A DNA stretch of 64,000 bases from assembly GCA_040772545.1 (NCBI GenBank), contig JAXGXY010000006.1:8212-72211 (forward strand), read 5' to 3'. The translations under genes were made by a program, and so were the position numbers. This document shows positions 1-64,000 of the stretch, in pieces. The stretch comes from Christensenellales bacterium. GTDB taxonomy: Bacteria > Bacillota > Clostridia > Christensenellales > UBA1431. Under the pieces are notes generated by a model. The model ran no database searches. It was not told the origin of the DNA and saw only the letters and a list, made by a program, of their open reading frames with translations. Every line of letters starts with the position of its first letter. Position 1 is the first letter of the stretch.

Positions 1-1
1 C

Positions 2-400
2 AAGCTGGTAAACCAAAAAGTGCAGTTTTCCGCCGTCTCCGATGCGAACCCCGGCCGCCCCCTCACGCTGGACTACGTCCCGCCCCTCGGCGACGGGCAG
101 GGGTTTGCGGGGCTCGAACTGCTCCTTTTGAGTTTTTGCGGCTGTGTGAGCACGGCGGTGGTGGCGCTGCTCAGAAGGTCGGGCAGCGTCGCCGGATACG
201 AAGCCCGCGCCACGGGCATCCGGCAGGAAAACCCGCTTACGCTCAAGAAAATCGTCTTTTCGGTCAATGTGTTTTCCGGCGACATCCGGGCCTCCGACGT
301 TGAGAAGGCGCTCGCCGTCGCGTCCGCCATCTCCCCCGTCTGGCTGGCCGTTAAGGGCAACGTCGAAGTCGAGACCGATTTCTCCCTCGTTGCTCCCTGA
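2..400 (+). CDS. OsmC/Ohr-family protein (N-terminus probably off-window)
   Basis: ORF-track 20..400 starts at GTG, but the frame is open back to base 2. The product has an OsmC-like layout: a central Cys region (LLLSFCGCVS) and a C-terminal AISPVW...VEVE. The family is typically about 140 aa. Confidence 0.6.
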   Translation, partial: KLVNQKVQFSAVSDANPGRPLTLDYVPPLGDGQGFAGLELLLLSFCGCVSTAVVALLRRSGSVAGYEARATGIRQENPLTLKKIVFSVNVFSGDIRASDVEKALAVASAISPVWLAVKGNVEVETDFSLVAP

Positions 401-441
401 CCGCTTCGGGCGGCAATTCTTTCGGGCGGCCGGAGGGCGTT

Positions 442-930
442 TCAGCCCTCCGGCGGGGCCGAGCGTCCGCTCCTCTCCTTGCCGCAGATATGCTCGGGCC
501 GGATTTTCACGACCGCCGCCTTTGCGCCTGCTTTGGCGATATATGCCCGCCCCTTCTGTTCGTGCCCCGGCGCGTATTTGGCGATGAGCGCGGCGAGCGC
601 TTCGTTTTTTTCTTCGTCGTTGACGAAGCTCGCCCTCCCAAATACGACGACGCTCTCGTACGCCGTGGTAAACTGGGCGGGCAGAGTTTCATATCGTCCC
701 ACCACTAAGAACGAAACCCTGTCGTCACGGAGGATGTTGTCCGTCTTCTGCCCCTCGACAGCACAGTGGAAATAGATCGAACCGCCGCGGTACACGTATT
801 GCAGGGGCACGCCGTACGGGTATCCGTTTTCGCACACGGTCGAGAGGACCCCGTAAGCGCCTTCTTCCAGTATCCCGGCGGCACGGCCGGCATCGGTCTG
901 CTTCTCTTTTCTCCTCAGTTCTCTGAACAT
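442..930 (-). CDS. Pyridoxamine 5'-phosphate oxidase-like FMN-binding protein
   Basis: ORF 442..951 begins at TTG. An internal ATG at 930 is preceded by GAAGGAAA. The product (GVLSTVCENGYPYGVPLQYVY..GSIYFHCAVEGQK) fits the PNPOx/flavin-reductase-like split-barrel family. Confidence 0.7.
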   Translation of the reverse strand: MFRELRRKEKQTDAGRAAGILEEGAYGVLSTVCENGYPYGVPLQYVYRGGSIYFHCAVEGQKTDNILRDDRVSFLVVGRYETLPAQFTTAYESVVVFGRASFVNDEEKNEALAALIAKYAPGHEQKGRAYIAKAGAKAAVVKIRPEHICGKERSGRSAPPEG

Positions 931-1386
931 ATGGCGTTTCCTTCTTTCCAATGTTTCGCGTTCCCATTATATCTCATTTTTTATCGGCAACGCTCCCGCG
1001 CGTGCGTTTCGCCTCGGTCCCGGCGTAATAACCCGGCTTTTTGGGCAAATTAAACGTGCGTGAAAGGAGGATGAAAATGCCCCGTTACGATTCACCACAC
1101 AAGCGCGGGCGCGAGAAACAGGGCGCCGGGCAGGGCGTCCCCGGCGACGGCACCAACGCCCGCGAAGAACCAACCGTCTGGGACGCCATGATACGCTGCA
1201 ACCATGTCGGAGCGGCCGCGCAGAGGAAACGGTGATGCGGGCGAAATACCGCCGAAAGCCGGCCCAAACCGCTTTTTACGCCAGGGCTGAACCGTCTTTG
1301 CCAGCGGTCCGCCGCAACATTTTTACGTAAGTGTGTGCGTGAGGCGTCAGCCTAACCGGACCGGAAACGAACGGAGAGAACCAAGC

Positions 1387-2625
1387 ATGCATCCATACCC
1401 GGCGCTCTATGAAAGCGCCGTGCACGCGGCGGTCGGCGGCACGATCGACGCCCTGTTCGGGCAGTGCGACTGCGACCCTTACCAGCTCGACTGCCTGCTC
1501 CATCCGCGAAGGCACCCGCCCGTCGTGCGCCTCGGCCCGTGCGGATGCGACGGCGAAAACGGCGGCTGCCAGACGGCGTGCTTCTTCGGCGCCATATCGC
1601 GCGACAACGAGGGCAACGCAGTCGTATCCGGGAAGGACTGCGTCGGCTGCGGCGCATGCATCGACGCGTGCGAAGCCGAAAACCTGACGGATATCAAAGA
1701 GGTCGTCCCGATCTTTACCATGATCCAAAAAGAAGGCCTGCCGGTATACGCGCTGATCGCACCCGCCACCATCAGCCAGTTCAGCCCGGGAACGACCCCG
1801 GGCAGGCTGAGGAGCGCGTTCAAGGCGCTCGGCTTCACGGGCATGATCGAGGTGGCGCTGTTCGCGGACATCCTCACGCTGAAGGAGGCGCTGGAATTCG
1901 ACGCAGCGATCATGCGCGACGACGACTTCATGCTCACTTCCTGCTGCTGCCCGCTGTGGGTCGCTTTGATCCGCAGGGATTACAGACGGCTGATCCCGCA
2001 TATGCCGCCGTCCGTCTCCCCGATGGTCGCGTCCGGACGCGCGGTCAAAAAGCTGTTCCCCGGCGCGAAGACTGTGTTCATCGGCCCCTGCATCGCCAAA
2101 AAAGCGGAGGCGCGGCAGGAGGACGTCGCGGAGGCCGTGGATTACGTGCTGACGTTCGAGGAAACACAGGCCATTTTTCGCGCGGCGCATATCGAACCCG
2201 AAACGCTAAAGGAGGACCAGCGCGACCATTCTTCGGCGGCGGGGCGAGGCTACGCGCGTACGGGCGGGGTCAGCGAGGCCGTCCGCGAAACGCTCGGGCG
2301 CCTGCGTCCGAAAAGAAGGATCCCGCTTGGGGCCAGGCAGGCCGACGGCATGCGCGCCTGCAAAGCGATGCTTGAGGACTTGAAAAGCGGGGCGTTTGGC
2401 ACGAACTTCTGGGAAGGCATGGGCTGCGAAGGCGGCTGCGTCGGAGGCCCGAAGATACTGACCGACAGAAAAACGGCAGCGAAGAACGTCGCCGATTACG
2501 CCGGCCGGGCGGCGAGCCGGGCGCCCATGGACAACGCGTACGTCCTCGAACTGCTCAGGCGGCTGGGGTTCACCACGATCGAGAGCCTCACCAAAGGCCG
2601 CAACATGTTCACGAGGGACTTCTGA
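1387..2625 (+). CDS. [FeFe]-hydrogenase-family protein (H-domain with one ferredoxin-type cluster motif)
   Basis: H-cluster signature motifs TSCCCP, GPCIAKKAE and EGMGCEGGCVGGP are present, plus CVGCGACIDAC. There is an additional N-terminal Cys-rich stretch (CDCD..C...GPCGCDGENGGCQTAC). ATG 1387 follows GGAGAG. Confidence 0.8.
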   Translation: MHPYPALYESAVHAAVGGTIDALFGQCDCDPYQLDCLLHPRRHPPVVRLGPCGCDGENGGCQTACFFGAISRDNEGNAVVSGKDCVGCGACIDACEAENLTDIKEVVPIFTMIQKEGLPVYALIAPATISQFSPGTTPGRLRSAFKALGFTGMIEVALFADILTLKEALEFDAAIMRDDDFMLTSCCCPLWVALIRRDYRRLIPHMPPSVSPMVASGRAVKKLFPGAKTVFIGPCIAKKAEARQEDVAEAVDYVLTFEETQAIFRAAHIEPETLKEDQRDHSSAAGRGYARTGGVSEAVRETLGRLRPKRRIPLGARQADGMRACKAMLEDLKSGAFGTNFWEGMGCEGGCVGGPKILTDRKTAAKNVADYAGRAASRAPMDNAYVLELLRRLGFTTIESLTKGRNMFTRDF

Positions 2626-2999
2626 CGCCGGTTTGCCCGGGCGGTCGCCGTCCCTGCGGCCAAAAGCCCGCGAACGGCTTGTTACCATGGTTAAATTATT
2701 GTGCTAGTACATTAATATAACCGTTTTAAGCCCCGGCAAGCGCCCTTTTTCGCGTTCGATTACGGCCGATAAGTCCATTGCCGGTCACGCCATAGCGTCG
2801 CCGGGCGGCAGCGGCGTATCATTCGTTTGTTTGGATCGGCCGTTTGTGATTTACGGGCCAAAGACGGCGCCATTCCCCCGGCGCTGCCGGCGGCACGGTC
2901 CGTTTCCCAGGCAATCACATTTCGACGGATAATATTGCACTATGCATGGCATACTAAACCTGCGCTCGCATGTGCCCAACGCGAAAGGAGGTTGGTTTC

Positions 3000-3212
3000 A
3001 TGAATTATGGCACAGTAAAATGGTTCAATGCAGACAAGGGTTTTGGATTCATTGCCGACGATGTCAGCGGCGAGGACATCTTCGTGCATTTCTCGGCCAT
3101 CGACTCACCCGGATTCAGGACTCTTTTGGAAGGGCAGAAGGTGACTTTCGACACCGAACCGGACCCGAAAGACCGTTCCAAAATAAAGGCGGTGAACGTC
3201 CGCATAGAATAG
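3000..3212 (+). CDS. Cold-shock protein (CspA family)
   Basis: The product starts [18 protein letters not shown] and carries the RNP1/RNP2 motifs. ATG 3000 follows AAAGGAGG (2984-2991). The ORF-track start at 2970 is too far upstream. Confidence 0.95.
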
Positions 3213-3221
3213 CCAGCGTTA

Positions 3222-3261
3222 AGCAAATGGCCGCCCCGTCCAGGCGGGGCGGACATTTGCT
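3222..3261 (+). terminator. Long GC-rich hairpin after csp gene
   Basis: AGCAAATGGCCGCCCCG / CGGGGCGGACATTTGCT forms a stem of about 16 bp, 10 nt after the stop codon. There is no clean U-tract beyond the stem. Confidence 0.45.
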
Positions 3262-3472
3262 AACGCGGTCAGCCGTCAAATACTGTTGTATCCGCGCCGC
3301 CGCCTGGCCGGCGTCCTGCCCGTAAAAAAGGCCAAGGGTCTATTCGATAACGCCGCGCCGCGCTTCGTCGGATCCCTCACAAAAAGAATATAAGCCGCAC
3401 AATTTATTCTCTTGAACAAACATGCCGCGGGTGTTACGATATATTATCCATACAGTTTGAGGGGGATTCGTC

Positions 3473-3907
3473 ATGAATACCGCGGTAGCGTTTTTTTCGA
3501 GGACTGGCAACACGAAAAAGATCGCACAGGCCATAGCGGAAGCTGCCTGCTGCACGGCGCAGGACATAGCCGCCTTCGACGTGCAAGACACCGTCGACCT
3601 TCTGTTCATCGGGGGAGCCATCTACGGCGGGGCGCTGGACCCGTCGCTCGCGGAGTTCATCGCCCGGCTGAACCCTGAGAAGATAGGGCGTGCGGCGGTT
3701 TTCAGCACGTCGGCTTCGAAGACACGCTATGGAGTGGCCGTCAACCTCATCCGTAACGCCCTGAAGGACAGGGGCATACCGACGGCGGACGACAGCTTCT
3801 GCTGCAGGGGAAAGTTCCTGTTCATGGGCAGGAAGCATCCCAACGACGCAGACCTCGGCGATGCAAAACAATTCGCCGTTTCAATGATCGGCAGATATTC
3901 TGAGTGA
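3473..3907 (+). CDS. Flavodoxin-family protein
   Basis: The N-terminus AFFSRTGNTKKIA is the flavodoxin FMN phosphate-binding loop. The protein is 144 aa. RBS GAGGGGGA lies upstream. Confidence 0.8.
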   Translation: MNTAVAFFSRTGNTKKIAQAIAEAACCTAQDIAAFDVQDTVDLLFIGGAIYGGALDPSLAEFIARLNPEKIGRAAVFSTSASKTRYGVAVNLIRNALKDRGIPTADDSFCCRGKFLFMGRKHPNDADLGDAKQFAVSMIGRYSE

Positions 3908-4013
3908 CTACGGGCGTAAGCGGCGCCGGCGGAGCCGGTTTCCCCGCCAAGTAACGAAAACACAGCAAACCCCATATCATGAGTTGGAAACCAATTGATA
4001 GGGGTGAAAAAAC

Positions 4014-4574
4014 TTGGACAATAACAGACGGCAACCGTATCCCGACCACAATAATTGGCCTTCGAACAACGCATACGGCATGTATGACAATGATAGAGGT
4101 TATCCGTATGACAACGACAATTATTCGCGAAGAAGGGACGCGGGCGCAAGATATACCAGGCTTGAGGATTACGGGCCGGAGCCGTTTGTGGTCAATATCG
4201 AGAATGTTACCAGACGAAACGATGCATTCCGTACCGCTTTATGGACGGGAGCCCATTTGCAGCTTACCCTGATGAGCATCGATGTGGGAGAGGACATTGG
4301 TTTGGAGGTCCATCCCCACCTCGATCAGTTTATACGTATCGAAGAAGGCCAGGGCCTTGTGCAGATGGGCAAGAGCAGAGATTTCCTCGATTACCGCAGA
4401 AGGGTACACGCCGATTACGCGTTCATTATTCCCGCCGGTATGTGGCATAATCTCACCAACACAGGCGACAGACCGATTAAGCTGTATTCGATTTATGCGC
4501 CGCCTGAGCACCCTCGGGGCACCGTGCACGAAACCAGGGCGATCGCACAAGCCTCCGAGACAAATATGTATTAG
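4014..4574 (+). CDS. Cupin-domain protein with N/D/Y-rich N-terminal low-complexity region
   Basis: The C-terminal 120 aa show the cupin motifs G(X)5HxH (GEDIGLEVHPH..DQF) and GxxxxxxxH...N (IIPAGMWHNLTN). The first 50 aa or so are Asn/Asp/Tyr-rich. Confidence 0.7.
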   Translation: MDNNRRQPYPDHNNWPSNNAYGMYDNDRGYPYDNDNYSRRRDAGARYTRLEDYGPEPFVVNIENVTRRNDAFRTALWTGAHLQLTLMSIDVGEDIGLEVHPHLDQFIRIEEGQGLVQMGKSRDFLDYRRRVHADYAFIIPAGMWHNLTNTGDRPIKLYSIYAPPEHPRGTVHETRAIAQASETNMY

Positions 4575-4591
4575 CGGCGGTGAAAAGCGCA

Positions 4592-4620
4592 AGGGGGCCG
4601 AATCAGGCCCCCTGTTTGCC
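4592..4620. terminator. Bidirectional hairpin between convergent cupin gene and end of pdu operon
   Basis: AGGGGGCC-gaatca-GGCCCCCT is followed by GTTTGCC on the plus strand and by TTGCGCTTTTC on the minus strand. Confidence 0.6.
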
Positions 4621-4673
4621 GACCGGGCGTATGGCATACCGCTTTATATGTCACATAGGTTCGCACAGGGCCG

Positions 4674-4988
4674 TCAGCCGTTCCCTGTTCCTTTTTCCCA
4701 CGCTTCAACAGCCTTCAACGCCTCCGAAACCGAAGAAGTGTCGCCGAAAACACCGACCATGGTGATGTGCTGGGGACAATTGCCCACGATCTCCGCGATT
4801 TCGACATCCGACGTCTTTTCCGCTATGTCTCCGGCCGCGAGCACCGTGGCAATCGGCCCCTGAATGAATCCGATGGCCGTTATCAACCCGTTATTCAGCT
4901 TCTCTTTCACCGCGTCGTCGAAAATCCTTCTTAAAAGGATTCGCACCGTGCCTTTCGTGGGAGTGTTGATAAAACTGACCGTCAACAT
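4674..4988 (-). CDS. BMC shell protein, circularly permuted PduU/EutS-like
   Basis: The core AIGFIQGPIATVLAAGDIAEKTSDVEIAEI...MVGVFGDTSSVSEALKAV aligns by eye with the PduU/EutS permuted BMC domain. It is the last gene of the pdu operon. RBS GAGGTGG precedes ATG 4988. Confidence 0.7.
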   Translation of the reverse strand: MLTVSFINTPTKGTVRILLRRIFDDAVKEKLNNGLITAIGFIQGPIATVLAAGDIAEKTSDVEIAEIVGNCPQHITMVGVFGDTSSVSEALKAVEAWEKGTGNG

Positions 4989-5012
4989 GATTCCACCTCT
5001 TCATTCCGGGGC

Positions 5013-5561
5013 TTATTGAAGCTCGCACAGTATCGCCTTGGACGGAGACGCTATGACGGACGTGGCGATGATCGTGCCTTCCTCTCTCATCCTCTCCTCG
5101 CAGGCCCGGACCGCCGTCTTCACGGACGATACCTCTCCCGTGAGCAGCACGTAGCCCTTGCCTCCCAGGCCCCGTGCTATTCGGATATCGATAAGCGTTA
5201 CATTGGATGCCTTCACCGCAGTATCCCCCACGATGACGGACGAAACAGCGGTCAGTGTTTCAATGATGCCCAGGGAAGCATAATTCTCGACGCGGGTCGT
5301 CCCGCTCAGCGCCGGGAACACCGCTTCGCTCACGTTTGAAATCACATGTCCCTCGAGGGCAAAATCGCAGGCGGCCTGCTTTCCGGTCTCGACGGCTATC
5401 TTCACTGGCCCCACCTCGCCCCCTATTATGGTTATATATTTCCCGGGGCAAAGGGGAGACGATAGGATAAGCCGCACATCCGCCGCTTTGAGCATGAGGT
5501 CCGTCGCCTCGATTCCCTTGGCAATGCTCTTGAATTCCAGTATCCCGATGGACTTTTTCAA
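5013..5561 (-). CDS. pduT: Tandem-BMC shell protein PduT (Fe-S pore type)
   Basis: At 182 aa it holds two BMC domains (IGILEFKSIAKGIEATD... and LGIIETLTAVSSVIVGD...). A conserved Cys sits in SSPLCPGKY, as in PduT. Confidence 0.85.
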   Translation of the reverse strand: MKKSIGILEFKSIAKGIEATDLMLKAADVRLILSSPLCPGKYITIIGGEVGPVKIAVETGKQAACDFALEGHVISNVSEAVFPALSGTTRVENYASLGIIETLTAVSSVIVGDTAVKASNVTLIDIRIARGLGGKGYVLLTGEVSSVKTAVRACEERMREEGTIIATSVIASPSKAILCELQ

Positions 5562-5574
5562 CGCTGTCCCTCCC

Positions 5575-6900
5575 TTAAGACCTCGCGATCTCTATCGTGT
5601 CGTGATCGATGCCCGTAACCTTTCCGCCTATGCCGGAATGCACTTTTGCGCCCAGTTTCCCTTCCGGGATATCGCCTATCAACTGGTTTTTTTCGATCCT
5701 GTCCCCCACCGACACCACCGGCCAGGCGGCAACGCCGACGTGCTGCTTCAGCGCGATGCGCAGTCGTGTGAAGCGTTCTGTCCCAGAAAGTTTCAACGGC
5801 GCGGGGACGTCGTACTTTGAGAGCCCCAGTTGGTTCACGAGGCGCTTTACGGGGAACTTTTTATACTCGCGGAACTCCGAAACCTTCTCAGGCGCGCGGT
5901 TGTCCGTCCTGCGTATGCCTGCCGCGCCCAGTTTCCCCTTGAGGTAGTTGTTCAGCTTCCACGGCTGAAGCCCCATGACGCACGCCTGTTCGCAAAGCCC
6001 GCATTCGGAACATATCAGGGCTTCGTCCATACAAGGATCCGTCTCGAAACCGGGGGTGTAGCTGGCCATCCGCATCAGCCTGTCGGGCCTCAGCCTGTGT
6101 CCCAACAGGTTGCGCGGGCATACTTCCGTGCACAGCGAACAATGGCAACAGGCGATCCGCGCCTCTAGGAGCATCCTTTCCATGCTTTTGCCCCTGGACG
6201 CAATCAGGCGGTGTTCTTCGGGGAGCACGATATAGGCCTTCGTGGTTTTGGTGACCACCGCGCGCTCATGGTCGATGAGCTTCCCCATCATCGGCCCGCC
6301 TTCGATCACCGCAAACGCATCCACAGCCGGTCCGCCGGCCAGGCCTATGGCCTCCGTCGCGCCGATGCCTACCGGCACTTTCACCGTAACGGGATTTTTG
6401 ACCGCGCCGGTCACGGTGAGATACTTCTCGGTAACCGGGATATCCTTCATCGCGTTGCCGATGTTGAGCATGGTCTCGACGTTGACGACCACCGTTTGCA
6501 CATGGATGGGGAGCCCGCCCTCCGGCACGATCTTTTTGAGCGCTTCGTACACGGTAACTTGCTCGTCCCCCGCCGGATAGAAGTCCTCGAGCAGGAAGAC
6601 CTCCACTCCGTCAACCCGCGAGACCGCTGATTCCAGGCACGCGACGGCTTCCCTGTGTTTTCCCTTAATCGCAATGATCACTTTTTTTGCCCCGAGCGCT
6701 TCCCTGGACGCCTGCAGCGCCGTCAGTATCTCGTTTTTGTATGCGATAAGGAGCTGCTGGTCCACACGCAGCAGCGGTTCGCATTCCGCGGCGTTGACGA
6801 TGATGTATTTAGCGTCCCCCGCAAACTTGACGTGCGTCGGGAATCCGGCTCCCCCGGCGCCCACGATACCGGCCTTCTCGATGAGACTGACCAGATTCAT
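5575..6900 (-). CDS. pduS: Cobalamin reductase PduS (RnfC/NuoF-like flavo-Fe-S protein)
   Basis: GIVGAGGAGFPTHVKF...NAAECEPLL is the NADH/FMN module. Two 4Fe-4S motifs are present (CCHCSLCTEVCP, CSECGLCEQAC). ATG 6900 follows GAAGGTGA; the ORF-track start at 6945 looks too long. Confidence 0.85.
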   Translation of the reverse strand: MNLVSLIEKAGIVGAGGAGFPTHVKFAGDAKYIIVNAAECEPLLRVDQQLLIAYKNEILTALQASREALGAKKVIIAIKGKHREAVACLESAVSRVDGVEVFLLEDFYPAGDEQVTVYEALKKIVPEGGLPIHVQTVVVNVETMLNIGNAMKDIPVTEKYLTVTGAVKNPVTVKVPVGIGATEAIGLAGGPAVDAFAVIEGGPMMGKLIDHERAVVTKTTKAYIVLPEEHRLIASRGKSMERMLLEARIACCHCSLCTEVCPRNLLGHRLRPDRLMRMASYTPGFETDPCMDEALICSECGLCEQACVMGLQPWKLNNYLKGKLGAAGIRRTDNRAPEKVSEFREYKKFPVKRLVNQLGLSKYDVPAPLKLSGTERFTRLRIALKQHVGVAAWPVVSVGDRIEKNQLIGDIPEGKLGAKVHSGIGGKVTGIDHDTIEIARS

Positions 6901-6911
6901 TCGATCACCTT

Positions 6912-8324
6912 CTATTTGATTTCGAATCCGCCTACGAGAACGCATCTTCTCCTGCGGCAGAAAGTTTTGGCAGACGTGAGCCCCTCCCCGGTGGGCCCCG
7001 CTATCGTGAACGTGGCATAACCTTCGCCGCCGACGCCGATTCCCGCGTAGGAAGGACCGTTCTTTACAAATATGGTGGTCTGTATGAGCTTGGCCATCTT
7101 CGTGAGCTTATCCACGTTCTTTGAGTGCATGATAGCGGTATGGCGGCAGCCGTTTTCAAGCCTGATGCACAGTTCTATCCCCGCATCCGCGTCCGGCACC
7201 CGCACGATGGGAAGTATGGGCATCATCATCTCCTCGGTGACGAAGGGATGGTTGCTTTTTGCCTCGAATATGATGACGCGCGTGCCGGGCTCGGCCGTAA
7301 CCCCGACTTTCTGGAGCAAATATTTTGCGCTCTTTCCGATGTATTCCGGATTCGGCCTGCCTTTGTCCGTAAACACCAGCGCCTGCAGCGCGTCAACGGT
7401 CGCTTGGTCGACCTCCATGCCGCCGCTTTTCTTCATGTTGAAAACCAGATAGTCGGCGATGGAATCTACGGCCACCACTTCTTTTTCGCAGGTGCACGGG
7501 AGGTTGTTGTCCAGCGAACAGCCGTCGATGATGTCCTTGGCCGCCTTCTCGATGTCGGCCGTTTCGTCCACCAGCACGGGAGGGTTCCCGGCGCCCGCGC
7601 CGATCGCCTTTTTGCCCGAGGTCAGCACCGCGCGCACCACGCCCGGCCCGCCCGTGGCGACCAGCATTTGCACATCGGGATGCTTTATCAGGACCCCCGC
7701 CTCTTCCATCGTCGGTTTGGCTATCGTCGTGATGAGGTTGGGCGGCGCGTCCGCTTCCCGCAAAGCCTCGTTGATCAGCCCTACGGTGAACTGCGAAGTG
7801 TGATTCGCGCGGGGATGCGTGGAGAAAACCACGGAGTTGCCTCCCGCCAGCATGCCGATCGCGTTGCAGATGATCGTCTCGCTGGGGTTGGTGGTGGGCG
7901 TAATGGCGCCGATCACCCCGAAGGGCGAATACTCGAGCAGCGTCAGTCCGTCGTCCCCCGTATATGCCTCGGTAAGCAGATCCTCCAGCCCCGGGGTCTT
8001 GTTGGCGGCCAGCCGGTTCTTGATGCATTTATGTTCAAAATTGCCCATGCCGGTTTCCTCAACCGCCATTTCGGACATCTTCCCGATATTCGCTTCGATC
8101 TGGACCTTTTTGCGTATGGCGTCGATGAAGCGTTTCCGGTCGCTGAGCGAGCACTTCATGTACTCCCTCTGCGCAACGGCGGAAGCCGCTATCGCCTTTT
8201 CCATGTTGCTGAACACGCCCTCCGGCAGCGCGCTCCCGTCGCCCGCCGTACAGTTCCGGTGCGCGTCTACCGCATGAAGCACTTTCTGCACGATATCAGC
8301 AAGAACCTTCTCATTCGCAACCAT
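6912..8324 (-). CDS. pduP: CoA-acylating propionaldehyde dehydrogenase PduP
   Basis: The aldehyde dehydrogenase family core includes the catalytic Cys region (NLPCTCEKE). An amphipathic N-terminal helix (MVANEKVLADIVQKVLHAV) is typical of PduP encapsulation peptides. ATG 8324 follows AAGGAGGGG. Confidence 0.9.
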   Translation of the reverse strand: MVANEKVLADIVQKVLHAVDAHRNCTAGDGSALPEGVFSNMEKAIAASAVAQREYMKCSLSDRKRFIDAIRKKVQIEANIGKMSEMAVEETGMGNFEHKCIKNRLAANKTPGLEDLLTEAYTGDDGLTLLEYSPFGVIGAITPTTNPSETIICNAIGMLAGGNSVVFSTHPRANHTSQFTVGLINEALREADAPPNLITTIAKPTMEEAGVLIKHPDVQMLVATGGPGVVRAVLTSGKKAIGAGAGNPPVLVDETADIEKAAKDIIDGCSLDNNLPCTCEKEVVAVDSIADYLVFNMKKSGGMEVDQATVDALQALVFTDKGRPNPEYIGKSAKYLLQKVGVTAEPGTRVIIFEAKSNHPFVTEEMMMPILPIVRVPDADAGIELCIRLENGCRHTAIMHSKNVDKLTKMAKLIQTTIFVKNGPSYAGIGVGGEGYATFTIAGPTGEGLTSAKTFCRRRRCVLVGGFEIK

Positions 8325-9315
8325 TTTGGTCTTCCCCTCCTTGAAATCTATCCAGCACATAGGATGCAATCTCCATATCCTGCCCGACGGTGCCGCCGCT
8401 GACGCCGATGCCGCCAACGGCCTCCCCGCCGACCTTAACGGGGTATCCTCCCCCGAACAATACGAAACGGTTGTCGTTCGTCCTCTCCAGCCCGCATAAG
8501 GGGGCGCCCGGGCCGGACAGTTCGCCTGCCTGGTCGGTGGGCATCTTGAGGGCGTTGGCGGTGTACGCCTTCTTAATGGAGATATCTATGCTGGCAATCA
8601 GCGCGCCCTCCATCCTGTTGAGGAGGATGAGGTTGCCTCCCTTGTCCACGGCCGAGAATACGATGGGAAGTTGCATCTTCGCCGCTTTTTCCTCGGCATG
8701 AAGGGCCATTTTGCGGGCCGTTTCGAGGTCGAGTCCCGGTTTGCAGTCCATGAACCGAAGCTTTTCCAAGACCCTGTCCCTGATCGTCCGCACGGCAGAC
8801 AGTTCCTCTTCGCGGCGGGCAAGGGCATACAGGCAGTCGGACAGGCGGTTCATGTAACGCAAAAGCTCCGTGCTAACAGGCTCGCCGCCGTCGCACAGCC
8901 GCGTTATGCAGCGCTCCGCCCTGCGCACGACGGTCCGGGCAGCATGCAGCGCGGCCGAGAAGCTGTTGACGCCGGGCACGACGAATTCCTTGGTGGCATC
9001 CGTATACTCCGCACACGCATCGATGACGCCTTCAAGGTACGCGGTATCGTCATCGCCGATCCCGTCTTTGAGCATGTGCATGCCTTTTTCGTCGCTGGCG
9101 AGCTCGGCGGCCGCCGTGATAAGCCGTTTCTGTATCGCGTGCAGGTGTTGGCGCGATTCGCCGTCCGTGCCGAGGGAATAGGCAAGGCCGATCATGGCGA
9201 TGCCCTCGTCGATCGTCCCGTAACAGTGTACGCGGAGGCTGTCCTTGCTCACGCGCGTGCCGCCATAAAGAACGGTGTTTCCCGCATCGCCTTTCCTGGT
9301 ATACAAACCGGACAA
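8311..9315 (-). CDS. pduO: ATP:cob(I)alamin adenosyltransferase PduO with C-terminal GlcG/DUF336 domain
   Basis: The N-terminus YTRKGDAGNT...GTIDE is the PduO-type ATR signature. The C-terminal 140 aa or so are DUF336/heme-binding-like (GGGYPVKVGGEAVGGIGVSGG). The 3' end overlaps the pduP start by 14 nt. Confidence 0.9.
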   Translation of the reverse strand: MSGLYTRKGDAGNTVLYGGTRVSKDSLRVHCYGTIDEGIAMIGLAYSLGTDGESRQHLHAIQKRLITAAAELASDEKGMHMLKDGIGDDDTAYLEGVIDACAEYTDATKEFVVPGVNSFSAALHAARTVVRRAERCITRLCDGGEPVSTELLRYMNRLSDCLYALARREEELSAVRTIRDRVLEKLRFMDCKPGLDLETARKMALHAEEKAAKMQLPIVFSAVDKGGNLILLNRMEGALIASIDISIKKAYTANALKMPTDQAGELSGPGAPLCGLERTNDNRFVLFGGGYPVKVGGEAVGGIGVSGGTVGQDMEIASYVLDRFQGGEDQNGCE

Positions 9316-9330
9316 TGGTATCCCTCCCCG

Positions 9331-9618
9331 TCAGTCCTGGAGTTCCGCTTCGTCGACGATCCCGACTATGGTGACATCCGTAGCCGCTTTCTGGAAACCC
9401 TCGATATTCTTTGTCGCCGAACTGCCTACCACCAACAGCACGGTATCTCCCGCGCCCGCGCCGACGGTATCCACCGCCACGACGGTTTTCGAATCGTCCC
9501 TGAAAGCCTTGCCGGCGTCATCGACCGTGAGATGGCGGACGATGAGCAGCTTCACGCCCGAAAGATGCTCGTCCTTGCGTGTCGAGACGACATTGCCGAT
9601 AACTCTGCCCAAATACAA
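9331..9618 (-). CDS. pduN: BMC vertex pentamer PduN (EutN/CcmL family)
   Basis: The 95-aa product (MYLGRVIGNVVSTRKDEHLSGVKLLIV...DTVGAG.GD.VL) is the EutN/CcmL signature. Confidence 0.9.
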   Translation of the reverse strand: MYLGRVIGNVVSTRKDEHLSGVKLLIVRHLTVDDAGKAFRDDSKTVVAVDTVGAGAGDTVLLVVGSSATKNIEGFQKAATDVTIVGIVDEAELQD

Positions 9619-9636
9619 ATCGATCCCTCCAAAGCG

Positions 9637-10476
9637 TTATTTTGAGCGTACGATGGTGATGCCCCGGCGGTTGGCATAGTCCCCCGCCAGCTGGGTGACT
9701 ATGGCTTTTTTGCCGACGGAAACGGACCCGCCGGGAGGCGTGCCCATCAGATCGGCGAGCCCGACGATCCTTTTGCCCGCGACCGGGGAACTACGGGCCG
9801 AGGGTTGCGGCGGGCTAAGCCGCAACGTCGTCGCATCCTTTGCCGCGCCCAGGCTCCGCAGCCTTTCGGCAGCGGTCCGGCGGACCCGCCGCCCGAAATC
9901 CTCTGCGCTGGTGAGCACCACGCCGTATTCGCTCATGGCCGCGAGGTTCCGGGACAGTGCGGCGGCGTAGGGATGCGGGATCTTCCCCGCATATTTTTCC
10001 AGGCGCTGCATGCAAGCCGGACAGCATCCGTCCGTCGCCGCGATGACAAGCTTTCCCGCCAACAGCGACTTGGAGATGGCGTTGGGGACGACGGAATCAC
10101 AAATGCAATGCGCCACCTTCGCGGCCGTATTGACGGTGAGCGCGGGTATGAGGATAAGCTCGGCCTTTTCCCACGCTTCGCGGTCCGCCTGGTCCTCGAG
10201 GCAGACCTCTTCGCTGCTAAGGACCTCCTTCACCGCATCCACGCCGATGAGCCTCCCCGCGCTCTTTGACAGCACCGCGCGGATACTGAAGCCGTCGTTT
10301 TGCAGGCCGCGCAGGGCGTCCATCACAGGCTTAAGCCCCAACAGGGCGCCTGTGAAGAAGGCCGTGGCCGATATCGGGCGCGCGTTGTACCGGCGCAGCG
10401 TCTCCGCCGCCACTGCCCGCGCCATGACCTCGCGGACCGTCTCCTCGACGATGGCTCTGAGCTTTATTTCATCCAA
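9637..10476 (-). CDS. pduM: PduM-like microcompartment protein, enlarged (279 aa)
   Basis: The position between eutJ and pduN matches pduM in Firmicute pdu loci. The N-terminal helix (LRAIVEETVREVM) and C-terminal block (KKAIVTQLAGDYANRRGITIV) resemble Salmonella PduM (LQRIVEEIVSRL ... KCIVTAMARDAANARNIQLI), recalled from memory. The middle 150 aa or so are extra and Cys-containing (CCPAC). Confidence 0.55.
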   Translation of the reverse strand: MDEIKLRAIVEETVREVMARAVAAETLRRYNARPISATAFFTGALLGLKPVMDALRGLQNDGFSIRAVLSKSAGRLIGVDAVKEVLSSEEVCLEDQADREAWEKAELILIPALTVNTAAKVAHCICDSVVPNAISKSLLAGKLVIAATDGCCPACMQRLEKYAGKIPHPYAAALSRNLAAMSEYGVVLTSAEDFGRRVRRTAAERLRSLGAAKDATTLRLSPPQPSARSSPVAGKRIVGLADLMGTPPGGSVSVGKKAIVTQLAGDYANRRGITIVRSK

Positions 10477-10482
10477 ATTCCG

Positions 10483-11304
10483 TCACCCCCTGCAATTCAT
10501 CGCTATGCCCAGCGGCGTGACCAGCAATGGATGGACCGGCTTCGTCGTTTTGACGCCGATCTCCTGTTCGAATTCGGCCTCGAATCTCGTGAAGCAGCAG
10601 GCGCCCCCGACGACATATATCGTCTCCACGTCGTATCCCTCAATGAAGCGTTTCACGATCGAGGCCATCTTCTGGACGACCGGCCTGACCACAGGGAACA
10701 CGTCCCGTTCGTACCGGGACATTTTTTTCATGGCTTCGGCCGCCTCGAAGGAGATTTTGAGGGCGCCGGCCAGCACCAGGCTCATATGGGTGCCGCCGGT
10801 GGGTTCGTCCGCCGTGAGGACGACCCTGCCGTTGCGGATGATGGAGATGCCTGTCGTCCCGCCGCCCACATCCACCACGGCGCCGTCGGTAATCCCCAGC
10901 ACGGTGGCTGCTGCGGTCGGTTCGTCGACCACGTTGTCCACTTCGAAATCGGCAGACTCGACCACGTTGGAGATCACCTTGATGTTGCCTTCGGTGATGC
11001 CCGGCGGGATGGCGCAGGCGGCGCGATTCAGCACCCGCCCGACGATGCCCTCCACCTGCTCCTTGAGCCGTTCCACGATGCGCGTGGCCCCGATATAGTC
11101 CACGACCACGCCGTCCCTCACGACGGACGCTTCCTCCATAACGGCCGCCACCGGCACGTTGTTATTGTCCACCACGGTGATTACGATGCTGGCCGTGCCC
11201 AGATCCACACCCGTTTTGAGGCCGCCACCGCACCCGTTGCATCGCTTTTCGTTCAGGAGCGCGTGGCACGTTTCTATCGCTGCGTTGGCCGCCCAGATGT
11301 CCAC
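10483..11304 (-). CDS. eutJ: EutJ-like actin/Hsp70-fold protein
   Basis: GVDLGTASIV...DEPTAAA...VVDVGGGTTGISI are ASKHA phosphate and adenosine motifs. The 273-aa size matches EutJ. Confidence 0.85.
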   Translation of the reverse strand: MDIWAANAAIETCHALLNEKRCNGCGGGLKTGVDLGTASIVITVVDNNNVPVAAVMEEASVVRDGVVVDYIGATRIVERLKEQVEGIVGRVLNRAACAIPPGITEGNIKVISNVVESADFEVDNVVDEPTAAATVLGITDGAVVDVGGGTTGISIIRNGRVVLTADEPTGGTHMSLVLAGALKISFEAAEAMKKMSRYERDVFPVVRPVVQKMASIVKRFIEGYDVETIYVVGGACCFTRFEAEFEQEIGVKTTKPVHPLLVTPLGIAMNCRG

Positions 11305-11308
11305 GCCC

Positions 11309-11977
11309 TCACTCTCCCGGTTCGATTATTCTGGCCGTCGCGTCGTTTACCGCCCCCGCCGCGTTTGCCTCGTCGGTATCAAGGTGCATCTCCAGCGCGG
11401 ACGTTTCGGTTACGCGGATCGGGACGTTCCTGAATACCACCCTGCGTTGGTCGTTGCCCGCTTCCACATCCACGCGCTGCCCGTCGGCATACCCGTACCT
11501 TTGCGCTATCTGCGGCGTCATATGTATATGGCGCAGCGCGACGATGGCGCCTTCGTCCTCATGCACGCTTCCCTCTGGACCGACGAGGTCGAAGGCAACC
11601 GACCCTTCCAAATCCCCCGACATCCTTACCGGCGGCCTGAATCCGAGCTGGTAGCTGTCGGTTACGGACACCTCAAGCTGCGTTTTCTTTCGCTCCGGGC
11701 CCAGTATCCGCACCTTGTTTAGGGAACCTTTCGGGCCTTTTACCGTGAGCGTCTCCGCGCAGGCATACTGGCCGGGCTGCTTGAGCATCTTTACCGGCGT
11801 GAGTTGGTACCCTTTGCCGAAAAGCGCGTCGACGTCCTCTCTGGACAAATGGATATGCCTGTTGGAAACGCCGATGGGGATTTCCAGCGGTTGCAGGGCA
11901 CAAAGCCTTTGTACCACTTTTAATGCGATCGTTGCCATCATCTCTTTTGTGACGGTCGTTTCCATGGGCGCCTCCAT
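11309..11977 (-). CDS. pduL: Phosphate propanoyltransferase PduL
   Basis: The duplicated PduL motifs IPIGVSNRHIHLS and IVALRHIHM are present. The N-terminal amphipathic helix is KEMMATIALKVVQRL. Confidence 0.9.
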   Translation of the reverse strand: MEAPMETTVTKEMMATIALKVVQRLCALQPLEIPIGVSNRHIHLSREDVDALFGKGYQLTPVKMLKQPGQYACAETLTVKGPKGSLNKVRILGPERKKTQLEVSVTDSYQLGFRPPVRMSGDLEGSVAFDLVGPEGSVHEDEGAIVALRHIHMTPQIAQRYGYADGQRVDVEAGNDQRRVVFRNVPIRVTETSALEMHLDTDEANAAGAVNDATARIIEPGE

Positions 11978-12053
11978 AAATGCTTACTTTTCCTGGCCGT
12001 CCTGTTTCTCCCTTTGGCCCCCCTGGGGCAGAAGACCTGGGCGATACGCCGCC

Positions 12054-12851
12054 CTATTTCTTTTTCTTCTTCGGCGTCCGGGGCGGCTCGCCCTTATCGG
12101 AAGAATCCTTTTTGTCCCGGGGCTCCTTCGTTTCGGGGGCTTTCTCCGGCGGCTTCACCGGCTCCCTGGCGGGCGTGGCTTTCTGCTTCGCCGGTTCCTC
12201 CGGCGGCCTGGCTTCTTCCTTCTTCACCGGTTCCTCCGGCGGCCTGGCTTCTTCCTGCTTCACCGGCTCCTCCGGCGGCCTGGCTTCTTCCTGCTTCACC
12301 GGCTCCTCCGGCGGCCTGGCTTCTTCTTTCTTAACCGGTTCCTCCGGCGGCCTGGCTTCTTCTTTCTTAACCGGTTCCTCCGGCGGCTTGGCTTCTTCTT
12401 TCTTCACCGGCTCCTCCGGCGGCTTGGCTTCTTCCTGCTTCACCGGCTCCTCCGGCGGCCTGGCTTCTTCTTTCTTCACCGGTTCCTCCGGCGGCCTGGC
12501 TTCTTCCTGCTTCGCCGGTTTTGTAGACGGTTGTGTCTTCATGGCAGGTTTTACGGGCGAATGCCCTACGGTATCGGGAGTGCGCACGAGCTTCTCCAGC
12601 TCCTTGCTCGGGCGGGGGATTACATGGGCGGAAAAATAGTCCGTCAGCCTGCCCGCGGCGGTTCCGGCCGCCTGTATGGCGGCCTGGACGGCGCCCACAT
12701 CACCCTCCACCTTGATGGTGACCAGGCCGCCCATCTTTTTGACCTCGTAACCTACCAAAGATACATTGGCGGATTTCAAGGCCGCATCGGCAGCCTCTAT
12801 CCCCGCTGTGAGCCCTTTTGTCTCTATCAGTCCCAGGGATCTATTGGACAT
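12054..12851 (-). CDS. pduK: BMC-H shell protein with long repetitive C-terminal tail (PduK-like)
   Basis: ATG 12851 follows GGAGGAGGAA. The N-terminal 90 aa form a canonical BMC domain (LGLIETKGLTAGIEAADAALKSANV...). The gene sits between pduH and pduL as pduK does. The C-terminal 170 aa or so are a Pro/Glu/Lys repeat tail ending in KKKKK. Confidence 0.7.
   Translation of the reverse strand: MSNRSLGLIETKGLTAGIEAADAALKSANVSLVGYEVKKMGGLVTIKVEGDVGAVQAAIQAAGTAAGRLTDYFSAHVIPRPSKELEKLVRTPDTVGHSPVKPAMKTQPSTKPAKQEEARPPEEPVKKEEARPPEEPVKQEEAKPPEEPVKKEEAKPPEEPVKKEEARPPEEPVKKEEARPPEEPVKQEEARPPEEPVKQEEARPPEEPVKKEEARPPEEPAKQKATPAREPVKPPEKAPETKEPRDKKDSSDKGEPPRTPKKKKK
12191..12514 (-). repeat. Nine head-to-tail copies of a 36-bp coding repeat
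   Basis: The period is 36 bp (the CCGG of the unit recurs at 12191, 12227 ... 12479). It encodes EEA(R/K)PPEEPVK(K/Q) nine times inside the pduK-like gene. Confidence 0.95.
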
Positions 12852-13233
12852 CGGATTCCTCCTCCTTCCGGCGGTTAATCGTATTGAACGGCATCCGTTT
12901 GACGAGCCGGGCTGCATTGATGCCCATGTTGCGCATGTCTCGCCTGTCTACCTCGGGATCGATGATATACAGGGGCATATCACGCGGCAGCTTGTCGTAA
13001 TGGAGTGCCACTTCGTCCACATTGACGCCCAGCCCGACAGACAGGCTCGAACCGACGGCGGCCTCGAAGCTCAGGTCCCTTATGTCCGTAAGGTCGCTCG
13101 GAACGAGCTCGAAGGGCACGCCTTCCTCCTCGATGCCGTAGAGCATATCGAGATAGCCTGCCTCAGGGCCGGTATTGTGGGCAACATATATCCTGATTGC
13201 CGGGGGTCTTGCGTTGTTGCTGCTTTCCGGCAT
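12841..13233 (-). CDS. pduH: Diol dehydratase reactivase small subunit PduH
   Basis: The gene follows pduG. The product (IRIYV....LYGIEEEGVPF...LSVGLGV) resembles DdrB/PduH. Its stop overlaps the pduK-like start by 11 nt. Confidence 0.8.
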   Translation of the reverse strand: MPESSNNARPPAIRIYVAHNTGPEAGYLDMLYGIEEEGVPFELVPSDLTDIRDLSFEAAVGSSLSVGLGVNVDEVALHYDKLPRDMPLYIIDPEVDRRDMRNMGINAARLVKRMPFNTINRRKEEESDVQ

Positions 13234-13242
13234 AAGGCTGAA

Positions 13243-15051
13243 TCACTCCTCCAGTGAAAGGATGAGTCCGGTGGCTACCGCGTTGCGCGGGCCCTCCACA
13301 CCGCGTATGTTGGCGCGCCCGGCAACGATGCTGTAGCCTGAGAGCGCCTCTGTCACCATCTGCGGGATCTCGAAATCCAGGGCCGAGCCGCCCACCAGCA
13401 CCACGAAGCCCACGTCCCGCACGTTCCCGGTGGGGCTGACCCTCGACAGGGCGCGAAGGGCGTTGGTGACAAACACCTTTTCCTTGGCGCTGCGTCTTAT
13501 GTTCCTGATTTTTTCCAGCGTAAGTTTGCTGTCGATCGGTTCCATCCCGCCCTCTTTGAGAATGACGACGCGTGCAAACGTCCTCGGGTCCAGCGGCCGC
13601 TCGAAAAACTGCACCGTACCGTCCTCGTGGCGGATATGGAAAAGGCTCTCCACCTTGGCGAGCGGATACTGCTTGATGTCTTCCGCCAGCGCGTCGTCCT
13701 CCAGGCCCATCTCCGATTTGATAAGCATCGTCACCATGTTCCCGGCGCCGCCAAGATGGATGGATACGATGTCCCCTGTGCCGTTGATGATCGAGGCGTC
13801 GGTGGAGCCCGCGCCCATGTCGATGATGGCCAGCGGTTTGGCCGTGCCGGGAGTGGTCAGGGCCCCGCGTATGGCCATGTCGGCTTCCACACCGCCTACC
13901 TCGACCTGTACCCCGAGTTTCTCGGCGAGTTCCCGGGCGATGTTCTCCATCTGTAACCGGTCGGCCTTGACCATCGCGGCGATGCCCACCGCGTTTTCCA
14001 GCGAGAATTCGTCGGCGACGCTGCCCCGTACACTCCTCGGGACAAACGTATCGACGGCCAGTATGTCCTGTATCCTGATGCTGGACGGATGCTGTTTTGT
14101 CAGCTGGCTCATCACCTGGCGCACGCGCTCGAGCATCCCTCCCGCGTTGGTGCCGGCCTCGCCCCTGACATCCTCGAGAGGCAGCGCCTTCGACTGCGCC
14201 TCCATGATTTTCTCGGCGCCCTCGTCCACGTTCACGCTCGCCGAAGCCTTGCCGGTAAAAATGATCTTCCCGGCGGGGATGCGCCGCTCCTTCACGTCGC
14301 CCTGCGGCGTCTTGATGACGACGGCGGACCGGTTCCCTATCAGCGCCCGGGCGATCGGCACGACCTGGCGCGTTTCATCGGCATCCAGGCCGAACAACGT
14401 AGCGATGCCGAAGGGGTTGGAGAGCACCTCCACCACACCCCCCGGCTGCGCGACCTCTATCGCGGCCTTCATCCCCAGAGGCACCTTGTCGATCAGCAGG
14501 ACTTCGTCCACAATCGGGATTTTTTTCTTCAGGCGGTTGTTGATGAGCACCCCGTCATCGCTCTGCGCGATGACGCCAACAATATTGTATTGGTCCAGGC
14601 AAGCGTTTATCATCGCTGCCGCTTTTTCGAAATGGATCGATTTGGGAACGACGGCGATAAGGTCGTTCTCCGTCGGTTCCTGCCGTACGTTTTCCAACGG
14701 TACCGTCTTTCCGATGCCGACGCCGATCCCTCCCGGCGTGGAAGGGTTGTGCCCGATCATGGTCGATTCGGTGATGATGGTCTCGGTGATGGTCTCCATG
14801 GCCACATCCCCGATGACCGGCGCCGCTTCGTTTACCCGTATCAGGCTCAGATCCGACACCTTCACAGCGGCTTTTTTCAGCGCGTCCGAGAGGGCCTGGA
14901 ATACGCCGTGTATGTTCTGGGTAGTCCCCTTTATCCCCGTCGTCGGGACGATCGCGCTGGCGATGAACTCCATCCCCCCATCGTCGTGAATCTTTGCTAT
15001 GGCTACCTCCGTAGTGGCATTCCCGATGTCTACGCCCGCTACGATCTTCAT
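13243..15051 (-). CDS. pduG: Diol dehydratase reactivase large subunit PduG
   Basis: The product starts MKIVAGVDIGNATTEVAIA (DdrA/PduG N-terminus) and is 602 aa. ATG is at 15051; the ORF-track start at 15156 adds an Ala/Gly-rich extension that is unlikely to be real. Confidence 0.9.
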   Translation of the reverse strand: MKIVAGVDIGNATTEVAIAKIHDDGGMEFIASAIVPTTGIKGTTQNIHGVFQALSDALKKAAVKVSDLSLIRVNEAAPVIGDVAMETITETIITESTMIGHNPSTPGGIGVGIGKTVPLENVRQEPTENDLIAVVPKSIHFEKAAAMINACLDQYNIVGVIAQSDDGVLINNRLKKKIPIVDEVLLIDKVPLGMKAAIEVAQPGGVVEVLSNPFGIATLFGLDADETRQVVPIARALIGNRSAVVIKTPQGDVKERRIPAGKIIFTGKASASVNVDEGAEKIMEAQSKALPLEDVRGEAGTNAGGMLERVRQVMSQLTKQHPSSIRIQDILAVDTFVPRSVRGSVADEFSLENAVGIAAMVKADRLQMENIARELAEKLGVQVEVGGVEADMAIRGALTTPGTAKPLAIIDMGAGSTDASIINGTGDIVSIHLGGAGNMVTMLIKSEMGLEDDALAEDIKQYPLAKVESLFHIRHEDGTVQFFERPLDPRTFARVVILKEGGMEPIDSKLTLEKIRNIRRSAKEKVFVTNALRALSRVSPTGNVRDVGFVVLVGGSALDFEIPQMVTEALSGYSIVAGRANIRGVEGPRNAVATGLILSLEE

Positions 15052-15166
15052 TGAAGCACCTCCACAAACGGCTGCTGAATGGTGTGCGCCTGTCATACCC
15101 GGCGCACCCGGTGTCGCCGGCGCCGCCCCGCCTCCGTCAGTAAGCGGGGCGGCCACCGGGAGAATG

Positions 15167-15658
15167 TCAGTCCCTCTTCAAACGTCCGCGCGCCGCGTAT
15201 ACGTCGGCGGCTTCACGCACGAAACCGGCGCATTTGTCTGCGCCGTAACCCTTGAGTTCGTCGGCGATGGCGTAGAGTTCCTCCTTGCTGGAACGGTAGG
15301 GGCGCAGCGCGTTATAGATCTCGAGCAGGCGCTCGTCGGGGACCGCGATCAGTTCCGCCGCACGCCGCATATTTTCAGCCAGCGCGTCGCGCTTTACGGA
15401 CTCGGCGACCTGTGCCTGCATTTCCAGCGTCTGGGGAGATATGCGCACATCCTCGGCAGTCACCTCGCCTTTGATGACCTTGTCGAGCGTCAGCTCGTTC
15501 AGGTTCTTACCGGTGGGGGTGAAGACCTTTTCGGGAATCTTTTCACCCAGAGGATACTGCGCCTGGGTTACGCCGCCATCCGTGGGCGCCGCAGCCTTGC
15601 CCATAGAGGCCATGACCTCCTTGACGACAGCCTGTATCATTTGCTCCTGATTCATCAT
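15167..15658 (-). CDS. pduE: Diol dehydratase small (gamma) subunit PduE
   Basis: Size, operon position and the C-terminal core (TLEMQAQVAE...RRAAELI.VPDERLLEIYNALRP) fit PduE. An N-terminal amphipathic helix (QMIQAVVKEVMASM) is present. Confidence 0.9.
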   Translation of the reverse strand: MMNQEQMIQAVVKEVMASMGKAAAPTDGGVTQAQYPLGEKIPEKVFTPTGKNLNELTLDKVIKGEVTAEDVRISPQTLEMQAQVAESVKRDALAENMRRAAELIAVPDERLLEIYNALRPYRSSKEELYAIADELKGYGADKCAGFVREAADVYAARGRLKRD

Positions 15659-15670
15659 TACACCTCCACG

Positions 15671-16324
15671 TTACTTGAAAATGACCTTGAGTTCCTCGGG
15701 CTTTCTGTTCGGATCGCAGTGCTCGGTCTCCTTGATATGCAGCAAAGCGGCAAAAGCCTGATACTTCGGGCGAGCCATCTGGTCGTTTCTCACGGGAACC
15801 GGAGAAGGAGACTCGCCTTTTGCGTACTTGGCGGCATTCTTGCCAATCGCCCGGAATGTCTCGTCGTCGAGCAGAGGAGACTGCGGGAAGAGCTCAAGGT
15901 TGGATAGCGGCGCCAGGTCCTTCTGATGGATCACCGTGGTCCCCTTGGACTGGATGCCGACGCCAATGCCTGAACCTGACAGCTTCGCAGCCGCATGCGC
16001 CACGAAGGCGACATCGCTCGTGTGGTACACGCGGATGAAGCGGAAGGACACGCCCTCTTCCTCTATCCCGGCGATGACTTCCTTCAGCACGTTGTAGTGG
16101 GGCAGCCCGATGATGGTCTTCGTTTGGGAATCGCCAAATGCAGGAGCTAATCCGATGACGACCTCGTCCGGACGGGTGCCTTTTTTCGCCTCGCCCTGGC
16201 CCGCGATCTCAAAGCCCTTGACTTCGCCCCTGGGAGCGGCCGATACGGCGGTAGCGGCGGAAGCATCGTATTCCTGCAACACCGCCTCTATGATGCTTCT
16301 CAATGCTTTCTCATCAATATTCAT
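15671..16324 (-). CDS. pduD: Diol dehydratase medium (beta) subunit PduD
   Basis: The 217-aa product has the N-terminal helix [15 protein letters not shown] (PduD-type encapsulation peptide) and a beta-subunit core ([10 protein letters not shown]...IAGIEEEGV). Confidence 0.9.
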
Positions 16325-16335
16325 CGAAATACCTC

Positions 16336-18000
16336 CTACTTTATACTGTCAGGATCGACGGCCTTGGGGATATTCTTGATCTCCTCCCAACGCGCGTCGC
16401 TGATGACATAGCCCGTCATCGGCCCGGTATAAGCGTTCGGACAATTGACAGCGCTTAACACGTTGAAATCTTTGTCCAGTATGGCCGAGGTATGGAGGTA
16501 GTCGCCTGTGACGTGCTGCAAAGTGATTTTGAACAAGCTATCGGCAACATCCTCGAAGCCCGCCCTGTAGAGCGCCTTTACCATGTCGATGCCGGTTATT
16601 TTGCGCTCCAGCAGGCCCTGCGCGGCCTTGAGGTCTTCCACGACGGTGCGGTCGGGCATATCCTTGCTGCCGTGGGCATACGTCGCGGCCTCCACTTCCT
16701 CGTCGGTGATTTCGGGCAGCCCGAGTTCCTTGAAAAGCGCCTGCATAACGCGTGCCGCCCTGTTGCGTGCGGCGACAACCTCTTCCTCGGATACGGGTTT
16801 CAGTCCGCCGTCGATCTTGAGGTCGCGCTGGATGACGTTCCAGTCGTCATAGTCCTCGGCATCCCAGTTGGACCCCGCGAACATGTTGTCGTAGTTGGGT
16901 ACCGCCGAATAGCCGGAACACAGGAAGTCGGTTCCGGGCACGAACTGCATGAGCGAGCGCGCGACCCTCCTCAGGTCGGAGTGCGTGAACGTCTGGTCGT
17001 TGGAGGACGCGACCTCCATGTCGAGCATGGCGCCGATGACGTTCTCCGCAAGGATGGCGCGTATGCCCGAGGGGAACGCCGCAGGAACGCCGACGCAGCT
17101 CACGGAGCCGTTCTGCGTGCCCTGCACGCCCGCGCCCTTGGTCACGTACTGGCAGCGCGCCTCGAGATAGAGCATGGACTTGCCCTCGGCGTAACCCATC
17201 TGCACCTCGGAGCCCGTCCCGGAGGTAAACCTCATCTTCAGGCCGCGCGAAGCGTAGCAGGATGCGAGGAACGACTTGGACCAGGGCGTATCGTCGCCGT
17301 CGATGAACACGGGCTCGGTCCCGTATACGGACACCGTCTCGGCGTAGGCCGTAAAGCCGCGCATGCCCAGCAGGAGCTCGGTGGCTTCCTCCACGGCGCA
17401 CTGCGTGAGTATCCCCGGCCGGCCGACCTGCGCGCCGACCATGAGGGCCATGGCGTTGAAGGGCGCATAGCGCACGATGCCCACGGTGGTCTCCAGTTCG
17501 TCGAAACCGCGCAGCGCGGCTTCGGCGGCATCCGCCGCAATCTGAACAGGCTGGTCCTTCACGTTTGTAACATGGGCCTGGTTGGACGGGAACAGCCGCG
17601 GCCGCATCTTGGTCAGCGCCATCATCATTTCCAGCACGTTCATCTTATTAAGGATGTCCGTGACCTTCGCAGGAGTCATGGCCGTGGTATACTTCACGAT
17701 TTCGTCGCGCGGCACGTTGATGTCGCACAGCATCCGCGCAAACTCCAGCGAATCGATAGCCATAGCCTCCTCGGCATAATCCAGGTTGATCGCATGATCG
17801 GCAATGAAAGTGTCGAGCATGTCGAAATCGGCCCTCTTCTTGCCGTCGAGCTCGGTGACCCTTCCATTCTCGATTTTTATGCTCGGCTTGGGATCGAAGG
17901 GGCTGTTCATGGTGATCAGCCCGACCTCCGGCCACTCCTGTACGTAACCGTCCTGGTTGACAGGCCTTTGCGCCAGAACTTCAAAGCGCTTGGATTTCAT
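16336..18000 (-). CDS. pduC: B12-dependent diol dehydratase large (alpha) subunit PduC
   Basis: The product is 554 aa and starts [20 protein letters not shown]..., the hallmark N-terminus of PduC/PddA. Confidence 0.95.
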
Positions 18001-18039
18001 GATTTCACTTCACCTTCCTACCTTGTGTTTTCCCTAACT

Positions 18040-18825
18040 TTAGATATAGGGTGTGGTCGATGACTTAAGCTCTTCGCCTGTCATGGGCCCAAGCAGTTTC
18101 TTGCCGACTTCGCGCGCGGCAATGATCGCCTGGCGCACGGCGCCGGAATCGCCGGACACAAAAACAATGACCTCGTTGGAGAAGCTCGTCCCGCCTGCCG
18201 GCGAGGCATATCCAACAAGGTCCACATTGGCTGCCTTGAGCGCCGTATCGGCCATGACCACGCCGATCGCGGCCGGAGCGCCCACACTGATGCCGAAGGC
18301 CTTTCCGAGGGGAGCGTTGAAAGCCTTGTTGAGGGCGTAGCTCGCGCGGGCCGTGTACTGGAGTTCGAGGTGCCCCGCGGCGGACCCGTACACATCGCCG
18401 AAAGTACGCGTGATTTCTTTGAGCGTCACTTCGACGGCGCGCTTCGCGTCCGATACGTCCTCGGCGCCGAAGATGATCAAGCTACCGTGCCCGGCGCCGC
18501 CTTCCGTGTCGCGTGGGAGTTCGATCTTGAGTATCTCGGTGTTGGTGGCCTTGACCGCTTCGTCGGCCGCAAAAATGTGCGGCCCTGCGCCGGTCCGGGC
18601 CCCGACGATGCCGATCGACTTGTACTTCGCGTCGATCCCCATCGCTTCGTGGAGATGGGCATCGACATTTGCGATGACCAGGCCGATGGTCCTGCCGATG
18701 GGATTGATCCCCACGAATTCCGTCAGGTTGCAGTTGCCGACCGTCGCGGCTGCTGCGGGAGCAGTGGCATCGCCGACTTTCTTCATGACTTCGTCCATGA
18801 TCTGGGTAATCAATTCTTCTTTCAT
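18040..18825 (-). CDS. pduB: Tandem-BMC shell protein PduB
   Basis: The 261-aa product has two permuted BMC domains (TEFVG..IGLVIANVD...; GAPAAIGVVMADTALKAANV...). It sits between pduA and pduC. Confidence 0.9.
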   Translation of the reverse strand: MKEELITQIMDEVMKKVGDATAPAAAATVGNCNLTEFVGINPIGRTIGLVIANVDAHLHEAMGIDAKYKSIGIVGARTGAGPHIFAADEAVKATNTEILKIELPRDTEGGAGHGSLIIFGAEDVSDAKRAVEVTLKEITRTFGDVYGSAAGHLELQYTARASYALNKAFNAPLGKAFGISVGAPAAIGVVMADTALKAANVDLVGYASPAGGTSFSNEVIVFVSGDSGAVRQAIIAAREVGKKLLGPMTGEELKSSTTPYI

Positions 18826-18880
18826 AACGATTCCTCCGTTACAGATTTTGGTTTATCCGGCCATCCGTTGCCCGGCCGGG

Positions 18881-19159
18881 TCAGTCGCCCTGGGGAAGGA
18901 TCTTCTCAACGTCGGTGTGGGGACGGGGGATGACGTGTACGGATACGACCGTTCCGACCTTTTCGGCCGCTACGGCACCCGCGTCGGTGGCTGCCTTGAC
19001 GGCGCCAACGTCTCCCCTGACCATGACCGTCACAAGCCCGGAACCGATCTTTTCGTAGCCTACGAGCGCGACGTTCGCCGATTTGACCATGGCGTCCGCC
19101 GCTTCGATCGCACCTACGAGACCTTTGGTCTCAACCATGCCCAGCGCTTCCTTCGTCAT
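18881..19159 (-). CDS. pduA: BMC-H shell protein PduA
   Basis: The 92-aa product ([53 protein letters not shown]) is a canonical PduA/PduJ sequence. It is the first gene of the operon. Confidence 0.95.
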
Positions 19160-19239
19160 ACGGTTAACCTCCTTAGAATTCTTCGAATCTGCGCTCCCTC
19201 GCAGTTTTGTTCGCGCACGAATCGGTAGCTATTGCACTC

Positions 19240-19297
19240 ATTATAGCTGCGGGTCTATTGCAATGTATTGGTTAGATGCTATACATTTTGTCGTTAT
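19240..19297 (-). promoter_or_regulatory. Candidate pdu operon promoter (perfect TATAAT) with upstream CGACAAAA site
   Basis: On the minus strand TATAAT lies at 19240-19245, about 80 nt upstream of the pduA ATG. The -35 is poor (ATACAT-like), suggesting activator dependence. ATAACGACAAAA lies at about -42 to -53. Confidence 0.4.
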
Positions 19298-19392
19298 CAG
19301 CAAACTTGACAATCGACAAAAACAACGGTTAGAATAAGGTGTTACTTTTTGTTGCAAGCACACATCGAGGTTTTTTCATCATAACGACAAAA
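19286..19392. repeat. Three copies of CGACAAAA, including an 11-bp perfect inverted repeat TTTGTCGTTAT / ATAACGACAAA
   Basis: The copies are TTTTGTCG at 19286-19293 (inverted), CGACAAAA at 19314-19321 and CGACAAAA at 19385-19392. The 11-mers at 19287-19297 and 19381-19391 are exact reverse complements. All lie in the divergent pduA / histidine-kinase intergenic region. Confidence 0.8.
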
Positions 19393-19429
19393 AAATCCCC
19401 CTACTTCGCCTGCTAAGGGAGAGAATCTT

Positions 19430-20659
19430 ATGAAAACCGTTATGCAAATCTCGGATTATATCGATCTCGACGTGCTACAAAGCATCCAGAACCACTTCAC
19501 CACGGCTACGAGCCTCGCCGCCGTCACTGTGGACTACCGAGGGGAGCCCATCACGGAATACAGCCGGTTTTCCACATTCTGCGTGAAGCTCCGCAAAAAG
19601 GACCGGTGCCGTGAACTCTGCTACGAATGCGATGCCCACGGCGGCCTGCAATCCGCCATAGCGATGCGGCCCTACATATATAAATGCCACGCGGGCCTCG
19701 TGGATTTCGCCGTGCCCATCATCGTATACGGGACGTACATAGGCGCGATGCTCTGCGGACAGGTACGCCTGCCGCCCGAGGACGAGGGGAAACTGAGCAA
19801 CATCATCGAAAGGAAGGTGGACTGGCTCGACGACCCCGAACTGGTCGCTGCCGCCGCCGACATTCCCACCATCTCCTATGATAAATTATTGGCCGCCGCC
19901 AACATGCTCTACGAAATCGCCAACTACCTCGTGCAAAGCAAAATCATCCACTACGACCGCGAAGAACTCAACCTGAAACAGCGCAAGCTCATAGAAGAGA
20001 CCCATAAACGCGTAGAACTGGAGAAAACGCTCAAGGAAATGGAATGGAAGACGCTCCAGCTCAACGTCAACCCCCATTTCCTCTTTAACGCACTGAATAC
20101 GGTCGGGCGCCTGGCTTTGCTGGAGAACGCGTCCAAGACGGAAGAGGCGATGTATGCCCTGGCCGAAATCATGCGTTATACCCAGCAGCGCAATACCATG
20201 GTCTCGCTCTCCGAAGAGATCGAGTTCGTGAAGAACTACCTCAAGGTACAGTCCATACGCTTCGGCGACAGGCTCCGGTATACCCTCGACATCCACGAGG
20301 ACCTGATGGGCCTGGAGTGCCCCTACAACACCATACAGCCGTTCCTCGAAAACTGCATCAACTACGTCGTCGAAAAAGAGCCGGAAGGAGGCGACATCAC
20401 GCTCAAGGCGCGCGCCGAAGGCAAAAATCTCGTAATCGAGATTGCCGACAACGGTAAGGGCATGGACAGCGCCCGTATCAAGCGCATCCTCGACGGAGCG
20501 GAGTACCTGCGCCAGAACGAGAGCGGTTTCGGGATCTACAGCGTATCGAGGCGTCTGAACCAGGCCTACGGCGGCAAAGCCTCACTTCATATCGAAAGCG
20601 TCGACGAGGGATTTGCTGGCACGCGCATCACCATCACCCTGCCCCTGAAGATGAGGTGA
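19430..20659 (+). CDS. Sensor histidine kinase with N-terminal PocR ligand-binding domain
   Basis: The N-terminal 170 aa or so are PocR-like (LQSIQNHF...VTVDYRGEPIT....FC........C..C....G....CHAGLVDFAVPI...G...G...CGQ). This is followed by a LytS/YesM-type His_kinase motif (NPHFLFNALN) and an HATPase_c domain (DNGKGM...GFG). Confidence 0.85.
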   Translation: MKTVMQISDYIDLDVLQSIQNHFTTATSLAAVTVDYRGEPITEYSRFSTFCVKLRKKDRCRELCYECDAHGGLQSAIAMRPYIYKCHAGLVDFAVPIIVYGTYIGAMLCGQVRLPPEDEGKLSNIIERKVDWLDDPELVAAAADIPTISYDKLLAAANMLYEIANYLVQSKIIHYDREELNLKQRKLIEETHKRVELEKTLKEMEWKTLQLNVNPHFLFNALNTVGRLALLENASKTEEAMYALAEIMRYTQQRNTMVSLSEEIEFVKNYLKVQSIRFGDRLRYTLDIHEDLMGLECPYNTIQPFLENCINYVVEKEPEGGDITLKARAEGKNLVIEIADNGKGMDSARIKRILDGAEYLRQNESGFGIYSVSRRLNQAYGGKASLHIESVDEGFAGTRITITLPLKMR

Positions 20660-20660
20660 C

Positions 20661-21707
20661 ATGCAAATGGCAAAGGTGCTTATCGTCGAAGACGAAGAAA
20701 TCGAGCGCATCGTACTAAGAAAGATCATAGTGGAAAATTTCCATGATATAGAACTCGTGGCCGAGGCGGTGAACGGCACCGACGCCATCGCCATCATCGA
20801 CGAAAACGCCTTCGACCTGGTCATCCTCGACATAAATATCCCCGGCATCAACGGGCTCGATGTGTGTGAGGCCCTCAAGACCAAGTATCCGGATACGGGC
20901 GTTGTCATCACCACGGCCTACAGCAAATTCGAATTCGCCTTCCGCGCCATCAAAATAAAGGTCAACGATTATCTTCTCAAGCCGGTCCGCCCGCAGAAAA
21001 TCATCGACTGCGTCAACTCCATAATGAATGACAGGCGCAATTCCGCGCCCGCCCCAAGCGACCAGTACCTGGAAAAACTGAGCATGCATATCAGGGAATA
21101 CTCCTACCGGGATACGGTCAAATGCCTGCGCGACACGCTTGTCGAAATATACGAGCGGTATACGGATCTAGGCACCATCTCCAGCATCGTTTCAAGGATC
21201 GCCAATAAAATCGCGGAGACTGCCATGCTGATGGGGCTGGACATCGAGACCAAGCACCAGTATCAGATCTACTACCTGAAGCAGCGGCTCGCCCCTTACG
21301 ACAACCGATCCGATATCTATTTCAAGCTCCTTTCCATGGTCAATGCCATTTTTGACGAACTGCTCCGTTCCAGCAAATTCAACAAGAACGATTTTAAATT
21401 CATCATCAATTATATAGAACGCAACATCGGCCAGAACATCACGCTCAACGACGTTGCGTCCCAGGCCAACATCAGCACCTACTACCTGAGCAAACTGTTC
21501 AAGCGGGAAATGGGCGTGAACTTCGTCGCCTATCTGGCCGACAGGCGGATAGAGCTGGCCAAGGATATGCTCCAACGAACCGAGATCCCCATTATGAACA
21601 TCGCCATGGAACTCTCTTTCAACGAACCCAACTATTTCAGCCGTGTTTTCAAAAAGAAGACCGGCTTTACCCCCTCGGAATACCGCGACCGGTCGAGGGA
21701 GATTTGA
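20661..21707 (+). CDS. Response regulator, CheY receiver plus AraC-type HTH output (YesN-like)
   Basis: The receiver is VLIVEDEE...DLVILDINIPGINGL...KP. The C-terminus is an AraC HTH (ISTYYLSKLFKREMG.NF..YL...R...A..ML......I..IA.E..F.EPNYFSRVFKK..G.TPSEYR). The gene starts 2 nt after the kinase stop. Confidence 0.9.
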   Translation: MQMAKVLIVEDEEIERIVLRKIIVENFHDIELVAEAVNGTDAIAIIDENAFDLVILDINIPGINGLDVCEALKTKYPDTGVVITTAYSKFEFAFRAIKIKVNDYLLKPVRPQKIIDCVNSIMNDRRNSAPAPSDQYLEKLSMHIREYSYRDTVKCLRDTLVEIYERYTDLGTISSIVSRIANKIAETAMLMGLDIETKHQYQIYYLKQRLAPYDNRSDIYFKLLSMVNAIFDELLRSSKFNKNDFKFIINYIERNIGQNITLNDVASQANISTYYLSKLFKREMGVNFVAYLADRRIELAKDMLQRTEIPIMNIAMELSFNEPNYFSRVFKKKTGFTPSEYRDRSREI

Positions 21708-21962
21708 ATCTAAAGGCTGATACGGCGCGCTTTCACTCCTTTCGTCCTTGCGACTGCCGCAAGCAGGGGCTGAAGAGGTTAACCCCTGCATATGCGGCAA
21801 CCGGCAGGTAGGGGTTTGGTGAAACCATGTATTGCATACAGGCGGGGGCAATCCCCAATAGGCGTGGGCATTAATCCCTCTTTCGCCTGCGAACGCGCTT
21901 CATAATGCCGAAGAGACACGGTTAACAGGGACTCTTTATTTCTCTGGTTACAAAGCCATAGA

Positions 21963-21996
21963 AAACCCTCTTGCGCACGCACATGCAAGAGGGTTT
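21963..21996 (-). terminator. Intrinsic-terminator-like hairpin of riboswitch A expression platform (also readable on plus strand)
   Basis: The minus-strand RNA reads AAACCCUCUUGC-auguggugc-like 10-nt loop-GCAAGAGGGUUU followed by UCUAU. On the plus strand the same stem is followed by UUUAUCG, about 255 nt after the response-regulator stop. Confidence 0.55.
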
Positions 21997-22051
21997 ATCG
22001 TAAAAGCCGAATTCCTGTTCCCGCCCTCCGCAGGCCGCACTGGTTTTCGAT

Positions 22052-22210
22052 ACCGGGCAGGCTTCCTGGCTCGGCTTCATCCTCGCCGGAAGCCTTCCCG
22101 TCCATCGGGACAGTGGCGTATTCTCCGGTCCGTCAGCCATACAGTAGCGGGGGCTGCAACGGATTCTCACCGTTTTTCCTATTATCCTGCGCCTTGGCAG
22201 GCACCCGTAT
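22052..22210 (-). promoter_or_regulatory. Cobalamin riboswitch A (orphan, antisense-facing)
   Basis: The reverse complement reads, in canonical order, GGTGCC..AATAGGAAA..GGTGAGAATCC..GCAGCCCCCGCTACTGTA..GCCACTG..GGGAAGG..AAGCCGAGCCAGGAAGCCTGCC (B12 box). It sits directly after the btuD-like stop. Confidence 0.85.
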
Positions 22211-22309
22211 CGCTGTATTCTGTTTTCCTGCATCTTACCATACAGCGATCCTGTGCGGAAAGATACATTTTTGTTCACGCCTGAAAATTTTTTTCTCCTG
22301 CTTGTCGGG

Positions 22310-23128
22310 TCATCCCCGCGCCGCCTCGCGGATCTCCACTCCGTTCGCCGCCGCGCCGTAACGGGGGAAAAGGCAGGGTTCCCCGGTCTGAGGATGCGGG
22401 ATCTTTATAAGGCGGACGCCGTATACCTCGTCCACCACTTCTCCCCTCAGTTGGGACGGGAACCCAAACGCGCGCAGACGGCCGCCGTCGAGCAGGGCGA
22501 TGTTGTCGCAGTAGTGAAGCGCGAGGTTGAGGTCGTGCAGTACGCACACGATCGTCATGCCGGTTCGAACCGCCGACGCGCGCATGAATTCCATGACCTC
22601 GAGCTGATAGCGGATATCCAGGCCGGTTATCGGCTCATCCAGCAGCAGCACGGGCGTTTGCTGGGCGAAGGCCCGCGCGACCACAACCCGCTGCCATTCG
22701 CCGCCGCTGAGCCGGGTAACGGGGCGGTCGGCCAAATGGGTGATGCCGCTGTGCGCCATGGATGCGCGCGCGATAGCCAGATCCTTATCGGATTCCCCCT
22801 GAAAGCGGCTCAGCCAGGGATGGCGTCCCATCAGCACCACGTCCAGCACGGTGAAATCGAAGTCCAGCCGCGAATTCTGCGGCACGAGCGCCACCAGCCG
22901 CGCCAGCTCCCTGGTCGAATAACTGCGTACGTCCTTTCCGTTTATCATGACGTTTCCCGATTTCGGGGCCAGCAACGCGTTGATCAGCCGAAGCAGCGTC
23001 GATTTCCCCGAACCGTTGGGCCCGATAATCCCGGTAACGGTGCCTTTTTGCATGGACAGGGTAACATCGAAGAGGACGTCCCTTCCGTTATAGGCAAAGC
23101 TCAGTCCATTGATCTTAATCAGCGCCAT
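22310..23128 (-). CDS. btuD: ABC transporter ATP-binding protein (BtuD/FepC type)
   Basis: Walker A is GPNGSGKST, the signature is LSGGEWQRV and Walker B is LLLDEP. It is the third gene of a cobalamin-riboswitch-led operon. Confidence 0.7.
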   Translation of the reverse strand: MALIKINGLSFAYNGRDVLFDVTLSMQKGTVTGIIGPNGSGKSTLLRLINALLAPKSGNVMINGKDVRSYSTRELARLVALVPQNSRLDFDFTVLDVVLMGRHPWLSRFQGESDKDLAIARASMAHSGITHLADRPVTRLSGGEWQRVVVARAFAQQTPVLLLDEPITGLDIRYQLEVMEFMRASAVRTGMTIVCVLHDLNLALHYCDNIALLDGGRLRAFGFPSQLRGEVVDEVYGVRLIKIPHPQTGEPCLFPRYGAAANGVEIREAARG

Positions 23129-23158
23129 GATTCTCTCCTTTTTCCGATCTGTCTACGG

Positions 23159-24190
23159 TCATACGCTGCTCCTTCGCAGAAGGTAGATGAAGAAGGGGCC
23201 TCCGAGCATGGCGGTCAGTATGCCGACCGGCAGTTCCAGGGGCGCGATGATGATGCGCGAAACCAGGTCTATCGCCAGCAGATACAGGCCGCCGCCGATG
23301 AAAGAAAACGGCAGCAGGACACGGTGGTCCGGTCCGATGACAAGGCGCATGGCGTGCGGCACCATCAGGCCCACGAAGCCGATGATCCCGCACGCCGACA
23401 CCGCGGCTGCGACGGCCAGCGAGGACGAGGCGATGAGGGTTTTGCGCACGCGGGGCACATGCACGCCCAGGCTCTGCGCTTCCTCGTCCCCCATGAGCAT
23501 CGCATTGAGGTCGCGCGTATAAAACATACAGACGCCGCATCCTATTATTACAAGCGGGATGCACCACACGGCCTTATGCCAGGACGCGTTACCGAAACTC
23601 CCCATCGTCCAGGAGATGATCCCCTCCAGCTTATCGTGGTTCATAGCCAGCAGGCCGTTCATGACCGCTGCCAAAAAGGAGCTGAGCGCGGTCCCGGCCA
23701 GCAGGAGGGACAGCATGCTCATGCGTCCTCTCACGCGGGACAACTGGTAGACCAGCAAAACCGTGACCAGGCTGAACCCGAAGGCAAAGACCGTGATGCT
23801 GCCCAGCCCCAGCAAGCTCGCGCCGCCGAAGACCAATGTCGCGACCGTTGCGCCCAGCCCCGCGCCCGACGATACGCCGAGGATACCGGGGTCCGCCATG
23901 GGGTTTTTGAAAACGCCCTGCATGCATGCGCCCGAAACGGCCAGCGCCGCGCCGACGAAGAAGGCCAGCAGCACCCGGGGCAGGCGGACCATCGTAATGA
24001 TGTTGTACGCCATGGTATCGCTGCTCGCGCGCCCGGTAATTATGTCGGCGAACACGGATACCGTGCGCTCGACGGATATCCCCGCGCTGCCCATCATGCA
24101 GGACAGGATCAGCAGCACGACGCTGAGGACTGCGATGACGGATACGGTGACGATGATCCGGCGCCTGCGGAGCGCAAACGTTTTTGCCAA
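23159..24190 (-). CDS. btuC: FecCD-family ABC permease (BtuC type)
   Basis: The 343-aa product is polytopic with FecCD-family features (RLPRVLLAFFVGAALA.SG...Q..F.NP.ADP.ILG.S.GA). Confidence 0.7.
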   Translation of the reverse strand: MAKTFALRRRRIIVTVSVIAVLSVVLLILSCMMGSAGISVERTVSVFADIITGRASSDTMAYNIITMVRLPRVLLAFFVGAALAVSGACMQGVFKNPMADPGILGVSSGAGLGATVATLVFGGASLLGLGSITVFAFGFSLVTVLLVYQLSRVRGRMSMLSLLLAGTALSSFLAAVMNGLLAMNHDKLEGIISWTMGSFGNASWHKAVWCIPLVIIGCGVCMFYTRDLNAMLMGDEEAQSLGVHVPRVRKTLIASSSLAVAAAVSACGIIGFVGLMVPHAMRLVIGPDHRVLLPFSFIGGGLYLLAIDLVSRIIIAPLELPVGILTAMLGGPFFIYLLRRSSV

Positions 24191-24227
24191 GCCGGTGTTC
24201 CCCCTTCAGTCAGACAGGCAGGCCCTT

Positions 24228-25088
24228 TTACTCGGCGGGATGCAGGAGCTTTGCCATACGCACCAGCGCATCGACGATACGTGGGGCGGCACGGCTGGAT
24301 GTGTCATAGTCGATGGCGTACACCCTGTCCTCCCGCACGGCGCGCAGCCCCTGGTAATTGGGCGACGCCTTGAAGTTCACGGCATCCTCCTTTGGGCCCG
24401 AGATCAGGATCACGTCGGGGTCGTCGGCAAAAATCTGTTCGCGCGTATAACTCGGCCAGGGGACCGAGATGTCCTTCGTAACGCAATCGGCGTGCGCCAT
24501 TTCGAGCATGTCGGTAATGAAGGACCCCTGCCCGACGGTGTAATCCCCCTGATCCCCGAAGCTTACGGCATAATACACCTTCGGGGTTTTGCCGTCGGCG
24601 GCTGCGATGGTTTCGGCCTCGGCTTCCTTTTCCCGCATGTCGGAAATCACCTGCGTCGCGTCCGCGCCGATGGTCCTGGCCGTCAGCTCGATGGCGTCAT
24701 AGATCCCTTCGTAAGAGGTCGCCTCGTTTACCACGACGTTCGCTCCCATGTCCTGGAGCTGCTTTACGGCATCCTCCTGTATCCCTTTGCCGGCGAATAT
24801 AACGTCCGGTTCCAGCGCCTGGATGGCCTCCAGGTTCGGGCCGCTGAAATCGCCCACCTTGGGCAGGTCATTGGCCCCGGCGGGATAATTGCTGTATAAA
24901 TCGACGCCGACCACCTTATCGCCCATGCCGAGCGCGTATACGATCTCGGTGGCGGCGGGGTGCAGGCAGACGATGCGCTCCACCTCTCCCCCGGCAACCG
25001 CCTCATCCTGATCCGGCGCCGCTTGCGAACATCCCATAAAAACCAGCGACAACAGCACAAGCCCCATCAGGCATGCGATCCGTTTCAT
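24228..25088 (-). CDS. btuF: Periplasmic-binding-protein-type lipoprotein (BtuF-like B12-binding component)
   Basis: ATG 25088 follows GGGAGGGA. The lipoprotein signal is MKRIACLMGLVLLSLVFMGCS. The class III SBP core (RIVCL.PAATEI.YALG..DKVVGV) is as in BtuF/FhuD. The ORF-track start at 25160 runs into the riboswitch platform. Confidence 0.7.
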   Translation of the reverse strand: MKRIACLMGLVLLSLVFMGCSQAAPDQDEAVAGGEVERIVCLHPAATEIVYALGMGDKVVGVDLYSNYPAGANDLPKVGDFSGPNLEAIQALEPDVIFAGKGIQEDAVKQLQDMGANVVVNEATSYEGIYDAIELTARTIGADATQVISDMREKEAEAETIAAADGKTPKVYYAVSFGDQGDYTVGQGSFITDMLEMAHADCVTKDISVPWPSYTREQIFADDPDVILISGPKEDAVNFKASPNYQGLRAVREDRVYAIDYDTSSRAAPRIVDALVRMAKLLHPAE

Positions 25089-25104
25089 AAATATCCCTCC
25101 CAAT

Positions 25105-25141
25105 ACAGAAAAATCCCTTTCGCATCGTACGTGCAAAAGGG
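25105..25141 (-). terminator. Terminator hairpin of riboswitch B expression platform
   Basis: The minus-strand RNA reads CCCUUUUGC-acguacgau-GCGAAAGGG followed by AUUUUUCU. It lies about 20 nt upstream of the btuF-like RBS. Confidence 0.7.
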
Positions 25142-25200
25142 TAAACGGCCAGTTTCTCATACTATCCCCACCCTCCGCGGGTCGTACATTTTATTGCGAA

Positions 25201-25352
25201 CGGGGCAGGCTTCCTGGCTCGGCTTCATCCTCGCCGGAGACCTTCCCATCCATAAGGACAGTGGTTCGCGCTCCGGTCTGTCAGCCATACAGTAGCGGGG
25301 GCTGCAACGTTTTTACGTTTTTCCTATTATCCTGCTTAAAGCAGGCACCCTT
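25201..25352 (-). promoter_or_regulatory. Cobalamin riboswitch B (leader of btuFCD-like operon)
   Basis: It has the same conserved blocks as riboswitch A (AATAGGAAA, GCAGCCCCCGCTACTGTA, ACCACTG, GGGAAGG, AGCCAGGAAGCCTGCC). It shares exact runs of 36, 30 and 20 nt with copy A. Confidence 0.9.
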
Positions 25353-25434
25353 GTTCGCGTATTTAGTTGTTGATTTATCTTATCACACAATCATTTCATG
25401 CGAAAGACATTAATTTGTCGTGCGCTGAAAGATT

Positions 25435-25865
25435 TCAGCCGTGTCCCAGTGCCGCGCGCAATTCCTCGAGGCCTTCGCCGGTGAAGGCGCTGACACAGTA
25501 GAATTCATCGACCCCGGCCATCATCAGCATCCTGCGCGCATAATCCACGTCGGCTTCCGGGTGGTCCACCTTGGTGATGATCCCAATGACGGGAATGGGA
25601 AAAAAATAGCGGAATCCGTTGATAAACACCGGCTGCGTATCGGTCGAACAGTGCACGAACGCGACGATGTCCGCCTCCGTGCCCGTCACCTGCAGGTGCC
25701 CGCGCGCATCCAGCGGTTCTCGCTGTACTCTCCGGGCGTGTCGATGTATTTGTCCAGGTATTCCACGGCCTGCGTCTTGCTGTAGTCGAGCGCCATACCC
25801 TCGAGCGCCTGTATCAGCGTGGTCTTCCCTGCGCCCGTGCGGCCGATGAGCATCACGCGTGCCAT
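25435..25865 (-). pseudogene. pduV: EutP/PduV-family GTPase, split by a frameshift
   Basis: ATG 25865 opens MARVMLIGRTGAGKTTLIQAL...IDTPGEYSENRWMRAGTCR*, with the stop at 25686-25688. The rest of the family sequence (TGTEADIVAFVH...GIITKVD...GEGLEEL) continues in another frame as ORF 25435..25689. The junction lies in a GCGCGCGGG run near 25695-25712. Confidence 0.7.
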
Positions 25866-25871
25866 ACAGGA

Positions 25872-26255
25872 CTACGACCGGGTGATGTCGGTCGGCGCAA
25901 AATCGAGTATTTCCTGCAGCGTGCTGATGACGGCGTTGAGCGCGGCTTCAACGCCGGCCACATTGCCCGTGATGACCACCGATCCGTTGAAGCGGTCGAG
26001 GAAACCAAGCTCGACGTCCGCAGCCTTGGCCGCGGTGTCGGCGGCGATGATCGCCCCCTCCGACGGGGTTATGGTCATGATGCCGATAGCGTCCTTGCCG
26101 TCGGCGCCAAGGCCCAGCTTTTTGAATATCGACGCCTTAGGATTGGAGATAAGATGCGCCAGCGTGATCTGCTTCCCCGGCACAAACTCCTGTATAAACC
26201 GAGGTTTTTCGGCGGTCGTGAGCCGGTTGCTTTCCCCAGCCATTAAAATCATCAC
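25872..26255 (-). CDS. EutS/PduU-type circularly permuted BMC shell protein
   Basis: The product ([21 protein letters not shown]....FKKLGL.....[51 protein letters not shown]) is near-textbook EutS/PduU. Confidence 0.9.
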
Positions 26256-27511
26256 CTTTTTGCAGTTTTTGTCGCTTTCATGAAATACCCGGCGGTTTTG
26301 GAAATGATATCTATCATGTCCCCTATCCCGCCGATCCTGTCGTGATTCTCCAGTATGTTGACCGATATGAGCGCGGAGAGCATCTTGGCCCTGACGCGCA
26401 GGCCCGGATCCCTTATCACGTCAAAATCGGGATAGCCGCACATGCCGGTCGTCCGGGTAAAATTGGAACAGGCGGCGAAAGCGGCCATTTCGTAACAGAA
26501 ATGCGAAAGCTTCTCGTCCAGATACCCCGGAAGGTCGCGATACAGCGGTTTTGCGTAGCGCATGAAGAGGTCGCGGTAACTGTTACAGTAGCAGGCATAG
26601 ATATCGTGCAGCTTGGTCAGAAGATACACGCGGAAGCGCCCGCATTCCTCTTCGGAAAATTCGCGGCGGAAATGGAAGGCGGCGTATTCCGAGATGCAGT
26701 TCGCGGTCAGATACCCCATATCATGCGCCTCGGGGCCCATGAAGGTATACTCCATGTCGATGACCTTCATATTCTCCTGATCCAGGAAAATATTGGACGT
26801 GTGCAGATCGCCGTGTATGAGGCATTCCGTCTTGCGCATGAAAATATTGCGCATGCGGACCATCTCCTGCCGCAGCCTTACGCGCTTCCAGAAATGAGGC
26901 CCTATGAGGAACTCGCGCGGATCGGGGTTTTCAAGCCCTCTTGCGCGATCGGGATCGGGCGGCAGGAATATGAAAGCCTCCATGATCTCTCGCATTTCGG
27001 GATTGATGAACTTTGCCTGCAGCCCCCTGAATACCCTGTCCGGAAGATACTCGAGCGACGTGAAAAAGTTGCAGGATGCGAAGTATTCGCCGATCTGCCT
27101 CGGGAAATTCGGGAATATCTTCATGCTGTTGAGTTCGAAACGCATGATATGCATCCCCGAAAGGTCTTCCATGACGAAAATATTGTTGTCGACATCGCAA
27201 TAATAGACCTCGGGAATATACTGCGGGCATATCGCGCTGCGTATGCGCAGGATGTCGACCTCCAGGCGGTTGCGCTCCACGGTCAGCCTGTTGCCCTCCT
27301 CGCCCCACATTTTGAAGTATTCCCGGGCCTGTTTCACCACACAGGAGCGCTCTTGGTCCCAGACGCGGAACAGGAAGTTGACGTATCCGTCTCCGTCCGT
27401 GCCTCCCTCTCCGACCTCGTGTACGCGCAAAACGGCGTCTTCGGGGAAGAGGGACGTGTGCTCCCTCACATAAGCGGCAACATTCTCTTTTGTCAGGATC
27501 AAAGCGGACAT
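26252..27511 (-). CDS. MtnK-family (methylthioribose / 5-deoxyribose kinase-like) APH-fold kinase
   Basis: Blocks alignable by eye to B. subtilis MtnK: [20 protein letters not shown]...VVKQA..Y.........L...R...E; VMEDLS; [12 protein letters not shown]....[12 protein letters not shown]...DMG. Its stop overlaps the shell-gene start by 4 nt. Confidence 0.75.
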
Positions 27512-27731
27512 GAAACGGCATCCTTTTCACATATTACGTGTATTGTATACTGACCGCGCCGCGCAAACAATGTATATTGTTGTCCGCAAACTATACATAA
27601 CGATGCGTCCGGGAATGCCGGCCGGCATTGGAGGGGGTCGGGGCGGTACGGGCAGACCGTTTTCTATACGCACAGGGAAAGATTATACATTTACAGCATT
27701 GGGGGTTCTGATATAATCAGGAACCAATTAT

Positions 27732-28004
27732 ATGCCGAATCCGGTATGGGAAGGTGGTCAAATGTACTGGACCGGTCTTTCGCCGGACGAAGCCAGGGAA
27801 TCGCTGGCCAACAAGGACAAATCGAAGAAAGACAAAAGGATGACGCTTTCTAAGGCGGTGCGCAGCTTCGTCAGCGACGGCGCAAACATCGGCATAGGAG
27901 GCTTCGTAAACAGCCGGCAGCCGCTTGCCCTGGTGCATGAGATCATCCGCCAGGGAAGAAAAGACCTTACCCTCTCCTTTCAGTCGGCAGGACCTGATCC
28001 ATGA
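27732..28004 (+). pseudogene. N-terminal remnant of a CoA-transferase subunit A (GctA/AtoD-like)
   Basis: The 90 aa match only the N-terminus of the family (MTLSKAVRSFVSDGANIGIGGFVNSRQPLALVHEIIRQGRKDLTL), where full length is about 300 aa. The ORF stops at the edge of an AT-rich segment. Confidence 0.6.
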
Positions 28005-28376
28005 GGCGATCGACACCCAGGGATATTTCGTGAAAAGGGAAATGAAGCAATAGCCCATGCCCTAAAGTTTCCGTAAAATTCTAAAACAAATCGGAAAATA
28101 AAGCAATTCGGTTAAACAAAACGCGAAAAATATGACTGGCGCGTATGTTAACTCATTTCTTCGGACTGATTCTTATCACGCGATTCTACATGCAATAATC
28201 AGAGGACTATCTTCGAATTTTGTTGAAATACTATGATGAATATGTTATCCTGTCACCGATTATATGTTAAGGAGGAGGTGGGAGTAGGTTCCGAAGAAAG
28301 ATGCAGAAGGCAGTCCGCTTTTTTGCTCAACTGTATTCAATCTATGAACTGAAGCGAACAGAGAAGGAGTAATTAA

Positions 28377-28979
28377 ATGAAAAGATTAACTATAACCGTT
28401 TTGGCACTGTTTCTTACCTTATCACTGGCCGGTTGTGCAGGAGGCACCGAAGGAACCGACGTTGCCGTCAGCCCTGCCACAAGTGCAGAATCATCTCATG
28501 ACGGTACAGATGCTGACACTCCCGATTTTCATTATACAAAAGATCTTTACAGTTATGATCATAAGCTAAATGATTATCAAGGTGGTTATCAGTTAGTGGA
28601 AGGCCTTCCTTGGGAAGGGTACCCTGCCGACTTGCCTCTTATCGGCGGCTATATGGATCTGAGTTTGGGCGGCGGTCCTTCCGCTTTCAGTTCTGACAGT
28701 CATAGTTTAGTCGTATTTACACGGGGCGGCGATGACGGCGAAATAGCCAACTGGTATCGTCAGCAGTTGGAATCAGCAGGCTGGGAAGTAACGGACTTTG
28801 AAACCAGCGAACAATACGGCAGCACCATGTTTAAGTTCTCTAACGATAACTGGTACGGAGATTTTCTGGTTCAAAGCGAGGAATCCGCTCTTGGGGGGTA
28901 CGATGGTGCCATGCCCAGAGACGAATCCGATTTTGAAAAGACTGCTGTTATAGTCAATGTAAATAAAAAATCGTCATAA
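28377..28979 (+). CDS. Hypothetical lipoprotein
   Basis: The lipobox signal is MKRLTITVLALFLTLSLAGC. RBS GAAGGAG lies upstream. GC content is lower than in the flanks. No family was recognised. Confidence 0.6.
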   Translation: MKRLTITVLALFLTLSLAGCAGGTEGTDVAVSPATSAESSHDGTDADTPDFHYTKDLYSYDHKLNDYQGGYQLVEGLPWEGYPADLPLIGGYMDLSLGGGPSAFSSDSHSLVVFTRGGDDGEIANWYRQQLESAGWEVTDFETSEQYGSTMFKFSNDNWYGDFLVQSEESALGGYDGAMPRDESDFEKTAVIVNVNKKSS

Positions 28980-29212
28980 TCAACGGCAACCGGACATGCC
29001 TCAACCATGTAAACAGGCGATATTCCTTTTTCTATAGGCAGGGAACGCACCTGAAATATGATTTAAAGGCCTCTTGCAGAAGGAGGCCTTTAAACTTATA
29101 CTTTACGTCCAATAAGTGCTTTAATGCTAATTGACAGGGACATTCTATTCTGGCATTTCCATCCCGTATTCCTCCGTTAGGGGTACGGGGCAGGACAATT
29201 GGCATACCCGCG

Positions 29213-30253
29213 CTACCATCCCGGATACTTCTCCCGCCACTCGTCTGTATACGCGAAACCGGTGTACAGGTCGCAAGCCATCGCACGGATCACGTCTTGC
29301 AGTTCGACCTGCCGGACCCATTCTGGAGGGATTCCCTCTTCACCGTGCATCAGCCCCATGACGTTGCCGCAGATCGCTCCCGTGGAATCGCTGTCCCCCG
29401 AATGGTTCACAGCAAGGATCACGGCATCCTTATAACTGTCCGGGTACGACAACGCCGCGTATACCGCGATTGCCAGCGCTTCCTCCGCGACCCAGCCTCC
29501 GCCCAGGGAATGGACCTTCTCAACTGCTGGCTTCCCGCTTTTCGCGAGTCGGACCGCGTTTTTTAGCGCCGCCGCCGTCTCCCGGCTGTCCTCTCCGCCT
29601 CCCAGCGTCTTCATTACGGACTCCACCGCTTCCGCCAGTCCCTGCCCGGCAACCAGACCGTTGATGAGCACGGCGAAGGCGGCGGCCGCTATCCGGCCTG
29701 TCGGATGCCCGTGCGTCAGGCTCGCCGACTCGGACGCGGTGTCGAAAACGGATTCGAGCCCCATAATAAGCCCGACAGGCGCCATGCGCATCACCCCGCC
29801 GCAGCCTTTGCTGTCGTTCCTCGCCATGTCCCCGAAATTCCTGCTTCGCATAAGGGAGGACAGGCACGCGTTGCCGGGCGCGCGCTGCGCGTGCAGCGCT
29901 TCGACTCCTAACAGCCATCCGTCGGTCCCGATCTCGAACGCGGGCTCCCCGCCTTGGGTCTTCAGCCAACGAAGGTAAGCGTGGTGTATGACCCCGGGGA
30001 CGTAGCATATCCCTTTTTCCACGCTGCGGCATTTGGCCCTGAGCAGCCCTTCCGCCGTGAACAGCGTCATCTGCGTATCGTCGGTGATCTCGGCATACGG
30101 CTTCCCCTTAAGATCGAGGTCCCGAATGCCACCTTCCCCGTACCGGTTCTTGATTTCCTCCCAGCCCATGAACTCCACGGGCCAGCCCAGCGCGTCCCCA
30201 ACGGCGCCGCCCAGCAGGCATCCCGTGAAATGCGAGAGTGTCCTTCGGTTCAT
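29213..30253 (-). CDS. ADP-ribosylglycohydrolase-family protein (DraG/ARH-like)
   Basis: ATG 30253 follows AAGGAGTG. The product has F.GCLLGGAVGDALG.PVEF...., D.T.MT and a C-terminal GDSDSTGAI.G, the di-metal motifs of ARH enzymes. Confidence 0.8.
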   Translation of the reverse strand: MNRRTLSHFTGCLLGGAVGDALGWPVEFMGWEEIKNRYGEGGIRDLDLKGKPYAEITDDTQMTLFTAEGLLRAKCRSVEKGICYVPGVIHHAYLRWLKTQGGEPAFEIGTDGWLLGVEALHAQRAPGNACLSSLMRSRNFGDMARNDSKGCGGVMRMAPVGLIMGLESVFDTASESASLTHGHPTGRIAAAAFAVLINGLVAGQGLAEAVESVMKTLGGGEDSRETAAALKNAVRLAKSGKPAVEKVHSLGGGWVAEEALAIAVYAALSYPDSYKDAVILAVNHSGDSDSTGAICGNVMGLMHGEEGIPPEWVRQVELQDVIRAMACDLYTGFAYTDEWREKYPGW

Positions 30254-30275
30254 CTTCTCACTCCTTATCACCGTC

Positions 30276-30435
30276 GCGGAAGCAATACCGCATCCGTATA
30301 CCGCCGAAGCGGCTACGCGCAAGCGTCGATCCGTCAGGAGCGTCCCGGCGTTCGTTAAGTTTCAGGCTGGGCGACTCGCCCGCCCTCCCCGGTGAGGCAG
30401 ATACCCTTTTATCGGGGATATGCTATTGCTTCCGC
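30276..30435 (-). repeat. Perfect 12-bp inverted repeat enclosing a GC-rich 136-nt segment in the ARH leader
   Basis: GCGGAAGCAATA (30276-30287) and TATTGCTTCCGC (30424-30435) are exact reverse complements. The interior contains several local hairpins, for example CCGC-UUCG-GCGG and GGGCG..CGCCC. Confidence 0.8.
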
Positions 30436-30458
30436 ACATAAAACAGCCCAAATTCCGC

Positions 30459-31925
30459 TCACCCCGCCATGTCCCGGAGCTTCTCCCATATCCGCACCAT
30501 CGCCAGCGTATCCAGGCGGCAATACGAAAGCAGGGCCGCCCTGATCGCTTCGACTTCCTCCGGTGTCCTTTCGTGCAGGGACGCGAAGGCGTCCATCGCC
30601 TCCGAGCCGTTTTGCACGTCCAGGCCGGCGTAGTCCAGCTCAGGATCGTCAGGGATCAGCGCCGGAAGCACATATTTGAGCGAATAGCTGCCCTGCATAT
30701 CCCGGTTGTAATAGTATCCTTTCTTGAACGGGGCCATCAGGTCCTGAAGATTGTCGTGGATGCTCATCAAATGCGGAGCCAGATCAGGGAAACGGTTCGC
30801 GAGGTTTCTCAGCACCATTTTCTCGAAGGTCATGTTGTAGGCGACCACGCAGACGCCGGCGGGGACGTCCCGTACCAGCCTTTCGGCAAGCGCCCGCCTC
30901 GGGTCGGCGCCTTCCTTTGCAAGGAACTCCCTGTGCTGCAGTTCGCCGTCCCCGCTCTCGAAAAAATGCACGGAATACTGGAACGGTATCTGTTCGTAGG
31001 GCCTCAGCCCATCGAACGGGGGGACCGGCTGCATGTACGTCTCGAAATCCAGGAAGTACAGCGGGTAGGAGAAGCCCCCTATCGATTCGAGGATGCCCTC
31101 TGTGTTTATCTCCTCGGCGCCGTGGAGTTCCGCCTCCACCTGCAGCAGCTGTTTGCCCGTCAGATGGCTGTTTATCAGGTCCTCGAACGCGAAGCATCCC
31201 TCGCCGTAAAGCCTGTACTGCTTCCTTTTCCGCATGCCAGTGATGTCGAACACGCAGGGAACCGGCAGATGCTTCGTACAATAGGACCAAAACCCGCATT
31301 CGTACGGCGAATGGCAGTGCAGGCCGATGTCCTGTTCCGGCTCTTTCTTGCTTTTCAAAGCTTTTCTCATCATGCGGATGCCGGCTTCGATCTCCGGCCT
31401 GAACTCGTGCGCATAATCCGTCACGTCGCATACGCAGAACAGGTTGTCAAGATCGAGTTCCCCTTGCCGGACGTAATCGCCGTTTAGGTGCACGACATGC
31501 GCCCTGTTGACCCTGATCCCCGCTTCCGCGAGCACGTAATGCTGGTAGGCCGCGTCTACAATAAGCACTTCCTTCAGGTCCGTCGTGCTCTTGACCTCGT
31601 AGATGTCGTAGCCGTCCCCCGATTTAACGAGGATGTCGCAGATCACGGCGAGGTCGTCGTGGACGAACGCCGCTTCATAGACGGCCTCTGCGCCCGAATC
31701 CATGGCCGCCTTCGTCTGCGCGGCCATCTCGAAAAGGTCGGGCGTAAACCGAATAAGAAAGCCCCCGGGGAACAGGTCCCTCGCGAGTTCGCCCACCATC
31801 TTCCCGTTTTTGAATACCATTTCAAGCCCGGGATCCTGCTCCTCGAGTTCCGGCCGGTAGCACTTGAGCCACAGGTTTTTCACGCACTGCCATCCGCGAA
31901 TGTATTTGCTCTTGGATATGAACAT
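30459..31925 (-). CDS. DUF2779-family protein (PD-(D/E)XK-like N-terminus plus DEDD-like exonuclease-like C-terminus)
   Basis: The N-terminus (FISKSKYIRGWQCVKNLWL) is typical of DUF2779. The middle has YPLYFLDFET....PF and AYN..FE motifs, suggestive of an RNase-H-fold exonuclease. Confidence 0.65.
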   Translation of the reverse strand: MFISKSKYIRGWQCVKNLWLKCYRPELEEQDPGLEMVFKNGKMVGELARDLFPGGFLIRFTPDLFEMAAQTKAAMDSGAEAVYEAAFVHDDLAVICDILVKSGDGYDIYEVKSTTDLKEVLIVDAAYQHYVLAEAGIRVNRAHVVHLNGDYVRQGELDLDNLFCVCDVTDYAHEFRPEIEAGIRMMRKALKSKKEPEQDIGLHCHSPYECGFWSYCTKHLPVPCVFDITGMRKRKQYRLYGEGCFAFEDLINSHLTGKQLLQVEAELHGAEEINTEGILESIGGFSYPLYFLDFETYMQPVPPFDGLRPYEQIPFQYSVHFFESGDGELQHREFLAKEGADPRRALAERLVRDVPAGVCVVAYNMTFEKMVLRNLANRFPDLAPHLMSIHDNLQDLMAPFKKGYYYNRDMQGSYSLKYVLPALIPDDPELDYAGLDVQNGSEAMDAFASLHERTPEEVEAIRAALLSYCRLDTLAMVRIWEKLRDMAG

Positions 31926-32068
31926 GTCACCCGCTCCATGCTTTTATTCCTGAGGCTATGTTAATATAACGTATGTACCTATTGGGGGACAGGGGTATAA
32001 ATTTTGAATATTTATCTGGCAGCTTGTTAATTTTCTCCATCCAACCTGGGCTTTGTATCGAGACGTTT

Positions 32069-32691
32069 TTAAACTCTGAAATGTAGCTCTCCACATTTAT
32101 ATATCCTTGCTTTGGCGACCGTGTATAAGCTGTTATGCCACATCGGGATTATTGGATACTTTTTGTTAAGCTCGGGAATTGCTTTTGTTAATATGTTATC
32201 GGTTCCCAATTCTATAATTTTCTCTGGTTCTATAATACGAACCTGTTCCAGTATAAATTCTTTATATTGTTTTGTGTATGCCAAAACATGAGTATCTTCT
32301 TTATTATCACCGCCACGTTTGTTGAGGTTCATTATTGCTACTCTTCCTAATGCATGATTAACATGTTCTTGACCCGTGATACGACTTAACGCCAAATACA
32401 TACGTGCAATCTTTTCTAGCTGTTTTGGACGATTATCCCCAATTCCTTTTGTATAATAATCCTGATACCATTTCAGCTGGGTACGGGCTGAAGGTTATTC
32501 GGACCCCTTGTGCTTTAGTATGTTAGCAACGCGCCGTCATAGTTATCACTCACAACACCGTCACGAATAAATGACTCTTGTTCAATGCCTGGAAGTGTAG
32601 TCTCGCCCCATGGTTTTTCCGTTCGATGCGCATCACACCATCGTGAAAACAAATCAGAAATCCTCTTATCGTATTCGTTGTAATCTAACAT
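32069..32691 (-). pseudogene. Disrupted low-GC ORF of unknown family
   Basis: ATG 32691 (RBS GGAGGGA) opens 58 codons (MLDYNEYDKRISDLF...FIRDGVVSDNYDG) ending at a TAA at 32515. The reading continues in another frame, through an in-frame TAA, into ORF 32069..32401. That is at least one frameshift plus one stop. Confidence 0.45.
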
Positions 32692-32736
32692 AAAAATCCC
32701 TCCATTAGAAATTTACGATGTGTTTCTTCCCTTCAC

Positions 32737-33726
32737 TCACACCCCATACCGCCTGGCCAAATCCGCTATGTCCTGCTTCACAATCTCCCTCAACTCAGCC
32801 GGTTCCAGCGCCTCGCAGAAACAGCCGAACTGCAGCGCAAAATACCGGATGCCTTCAACGACCGAATATATGCACACCTCCATATACTCGTCGTCCAGGT
32901 CCCGCATCCTTGCGCTCCGCCCGAAGTTGTCCACCACGTCGCCCGCGCGGGACTTGTGCATCTTCAGCACGATCCTGCGCGGCTTCCCGCCGTACATGAA
33001 GTTGTGCTCCTTGGCGTATCTGGCCAGGTCCAGCCCCCTTTCATATCCCGGTATCTTTGTGATCGAACGCGCGTCCTTTTTCAGCACCTCGGGCCCGGTC
33101 ATCTTGTCAATCCTGAAATGCCGTAATTCATCTTCGCCTTCATAACTCGCGATCAGGTAATACTGGCTGTTCGCGCAGACGATCTGGTAAGGGTTAACGA
33201 CGTCCTTTTCGCTTCTCCTTGGATGCAGTTCCCCGTCCGTACCGTACTGGTTATAGAAAAACGCCGCCTGTTTGCGCAGGGTGATCGCTTCGTCCAGAAG
33301 GTCGAGCGCAAGGAAGAACTCCTTGTTGCGCTGATGTATCCATCCTTCGACATTGTGGATGTGTTCGAAGTGCTGGGTAAAATACACGTTGGCCAGATTT
33401 TTCAGCTTGTCGATCAGGCGCTTTGCGTCGTTTGCCGGGATATATTTCGACGTCATGACGCTGTCGATCAAAAGCCTGAGCTCTGTTTCTTCGAATTCCC
33501 TTTCGCGCAGATAGTACCCTTTCCTGTTCTCCTGATAGGGGCAGATGTCGTACCCCATCTCCATCAGCAACGAGATGTTCCGAGCAACGGCCTTCCTCTC
33601 GGCGCACATGTTATATTCCCTATTAAGCCGGTAGATGATCTCCTTCGTCGTTACGGGATGGTCGAAATCGGAGTATTTTTCCAGTATCCTCAGGATGTAC
33701 AACAACATCTTCTTTTTGCCGCCCAT
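32737..33726 (-). CDS. WYL-domain transcriptional regulator (wHTH-WYL-WCX architecture)
   Basis: The N-terminal wHTH is MLLYILRILEKYSD..HPVT..EI...L. The central WYL-like block is NPYQIVCANSQYYLIA......ELRHFRIDKM. The protein is 329 aa. Confidence 0.75.
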   Translation of the reverse strand: MGGKKKMLLYILRILEKYSDFDHPVTTKEIIYRLNREYNMCAERKAVARNISLLMEMGYDICPYQENRKGYYLREREFEETELRLLIDSVMTSKYIPANDAKRLIDKLKNLANVYFTQHFEHIHNVEGWIHQRNKEFFLALDLLDEAITLRKQAAFFYNQYGTDGELHPRRSEKDVVNPYQIVCANSQYYLIASYEGEDELRHFRIDKMTGPEVLKKDARSITKIPGYERGLDLARYAKEHNFMYGGKPRRIVLKMHKSRAGDVVDNFGRSARMRDLDDEYMEVCIYSVVEGIRYFALQFGCFCEALEPAELREIVKQDIADLARRYGV

Positions 33727-33845
33727 ATTGCTGATAGGTCTTCACCTCCCCGATTCTATTATTTTCCATAGTTTGTTAATTTCCTTTATTTTGGGTCCTT
33801 TTGAACCATTTTGTTGTTCCATCTTTCTACTTCTCTTTAAAACTC

Positions 33846-34274
33846 TTAACCCTCCCTTTGCTTGGTTTCCATCAGCGCATCCAGCATGAGCCTGTAGCAT
33901 TTCATGTTGGGACGGAACGAACGGCGGTTTAACACTTCCGAATCGTCGCCGTCCGCCCATTTCATGATGGCCGCCCCGATACCGGCGCTGCGGGAAATCC
34001 CCGCATCGCAGTGGACCACCAACGCTTCAACCTTATCGAACCAGCGGGTAACGAAACGGGCCATTTCGCGCGCCTGTGTTTCAGAGATCGTGTTTTCTCC
34101 AAGTTCCCCGTCGTTAAAGGCAAAATAAGCAACATCCCTGATTTTTTCGTTTGGCGCAAATTCGTTTGGCGTTCCGTATCTGGAATGAATGGAAATTATG
34201 ATGCATGCAGGTATGTCGGCAGACATCGAAAACTCCGCCGCCATTTTCCTGGATAAAATAAACAGCTCTCTCAA
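33846..34274 (-). CDS. Cys-based (CX5R) protein phosphatase-like protein
   Basis: The active-site signature VHCDAGISRSAG (HCX5R[S/T]) is present. The protein is 142 aa. It lies directly upstream of, and co-directional with, the WYL regulator. Confidence 0.65.
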   Translation of the reverse strand: MRELFILSRKMAAEFSMSADIPACIIISIHSRYGTPNEFAPNEKIRDVAYFAFNDGELGENTISETQAREMARFVTRWFDKVEALVVHCDAGISRSAGIGAAIMKWADGDDSEVLNRRSFRPNMKCYRLMLDALMETKQREG

Positions 34275-34657
34275 CTCTGTCCGCCCGCCTTCTTAAACCA
34301 AGAAAACCCATGTCTCATACGGGTGTTGCATCTTTTAGGGCTTAAAAGCATTATATGAAAGCATCCGTACCATAAAGGGGTCAGCCTCGTTCATGCGAGA
34401 AACAAATGGATGAAAAAGTGTCATGTCAGCGAGGCAGAACCCATCCGATGCCGGAATCGAAATCTTCGGTCATATCAACCTTTTAACAGCGCGCCGGACC
34501 CGTCCTTTTGGGGCTGCCTGACAGAGCCCTCAAACTCGTACGAACAGGGCGTTTGAGTGGAGATGTCAACCACGTTTTTCAGACAGCCGTTTAGCCAATA
34601 CATAAAATCAATCAAATTGAGCATGTTATAAAAAGCTAAACAAGAGGAGGTCTTATA

Positions 34658-35071
34658 ATGACCACAGCAAAAGGGATTCTAAAGGTTGTCAGCGTTCTTT
34701 TTATCATCAAGGGCTCCATATTGACGCTGATCTCGCTGATGACGATCTTCGCGTCCGGGATACTCAAAACATTGATTGGCGAAGTGTCGGCCCCCGTCGC
34801 GGCCGTTGCCGGCGGGGTGTTGATCGGCGGCGGGGTTATTTTTCTTGTTGCCAGCGTTATCGAGCTGGTTATCGGGGTGCTCGGGCTGAAAAAGAGTGAC
34901 GACCCTTCCCAGTCCGGTTACTTCATCGTTGCGGGAGCGATCATCGCGGCCTTCGCTCTCATAAGCCTTATCATCGCCCCCCACATACTCTGCATGATCG
35001 GCTTTTCCCTGCCAATACTCTATATCGTCGGCGGTTACATGCTCAAAGAAGGACAATACTCTTCAGCCTAG
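34658..35071 (+). CDS. Small integral membrane protein (about 4 TM helices), unknown function
   Basis: RBS GAGGAGG is present. The product is very hydrophobic and Gly/Ile/Val-rich. Confidence 0.55.
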   Translation: MTTAKGILKVVSVLFIIKGSILTLISLMTIFASGILKTLIGEVSAPVAAVAGGVLIGGGVIFLVASVIELVIGVLGLKKSDDPSQSGYFIVAGAIIAAFALISLIIAPHILCMIGFSLPILYIVGGYMLKEGQYSSA

Positions 35072-35219
35072 CAATCGGCTGGATTGATTCCCGCGACGGA
35101 GGGCGGAGGGAACAAAGCAACCGGCCATCCTGTTTATGATGCCGAAGCCGGGACTTGCCTTTCTACATGAAAGCATGTGTCGGAACTGTTGGACAAACAG
35201 ATGCATCACGCTGCAGGAT

Positions 35220-35250
35220 AAGCCAAGGAAATCGTTCTTGGCTTTTTTCG
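35220..35250 (+). terminator. Intrinsic terminator
   Basis: AAGCCAAG-gaaatcgtt-CTTGGCTT is followed by TTTTCGC. Confidence 0.65.
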
Positions 35251-35420
35251 CTTTCGGAAGGATTAGTGCGATTCGTGTTGAATATCTATTAATTATTGAA
35301 CATGAACATCTCGCCCTTTTTACGTAACATTGCATTTTGGGTTTTCGTTGTCGACACCAGCCACTAATGGCCGAATCACAAAACCGTCGGTTGCTTTTAC
35401 CTATCAGGAGGTGTTTTGCA

Positions 35421-35981
35421 ATGAAGGTCAAAGAAAAGTATCGTGGTCTCAGCAGGGAAGAACTCCTAATAGCTATAGAGCGTTTAGGGGCGGATTACGA
35501 AGTCCACTCGTACAGTTGTTCCCAGTGCATCCTGGCGGCAATCAACGATGTTGTAGGGCTCAGCGACGACATAGTCCGGTGCGGTACTTCGTCGTGCGGC
35601 GGCTCGGCCTTCCAGTTGGTCGGTCCGTGCGGCGGCTACCAGGGCGGCCTTATAGCGCTGGACTATTTCTTTGGGCGGCCTGCCAAGTGCATGAGCCCGG
35701 ATGAATTAAAAATGGAAAACATCCAAAAACTCATGGACAGCGTTGCCGTCGCGAGAGAATGGTATGACAAGTATTTCAGGACGTACGGCACGATCCAGTG
35801 TGCGGGCATTATGTACCAGAAGTTCGGCCGCCTGTTCTACTTCGAGGACCCCGACGAGTTCCGGAAATTCGATGAGGCCGGAGCACACACGGACCCCGAA
35901 AAATGCGCGAAGGTCGTCGGTACCGCCGCACGCATGTTGCTTGAGCTGCTTATGGACAAGGGCGTGGTCGAGGCAGATTGA
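35421..35981 (+). CDS. C_GCAxxG_C_C-family protein
   Basis: ATG 35421 follows AGGAGG (35405-35410). The Cys pattern is SCSQCILAA..., GPCGGYQGG and GTIQCAGI, typical of the C_GCAxxG_C_C family. Confidence 0.65.
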   Translation: MKVKEKYRGLSREELLIAIERLGADYEVHSYSCSQCILAAINDVVGLSDDIVRCGTSSCGGSAFQLVGPCGGYQGGLIALDYFFGRPAKCMSPDELKMENIQKLMDSVAVAREWYDKYFRTYGTIQCAGIMYQKFGRLFYFEDPDEFRKFDEAGAHTDPEKCAKVVGTAARMLLELLMDKGVVEAD

Positions 35982-36040
35982 AAGCGCGGGATGGTTTGGC
36001 CGTCGGTTCCTCCGGCCTTGATGCCTCCCTCGGTTTATCG

Positions 36041-36080
36041 AAACCTCCGAACCGGTAAAACCGGTTCGGAGGTTTATCAT
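36041..36080 (+). terminator. Strong 15-bp hairpin terminator
   Basis: AAACCTCCGAACCGG-taaaa-CCGGTTCGGAGGTTT is followed by ATCAT. The A and U tracts on both sides make it potentially bidirectional. Confidence 0.7.
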
Positions 36081-36994
36081 ATATACAATAACCAAACCTT
36101 TAATCGAGTTTTCGCACAACATGCACAGGGCTATGCTTCCTTTGCATGGATCGGCACAGAACAGCGTCTGCATACCAGTCCGCACGCGGACTCTATGTCA
36201 TGTAAGCCGCAGAAGCCGTTTCTCCAAATGCAAACGTAACGGAATAGCTGTTTTAAACAGGTCGTGGGCCATACCAGAATCACCGATACATTCGGCAAGC
36301 TAGTTGTATTTTAGTGTATACTTTCGTGTGTACTCGGCAGAATAATAGTTATTGGGATAAACCCCTCAAACCCGCTGTTTAAGGGGATTTTCTAGTGTCT
36401 AAGTTGAACGAGATTGATACAATTTAATTGTTACGCGTTTAAAGGAACAGGGGGTGCAAGATTGAGTTTCGGATGTGCGTACTGCTGCGTTGAGCGGTAG
36501 CTTTGTTCGTTTCTATCGGTGTGTATCAGTACCTTTCCTCAATAATCAAGCCCCCTAACAGGGGTGTAGCAAATTCGGTACATATCCTTGAAATACTCGT
36601 CTATGAACTCTTTCTCATAATCAAGGCAATGGTCTATCCAAACTTCGTCGTCAATTTCTTGATCGGTTACCAACTCAATATATTCCTTAATATTCATAGG
36701 ATGGAGTATTTGTATGTCAATCATTCGTTTTCACCGCGATTCATTTGATAATATGAGTTAACGGTTTCGGCAGAACCTAAGGTCTTAACTGTACAAATCC
36801 CCCTCTCCCCAACTGCCGTAATGCCATTTTGCTGCTACCCGGGCAGAGGCAGTCCGAACCCGTCTTAGCTAGATATTAGCATATTTCTCCATTTTAGACA
36901 TCTCGAAAGCAAGCACTATATCACCTTAGATCCGCCTTTATTCTCTATATTATGACTATATGCCTGCCACAACCAGATTTCTTGCCCATAATAT

Positions 36995-37034
36995 GATAAA
37001 ATAGCCACTACGCCCGATTGCGTAATGGCTATTT
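36995..37034 (-). terminator. Hairpin downstream of tRNA pair
   Basis: The minus-strand RNA reads AAAUAGCCA-18 nt-UGGCUAUUU followed by U. It lies 10 nt after the tRNA-Pro 3' end. Confidence 0.4.
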
Positions 37035-37044
37035 CGTTAATTCG

Positions 37045-37121
<77 letters not shown>

Positions 37122-37124
37122 TCT

Positions 37125-37200
37125 TGGAGCCAATGAGGGGACTCGAACCCCTGACCTGCTGATTACGAATCAGCTGCTCTGCCATCTGAGCTACATTGGC
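37125..37200 (-). tRNA. tRNA-Thr (anticodon CGT), CCA encoded
   Basis: The reverse complement is GCCAATGTAGCTCAGATGGCAGAGCAGCTGATTCGTAATCAGCAGGTCAGGGGTTCGAGTCCCCTCATTGGCTCCA. The anticodon loop is TTCGTAA and the T-loop is TTCGAGT. Confidence 0.95.
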
Positions 37201-37370
37201 TTAAATCTCTGCACAGTTGGTAATTATAGCACACCGCCCGTGCATTGTCACTACCCATTTCGCCGTATCCCGGACGCGGCGCCGGCGCTTTTCGCGTGTT
37301 CGTTCCACCGGTATACACGGGCCACAGTTCCCGGCGCATGGCCTGTCCGGGGCCGAAGCGGGCGCGGCGT

Positions 37371-38111
37371 TCAGCGTGTGCCGACCGTCCATTCGTGCAC
37401 GATCGCGGACCCTGCCGGGGCATCCGTGACGCACTTGGGGGCGCCATCGCAGAAATTGTTGATCTGCATGCCGTTTACCACCATCGAAAACGAGCAGTTC
37501 AGGAATGCGGAAGCCTTTTCGCAGATGATCATGCGCGTCATGTAAATCTGCATGAATTCGAGCACCGAGGAAGTCTCGTCCATCGTGAACTCGAAACGGA
37601 TGTTGGACGTTTCCGGATCGACGTACAGCTTGGTTTTTTGGATCGCGTAGTTGACGCGGTCGTGGATGTCTTTTTCGTCGTGCTGGCCTTTGCGCACGCG
37701 GGTGCGGTGCGCGTCGATCTTGTCGGCGATGATGAGCGCGGCGGAGATTTCGCTCACCGGCCTGCCGGTCTCTTCCTCGTGGCTCCCCACCGCCGTGCAG
37801 ACGCGACATACTTCCGTAAGGTCCATGCCCATATCGGACAGGATGGGGAACAGCAGCGTGGCCCCGATCGCGCCGTGGTTCTTCCGGTTGACCAGGTTCC
37901 CCACATCGTGCACCCACCCCGCGACCGCGCCGAGTTCGCAGGTCCGTTCCGGGTATCCGAGGCGCCTGAGGATGTCCGAGGTCACCTTGCTCACGTATCC
38001 GACGTGCCGCGGTCCGTGGTCCGTGTATCCGATCGCCGCCAGCGCGGCGTTGGCGCTGTCGATGAGCGTGCCGATCCTTCTGTCCGCCTTGATGTCCGCC
38101 AATGTTACCAT
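37371..38111 (-). CDS. HD-domain phosphohydrolase-like protein
   Basis: HD motifs are GPRHVGYV...AGWVHDVGN...H. ATG 38111 shares one base with the stop of the upstream gene (TAATG). Confidence 0.7.
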   Translation of the reverse strand: MVTLADIKADRRIGTLIDSANAALAAIGYTDHGPRHVGYVSKVTSDILRRLGYPERTCELGAVAGWVHDVGNLVNRKNHGAIGATLLFPILSDMGMDLTEVCRVCTAVGSHEEETGRPVSEISAALIIADKIDAHRTRVRKGQHDEKDIHDRVNYAIQKTKLYVDPETSNIRFEFTMDETSSVLEFMQIYMTRMIICEKASAFLNCSFSMVVNGMQINNFCDGAPKCVTDAPAGSAIVHEWTVGTR

Positions 38112-38974
38112 TACGTCTCCCGTCCCTGCTTGGTTTTTCTGCATAAGGCTTGATAATCCGGGTCGTTCGAGAAATCACGCTCGACTTCCACAAGCCCTCC
38201 CAGTTGCTCGTAGGCGTCGCGGATCGCGATATAGTCCAGATAGCGCAAATCGCGCGACAGCAAGGCTTTTTCCAGCGCGCCGGCCGCCCTCGCGTCCCCC
38301 ATGCGCGCGAGGCAAAACGCGTAGAACCCCCTGTTTTCCCATTCCGTTTCGAAATGCAACAAGAGGGCGTTTAGGGCGCCCTTTAGCCGCAGTTCAGACG
38401 CGATGTCCGCGTAACTCTCCCTCGCGAGCGGATTCTCGGTGTTTTCAAGGGCCGCGATGAGCCTCCCGCCCACCGCCTCACCCAGCAGCAGGAGCGCCTG
38501 GGCGCATTGGAGCGCCACCTCGTCCTCGCGCGATTCCATCGCCTCGATCCGCTCGAAATACCAGGGCGCCGCCTTTTGGCTAAGCATGTGCATCAACGCC
38601 TCGATCGCCGCGGCCTGGGCCAGTTTCGCGCGCGGCGTTTCCCAATCCCGGCTTTCGTAGAGGAGCGCGACGAGCGCGTCCTGCATGGCTTCGCCCCGGT
38701 CGAGCACCGCGTTCATCAGAAGGTCGGGGAGGTCCTTGCCTTCGCCGGCGTAACGGAGCATCTCCCGTACGAGCTCTCCGTCCGAATGCCCGTCGAACGC
38801 CTGTCCGGGCGCAAGGCCATTGAGCGCGGCGTTGGGCTCTTTGAGCCAGGCCGCATAGATTTCCGGCATCTCGTCCTCGATACGCTGCATGGCTTTTTCG
38901 TCCGCGGCGTGTTCGCTTATGTATTCTTTCAGGTATCGCCTGAACAGTTGGTCAAAATCAATCCTGTCCGTCAT
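38111..38974 (-). CDS. Hypothetical helical-repeat (HEAT-like) protein
   Basis: The 287-aa product is Ala/Leu/Glu-rich with repeated helical segments. It appears translationally coupled to both neighbours. No specific family was recognised. Confidence 0.5.
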   Translation of the reverse strand: MTDRIDFDQLFRRYLKEYISEHAADEKAMQRIEDEMPEIYAAWLKEPNAALNGLAPGQAFDGHSDGELVREMLRYAGEGKDLPDLLMNAVLDRGEAMQDALVALLYESRDWETPRAKLAQAAAIEALMHMLSQKAAPWYFERIEAMESREDEVALQCAQALLLLGEAVGGRLIAALENTENPLARESYADIASELRLKGALNALLLHFETEWENRGFYAFCLARMGDARAAGALEKALLSRDLRYLDYIAIRDAYEQLGGLVEVERDFSNDPDYQALCRKTKQGRET

Positions 38975-40664
38975 CTTTCTCTTTCAGCTTTTCTCTCATG
39001 CGGGCGAGGTTTTTGTTGAACAGCGCGAGCCCCACGCCGTAGATGCGGCACAACGCGCTTTTCCCGACGCCGTCGTTCTCCTTTCGGGTCACGAGGTATT
39101 CCGCCACCGCCGCCCACGCTTCCCTTTCGCGGATCGTGTGGAAATCGGGGGCGCAACGGTAAGCGTACTCCTCCCACAGCGCGAGCGCCTTGTCGATCAG
39201 CGCGCGCGGGCGGCGCCCGTGCATCCCCTGTCGGATAGCGTCGCGCACCGCGCGGAATCCTACGGGTACCGCTGTGTGTTTCGCGTTGACGTACACTTCC
39301 ACGATGCTCTGGTTCAGATAGGCCATGTACGGTTCTTCGGCGCCGATCTGGCTAAGCAGCGCGAACACTTCCTGCTTCAGTTCGTCAGGCTCGTTGCGCC
39401 TGAGGATGTAGGCCTTCAACAGCTCGATCGCCCTCTCGTCGCGGAAAGAGGCCACGAGGTTGATGACGGCCTTTTTAATGATAGCGTCGTTTATCTCCAG
39501 GCCCCAGTTGATGATGCCGAAGAATTCCGGGTCGTGCTCCCAGTGCTCCCTCAGGTCCTGCACGCTCAGGCGCACGCAGTCGTTGAGGTACTTGATGCGC
39601 CGGATGATTTCGTCGAACGGGACCTGGTAATGGTAGGAAAGCTGGCGTTCGGGCATCTCGCGCAGGAGGTACTGGTTGCTAAGGTTGCGGTAGTACCCCG
39701 CGACCGTGTTCATGGGATCGAGCTTGAGCACGCGGTTCCAGTAGTCGAGCGCCGCATGGTACTGTTGGAGGTTGAAATGCGAAACGGCCAGATAGTGCAG
39801 GACCTTCTTGTCGAAAGCGTAGTACGAGAGGAGCTGCTTGAGCATGCGCTGCGCGTCCTGGTGCATGCCCAGCTCGCAGAAGGTGATGCAGATCTTATGG
39901 ATCTCCTCCGGGTCCTTCGTATTGATGCGAAGGATCCTCCGCACCGCTTCCCGAACGCGCGCCTCGTCCTCTTTTTCGCGGCAGAAGATGGCCATGTTGC
40001 AGTTCGCGTGGATGTTGTTCGGGCACTCGGCGAGGACCTTCCGGCTCACTTCGATGGCCCGGTCCAGGTCCTTGTTGCAGTAATAGGCCAGCGCCAGGTT
40101 GTTCTGGACGAACACCAGGCTGTCGTCCTTTTTTAGAAGATCGCTGAACATCTCGATCGCCTTTTCGTATTCGCCGTTATCGAGAAGGTCTTTCCCCTTC
40201 ATCGCGAGCGAGTAGTCCTGCGGCATGTCCGTGTGATCGGAGTACAGATTGTCCTGCATCCTGAGGACGTCCAGAAAGTCTTCGACGTCGGGGATGAATT
40301 CCCCGTCGGGCGCCAGGTCCAGATACCGGTCGAACGATTCCCTGGCCTTGGAAAACTCCTGCATGCCCATGAAATTGCATCCCATCGCGAAGATGCATTC
40401 GGGGTTTTCGGGAGAGTCCTTCTTTAACAGCCCCAGGAGCAACTGGTTGGACTCGTCGAAATACCCCATCTCCGTATAAAGCTCGGCGAGTTCGAGCCGG
40501 TACTGTACGTTCCCCGGGTCTTTCTCGATGGCTTTGCGGTAGTATCCGAGGGCCTCGAAATAATTGTTGCGGTCCATGTGACGAAGGGCGCGCCGCTGGT
40601 AGAACGTCCCCGTCTGTTCAAAAGACAGGATATTTTTTTCTTTCTTGATGTTTTGCTTCGACAT
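38958..40664 (-). CDS. TPR-repeat protein
   Basis: There are multiple 34-aa repeats of the form A...Y.KA....P.N......LA..Y...G.Y.E (for example YFEALGYYRKAIEKDPGN, YEKAIEMFSDLLKKD, AIEVSRKVLAECPNN). Confidence 0.75.
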   Translation of the reverse strand: MSKQNIKKEKNILSFEQTGTFYQRRALRHMDRNNYFEALGYYRKAIEKDPGNVQYRLELAELYTEMGYFDESNQLLLGLLKKDSPENPECIFAMGCNFMGMQEFSKARESFDRYLDLAPDGEFIPDVEDFLDVLRMQDNLYSDHTDMPQDYSLAMKGKDLLDNGEYEKAIEMFSDLLKKDDSLVFVQNNLALAYYCNKDLDRAIEVSRKVLAECPNNIHANCNMAIFCREKEDEARVREAVRRILRINTKDPEEIHKICITFCELGMHQDAQRMLKQLLSYYAFDKKVLHYLAVSHFNLQQYHAALDYWNRVLKLDPMNTVAGYYRNLSNQYLLREMPERQLSYHYQVPFDEIIRRIKYLNDCVRLSVQDLREHWEHDPEFFGIINWGLEINDAIIKKAVINLVASFRDERAIELLKAYILRRNEPDELKQEVFALLSQIGAEEPYMAYLNQSIVEVYVNAKHTAVPVGFRAVRDAIRQGMHGRRPRALIDKALALWEEYAYRCAPDFHTIREREAWAAVAEYLVTRKENDGVGKSALCRIYGVGLALFNKNLARMREKLKEKDDGQD

Positions 40665-40719
40665 GTCTTTCTCCGACCCAGCGCCATTAGCCCGGGTCCC
40701 GTCCGTCCCCCCATATAAC

Positions 40720-41607
40720 CTACGCCTGAAACGCCGCCTCCAAAAACCCCTTCAGGGCCGGCCCGTCGAAACGGTGGCTGCGGTTGCAGAAGCGGCAGTT
40801 CAGCTCCGCGCCGCCGTCCTCTTCGATGATCTCCTCCAGCGCCCGGGGGCCCAGGGCGACAAGCGCCCCTTCCATGCGTTCGGGGCTGCAGCCGCACCTC
40901 CAGCGCGGCTCGGTCCTCTCGAGCACCCGAAGGCCGGCGTCCTGCAGGATGCTGCCCAGCGCTTCCTCTGCCCCCGCTCCGCCGAAAATGGCGTCCCCGA
41001 ACGAGGTCAGCGCTTCCGCCTGTGCTTCCAGGCGCCCGACGATCTCGCCGGGGCAGCCGGGCAGCGGCTGCATGAGCACGCCGCCGGAGCGCAGCACGCG
41101 CATGTCGGGCGCGACCAGCACGCCGAGATAGGAGAGCGTCGGCTGCTGCTGCGAAAAGAGGAAATGCGCGGCGATGTCCTCGGCCACCTCCCCCGAAACG
41201 AGGGCGGTCTTGCCGCAGTAGGGTTCGCCCCTGCCCGTGTCCATGACGACCGTTAGCGTGCCCTCCCTGCCAACCGCGCCGCCCACGTCCAGCTTCCCCC
41301 GGTCGTTGAGCGGTAGGTCGACGCGCGGGTTCTCCACGTATCCTTTCGCTTCCGCGCCGGGGCGCGCGACGGCCACAACGTTCCCCGCCGGTCCGTTCCC
41401 GCTGAAAACGAGCGATACCGAACCCTCGGGGTGCTTGATCGACGAGGCCATCAGAATGGCTCCCGTCAGCGCGCGGCCCAGCGCCGCCGCGCATACGGGC
41501 CACGTGCCGTGGACCCTCTGCGCTTCGCCCGCCAGCCGTGTCGTGTTCGCGGCCAGCACCGCGACGTTCCCGCCGTAGGCCAGCGCGCGGACCAGTTCGT
41601 CTTTCAT
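40720..41607 (-). CDS. hslO: Redox-regulated chaperone Hsp33
   Basis: ATG is at 41607 (MKDELVRAL...). The C-terminal zinc-centre motifs CGCS and CRFC are present. The ORF-track start at 41658 is longer than needed. Confidence 0.9.
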   Translation of the reverse strand: MKDELVRALAYGGNVAVLAANTTRLAGEAQRVHGTWPVCAAALGRALTGAILMASSIKHPEGSVSLVFSGNGPAGNVVAVARPGAEAKGYVENPRVDLPLNDRGKLDVGGAVGREGTLTVVMDTGRGEPYCGKTALVSGEVAEDIAAHFLFSQQQPTLSYLGVLVAPDMRVLRSGGVLMQPLPGCPGEIVGRLEAQAEALTSFGDAIFGGAGAEEALGSILQDAGLRVLERTEPRWRCGCSPERMEGALVALGPRALEEIIEEDGGAELNCRFCNRSHRFDGPALKGFLEAAFQA

Positions 41608-41630
41608 ATCTATGCGTCCCCAAAAGCAGA

Positions 41631-42377
41631 TTAAACCTTCCTGGCCACAACCTGCCATCTTTCGTCGTTTTCCCGTGCGGGCTCCCTGCCCATGAACGAG
41701 TAGGCCCCAAGTGTCTCAAGGCCCGCCGGCCGCATCGCGTGTTCGAGCTCATCAAGCGTATGCGCGCGCTGCACGTGCTCCTCCTCGAACCGGCGGTAGC
41801 GCCCGTCGGTCTCCCTGACGAACAACGTCAGCTGCATCCGGCAAAGGGCCGATCCGGCGTCGTAGGCGTTATACCATATGAACGCCGCTTCCCCGGCCTC
41901 GTCCGCGAACGTCCTGTCGCCGATGACGTTTTCGAACTTATACGGCGTGCTCACGTCGAACAGCAAAAGCCCGCCCGGCCTGAGCACGGCGGACGCGCGC
42001 GCGAAAAACGCCCGGAGGTCGGCCACGGCCGTCAAATAGTTCACGCCGTCCAGCGCGCAGTTCACGACGCCCACCGGCGCGTGGAGCGCGAGCGCCCGCA
42101 GGTCCTGGCACACGAACCCTGCCTGCAGCCCCTCTGCGCGCGCCTTCTCGGCGGCGCGCCCCAGCATCGCGGGCGAAGCGTCCGCGCCCGTGACCGCAAA
42201 ACCCGCCTTTTTCAGCAGCAGGGTCATCGTGCCCGTGCCGCAGGCGGCGTCGAGCAGCGTTTTCTCCGGCGCCCCGTGTTCCTCGATAAGCGCAACAAGA
42301 TAGCCGGCCCAGGCCCCGTAGTCCACGTCGGTCATCAGGGCGTCGTAGCAGGCGGCAAACGCCTCATATGGAAGCAT
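41631..42377 (-). CDS. Class I SAM-dependent methyltransferase
   Basis: Motif I is LLDAACGTGTMT. ATG 42377 overlaps the stop of the upstream amidohydrolase (TAATG). Confidence 0.75.
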   Translation of the reverse strand: MLPYEAFAACYDALMTDVDYGAWAGYLVALIEEHGAPEKTLLDAACGTGTMTLLLKKAGFAVTGADASPAMLGRAAEKARAEGLQAGFVCQDLRALALHAPVGVVNCALDGVNYLTAVADLRAFFARASAVLRPGGLLLFDVSTPYKFENVIGDRTFADEAGEAAFIWYNAYDAGSALCRMQLTLFVRETDGRYRRFEEEHVQRAHTLDELEHAMRPAGLETLGAYSFMGREPARENDERWQVVARKV

Positions 42378-43531
42378 TATACCATCCCCGCGCAAAACGC
42401 GATACGCCAAAATGCTTCCAGCCCGGCGGCCAGCGCCGCCTCGTCGAAGTCGAAGCGCGGGGTGTGCAGCGCGTGCACGTGCCCCTTATCCTCGTTCCTG
42501 CACCCCAGGAACAGGAAAAGCCCCGGCACCTCCCGCTGGTAGTAGGCAAAATCCTCGGCCGTCATCAGCGGCGCGGGCTCGAAGGCCATGTCACCGAGCA
42601 ACAAGGCCGCTTTCTTCGCGAGGCGCTCGTCGTTGACGACCGGCGGATAATACATCGTCTCGCGAAAGTCCGCGTAAACGCCCATGCCTTTTTCAAGGCC
42701 CGCCATCAGCGCCGCAATCCTTTCCTTCGTCCTCAGGAAGACGGCTTTGGAATAGCTCCGCAGCGTGCCCTGCAAAACGACTTTCCGGGCCACGATGTTG
42801 CGGGCCTCGCCGCCGCTGACCTTCCCGATGGACACCACGCAGGCCTCGAACGGGTCGGTGTCGCGCGACACGATCCCCTGCATCTGCACCACCAGGTGCG
42901 CCGCGGCGAGCAGCGCGTCCACGCCCTCGTGGGGCATCGCCGCGTGCGCGCTCCTGCCCGTGACGGTGATGTCGAACTCGGACGCCGCGGCCATCAGCGC
43001 GCCGGGCCTGAGCCCGATGCGCCCCTGCGGGATGTGCGGCATCAGGTGCAGCCCGAACACCGAGTCCACATCGGGGTCCCTGAGCACCCCCGCCTCAACC
43101 ATGCCTTTGGCGCCGCCCACGCTCTCCTCGGCGGGCTGGAATAGAAGCACGATGTCGTTGACCATCCTGTCGCGGTGAGAACGAAGGAGGGCGGCGAAGG
43201 CGAGCAGGACCGCCATATGGCCGTCGTGCCCGCAGGCGTGCATGAGCCCAGGCGACTGCGAAGCGTAGGGCACTTCGTTCTCCTCCGTTACGCGCAACGC
43301 GTCCATGTCCGCCCTGAAACAGAGCGTCCCCGACGGCCGTGGGGCGCGGTAAACGGCTTTCACCCCCGTGCCGACGCATTCGACGGAATCCGCGCCGGTC
43401 CCCTGCAGGTTCTCCAGTATGAAGCGCTGCGTCCTGTGCTCCGCGTGCGCGGGTTCGGGGATGCGGTGCAGGGCCCTGCGCAGGTCCCGAAGCAGGTCTT
43501 TGGCGTCCGAAAATACGGGAGTGGGATTCAT
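42377..43531 (-). CDS. M20D-family amidohydrolase (N-acyl-amino-acid / possibly N-acetyl-diaminopimelate deacylase)
   Basis: The metal-binding block MHACGHDGH and PAEE are present. The protein is 384 aa. It is divergent from the lysine-riboswitch asd-dapA-dapB operon. Confidence 0.75.
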   Translation of the reverse strand: MNPTPVFSDAKDLLRDLRRALHRIPEPAHAEHRTQRFILENLQGTGADSVECVGTGVKAVYRAPRPSGTLCFRADMDALRVTEENEVPYASQSPGLMHACGHDGHMAVLLAFAALLRSHRDRMVNDIVLLFQPAEESVGGAKGMVEAGVLRDPDVDSVFGLHLMPHIPQGRIGLRPGALMAAASEFDITVTGRSAHAAMPHEGVDALLAAAHLVVQMQGIVSRDTDPFEACVVSIGKVSGGEARNIVARKVVLQGTLRSYSKAVFLRTKERIAALMAGLEKGMGVYADFRETMYYPPVVNDERLAKKAALLLGDMAFEPAPLMTAEDFAYYQREVPGLFLFLGCRNEDKGHVHALHTPRFDFDEAALAAGLEAFWRIAFCAGMV

Positions 43532-43786
43532 GTCCGGCCTCTCTTTCTGTGCCTTCCATGATACCCTATTAATAGCTATTTTTCAACGATACGGCCGCGT
43601 CCTGCCCAAAATCGGGAATTCCTGCCGCCGGGGCATGCGGCGGGTCCATATACAACCGGCATCCCCGCTTTATTTGCATCGGCCGCTTTCATTTTCAATG
43701 CAGTCACTTTTTTAATACACAGCTTCCATGGCCGCTGAATCAGGCCCATGCGCTTCAACCGCTTCCGGGAGCTTTCGACAAACGTG

Positions 43787-43815
43787 TTGACTTTGGACCG
43801 CAAAGATGATATAGT
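43787..43815 (+). promoter_or_regulatory. Sigma-A-type promoter of asd-dapAB operon
   Basis: TTGACT (43787-43792), a 17-nt spacer, then TATAGT (43810-43815). Confidence 0.65.
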
Positions 43816-43829
43816 CCTACTACGCATAA

Positions 43830-43996
43830 GCAGATTTGAGGCGCGGCAACCATCACTAACCCCCTCGAGCGCGTCACGGCGCGATGAGACGGGGCGAAAG
43901 GGGAAGCCGCCGAAGGGACCGCCCGTGAACGGCGTTCGCCCTGGGTGCACGGTGAACAACCCTGTAACTGCCATCTTAAAGTGATGGAGCGCTTTT
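43830..43996 (+). promoter_or_regulatory. Lysine riboswitch (L-box)
   Basis: Conserved L-box blocks appear in order: GAGGCGCG ... GAGACGGGGCGAAAGGGGAAGCCGCCGAAGG ... CCTGGGTGCA ... CCTGTAACTG ... GGAGCGCT. The element lies between the promoter and asd. Confidence 0.8.
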
Positions 43997-44055
43997 CTGT
44001 TTGGCTCGAGGGCGTTTTCGTTCCACGGAGAATCCCTCAGGGTTACCCTTAAAAG

Positions 44056-44078
44056 CGCGCCGGATTCGGCGTTTTTTA
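44056..44078 (+). terminator. Short terminator of L-box expression platform
   Basis: CGCCG-gatt-CGGCG is followed by TTTTTTATTTT, about 27 nt before the asd ATG. Confidence 0.5.
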
Positions 44079-44104
44079 TTTTATTCAGGAATCGAGGTTA
44101 CAGC

Positions 44105-45109
44105 ATGAGGAAATACGGCATCGCCGTCGTCGGCGCGACCGGCATGGTGGGAAGGAAAATGCTTCAGGTGCTCGAAGAGCGGAGGCTCCCCGCATCCGGC
44201 TACCACGCGTTCGCGTCCAGCCGTTCGGCCGGCAGGCGCATCGGGTTCATGGGCAAAGAACTGGTGGTCGAGGAACTGACGGAAAACTGTTTTGCGGGCA
44301 AGGACATCGACATCGCCCTGTTCTCGGCGGGCGGCGGGACCAGCCTCCATTACGCGCCCTTTTTCGCGAAGGCCGGCATCGTGGTCATCGACAACTCCAG
44401 CGCGTGGCGCATGCATAAGGACGTGCCGCTGGTCGTGCCCGAGGTGAACCCCGAAGCGCTGATGTCGCACAACAACATCATCGCCAACCCCAACTGCTCG
44501 ACCATCCAGGCCGTCGTGGCGCTCAAGCCCCTCTACGACCTTTACGGCATCGAGCGCATCGTCTTTTCGACCTATCAGGCCGTTTCGGGCGCCGGACTTG
44601 CCGGGTACAGGGACCTCGAAGGCGGGATAAGGGGCGAAGCGCCGAAGAAATTCACTTACCCCATCTTCGGCAACTGCCTGCCCCACATCGACGTGTTCCA
44701 GGATAACGGATACACGAAGGAAGAAACCAAGATGATCGACGAAACGCGCAAGATACTGGGCGACGACTCGATCCGCATCACCGCCACGACGGTGCGCGTG
44801 CCCGTCTTCTACGGCCACAGCGAGAGCATCAACGTCGAATTCAAGAAAGACTTGGACATGGAGGAACTCAGGGCCGCCCTCGAAGCCGCGCCGGGGATCG
44901 TGGTGGAAGACGACCCGGAGCAAAACAAATATCCGATGCCCGTCTTCGCGCAGGACACCGACGAAGTCTATGTCGGGCGCATACGGCGCGACGAATCCGT
45001 GCGCAGCGGGATCAACATGTGGGTCGTTGCCGACAACATCCGCAAGGGCGCGGCCACCAACGCCGTACAGATCGCTGAGGAGCTTATCCGCATGCAGGAT
45101 GCCCAATAA
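44105..45109 (+). CDS. asd: Aspartate-semialdehyde dehydrogenase
   Basis: The product has IAVVGATGMVG (NADP fold) and the active-site block IANPNCST. It is 334 aa. Confidence 0.95.
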   Translation: MRKYGIAVVGATGMVGRKMLQVLEERRLPASGYHAFASSRSAGRRIGFMGKELVVEELTENCFAGKDIDIALFSAGGGTSLHYAPFFAKAGIVVIDNSSAWRMHKDVPLVVPEVNPEALMSHNNIIANPNCSTIQAVVALKPLYDLYGIERIVFSTYQAVSGAGLAGYRDLEGGIRGEAPKKFTYPIFGNCLPHIDVFQDNGYTKEETKMIDETRKILGDDSIRITATTVRVPVFYGHSESINVEFKKDLDMEELRAALEAAPGIVVEDDPEQNKYPMPVFAQDTDEVYVGRIRRDESVRSGINMWVVADNIRKGAATNAVQIAEELIRMQDAQ

Positions 45110-45155
45110 GCGGCGGGATGAAGGAACAGTTCCAACAATGAAAGGGAGTGTAGTT

Positions 45156-46043
45156 ATGAGTATCTTTACGGGCTCGGGCGTCGCCATCGTCACGCCGTTT
45201 AGCGACAGCGGCGTCAACTTCGACACCTTCGGCAAGCTGATCGATTTCCAGATCGAACAGGGCACGGACGCCATCGTCGTGTGCGGCACGACCGGCGAAC
45301 CGTCCACGATGACGGCCAGGGAGAAGGAAGCGGCCATCGCCTTCGCCGTCGAGCGGGCGAATAAGCGCGTCCCGGTCGTGGCCGGCACCGGCGGGAACAA
45401 CACGGCCGCGGTCATCGAGGCTTCCAGGCGCGCGCAGGCCCTGGGCGCAAACGCGCTGTTAATCGTCACGCCCTATTACAACAAGTGCACGCAGGCGGGC
45501 GCCGTCGCGCATTACAACGCCGTGGCCGACGCCGTGGACCTGCCTATCATCGTCTACAACGTGCCCTCGCGCACAAGCTTCAACATCCTGCCCGACACCC
45601 TCCTGAAAATGTCTGAGCATCCCAACATCGCGGCCGTGAAGGAAGCCAGCGGCAACATCTCGCAGATCACGGAGATGTTCAGGCTTTGCACAGGGAACCT
45701 CGACTTCTATTCGGGCAACGACGACCACATCTTCGCGCTGCTGGCACTGGGCGGAAAGGGCGTTATCTCGGTGGTCGCCAACGTCGCCCCGCGGGACACG
45801 CACGAACTGGTCGCGGCGTTTTTGCGCGGCGACATCGCCGCTTCGAGGGACCTCCAGTTCAGGCTCAATCCGCTGGTGCGGGCCCTCTTTAGCGAGGTGA
45901 ACCCCATCCCCGCGAAGGCGGCGCTCAACCTGATGGGCTTTGACATGGGCGACCCGCGTATGCCGCTAACGAGGATCAGCGAGGGGAACCTTGAAAAGCT
46001 GCGCGCGGCCATGGTAGACTATGGTATCCGGATCAAAGGATGA
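45156..46043 (+). CDS. dapA: 4-hydroxy-tetrahydrodipicolinate synthase
   Basis: ATG 45156 follows AAAGGGAG. The product has GSGVAIVTPF, GTTGE and the catalytic Lys region AAVKEASGN. The ORF-track start at 44970 overlaps asd and is unlikely. Confidence 0.95.
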   Translation: MSIFTGSGVAIVTPFSDSGVNFDTFGKLIDFQIEQGTDAIVVCGTTGEPSTMTAREKEAAIAFAVERANKRVPVVAGTGGNNTAAVIEASRRAQALGANALLIVTPYYNKCTQAGAVAHYNAVADAVDLPIIVYNVPSRTSFNILPDTLLKMSEHPNIAAVKEASGNISQITEMFRLCTGNLDFYSGNDDHIFALLALGGKGVISVVANVAPRDTHELVAAFLRGDIAASRDLQFRLNPLVRALFSEVNPIPAKAALNLMGFDMGDPRMPLTRISEGNLEKLRAAMVDYGIRIKG

Positions 46044-47272
46044 AAAAACAAATGAAGATACTCATTAACGGGATCAACGGCGGCATGGGCCAGAACATCT
46101 TAAGGGCGGCGCAGGCGTCCCCCGGCCATACGGTCGTGGCCGGCGTCGACCGCATGGCCGAAGCTATAGAGAACCCCTGCCCCGTGTTTTCGGACCTGAG
46201 CGCGTGCGACATCACCGCCGACGTCGTGATCGACTTCTCGCGGCCGGACGCGCTCGCGCCCGTCCTCGCCTACTGCGACAGTACCGGGGCCCGCCCGGTC
46301 ATCGCCACCACCGGCCTGTCCCCCGACGACTACACGCTGATGGAAACGTACGCGAAGCGTTTCCCGGTATTCCACAGCGCCAACATGTCCCTCGGGGTCA
46401 ATCTCCAGGTGAACCTCGCCCGCTTAGCCGCCGAGTTTTTGGGCGACGATTTCGAGGTGGAGATCATCGAAAAACACCACCACCGCAAGGTCGACGCGCC
46501 CAGCGGCACCGCGCTGATGCTCGCGAAGCACATCGACGAGGTGGCCGGCGGGAAAAAGGAATTCGTGTTCGGCCGCCACACGAAGACCGAGAAAAGGACG
46601 CGCGACGAGCTGGGGATCCACGCGATCCGCGGCGGGACGATCGTGGGCGAGCACGAGGTGCTGTTCATCGGCACGGACGAGATCATCGAACTCACGCACA
46701 GGGCGCTCTCGCGGCAGGTGTTCGCGCAGGGCGCCCTGCGCGCGGCCGCTTTCATACTCGAACAGGAACGCCCGCGCGTCTACAACATGAACGACATCGT
46801 GAACCGGCACAAGACGGTCACGCGCCTGTACATGAGCCCCGACCAGGCGGTCGTGACGCTCTACGGCCTGGAAGCGGCCACCTCGGCGCGGGCCCGGCTC
46901 TTCGACGCTCTCGCCGAAAAGGACGTCGTGATCGATATGGTCAGCCAGGGCGCTCCCAGGGGGGACAAGCTCGACATCTCCTTCTCGCTCTCGCGCGACG
47001 CCCTGCATGACGCGCTCGCCGCCATCGGGCAGGCTTTCCCGGACGGGGAGAACCCGCACGTCGACGTGAACGACCCGGTCGTCAAGCTGGTCGTGGCCGG
47101 GCCCGGCATGGAACACCAGGCGGGCGTGACGTCGCGGCTGTTCGACGCGCTGGCCAGGGAGGCCATCGGCGTATACGCCGTGTCCACCAGCGAAACCAAG
47201 ATCGCCTGCTGCGTGGACAAAGGCGACGCGCAGCGCGCAAAACAGGCGATCGCCGCCGTGTTCTCGCTGTAA
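46040..47272 (+). CDS. dapB: 4-hydroxy-tetrahydrodipicolinate reductase fused to a C-terminal pair of ACT domains
   Basis: The first 250 aa or so are DapB (INGINGGMG; EIIEKHHHRKVDAPSGTA). The last 155 aa or so resemble the aspartokinase regulatory ACT tandem (VVKLVVAGPGMEHQAGVTSRLFDALAREAIGVYAVSTSETKIACCV). The ATG overlaps the dapA stop (ATGA); an alternative ATG is at 46052. Confidence 0.8.
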   Translation: MKKQMKILINGINGGMGQNILRAAQASPGHTVVAGVDRMAEAIENPCPVFSDLSACDITADVVIDFSRPDALAPVLAYCDSTGARPVIATTGLSPDDYTLMETYAKRFPVFHSANMSLGVNLQVNLARLAAEFLGDDFEVEIIEKHHHRKVDAPSGTALMLAKHIDEVAGGKKEFVFGRHTKTEKRTRDELGIHAIRGGTIVGEHEVLFIGTDEIIELTHRALSRQVFAQGALRAAAFILEQERPRVYNMNDIVNRHKTVTRLYMSPDQAVVTLYGLEAATSARARLFDALAEKDVVIDMVSQGAPRGDKLDISFSLSRDALHDALAAIGQAFPDGENPHVDVNDPVVKLVVAGPGMEHQAGVTSRLFDALAREAIGVYAVSTSETKIACCVDKGDAQRAKQAIAAVFSL

Positions 47273-47334
47273 AAAACCAACGCTTAACCTTCAATTTGCC
47301 CCGGTTTTTCAGTCGCGATTAACGTCAGCATGAA

Positions 47335-47367
47335 AACAACGCAAACTTCGTTTGCGTTGTTCATTTA
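47335..47367. terminator. Bidirectional terminator between dapB and convergent lipoprotein gene
   Basis: AACAACGCAAAC-ttc-GTTTGCGTTGTT is flanked by an A-run and a T-run. Confidence 0.7.
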
Positions 47368-47392
47368 CGGTCGTTTGAAACGCGTTTTTTCC

Positions 47393-47974
47393 TCAGCCCA
47401 GTTCCAGCGAAAAGAGCAGGCCCTTGAAGGCCTGTTCCGCCTGCGGATACGCTTTCTCGCCGGCCGTCAGGGCAAAGTCGTACTCGTTGCCGTCCTCGAA
47501 AAAGATGACGGTGTGCGAGGTCAGGCGCTCCGCCTTTCCCGCGTGCGCGTAGGTGTAGATGAGTTCGATGCCCGAGTAGTCCCCCAGCACGTAATAGCGG
47601 TTCTCGTAGGTCGTTTCCACTTCGGAATACAGCCGCTCGGCGGACGCCTTGAGCGCCTTGAGCTCTTCCCTGTAGGTGTAGTCCGGGTGGATGCGCCCCG
47701 TCGCGACGAATTCGATGGCCGCGTCCAGCCCGGGGCGCGAGAGCGTGTACAGGTCCGCGTCGGACGCGACCGCCCAGCCTTCGGGCACGGCGAACCGCGC
47801 CGGCGGGTCCTGCAAAATGACCTCGGGCACCAAGGCCGCCTCCGACGCGCCTGTGGCGGCGGCAGCCGTACTGTCGGGCGCTCCCGTGACGGCGGCCGAA
47901 TATTCCCGCGCGCGCGGCGCGCATGCGCATAAAAGGCCGATGACGAAAACGCAAAGGACCGTCCTTTTCATCAT
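47393..47974 (-). CDS. Hypothetical lipoprotein (PsbP/DcrB-like sandwich suspected)
   Basis: The lipobox is MMKRTVLCVFVIGLLCAC at ATG 47974. The ORF-track start at 48193 adds an Arg/Gly-rich extension. Confidence 0.6.
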   Translation of the reverse strand: MMKRTVLCVFVIGLLCACAPRAREYSAAVTGAPDSTAAAATGASEAALVPEVILQDPPARFAVPEGWAVASDADLYTLSRPGLDAAIEFVATGRIHPDYTYREELKALKASAERLYSEVETTYENRYYVLGDYSGIELIYTYAHAGKAERLTSHTVIFFEDGNEYDFALTAGEKAYPQAEQAFKGLLFSLELG

Positions 47975-48000
47975 GCCTGTCCCCCCTGTCAAAGGGCAGT

Positions 48001-48543
48001 CTACTTCACCCTGAACGAACCTATCAGCACGTTGAAATCCGCGTTGGCGGCGTCGAACGCCTCCACCCTGGCCACCAGGTCGAGATCGTATACGGTCCCA
48101 CCGGCGTATACCAGCACCTGCCGTCCCTTGCGCTTTCCCCTGCCGGCCTCGCTTAACACCTCTTCGGCGACGTAGACCACGTCCGTAGCCCAAAAGCCGC
48201 CGACGCGCGCGGACGCGTCGCAGGAGACCGGCTGCATGGTGAGCGTCTCCTCCTCGATATGCGCGAGCGCGTCAAAGCGCTTCATCGATTCTTCTTCGTA
48301 TACGGGGTCCTGCGACGATGCGGATACCCTGATGTGCGCCTTCGAATCGGGGGAATCGAGGATCAAAGCCCCGTCCGCCGGCGTCCTCGTCCAATCGTCC
48401 GGATAATCGAAAGCGCAGCCCAGGCGGGCGTCGTAATAATGCGCGTTGGACGGCTCCCGGGCCAGGTCAGCCGAAACCGGCGTACAGCCCGTCACCGCAA
48501 GGCAAATGGCAACGGCAAGGAGCCCGTATGCGCGTGGGTTCAT
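48001..48543 (-). CDS. Hypothetical lipoprotein, similar architecture to the neighbouring one
   Basis: ATG 48543 gives the lipobox MNPRAYGLLAVAICLAVTGC. The motif F.YP..W follows the signal peptide, as in its neighbour (F.VPEGW). Confidence 0.6.
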   Translation of the reverse strand: MNPRAYGLLAVAICLAVTGCTPVSADLAREPSNAHYYDARLGCAFDYPDDWTRTPADGALILDSPDSKAHIRVSASSQDPVYEEESMKRFDALAHIEEETLTMQPVSCDASARVGGFWATDVVYVAEEVLSEAGRGKRKGRQVLVYAGGTVYDLDLVARVEAFDAANADFNVLIGSFRVK

Positions 48544-48697
48544 GGCAGCCTCCGTAATGCATCCTCCGTGACGAAACGGGCGGCGCCTGTTTCGCCCGCC
48601 CTTAGTCTGCGTTGCTGCCATTACCTATATGCGGCCGGCCGCCTTATTTATTCGGCGTTTCCGCCCGCCTGCCCGCCGGCCCCCGCCCTGCGTCGGA

Positions 48698-49957
48698 TCA
48701 TTTATGCCCGATGTCGCGCCGGTAGTGCGCGCCCGTAAAGCGTATGCGCTCCACCGCCGCATAGGCCTTCTCGCGCGCCCCGGCGATATCCCTTGCTACG
48801 GCTGTCACGCCGAGGACGCGCCCACCCGCAGTGAGCGTCCTGCCGTCCTCGACCCGCGTGCCCGCGTGGAAGACGATGATGTCGTCTTTGTCCCCGAGCG
48901 CGTCGAGGCCGGTGATCTCGTATCCCTTTTCGTACGCGCCCGGGTACCCGCCCGAGGCCATCACGACGCAGACGGCGGCGCCCTGTTCCCACTGCACCTG
49001 CATCGCGTCCAGCCTGCCGTCGATCGTCGCTTCCATGATGTCGATCAGGTCGGTCTTCAACAGCGGCAGGACCGCCTGCGTCTCGGGGTCGCCGAAACGC
49101 GCGTTGTATTCGAGCACGCGCGGGCCGTCCTTGGTCAGCATCAGCCCGAAATAGAGCACGCCCTTAAACGGTATGCCTTCAAGGGCCATCGCCTTCACCG
49201 TGGGCAGCAGTATCGTGCGCGTGACCTCGTCCTCGACCTCGGGCGTGTACTTGGGGGTGGGCGCGAACGTGCCCATGCCGCCTGTGTTCGGGCCCCTGTC
49301 TCCGTCGAAGACGGGTTTGTGGTCCTGTGAGGACACCATGGGCACCATGTGCGTCCCGTCCACGAAGCAGAGCACCGTCACCTCGGGCCCTTCGATGTAG
49401 TCCTCGACGATGACGCGCGCGCCCGCTTCGCCGAACGCGCGCTCGACCATGATCCTGCGCACAGCGGCCTTCGCTTCCTCCTCTGTCCGGCAGATGATGA
49501 CGCCCTTGCCCAGCGCGAGCCCGTCGGCCTTGACAACGGTCGGGTACTCGCAGCCGGCCAGATGCGCCAGCGCCGCCTCCGGGCTGTCGAACACCCGGTA
49601 ACCCGATGTGGGGATGCCGTATTTCTTCATCAGATCCTTGGCGAACACCTTGCTCGCCTCGATGCGCGCCGCGGCCGCGTTGGGCCCGAACGCGCGGATG
49701 CCCGCTTCCTCGAGCCGGTCGACCATCCCGAGCGCGAGCGGGTCGTCCGGCGCCACGACCACCAGGTCGAAGCGCTCCTTCTTGGCGTATTCGACCATCG
49801 CGGACACGTCGGTGGCCCTGATGGGCACGCAGGCTGCGAGCGAGGCGATCCCGCCGTTTCCGGGCGCGCAGTGGATTTCCGGTTTTTTCACGCTCTGTGA
49901 AAGCTTCCAGACGATGGCGTGCTCGCGCCCGCCGCCGCCCACGACCAGGATCTTCAT
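48698..49957 (-). CDS. purD: Phosphoribosylamine-glycine ligase
   Basis: The product starts MKILVVGGGGREHAI.WKL, has an ATP-grasp core and is 419 aa. Confidence 0.95.
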   Translation of the reverse strand: MKILVVGGGGREHAIVWKLSQSVKKPEIHCAPGNGGIASLAACVPIRATDVSAMVEYAKKERFDLVVVAPDDPLALGMVDRLEEAGIRAFGPNAAAARIEASKVFAKDLMKKYGIPTSGYRVFDSPEAALAHLAGCEYPTVVKADGLALGKGVIICRTEEEAKAAVRRIMVERAFGEAGARVIVEDYIEGPEVTVLCFVDGTHMVPMVSSQDHKPVFDGDRGPNTGGMGTFAPTPKYTPEVEDEVTRTILLPTVKAMALEGIPFKGVLYFGLMLTKDGPRVLEYNARFGDPETQAVLPLLKTDLIDIMEATIDGRLDAMQVQWEQGAAVCVVMASGGYPGAYEKGYEITGLDALGDKDDIIVFHAGTRVEDGRTLTAGGRVLGVTAVARDIAGAREKAYAAVERIRFTGAHYRRDIGHK

Positions 49958-49972
49958 CGTCGATCTCTCCTA

Positions 49973-51517
49973 TCAGTGTTTGAAATGGCGCATCCCCGTA
50001 AAGATCATGCTGATGCCGTGCGCGTCGCAGGCCTTGATGCTGGCCTCGTCGTTCTTCGACCCGCCCGGCTGGATGATGCAGGCGATGCCCGCCTTGGCCG
50101 CGGCTTCCACGCAGTCGGGGAACGGGAAAAACGCGTCGGAGGCCATCACGGCGCCCCTCGCGGCTTCGCCGCTCCTTTCGAGCGCCTGCTCCGCGGCCCA
50201 GATGCGGCTGACCTGCCCGGGGCCGATGCCCAGCGACTGCCCGTCCTTGCACACGGCGATGCCGTTGGACTTGACGTGCTTGTTGACCTTGTAGGCCATG
50301 ACGGCGTCCGCGACCTGCCCGGGCGTCGGCTGCGCCTTCGTGACCACCTTCCAGTCGGCCCCGTTGAAGAGCCTGTCGTCGACGGTCTGCACCAGCAGCC
50401 CGCCGCGCACCTTCTTCATGTCCAGCATGCCCCCCGGCGCGGGCGCGTCGATGGTGGGGAGCCTTAACAGGCGGATGTTCTTCTTTTTCGTAAGGACCAC
50501 AAGGGCTTCGGGCGCATAGTCCGGCGCTATGACGATCTCGAGGAAGATCGAGTGCATCAGCCTGGCCGTTTCTTCGTCTACGGCCGCGTTGGCCGCGACG
50601 ATGCCGCCGTATATGGAGACGGGGTCCGCTTCGTACGCCTTCGTATAGGCCTCTTTCAGCGTGGGCGCTATGCCCACGCCGCAGGGGTTGGCGTGCTTGA
50701 CCGCGACGACGGCCGTCTCGCCGTCAAACTCCCTGAGCAGTTCCAGCGCGCCGTTCGCGTCGTTGATGTTGTTGTAGGAAAGGGCCTTGCCGTGCAGCTG
50801 TTCCGCTTCGGTCAAACATCCCGGGCGATAACCGATCTCGCGGTAGAACGCCGCCCTCTGGTGCGGGTTCTCGCCGTAGCGCATGTCCTGCACCTTCTCG
50901 TACGTGGGCGTGAACGTCCCGCCCAGCGGGTCCAGGCCCGCTTTCGGGGCCAAATACTGCGCTATCAGCGCGTCGTACGCCGCCGTATGCATGAAGACCT
51001 TCGCACAGAGTTCAAGCCGCGTTTTAAGCAGCGTGTTCCCGTGCTCCCTGATCTCCGCCGCGACGCGGGCGTAATCCTCCGGGTCCGAAACGACCGTCAC
51101 GTAGGCGTGGTTCTTGGCCGCGGCGCGCAGCATGGACGGCCCGCCGATGTCTATGTTCTCGACGGCCTCCCTGAACGTCACGCCGGGAGTATTGATCGTC
51201 TCCTTAAACGGGTAGAGGTTCACCGCGACGACGTCGATAGGTTCAATCCCCAGTTCCGCGAGGCGACGCATGTGCCCGTCGTTGTCCCGCACGGCCAGCA
51301 GCCCCGCGTGCACCGCCGGATGCAGGGTCTTCACGCGGCCGTCGAGGCACTCGGGGAACCCCGTGACCTCCGACACGTTGACCACCTTCAGGCCGGCCTT
51401 CTCGAGCGCGGCCTGCGTCCCCCCCGTCGAGACCAGTTCATAGCCCAGCGCGGTCAGCTCGCGGGCGAACTCCACCAGCCCCGTTTTGTCCGTAACGGAT
51501 AAAAAAGCGCGTTTCAT
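49973..51517 (-). CDS. purH: Bifunctional AICAR transformylase / IMP cyclohydrolase
   Basis: The product (ALLSVTDKTGLVEFAREL...L.STGGT; C-terminal FTGMRHFKH) is 514 aa. Confidence 0.95.
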   Translation of the reverse strand: MKRAFLSVTDKTGLVEFARELTALGYELVSTGGTQAALEKAGLKVVNVSEVTGFPECLDGRVKTLHPAVHAGLLAVRDNDGHMRRLAELGIEPIDVVAVNLYPFKETINTPGVTFREAVENIDIGGPSMLRAAAKNHAYVTVVSDPEDYARVAAEIREHGNTLLKTRLELCAKVFMHTAAYDALIAQYLAPKAGLDPLGGTFTPTYEKVQDMRYGENPHQRAAFYREIGYRPGCLTEAEQLHGKALSYNNINDANGALELLREFDGETAVVAVKHANPCGVGIAPTLKEAYTKAYEADPVSIYGGIVAANAAVDEETARLMHSIFLEIVIAPDYAPEALVVLTKKKNIRLLRLPTIDAPAPGGMLDMKKVRGGLLVQTVDDRLFNGADWKVVTKAQPTPGQVADAVMAYKVNKHVKSNGIAVCKDGQSLGIGPGQVSRIWAAEQALERSGEAARGAVMASDAFFPFPDCVEAAAKAGIACIIQPGGSKNDEASIKACDAHGISMIFTGMRHFKH

Positions 51518-52140
51518 CGACCGTTCTCCTCTTGCATTATGATGACCCTGCGCCCCTCGACGCGGATGCGGTCCCCGACGAAAAGCCGGACCGCCTCCGG
51601 CAACAGCCTGTGCTCGACTTTAAGCACGCGCGCGGCCAGCGTGTGCGCGTCGTCGTCGTGGAGTACCGGCACGCATTCCTGCAGGATGACGGGGCCCGTG
51701 TCCGTCCCCTCGTCCACGAAATGCACCGTCGCCCCCGAGACCTTCACGCCGTAGCGCAGCGCCGCCTCGTGCACGCGTTCGCCGTAGTATCCCGGGCCGC
51801 AAAACGACGGTATCAGCGCGGGGTGTATGTTGATTATGGCGTTTTTGTACCTTGAAACGACGCGCTCGTCCAGTATCGACAAAAAGCCCGCCAGCACCAC
51901 CAGGTCGACGCCGGCTTCTTCGAGCGCCTGCAGTATGGCCGCGTTCAGCGCCGCGCTGTCCCTGCCGCCGCGGCTGATGCACAGGGCCTTGATGCCGTGC
52001 TTGCGGGCGCGCTCCAGCGCGTAGGCGCCGGGACGGTCCGAGATCACCACGGCGATGCGCGCGTCGATCCTTCCCGATTCGATCGCGTCGATGATGGCCT
52101 GCAGGTTGCTCCCCGAACCGGACACCAGTACGCCGATCAT
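51514..52140 (-). CDS. purN: Phosphoribosylglycinamide formyltransferase
   Basis: ATG 52140 overlaps the purM stop (ATGA). The product has IGVLVSGSGSNLQAIIDA and INIHPALIPSF. The ORF-track 465-aa form is an over-extension. Confidence 0.9.
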   Translation of the reverse strand: MIGVLVSGSGSNLQAIIDAIESGRIDARIAVVISDRPGAYALERARKHGIKALCISRGGRDSAALNAAILQALEEAGVDLVVLAGFLSILDERVVSRYKNAIINIHPALIPSFCGPGYYGERVHEAALRYGVKVSGATVHFVDEGTDTGPVILQECVPVLHDDDAHTLAARVLKVEHRLLPEAVRLFVGDRIRVEGRRVIIMQEENGR

Positions 52141-53171
52141 TTTTTGCGGCACAGTTCCACCCCCGCTCCGCCTTCGGCGACCTCTCCGATGACGTGCGCG
52201 GGGCAGCCCGCGTCCCTGAGGACCTCTACGGCTTTTTTCGCGTCGGAGGCGGCCACGGCCACCACCATCCCGATCCCCATGTTGAACGTGTTGAACATGG
52301 CTTCGTCGTCGAGTTCGCCCTCGGCCCTGACGATGCCGAAAACAGGCGGGACCTTCCACGCATCCGAGCAGATCCGCGCGCGCATCCCCTTGGGAAGCAT
52401 GCGCGGGATGTTTTCCAAGAACCCGCCGCCTGTGATGTTGGCGGCCCCGTGCACGTCCACCTGCGCGATGAGACTGCGCATGGGCCTGACGTACAGGCGC
52501 GTCGGCCTGAGGAGTTCCTCGCCCAGCGTGCACTTGAGGTCGCTCACGTACCTGCTGAGCGACTGGCCGTCGATGTGGAAGAGCCGCCTCACCAGCGAAA
52601 ACCCGTTGGAATGCATGCCCGAGGATTCGAGGCCCACCAACGCGTCGCCGGGGCCGACCCTGCTGCCGTCGATCAGCCGGTCCTTGGCCACGATGCCCAC
52701 CGCGAAGCCCGCCACGTCGTACTCGCCGGGCTTGTACATGCCCGGCATCTCGGCCGTCTCGCCCCCCAGCAGCGCGCATCCGGTCTCGCGGCAGCCCGCC
52801 GCCATCCCTTTGACGATCTCGGCGACGCGGCGGGGCTCCAGCTTCCCCAGCGCGATGTAGTCCAGGAAGAACAGCGGCCTCGCGCCCAGGCAGGCGATGT
52901 CGTTGACGCACATGGCCACGCAGTCGATGCCCACGGTATCGTGCTTATCGAGGGCGACCGCGATCTTGAGCTTCGTCCCCACGCCGTCCGCCCCGGCCAC
53001 CAGCACCGGCCGTTCGCGGATATCCGCTTCGTCCAGCTCGAAGAGGCCGCCGAAGTTTGCCAGCGTATCGAGGACGCCGGGAATGCGCGTGCTCCGCAAA
53101 TCGTCCTGTATCAGTTTCACCGCTTCGTAACCGGCCTGCAGGTCGACGCCCGCATCCTTGTAGGTTATCAT
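52137..53171 (-). CDS. purM: Phosphoribosylformylglycinamidine cyclo-ligase
   Basis: ATG 53171 overlaps the purF stop (ATGA). The product has YKDAGVD and GADGVGTKL and is 344 aa. The ORF-track 804-aa form runs out-of-frame across purF. Confidence 0.9.
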   Translation of the reverse strand: MITYKDAGVDLQAGYEAVKLIQDDLRSTRIPGVLDTLANFGGLFELDEADIRERPVLVAGADGVGTKLKIAVALDKHDTVGIDCVAMCVNDIACLGARPLFFLDYIALGKLEPRRVAEIVKGMAAGCRETGCALLGGETAEMPGMYKPGEYDVAGFAVGIVAKDRLIDGSRVGPGDALVGLESSGMHSNGFSLVRRLFHIDGQSLSRYVSDLKCTLGEELLRPTRLYVRPMRSLIAQVDVHGAANITGGGFLENIPRMLPKGMRARICSDAWKVPPVFGIVRAEGELDDEAMFNTFNMGIGMVVAVAASDAKKAVEVLRDAGCPAHVIGEVAEGGAGVELCRKK

Positions 53172-54592
53172 GTTCTCGTCCCTCCTGTACTCGTCCCGCG
53201 CGGGCTGGGATCGACCGGATAACGGCCGCTGAAACACCCCAGGCAGTTCCCGGAGCATCCCTGGCCGCGTATGCTCTCCTCCAGCGCGTCCAGGCCTATG
53301 AAGGCGAGGCTGTCCGCGCCGATGGTCCTTTTGATGTATTCGCGGTCGTGCGCCCTGCAGACAAGGTGCGCCTCGTTGTGCGCGTCGATGCCGTAGGGGC
53401 AGAAATGCACGACCGGCGGAGAGCTGATGCGCATATGCACCTCGCGCGCCCCCATGCGCTTGAGCATCCCCGTGATATACGCCGACGTATTCCCGCGCAC
53501 GATGGAATCGTCCACGAGGACGATGCGCTTGCCCTGTACGCTCGCACGCAGCGCGTTGAGCTTGATGCTCACGTTCATCGACCGCACCGTCTGGTCCGGC
53601 TCTATGAGCGCCCGGCCGATATATCGGTTCTTGCACAAAACGGCCCCGAAGGGGATGCCCGAGGCCTCGGCATACCCGAGCGCGGCGGGGATGGCCGAAT
53701 CGGGCACGCCGGTGACCAGGTCGGCGTCGACCGGAAGGACGGACGCAAGGGCGCGCCCCGCGTCCATCCGCGCCCGATGCACGCTCACCCCGTCTATGAC
53801 GCTGTCCGGGCGGGCGAAATAGACGTATTCGAACGCGCACATGCCGCCGCCCGGCCCGCGGACCTTGCGGCTGTACATGCCGGTTTTGTTCACGACCACG
53901 ATTTCGCCCGGCTCTACGTCGCGTAAAAACCTCGCGCCCACGGCGTCGAGCGCGCAGCTCTCGGAAGCGAGGCAATACCCGTCGTCCAGCGCGCCGATGC
54001 ACAGCGGGCTGATGCCGTACGGGTCGCGCACGCCCACCAGTGCGTCCGGCGTGAGGATCGTCAGCGCGAACGCGCCGCTCAGCCGTTTCACGGTGCTTTC
54101 CACGGCCTGCCCGATGTCCCTTACAAGGCCCATGTTCCGCGCGATCATGCCGGCGATCGGCTCGGCATCTACCGAGGTCTGGAACACCGCCCCCGAGTCC
54201 TCCATCTCCCGGCGCAGGGCGGAGGCGTTGAGGAGCTTCCCGTTGTGCGCGACGCCGATCCTGCCCAACCGGTGCGTCACGACGAAAGGCTGCGTGTTGG
54301 CCGCGTGCGCCTCGCTGTCCGGGCAGTAGCGCACGTGCCCGATGCCCGCCTGCCCGCCCGAAAGGGCGTCGAAAGCCGAATCGTCGTGGAACACCTCGGT
54401 CAGAAGGCCTGTGTCTTTTTTGTAACGGATGTCGTCCCCGTCCCCGACCGCGATACCGGCGCCCTGCTGTCCCCGGTGCTGGAGCGCGTAGAGCGCGATA
54501 TAACAGACTCTTTCGGGGTGAGCCACCCCGAAAACGCCGAACACGCCGCACGCATGGCCGGGCCCCGGTGCGGCACCTATTCCGTTGGTCAT
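53168..54592 (-). CDS. purF: Amidophosphoribosyltransferase
   Basis: The propeptide is followed by the catalytic CGVFGV. The PRPP loop is VLVDDSIVRGNT. A C-terminal Cys cluster is present. Confidence 0.95.
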   Translation of the reverse strand: MTNGIGAAPGPGHACGVFGVFGVAHPERVCYIALYALQHRGQQGAGIAVGDGDDIRYKKDTGLLTEVFHDDSAFDALSGGQAGIGHVRYCPDSEAHAANTQPFVVTHRLGRIGVAHNGKLLNASALRREMEDSGAVFQTSVDAEPIAGMIARNMGLVRDIGQAVESTVKRLSGAFALTILTPDALVGVRDPYGISPLCIGALDDGYCLASESCALDAVGARFLRDVEPGEIVVVNKTGMYSRKVRGPGGGMCAFEYVYFARPDSVIDGVSVHRARMDAGRALASVLPVDADLVTGVPDSAIPAALGYAEASGIPFGAVLCKNRYIGRALIEPDQTVRSMNVSIKLNALRASVQGKRIVLVDDSIVRGNTSAYITGMLKRMGAREVHMRISSPPVVHFCPYGIDAHNEAHLVCRAHDREYIKRTIGADSLAFIGLDALEESIRGQGCSGNCLGCFSGRYPVDPSPRGTSTGGTRT

Positions 54593-55086
54593 ATTTTAGC
54601 TACCTCTTCCTGAAGGGCAGCGTCTTTGTCCATCACGCCCGAAGCCATCTCCCGCTTGTAATCGAGGAGCTTATCGTAGAGTCCGCCGTAGCGGAGCGAA
54701 AGCATCTGCACAGCCAGCAGCGCGGCGTTCGCCGCCCCGTTGATGGCCACGGTGGCCACGGGGACCCCATCCGGCATCTGGACGGTGGACAGCAGCGAAT
54801 CCAGCCCGTCGAGGGTTGACGACTTGACGGGCAGGCCGATCACCGGCAGCGCCGTATGCGCGGCCAGCACCCCGGCCAGATGCGCGGCTTTCCCTGCCGC
54901 CGCAATGATCACTTCCGTGCCGGCTCCGGCGGCGCCCTCGGCGAATTCGGCGGCGCGCCGCGGCGTGCGGTGCGCCGAGATCACGCGGACCTCCACATCG
55001 ACACCGAACCGCCTGAGCGTTTCGACCGCTCCCTTCACCACGGGATAATCGCTGTCGCTCCCCATGACTATCGCAACTTTAGGCAT
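54589..55086 (-). CDS. purE: N5-carboxyaminoimidazole ribonucleotide mutase
   Basis: The product has VAIVMGSDSD, VISAHRTP and GKAAHLAGV and is 165 aa. Confidence 0.95.
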   Translation of the reverse strand: MPKVAIVMGSDSDYPVVKGAVETLRRFGVDVEVRVISAHRTPRRAAEFAEGAAGAGTEVIIAAAGKAAHLAGVLAAHTALPVIGLPVKSSTLDGLDSLLSTVQMPDGVPVATVAINGAANAALLAVQMLSLRYGGLYDKLLDYKREMASGVMDKDAALQEEVAKI

Positions 55087-55135
55087 GTCCTCTGTCCTCC
55101 CAAAACTTGCACGGCCTGTTCAGCCGCACAGTATC

Positions 55136-55164
55136 ATACTAGCAAGCGGCACGCCCGATGTCAA
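55136..55164 (-). promoter_or_regulatory. Sigma-A-type promoter of pur operon
   Basis: On the minus strand: TTGACA (55159-55164), a 17-nt spacer, then TAGTAT (55136-55141). It lies about 45 nt upstream of the purE ATG. Confidence 0.6.
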
Positions 55165-55379
55165 TACGGGCGGTGCCTAAGGCCCGTTATTATCGCGGTT
55201 TGGTGCCATTTATCCATTATCCTTCGCCAAACGGCGCAAAATAATGGCCAGGTCCGTGGCGAACCTGCGGTTTGCCCGGTTTCCCGGCTGAATTGGGCTG
55301 AATGCTTGTTGGATTGCGATGCTCCAAGCCTCCGTGGGAGGGCTTAATATGGTTCGAAGCTACCGGCTGCGCCGGCACG

Positions 55380-56907
<1,528 letters not shown>

Positions 56908-56909
56908 CT

Positions 56910-57785
56910 TCATTTCGCGATCCGTGCAGCCGGTTTTGCGAAAACTTTTTTGCTGCGCGCATAATGGAACAGGTATTGCTGCACGATGCCCCCGTATTCA
57001 CCGAATCGCTCCCGGACGAACCGCTCGTTGTCCGCCGCCTTGACGGGGGCAGCGTAGACCTTGCTAAGGACCCGCTTGATCCATACGTCCCGCACGAACG
57101 CGCACCGGTGCCCCAGCGAAAACAGGAGGACGCAGTCGGCCACCTTGGGCCCCACGCCGCTAAAGGCCAGCAGCGCTTTTTTCGCCTCCTCATAGGGCAG
57201 GGCGCCGAGGGCGTGAAGGTCGAACCCGTCGGCCACCGCCCGCGCCGCAGAAAGGACGAAGGGCGCGCGGTAGCCCGTCCCCAGGCGGCGCAGGTCCTCC
57301 TCCGACGCCGCCGAAAGCGCTAAGGGCTCCGGGAACGCGAAGAACCCTTCCCCGATGGGCGCGCCGTACGCTTCGCACAGCCTGTTGACGAGGCCACGGA
57401 TGCGCCCGACATTGTTGTTGGAGGAAAGGATGAACGTAATGAGCGTCTCGAACGGAGACTGGCAAAGCACCCTCAGCCCCCGACCGAAGCTAACGGCCGC
57501 CTCGAAGAAACTGTCCCGGGGCAGGGCGGACAGGAGCCTGCCGTATTCGGTGCCGAGGTCGAAATACCCGTGCCAGATGCGCCAAAACTCCGCTTCGGTG
57601 CACGGCCAGAGCCGGACGTTTCCGCCTTTTTTCTCCACGTGCAGCACGCGGCCGTGGGCCACGCCCGTATACCCGCCGCCGTCGGGCGCGAACCGGAAGC
57701 ACTGGCCGCATTCGAAGATGTGCCGCGGCTCGAAATGGTCCGCGCCGGCCAGCAGGGCGCCCTGCCCGTCGAAGACGACACGCAT
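56910..57785 (-). CDS. ogg: 8-oxoguanine DNA glycosylase / HhH-GPD family base-excision enzyme
   Basis: The N-terminal domain is OGG_N-like (F.ECGQCFRF). The HhH-GPD block is GVGPKVADCVLLF with a downstream Asp. RBS AAAGGAGGAAA is present. Confidence 0.7.
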   Translation of the reverse strand: MRVVFDGQGALLAGADHFEPRHIFECGQCFRFAPDGGGYTGVAHGRVLHVEKKGGNVRLWPCTEAEFWRIWHGYFDLGTEYGRLLSALPRDSFFEAAVSFGRGLRVLCQSPFETLITFILSSNNNVGRIRGLVNRLCEAYGAPIGEGFFAFPEPLALSAASEEDLRRLGTGYRAPFVLSAARAVADGFDLHALGALPYEEAKKALLAFSGVGPKVADCVLLFSLGHRCAFVRDVWIKRVLSKVYAAPVKAADNERFVRERFGEYGGIVQQYLFHYARSKKVFAKPAARIAK

Positions 57786-57896
57786 CCTGTTTCCTCCTTT
57801 CGTTAGAAAAAAGCCGCATCGGCTGCGGCCCCACGGTTCTGTTGAGGGTTATCCTAAGCGACAATACGCCATAGACGTATCGCCGCTACCTCGAGA

Positions 57897-57922
57897 CAAA
57901 AAACGGCGCTGTTCGCGCCGTT
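57897..57922 (-). terminator. Intrinsic terminator after rpmA (second of two)
   Basis: The minus-strand RNA reads ACGGCGC-gaaca-GCGCCGU followed by UUUUUGUC. Confidence 0.75.
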
Positions 57923-57933
57923 TCGACCGACAA

Positions 57934-57962
57934 GAAAACCGGGCGGCCGCTTGCCGCCGGCC
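57934..57962 (-). terminator. Intrinsic terminator after rpmA (first)
   Basis: The minus-strand RNA reads CCGGCGGC-aagc-GGCCGCCCGG (one bulge) followed by UUUUCUUG. Confidence 0.55.
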
Positions 57963-57977
57963 ATGATACACAGGCGC

Positions 57978-58268
57978 TCAGTTGGACGCGGCTTTCGGGT
58001 ACACGCTGACCCGCTTGGTGTACTTGTTCCTGCGCTCGTACCGCACCACGCCGTCGACCTTCGAGAACAGGGTATCGTCCCCGCCCCGGCCGACGTTGAT
58101 GCCCGGATGTATCTTCGTGCCGCGCTGGCGCACCAGGATGTTGCCGGCCAGCACGAACTGCCCGTCCGCGCGTTTGGCCCCGAGGCGCTTTGACTCGCTG
58201 TCGCGCCCGTTCCTGGAGCTGCCGACGCCTTTTTTATGTGCAAAAAGCTGCAGATCTATTCTCATCAT
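57978..58268 (-). CDS. rpmA: 50S ribosomal protein L27 (with cleavable N-terminal extension)
   Basis: The product starts [24 protein letters not shown]. The propeptide form is typical of Firmicutes that carry Prp. Confidence 0.95.
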
Positions 58269-58271
58269 CGG

Positions 58272-58607
58272 CTACACCTCCTTCTCTATCACCTTCACAT
58301 GTTTGGGGTATTGCTCGGCGATGTTTTTCAACCCGAGCAACATCGTCTCGAACAGTATGCTCGCGTTCACCCGCGCCTGCTGGGGGGAAAAAGCCGGGAG
58401 CCTGCACGCGAGCCTGCCCTCTTCCATCTGGACCAGCACTTCCAGGTAGGCCGTTTCCTTCAGTCCTATGACCGTCGTCTGCGCTACGGCGGAAACGGCG
58501 CTGCACACGATATCGCTTCCGGCCTCGCTGTAATCCGTGTGCCCGGTTACCTCAAAGCCCGTGATCCCGTGCGAGTCCCTGTAAAAAGTCGCTGTCGTCA
58601 TGCTCAA
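58272..58607 (-). CDS. prp: Ribosomal-processing cysteine protease Prp (YsxB family)
   Basis: The gene lies between rplU and rpmA. The product (GF.V.GH........DIVCSAVS) carries the catalytic His/Cys. Confidence 0.9.
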
Positions 58608-58915
58608 GCACCTGCGATCGCGGTGATTTCAACTTTTGTGAACGGCTGCCTGTGGCCTTGTTTCCTCCGGTAGTTCTTCTTCGCCTTGAACTTGTATACG
58701 ACGATCTTCTTGCCCCTGCCGTGCAAAATCACCTTGCCCGTCGCCTGCACGCCTTCCACGAGCGGCGTGCCCACTAGCACATCATCGTCCCTGGAAACCA
58801 TCAGCACGTCGAAGGCGACCTCTTCGCCCTCGGCGGCGGCCAGCTTCTCGATATAGATCACGTCGCCCGGGGATACCCGGTACTGTTTTCCTCCCGTTTT
58901 AATGACGGCATACAT
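58604..58915 (-). CDS. rplU: 50S ribosomal protein L21
   Basis: The product starts [16 protein letters not shown] and ends with HRQPFTK. It is 103 aa. Confidence 0.95.
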
Positions 58916-59041
58916 AGCCTGTTCGCACCTCCTCCGCCCAGTCTCGCCGAAAGCGGGCTCGCATGCCTGCGCACGCGGATTGAAAGGCCCCTTTCGAGCG
59001 GCTTACCAGCGCATTGTATCATACCGCGTTTCCCGTGTCAA
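58916..59041 (-). promoter_or_regulatory. rplU promoter plus about 95-nt structured leader (position of the Firmicute L21 leader)
   Basis: On the minus strand: TTGACA (59036-59041), a 17-nt spacer, then TACAAT (59013-59018). The leader contains GC-rich hairpins. Identity with the Rfam L21 leader was not verified. Confidence 0.5.
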
Positions 59042-60579
59042 TATTCGATGGCGTCCGGCCATTTTCTGAGCACGGTCTCTCGGTCCGGCGCGCCTTCGAG
59101 GGTGAACTGCACCCTGTGCACATGTTCGTCGCCCACCAGCATCATCCTGCGCCCGCCAAGCGAAGGGAGAAACCCGGCGTCCTCGTCCCTCTTTTTCAGG
59201 ATGTTGGCGGCGACGGAAAGGTTAAGATGCGCCACGATGACCTTATCGTCCCGGGAGCGCGCGAACTTGATGATCTCCTTGCGCACCCTGAGGGCTATCG
59301 TGTCCTCGGAATACACCTTCCCCACCCCGTCGCAGTAGGGACATGTGCTCTGCATCACGTCGGACACGCGCTGGCGGATCTTGCGCCGCGTCATTTCCAC
59401 GAGGCCGAGGCTGGTCATGCCCAGGACGTTGGTTTTGGTGCGGTCGCCCCTCAGGGCTTCGCGCAGCGTTTCGACCACCTGTTCCCCGTGTTTCTCGTCC
59501 TCCATGTCGATGAAGTCGATGATGATGATGCCGCTGATGTCGCGCAGCTTGAGCTGTTTTGCGATCTCTTTTGCCGCGAGGAGGTTGGTTTCCAGTATGG
59601 TCTGCTGCAGGCTGTCGTTGCCGACGAACTTGCCCGTGTTCACGTCCACGGTGGTCAGCGCCTCCGTCTGGTCGAACACGAGGTAGCTCCCGTTCTTGAG
59701 CCAGACCTTGCGCGCGAGCGACTTGTCGATCTTGGTTTCCAGGCTATAGCGGTCGAAGAGTTCCCCTTCGCCGTCGTAGTAATGGATGTTCTTGGTAAGC
59801 CAGGGCGTGACGATGTTGGACAGCGCGACGGCTTTTTCGTAATAATCGCGGTCGTTGATGTACATCCTTTCGATGTCCGCGTCGAATATGTCGCGGATGG
59901 TCCTGAAAACCAGGCTTTCCTCCAGATGAACAAGCCTCGGCGCCTTCACGCTCTGGCATTTTTGCTGGATCTTGTCCCAGAGCCGGCAGAGGAACCTCAG
60001 TTCCGCCTTGAAGTCTTCCGCGCCCTTGCCCACGGCCGCGGTGCGCACGATGATGCCCATCGTCCTTGGCTTGATCTCCTCGATCAGCGTCTTGAGGCGG
60101 GTGCGCTCGCTGCCTTCCGTGTCCTCGATGCGGCGCGAGACGCCGACGTAGTTGACGGTGGGCATCAGCACGAGCAGCCGTCCCGGGAGCGTGACGTGGA
60201 TGGTCACGCGCGCGCCCTTGGTCCCGGTGGGTTCCTTGATGACCTGCACCATGATCTCCTGGTTGGGATACAGTAGCTCCTTGATGTCCGGGATGCTGCC
60301 CTTGTCCAGCGGCGGCGCCTTGCCGTTCCCGTCGAACTCGAAGTTGGACTGGTCGACGTAGACGTCCCCGGCGTACAAAAACGCGTTCTTATCGAGCCCG
60401 ATGTCGACGAAGGCGGCCTGCATGCCCGGTAGTATGTTCTGTACGCGTCCTTTGTAGATGTTGCCCACCATGCACTGTTTGTGCCGGCGCTCGATGTAAA
60501 TCTCGGAAAGCTCTTTGTTTTCGACCAACGCGACGCGCGTCTGGTAAGGGTGGATGTCCACCAGTATTTCTTTTTGCAT
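59038..60579 (-). CDS. rng: Ribonuclease G/E family endoribonuclease
   Basis: ATG is at 60579 (MQKEILVD...). The S1 domain is GNIYKGRV.NILPGMQAAFVDIG. The catalytic region is IIIDFIDM. The product is 513 aa. Confidence 0.9.
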   Translation of the reverse strand: MQKEILVDIHPYQTRVALVENKELSEIYIERRHKQCMVGNIYKGRVQNILPGMQAAFVDIGLDKNAFLYAGDVYVDQSNFEFDGNGKAPPLDKGSIPDIKELLYPNQEIMVQVIKEPTGTKGARVTIHVTLPGRLLVLMPTVNYVGVSRRIEDTEGSERTRLKTLIEEIKPRTMGIIVRTAAVGKGAEDFKAELRFLCRLWDKIQQKCQSVKAPRLVHLEESLVFRTIRDIFDADIERMYINDRDYYEKAVALSNIVTPWLTKNIHYYDGEGELFDRYSLETKIDKSLARKVWLKNGSYLVFDQTEALTTVDVNTGKFVGNDSLQQTILETNLLAAKEIAKQLKLRDISGIIIIDFIDMEDEKHGEQVVETLREALRGDRTKTNVLGMTSLGLVEMTRRKIRQRVSDVMQSTCPYCDGVGKVYSEDTIALRVRKEIIKFARSRDDKVIVAHLNLSVAANILKKRDEDAGFLPSLGGRRMMLVGDEHVHRVQFTLEGAPDRETVLRKWPDAIEY

Positions 60580-60626
60580 TCGACAACCTGCTTTCCCAAA
60601 CTGTATGCAAATCAATAGTTATCAGC

Positions 60627-61295
60627 TTAATTTCCCTTAACGCCCTCGAACAGGCTCCGGCCCGTTTCCGTGACCAGGTCGAGGCGCCGGGCCCGAAAAG
60701 GCGTTTGGGCCGGGAGGCCCGCCTCCTCCCATACGGCCCGCATCAGCAGCGAAGGGGAGAGGGCGCCGAGCGCATCCGCGCGGAGCCGGACGGTGACGCC
60801 TTTTCCTTCCGGCTTCCACGCATAGACCATGGCCCGGATATCGACGTCCTGTTCCCCGCCTTTGCCGGCTTTGCGCGCCGTCACCGACGCTTTTGACATA
60901 AACGCCCGCGTCCCCATTATTAGCGCCTCGCCGGATTCGGCCGTGATACGATAGTCGGAAGCGTGCATCAGGGCGCTCAGTTTCTGGCCTCCCTGAGCGA
61001 CGCACAGGGCGCTGACGCCGAACCCTTCCGGCAGGGCTGCGCTCAGCCTCAGCCGGCACTCGTGCGGGTCGGCCGGGCGGGTAAGCCTTATGTCCGCGTA
61101 TTCCCCGTCGCTGGTGAACCCGAGCCCGAGCGCGAGCGGGAACGAGATCTGCGCGTGGGGATGGAATCCCCTGGTATAGGCGACCGGCAGCCCACAGCGA
61201 CGGAGCGCGCGCTGGAGCATGGCCTGCATGTCGAGGTGGGACAAAAGCCGGACCGGTTCCTCCTTGCTCAGGCGCAGGATCATTCTGTGCGGCAT
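60627..61295 (-). CDS. TIGR03936-family (DUF2344) radical-SAM-associated protein
   Basis: The product (RLSKEEPVRLLSHLDMQAMLQRALRR..LPVAYT.GFHPH..ISF) is the family signature. An alternative ATG at 61283 overlaps the upstream stop (ATGA). Confidence 0.75.
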   Translation of the reverse strand: MPHRMILRLSKEEPVRLLSHLDMQAMLQRALRRCGLPVAYTRGFHPHAQISFPLALGLGFTSDGEYADIRLTRPADPHECRLRLSAALPEGFGVSALCVAQGGQKLSALMHASDYRITAESGEALIMGTRAFMSKASVTARKAGKGGEQDVDIRAMVYAWKPEGKGVTVRLRADALGALSPSLLMRAVWEEAGLPAQTPFRARRLDLVTETGRSLFEGVKGN

Positions 61296-63157
61296 ACTTC
61301 CTCCAATCCGCAGCCCCTGCAACCGTTCCTGCAATCCGGGGTGGTTTCGCCCTGACGCGCTTTTTTGTTTTCTTCCCACAGGTACTCCTTCGTGACACCG
61401 GCGTCCAGATGGTCGTAGGGGAACACCTCGTCGAAGCCGCGCCTGCGCCCGGCATAGAACGCCGGGTCGGCGCCGGCCTCGTCGAACGCCCGCATCCAGG
61501 CGTCATAATCGAAATACTCGTTCCAGCCGTCGAACCGGCAATTAAGGGCGTGCGCCCGTTCGAGCACGGCGCAAAGGCGCCTGTCCCCGCGCGCGAAGCA
61601 GGCTTCCAGTACGCTGGTCCTCGGGTCGTGCCAGTTGAAGTGGATGAACTTACGGTTCAGGCGCGACTGCAGGTGCCGTTGCTTCTGCCTTATCACGTCG
61701 AGGGGGTCCTGCGGCTCCCACTGGAACGGCGTGAACGGCTTGGGCACGAACGTCGAGGCGCTCACGTGCACGTCGAGGCCGCGGGGGCGCTTTTCACTGT
61801 TCACGCCGAAATAGCAGTCCACGACGCGCTCGGTCAGGTCGGCGATCGCGTCGAGGTCCTTTGGCGTCTCGGTGGGCAGGCCGATCATGAAATAGAGCTT
61901 CACACGGTTCCATCCGCTTTCGAAAGCGGCCGTCATCGTCTTAACGAGGTCCTCCTCGGTGACTCCCTTGTTGATGACGTCCCTGAGGCGCTGGCTTCCG
62001 GCCTCGGGCGCGAAGGTCAGGCCCGTCTTGCGCACGCGCCGCATCTGGTCGGCGTAACCCTGGGCGAACGAATCGAGACGGAGCGAAGGCAGGGCGATGG
62101 AGACGCCCTGCTTGCCGTGCTCGTTTACGAGCCCGGTGATCAGCCGGTCGAGATGCGGGTAGTCGCCGCTGGAGAGCGAACTCAACGACACTTCCTCGTA
62201 CCCCGTGCTCCGAAGCGACGCGCGGGCCTGTTTTTCCAGCGTTTCCGGCCCGCGTTCGCGCACCGGCCGGTAGACGTAGCCCGCCTGGCAGAACCGGCAG
62301 CCCCGGGTGCAGCCCCTGAACAGTTCGAGCGTGACGCGGTCGTGGACGATCTTTATATAGGGCACGATGATCCCGGTGGGGAACGGCGCCGCGTCCAGGT
62401 CCCTAAGGACCGCCTTTCGCACCCTTGGGGGGACGCCCGCGCGGTTGGGCCTGACGCTCTCGATCCGTCCGTCGTCGCGGTAGGCGGCCGTATAGAACCG
62501 CGGCACGTAGGCGCCGGGGACTTCTTTGGCGATGGCCGCGAGCAGTTCATCTTTGGGGAGGCCCCGGTTTCGCCGGTACACCTCGACGAGCTTCGTTGCC
62601 GCTTCCTCGCCGTCGCCCAGGAGCACGACGTCCAGGAAATCGGCGAGCGGCTCCGGATTGAAGGCGCAGGGCCCTCCTGCGACGATGAGGGGCATGTCCT
62701 CCCCGCGGTCGGCCGACCTAAGGGGGATGCCGCCGAGGTCGAGCATGTTCAAAACGTTGGAGTAGCTCATCTCGTACTGCAGGGTGAACCCCGCGATGTC
62801 GAACTCGCAAAGGGCAGAGTAGGTTTCGAGCGAGAAAAGCGCCACGGCGTTTTCCCGCATCAGGGCCTCCATGTCCGGCCACGGCGCGAACACGCGCTCG
62901 CAGTAGGTGTCCTCGCGGCTGTTCAACACATGGTAGAGGATGCGCATCCCGAGATGCGACATTCCCACTTCGTACACGTCCGGGAAACAGAAAGCGAACC
63001 GAACATCAACGGTATCCGGATCTTTCCTGCACATGTTCAATTCGTTTCCTGTATATCGCGCCGGCTTTTCCACCGAGCATAATAAATGGTCCAGAGGATG
63101 TCGTTTCAACGCAGCTTCCCCTAACGCACGAACGTCCAGCCCGGCTGTACGAAGCAT
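61280..63157 (-). CDS. TIGR03960-family B12-binding-domain radical SAM protein
   Basis: The N-terminus is VEKPARYTGNELN. The radical SAM cluster is CTRGCRFCQAG. The protein is 625 aa. Confidence 0.85.
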   Translation of the reverse strand: MLRTAGLDVRALGEAALKRHPLDHLLCSVEKPARYTGNELNMCRKDPDTVDVRFAFCFPDVYEVGMSHLGMRILYHVLNSREDTYCERVFAPWPDMEALMRENAVALFSLETYSALCEFDIAGFTLQYEMSYSNVLNMLDLGGIPLRSADRGEDMPLIVAGGPCAFNPEPLADFLDVVLLGDGEEAATKLVEVYRRNRGLPKDELLAAIAKEVPGAYVPRFYTAAYRDDGRIESVRPNRAGVPPRVRKAVLRDLDAAPFPTGIIVPYIKIVHDRVTLELFRGCTRGCRFCQAGYVYRPVRERGPETLEKQARASLRSTGYEEVSLSSLSSGDYPHLDRLITGLVNEHGKQGVSIALPSLRLDSFAQGYADQMRRVRKTGLTFAPEAGSQRLRDVINKGVTEEDLVKTMTAAFESGWNRVKLYFMIGLPTETPKDLDAIADLTERVVDCYFGVNSEKRPRGLDVHVSASTFVPKPFTPFQWEPQDPLDVIRQKQRHLQSRLNRKFIHFNWHDPRTSVLEACFARGDRRLCAVLERAHALNCRFDGWNEYFDYDAWMRAFDEAGADPAFYAGRRRGFDEVFPYDHLDAGVTKEYLWEENKKARQGETTPDCRNGCRGCGLEEVCRTE

Positions 63158-63186
63158 GCCTGGTCTTATGTCATGGTAACATTTTT

Positions 63187-64000
63187 TTACCGGCCGGTCA
63201 ATTTATCTTGCCCGTTGAGCCGGGCGTCGAGGCCTTCGTCGAGCGCCCGGCGGACCAGGTCCGTCTCCTCGATCTCGTAGAGCGGGCGCAGGTCGTCGTC
63301 CATCACGACGATCCTGGTGAGCTGGGAATGCGGAAGGGTCCTTAACACCTCGCCGACGCTGGACCCCTTCTTTACGGCAACGAGGCGCATCCTGGCCACG
63401 CGGTCCCGCTCGAAGGCGTCCGTCTTGCTGGTCAGCGCCCTGAAATACCCGGATATGTTGGCGTTTTCCTGGTTCGCGCCCATGAAGAGGAAGACGCCGA
63501 TGGGCAGAGCCATCCACTGGGGCGCGCCCCTTGTAAGGCTGTAGACGAACAGCGCCAGTATCCCCGCCGCGATCCCTCTGGACACCCATACGCACGCGCG
63601 CGTCGCCCGCACCACCCCCACGACGCTCATCAGCATCGCCCTGAACGCGCGCCCCCCGTCCAGCGGCAGGGCCGGCAGTAGGTTGAACGCGCAGATCGTC
63701 AGGTTGGCGGTGATGAACGGCGTGAGGACGTCGCTTTTGAGCACGGTGTCCTGCAGGGCGATCGCGCCCATCGCGAGCACGAGGCTGACCACCGGCCCGA
63801 ACAGCGCGACGACCGCCTCGCGCCAGCCCGCCTGCTCCAGCGGCATATTCAGCCTCAGCACGCCGCCCAGCGGAAAAAAACGGACCTCTTGCACCGGGAG
63901 CCCGAGCGCGCGCGCGCAAAGCGCGTGCCCGATCTCGTGCAGGCCGATGACCAGCACGGCGACGGCGAGCAGGTTCCCAAGGCCAAGCACCAGCATAACC
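63187..64000 (-). CDS. spoIVFB: M50 site-2 protease with C-terminal CBS-like domain (SpoIVFB-like), 5' end may lie beyond the window
   Basis: The product has HEIGHAL (HExxH) and NLLPALPLDGG (the LDG motif). The frame is still open at base 64000. The gene order matches spoIVFB ... rplU-prp-rpmA of spore-formers. Confidence 0.6.
   Translation of the reverse strand, partial: VMLVLGLGNLLAVAVLVIGLHEIGHALCARALGLPVQEVRFFPLGGVLRLNMPLEQAGWREAVVALFGPVVSLVLAMGAIALQDTVLKSDVLTPFITANLTICAFNLLPALPLDGGRAFRAMLMSVVGVVRATRACVWVSRGIAAGILALFVYSLTRGAPQWMALPIGVFLFMGANQENANISGYFRALTSKTDAFERDRVARMRLVAVKKGSSVGEVLRTLPHSQLTRIVVMDDDLRPLYEIEETDLVRRALDEGLDARLNGQDKLTGR

Follow-up and report, generated by a model that had tools for sequence, protein, structure and literature searches.

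The damping of a pathway activator by B12 shortage through an antisense RNA is a rare mechanism and, to our knowledge, has so far been proven in only one bacterium. EutX of Enterococcus faecalis and Rli55 of Listeria are riboswitch-containing small RNAs that sequester the ANTAR regulator EutV. In Listeria monocytogenes, the B12-riboswitch antisense RNA AspocR (Rli39) is described as controlling pocR (Mellin et al. 2013; PMC8079631, PMC9943018). Its target, PocR, is presented as a one-component regulator with PocR sensor and AraC helix-turn-helix domains; AspocR is reported to act in trans, and the element was initially taken for a terminator belonging to lmo1149, the gene upstream of it (PMC8079631). 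The survey of Serrano-Gutierrez and Merino (2023) counts only two antisense-acting riboswitches demonstrated experimentally, and describes a SAM riboswitch antisense to the ubiG-mccBA operon of Clostridium acetobutylicum (PMC9943018). It also predicts antisense cobalamin riboswitches on pocR orthologs of Listeria spp., Enterococcus raffinosus and Vagococcus, using representative cultured genomes and not Christensenellales MAGs. As cobalamin targets the tables consulted give PocR-domain (COG4936) and LysR proteins, with neither a YesN-type response regulator (COG4753) nor a YesM-type kinase (COG2972) among them (PMC9943018).

We analysed a stretch of 64,000 nucleotides (the window) from an uncultured Christensenellales MAG, in which a cobalamin riboswitch without a gene of its own, RS2, is directed towards the 3′ end of a regulator operon. 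This operon consists of a histidine kinase and a response regulator, and is inverted within a pdu microcompartment cluster. The genes concerned are the following.

13243-15156: DDR gene, downstream of pduA (Pfam).
16336-18000: Dehydratase_LU gene, downstream of pduA (Pfam).
18881-19159, minus strand: pduA, gene 1 of the operon pduABCDE-GH... (Pfam BMC).
19306-19335: near-consensus kinase/regulator promoter, TTGACA, 18 nt, TAGAAT (promoter scan).
19430-20659, plus strand: histidine kinase with PocR sensor (Pfam PocR, 3.2e-48; His_kinase; HATPase_c).
20661-21707, plus strand: response regulator, receiver and AraC-type HTH (Pfam Response_reg, 2.7e-25; HTH_18, 4.1e-22).
22310-23128, minus strand: btuD-like ABC ATPase, stop at 22310 (Pfam ABC_tran).
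23159-24190, minus strand: btuC (Pfam FecCD).
24228-25088, minus strand: btuF (Pfam Peripla_BP_2), start at 25088 after a GGGAGGG ribosome-binding site.

The neighbours of the kinase/regulator pair are genes for a B12-dependent diol dehydratase, its reactivase and shell proteins, and we infer from domains and gene context that the PocR-domain kinase and the AraC-type regulator control pdu. pduA lies on the same strand as RS2, past the inverted pair, and btuFCD encodes a B12-type ABC importer (22310-25088, minus strand). Coordinates and Pfam domains agree with the sequence-only reading of this locus, according to which the next sequence downstream of the riboswitch is the antisense of the AraC-type regulator and then of the PocR-domain kinase.

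The riboswitch elements are located as follows.

21751-21803, minus strand: conserved long hairpin on the predicted read-through RNA, an interrupted stem of about 20 bp with apical loop AACCUCUUC.
21961-21993, minus strand: RS2 intrinsic terminator, a 9-bp stem CCCUCUUGC/GCAAGAGGG with a 10-nt loop (hairpin at 21993-21966), then UUUUC (21965-21961).
22020-22034, minus strand: invariant RS2 block CCUGCGGAGGGCGGG, 15 nt (alignment of relatives).
22038-22223, minus strand: RS2, cobalamin riboswitch aptamer without a gene of its own (RF00174, cmscan).
22232-22261, minus strand: RS2 promoter-like site (read from the sequence).
25115-25367, minus strand: RS1, canonical cobalamin riboswitch leading btuFCD (RF00174, 94.7 bits), with its aptamer at 25188-25367 and its terminator at 25115-25141 (terminator scan).

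In the Rfam cmscan, RS2 matched RF00174 over model positions 1-189 of 189, not truncated, with 112 bits (E = 3e-27) against a gathering score of 31.5 bits. The alignment contained GCCACUG, the GGGAAGG block and AGCCAGGAAGCCUGCC in order and with high posterior probabilities, the B12 box being GCCAGGAAGCCUGCC at about 22056-22070. At the level of sequence, this covariance-model search, proposed beforehand in the sequence-only reading, confirmed its claim of an orphan cobalamin riboswitch with ordered core blocks and a B12 box: RS2 is a genuine full-length riboswitch with no gene of its own.

The candidate promoter of RS2 combines a -35-like TTCCGC/TTTCCG, a spacer of 17-18 nt and the extended -10 TATGGTAAGAT, and its predicted transcript would start at about 22225, immediately ahead of the aptamer. 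Because its -35 is weak in the window, the generic promoter scan did not list it; the extended -10 form TRTGnTAnnnT and a -35-like hexamer are nonetheless present in 8/8 aligned RS1 and RS2 copies, always equally far from the aptamer. Between the btuD stop and RS2 (22224-22310), neither sequence reading nor the terminator scan found a minus-strand terminator. Both feeding routes suggested earlier, operon read-through and an own promoter, appear plausible, the latter as a conserved predicted form. Downstream of the aptamer, GCGGAGGG (22031-22024) lies within the 15-nt block, which was unchanged in 7/7 sequences aligned. The block forms a small hairpin with a GGAGG loop in the minimum-energy fold, and pairs with the terminator 5′ arm in nascent-RNA folds of two relatives (L004 and L007), as expected for the antiterminator that had been suspected here; the antiterminator of the window is short, with one mismatch. 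The terminator-like hairpin described earlier also held up. It was missed by our simple terminator scan because its 10-nt loop exceeds the 8-nt maximum of that scan, and its pairing was kept in 98.6% of cells across eight RS1/RS2 copies, the substitutions being a single double compensatory one and four replacements of U-A by U.G, which can pair on the minus strand alone.

RS1 is a second riboswitch in the window, absent from the sequence-only reading. Aligned with RS2, it shows 81% mean column identity, promoter, antiterminator block and terminator included, and the two have in common the promoter form, the CCUGCGGAGGG block and the terminator besides belonging to the same aptamer family. Judged by this alignment, RS2 is a paralog of RS1. 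The two differ in what follows: a ribosome-binding site and btuF after RS1, non-coding sequence and a convergent gene after RS2. The leader riboswitch of a B12 importer must shut off when B12 is present, and because RS2 has the same design, its platform is predicted to be of the OFF type. RS1 orthologs are closer to each other (identity 0.80-0.81) than RS1 is to RS2 in the window (0.74), which indicates that the duplicate is older than the split of the lineages and has been retained since. In the one lineage without btuFCD, the single riboswitch was considered as a recombinant of RS1 and RS2; it is RS2-like at three of only five diagnostic columns, RS1-like at one and neither at the last. When the sequence after the RS2 terminator was compared with a decayed btuF 5′ end, the similarity was only faint, at the ribosome-binding site and start (GGGAGG in L001, ATGAAGCGCGTT in the window). 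The motif RCAAWWAWNTNTCTTT was considered as a regulator site common to riboswitch and pdu promoters and was rejected, as at ≤1 mismatch it was present only at RS1 and RS2.

Five lineages with this locus were recovered (the window with L095; L007; L004, L005 and L006; L008; L001, L002, L003 and L097), with regulator identities of 76-100%. Their contigs stem from JGI Ga0334901 and 3300038975 and from the runs SRR14306778, ERR15459720, SRR32167786 and SRR27372229. In all five a riboswitch is convergent on the 3′ end of the regulator gene, so that the layout is indeed kept in related genomes, a check suggested beforehand, and aptamer, promoter, antiterminator block and terminator are all intact. 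The RS2 orthologs of the relatives score 95-109 bits against RF00174. Their aptamers are 75-87% identical, whereas the regulator gene next to them reaches only 49-67% at its four-fold degenerate sites, which are near saturation; the conservation of aptamer and platform far exceeds that of the neutral sites in this gene. Since only five lineages of one narrow clade are concerned, this argument represents few independent events. The physical link to a B12 importer, part of the sequence-only reading, holds in the window and is not essential: the L001/L002/L003/L097 lineage is without btuFCD, its riboswitch following pduV directly. A metagenome contig search with a 33-base riboswitch/platform pattern returned a strain 97% identical to the window (L094/L095), no new lineage, and one RS1 from a 77% relative (L096). 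A search of genome contigs with a PocR-kinase alignment used the generic pattern HFLFNALN; among the matches listed, the clade of the window was absent and only distant loci (identity ≤45%) were present. These loci, from Anaerobutyricum, Eubacterium, Tissierella, Acetobacterium and others, served as negative controls: although they are pdu loci with a PocR kinase, no cobalamin riboswitch was found at any of them. In related pdu loci lacking the riboswitch, a gene for a B12-binding-domain protein adjoins the kinase.

In our preferred reading, which we consider probable, RS2 is a separate B12-gated unit that follows an AspocR-like logic, has an unrelated local origin and has a two-component system as its target; its sole downstream product would be a non-coding RNA antisense to the kinase/regulator operon. 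What we infer from sequence is promoter activity, termination that responds to B12, and the antisense RNA itself, with its length and its action on the regulators. When AdoCbl is sufficient, the aptamer would fold, the GGAGGG block would be kept in its own small hairpin and the terminator at 21993-21961 would form, leaving a transcript of about 265 nt only. Kinase and regulator would then be freely expressed from their near-consensus promoter, and pdu would be on if 1,2-propanediol is present. With low AdoCbl, pairing of the GGAGGG block with the terminator 5′ arm would let RNA polymerase read through, having started at the RS2 promoter or further upstream, in the btuFCD operon or, where btuFCD is missing, in that of pduV. 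These polymerases would pass the conserved hairpin and run antisense into the regulator and kinase genes, lowering their expression via colliding transcription, RNA-RNA pairing or both. The diol dehydratase microcompartment would thus not be built without its B12 cofactor, and in the window low B12 would also turn on the importer via RS1, coupling the acquisition of B12 to the holding back of pdu.

We found no terminator that would end the antisense RNA. Unterminated read-through would reach pduA in sense and contradict our model if neither Rho nor RNA decay put an end to it. This extension onto the pduA sense strand had not been considered in the sequence-only reading. We rejected the idea that the read-through RNA serves as a sense leader for pduA and later genes, which would turn pdu on without B12 and also requires a 2.3 kb untranslated antisense transcript.

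RS2 could have been the ordinary 5′ leader of a small unannotated protein gene located in the 254 nt that separate it (minus strand) from the stop of the convergent regulator gene (plus strand). The window does contain a 30-codon ORF there (MPTPIGDCPRLYAIHGFTKPLPAGCRICRG, start near 21871) with an AGAGGGA ribosome-binding site 4 nt before the ATG, so that the earlier statement that no such ORF lies downstream does not strictly hold, and gene callers reported ORFs of 84 codons in L002 and 116 codons in L007. However, the 30-codon ORF sits in a window-specific insertion, the L007 call begins within the aptamer, start codons and reading frames downstream of RS2 vary among lineages, and cross-lineage tblastn similarity is limited to the hairpin and to the stretch antisense to the conserved C-terminus of the regulator. 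The short ORFs are not conserved; they lie in the window-specific insertion or are shifted in frame by indels in relatives. Neither alignment nor tblastn nor inspection of relatives gave a conserved ORF between the RS2 terminator and the regulator gene, and to this extent the earlier statement stands. Further short ORFs exist downstream of RS2. As the sense-strand gene expected downstream of a canonical 5′ leader appears to be missing, a small-gene leader is hardly credible. It is somewhat less improbable, and still very unlikely, that RS2 is a non-functional, undecayed leftover of the btuF-leader duplication or a riboswitch recombination scar. Such an origin is compatible with the clear paralogy to RS1, promoter and terminator included, with the faint btuF echoes and with the poorly conserved linker 3′ of the terminator, which carries the window-specific insertion. 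A decaying copy would, on the other hand, hardly outscore RS1 (112 vs 94.7 bits), nor would aptamer, promoter, antiterminator and terminator be expected to stay intact in 5/5 lineages despite near-saturated four-fold sites, after a duplication older than the lineage split. Somewhat more weight, although it remains quite unlikely, can be given to RS2 as a conditional end of the btuFCD or pduV operon and a bidirectional terminator, with no effect on the kinase/regulator pair. The riboswitch follows btuD or pduV without an intervening terminator, the RS2 terminator stem folds on the plus strand too, the regulator gene of the window is without a separate terminator of its own, and the Listeria element was itself initially taken as the lmo1149 terminator (PMC8079631). 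Yet btuFCD would be transcribed only at low B12, through RS1 read-through, when RS2 would not terminate, which would make RS2 a poor operon terminator; moreover, the conserved promoter and the 186-nt aptamer, maintained at 95-112 bits, would be superfluous for a plain terminator.

The hairpin on the read-through strand is superfluous to a plain antisense model. It is a single long hairpin with a loop of 7-9 nt, whose core CCUCUU(C) is invariant in the five lineages while the stem sequences vary. Its minus-strand fold is more stable than that of the complement in 6/6 cases. The window holds a single copy of it, and no copy was found in 1.2 Mb of other loci. Rfam at permissive E-values gave chance-level matches only over 21650-22000. 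In relatives the hairpin lies past the regulator gene's own terminator and would therefore belong to the riboswitch transcript alone; read on the minus strand, that plus-strand terminator lacks a U-tract and should let the antisense transcript pass. The conservation of the hairpin suggests that the read-through RNA does more than plain antisense pairing. A further, doubtful idea is that of a dedicated B12-gated regulatory RNA with the CCUCUUC hairpin as effector or processing module. If true, ribosome-binding sites would be targeted by this RNA in trans, or the module would govern what becomes of the antisense RNA, and the whole would represent a new class, a riboswitch-controlled RNA governing a two-component system and derived from a duplicated importer leader.

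A trans-acting RNA gated by RS2, in which the hairpin of the long form is the working part and the overlap with the regulator gene is secondary, could pair with the Shine-Dalgarno sequences of pdu or regulator mRNAs or bind a protein. It would resemble EutX/Rli55, in which the effector module is confined to the long form. Besides the features of the hairpin just given, its confinement to the riboswitch transcript included, the resemblance of the CCUCUUC loop to an anti-Shine-Dalgarno, with 11 bp possible at the pduA ribosome-binding site, and the reported action of AspocR in trans (PMC8079631) speak for it. The 11-bp match is however found in the window alone. No conserved GAAGAGG target was present in the ribosome-binding regions of pduA, kinase and regulator in the five lineages, nor a conserved complement to the loop among kinase/regulator mRNAs or the GAAGAGG sites of the window. 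No minus-strand terminator follows the hairpin, so that no defined 3′ end of a small RNA is visible. The locus resembles EutX/Rli55 in its orphan B12 riboswitch, in a microcompartment under two-component control, and in a predicted long form with an extra structured module that B12 would replace by a short form. In contrast to these systems, the RS2 RNA runs towards the regulator gene and would extend into it, a single long hairpin with a 7-9 nt loop takes the place of paired ANTAR hexaloop hairpins, and the regulator is an AraC-type DNA binder and not an ANTAR RNA binder, which makes EutX-style sequestration unlikely. We rejected a sponge of that type on the last two grounds, and consider a trans-acting RNA in general unlikely.

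The antisense reading that we prefer brings RS2 closest to AspocR. As AspocR is described (PMC8079631), both elements are cobalamin riboswitches located 3′ of and convergent with a pdu activator, after an unrelated upstream gene and with no conserved gene intervening. Both would be termination OFF switches, predicted in the case of RS2, giving a short RNA with B12 and a long antisense RNA without it, so that no activator of this ligand-dependent pathway is made without the cofactor, and both targets combine a PocR sensor with an AraC HTH. Unlike in PocR, these domains are on separate proteins, a histidine kinase and a response regulator, encoded by a 2.3-kb two-gene operon that the antisense RNA would cover. 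RS2 is also a local paralog of the btuF leader and not a homolog inherited with pocR, which points to an unrelated local origin. It stands in most lineages in tandem with a riboswitch-controlled B12 importer, its predicted read-through RNA carries the conserved hairpin, and its antisense action is a prediction. The AspocR-like B12 logic of the sequence-only reading is therefore retained for the OFF-type platform, the convergent position and the neighbouring pdu regulators, and does not depend on the importer link. Like the cases predicted in the 2023 survey, ours is a computational one, resting on a riboswitch convergent with the regulator of a B12-dependent pathway (PMC9943018). The SAM riboswitch of C. 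acetobutylicum likewise sits, as described, where an operon ends and is transcribed in the opposite direction to it, the operon being on at high ligand only; it differs in its ligand and in targeting enzymes, not regulators (PMC9943018).

With two demonstrated examples only, every further well-supported one is informative about the generality of the antisense riboswitch mechanism. The present one suggests that a riboswitch convergent on the activator of a cofactor-dependent pathway has arisen a second time, from a copied btuF leader, and its target, a two-component system instead of the one-component PocR, is new with respect to AspocR. Copying of a cis-regulatory leader would be a simple route to a regulator of neighbouring genes. 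The B12-binding-domain protein at pdu loci without the riboswitch hints that a B12 input to the pdu two-component regulators is a general need, satisfied by more than one means. In most lineages of this clade, a single signal would drive opposite outputs, turning the importer on and the pathway activator down.

An Rfam scan of the whole window detected two cobalamin riboswitches, both on the minus strand: RS1, the leader of the btuFCD importer genes, and RS2, an orphan element convergent with the response regulator gene. The order on this strand is RS1, btuF, btuC, btuD (stop at 22310) and RS2, and gene calls and domains bore out the assignments that a sequence-only reading had made around RS2. 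Past the kinase/regulator pair, pduA, pduB, the diol dehydratase genes pduCDE, the reactivase and further genes are again on the minus strand; the plus-strand pair is therefore an inverted module in an otherwise one-direction pdu cluster.

19430-20659, plus strand, PocR-domain histidine kinase, convergent with RS2
20661-21707, plus strand, response regulator (receiver and AraC-HTH), convergent with RS2
21751-21803, minus strand, long hairpin (sequence alignment and fold)
21993-21966, minus strand, RS2 terminator hairpin CCCUCUUGC/GCAAGAGGG, then UUUUC (sequence and fold)
22031-22024, minus strand, GCGGAGGG segment of RS2 (sequence)
22038-22223, minus strand, RS2 aptamer (RF00174, full model, 112 bits, E 3e-27)
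24228-25088, minus strand, btuF, starting after a GGGAGGG site
25188-25367, minus strand, RS1 (RF00174, 94.7 bits)

The covariance model upheld the earlier call of the orphan aptamer, and the B12 box, the GCGGAGGG segment and the hairpin with its UUUUC were all recovered at essentially the positions proposed for them. A consensus terminator scan overlooked this hairpin only because of its 10-nt loop. When the complete RS2 platform was folded, the terminator was present and the 15-nt block CCUGCGGAGGGCGGG folded into a small hairpin whose loop is GGAGG. In folds of the nascent RNA lacking the 3' arm, from the related loci L004 and L007, UGCGGAGGG paired with the terminator 5' arm, a pairing with one mismatch in the window. 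Folding thus supports alternative structures for the modelled platform. In an alignment of eight RS1 and RS2 copies, 98.6% of cells at the nine base pairs of the terminator are paired; variation is slight, which makes the shuffle control weak. The stem shows one double compensatory change, plus four changes from U-A to U.G that can pair on the minus strand only.

RS1 and RS2 share 81% mean column identity across 430 nt, in an alignment spanning the extended -10 promoter (TGTATGGTAAGAT versus TGTGTGATAAGAT), aptamer, GCGGAGGG block, terminator and U-tract. RS2 is therefore a copy of the entire importer leader, beyond the aptamer alone. Identity is 0.80-0.81 among RS1 copies from different lineages versus 0.74 between RS1 and RS2 within the window, so that the duplication predates the lineage split. 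As is established for btu riboswitches, the leader of a B12 importer has to turn off when B12 is present; since RS1 and RS2 have a common platform, this analogy argues that B12-bound RS2 also terminates transcription.

A mechanical ORF list begins btuF at ATG 25160, within the terminator region of RS1; a ribosome-binding site and a lipoprotein signal peptide (MKRIACLMGLVLLSLVFMGC) instead fit a start at 25088. Upstream of RS1, a pduV/eutP-like GTPase gene (25435-25865, minus strand) is broken into two frames, one matching the L004 ortholog at residues 1-53 and the other at residues 54-139; this frameshift marks a pseudogene or else an error of assembly. Elsewhere in the window are two tRNA genes (37048-37200, minus strand) and a lysine riboswitch (43828-44002, plus strand; RF00168, 78 bits) upstream of an ORF at 44105-45109 (plus strand).

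Close homologs of the response regulator show 85, 81, 80 and 76% identity, the next only about 44%. By the NCBI names of cluster members, the organism belongs with uncultured Christensenellales/Clostridiales MAGs. An RF00174 element convergent on the regulator 3' end is present in every close lineage, as well as in a strain 97% identical to the window, and the arrangement first described from the window alone is thus retained in relatives.

L007, RS2 ortholog, RF00174, 109 bits
L004, RS2 ortholog, RF00174, 104 bits
L005, RS2 ortholog, RF00174, 106 bits
L001, L002 and L003, riboswitch at the RS2 position, RF00174, 95 bits
L006, riboswitch at the RS2 position, cut by the contig end
L008, RS2 ortholog; the contig stops within the aptamer, leaving its 3' part, the platform and the terminator, all of which align

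Conservation across lineages extends to the promoter form TRTGnTAnnnT, the aptamer, CCUGCGGAGGGCGGG and the terminator; the linker past the terminator is poorly kept, with an extra insertion in the window. Aptamers of all lineages score far above the RF00174 threshold and are 75-87% identical between lineages, versus 49-67% at four-fold degenerate positions in the neighbouring regulator gene. This comparison and the age of the duplication point to selection on RS2, and we regard its being a relic as very improbable. The layout RS1-btuFCD-RS2 is common to the window and L004. The lineage of L001, L002, L003 and L097 has no btuFCD, and its riboswitch begins 56 nt past the pduV stop, facing the regulator gene. 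The orphan riboswitch is therefore bound to the regulator 3' end and not to the importer; its proposed chaining to B12 import holds in the window and L004 but not in that lineage.

Short ORFs past RS2 are lineage-specific, lie in a window-only insertion or start within the aptamer, frame-shifting indels run across the sole conserved stretch downstream, and no conserved coding gene was found there among the relatives compared. The claim that no ORF with a ribosome-binding site lies downstream stands for conserved ORFs, but has to be amended for the window, where the insertion (about 21830-21950, minus strand, between the RS2 terminator and the long hairpin) contains a 30-codon cysteine-rich ORF with such a site, absent from relatives. 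That RS2 is the leader of a small ORF seems to us hardly credible.

The long minus-strand hairpin lies about 65-80 nt past the regulator stop in every lineage. Its apical loop, CCUCUU(C), is invariant and its stem sequences vary among lineages. In each of the six sequences, G.U pairs make the minus-strand fold more stable than that of the complement (L004, -34.6 versus -24.7 kcal/mol). The hairpin occurs once in the window, was found nowhere in 1.2 Mb of other loci searched, and matched no Rfam family. In L004, L007 and L001 the regulator has its own plus-strand intrinsic terminator right past the stop codon and before the hairpin (11060-11130, 2841-2905 and 11063-11135, respectively), so that the hairpin would be borne only by riboswitch read-through RNA. 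Its loop resembles an anti-Shine-Dalgarno sequence; no conserved complementary target of the loop was found. The hairpin may act as an effector loop, bind a protein, or serve as an RNase III or stability element; it is unlikely that RS2 is a switch for a trans-acting RNA built around it.

The window has no clear plus-strand terminator just after the regulator stop (21707-21750). Its regulator mRNA probably extends as far as the sequence complementary to the RS2 terminator, which would probably give a built-in sense/antisense overlap of about 290 nt. In the kinase 5' UTR, a conserved block ACNACAAAAAAATCCCCCTACTC (19378-19405, plus strand; also in L004, L007 and L008) follows a near-consensus promoter (TTGACA, 18 nt, TAGAAT; 19306-19335).

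From these comparisons we consider RS2 the probable source of an antisense transcript gated by B12. When B12 is present, a short RNA ending at about 21961 would be made. When it is absent, polymerases would read through the hairpin and on into the regulator and kinase genes, which they would transcribe in antisense; they would come both from the putative RS2 promoter and from the upstream operon, which lacks a terminator. That RS2 is a mere conditional terminator is, in our estimation, quite unlikely. Antisense transcription would lower the activator of a pathway unable to work without B12, and in the window and L004 RS1 would open the importer under the same low-B12 condition. An antisense RNA without a terminator would reach pduA in the sense orientation, an argument that Rho or RNA decay acts on this RNA.

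This proposed logic is that demonstrated for AspocR, the antisense RNA of Listeria, which has a long form of 1,400 nt and a short form of 230 nt and also represses in trans (PMC8079631). The likeness drawn by the sequence-only reading extends to this logic but not to common descent, since RS2 is paralogous to the local btuF leader; by analogy, RS2 is predicted to work like the Listeria element. In a 2023 survey, 292 riboswitches were predicted to act in antisense, among them cobalamin elements on pocR orthologs in Listeria, Enterococcus raffinosus and Vagococcus; the available part of its tables lists no YesN-type regulator or YesM-type kinase as a target (PMC9943018). Judged on comparative evidence from a narrow clade, what is new in RS2, and distinguishes it from the Listeria element, is a two-component target with the PocR and AraC domains on two proteins, the tandem with a riboswitch-controlled importer, and the conserved hairpin on the read-through RNA.

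At the more distant pdu loci examined (among them Anaerobutyricum hallii, Eubacterium, Tissierella, Acetobacterium, Lachnospiraceae, Rhizobium, Rhodobium and Desulfosporosinus), the PocR-kinase/AraC-regulator genes run in the same direction as pdu, and a cobalamin riboswitch was found at none of them. In A. hallii-type loci, a gene for a 213-220 aa protein with B12-binding_2 and B12-binding domains (L009 5943-6605 and L011 5679-6320, both plus strand) lies immediately upstream of that for the PocR kinase; through this protein, B12 may act as an input to the same family of regulators. Such a pattern agrees with the view that PocR-kinase/AraC regulators receive B12 status by differing means.
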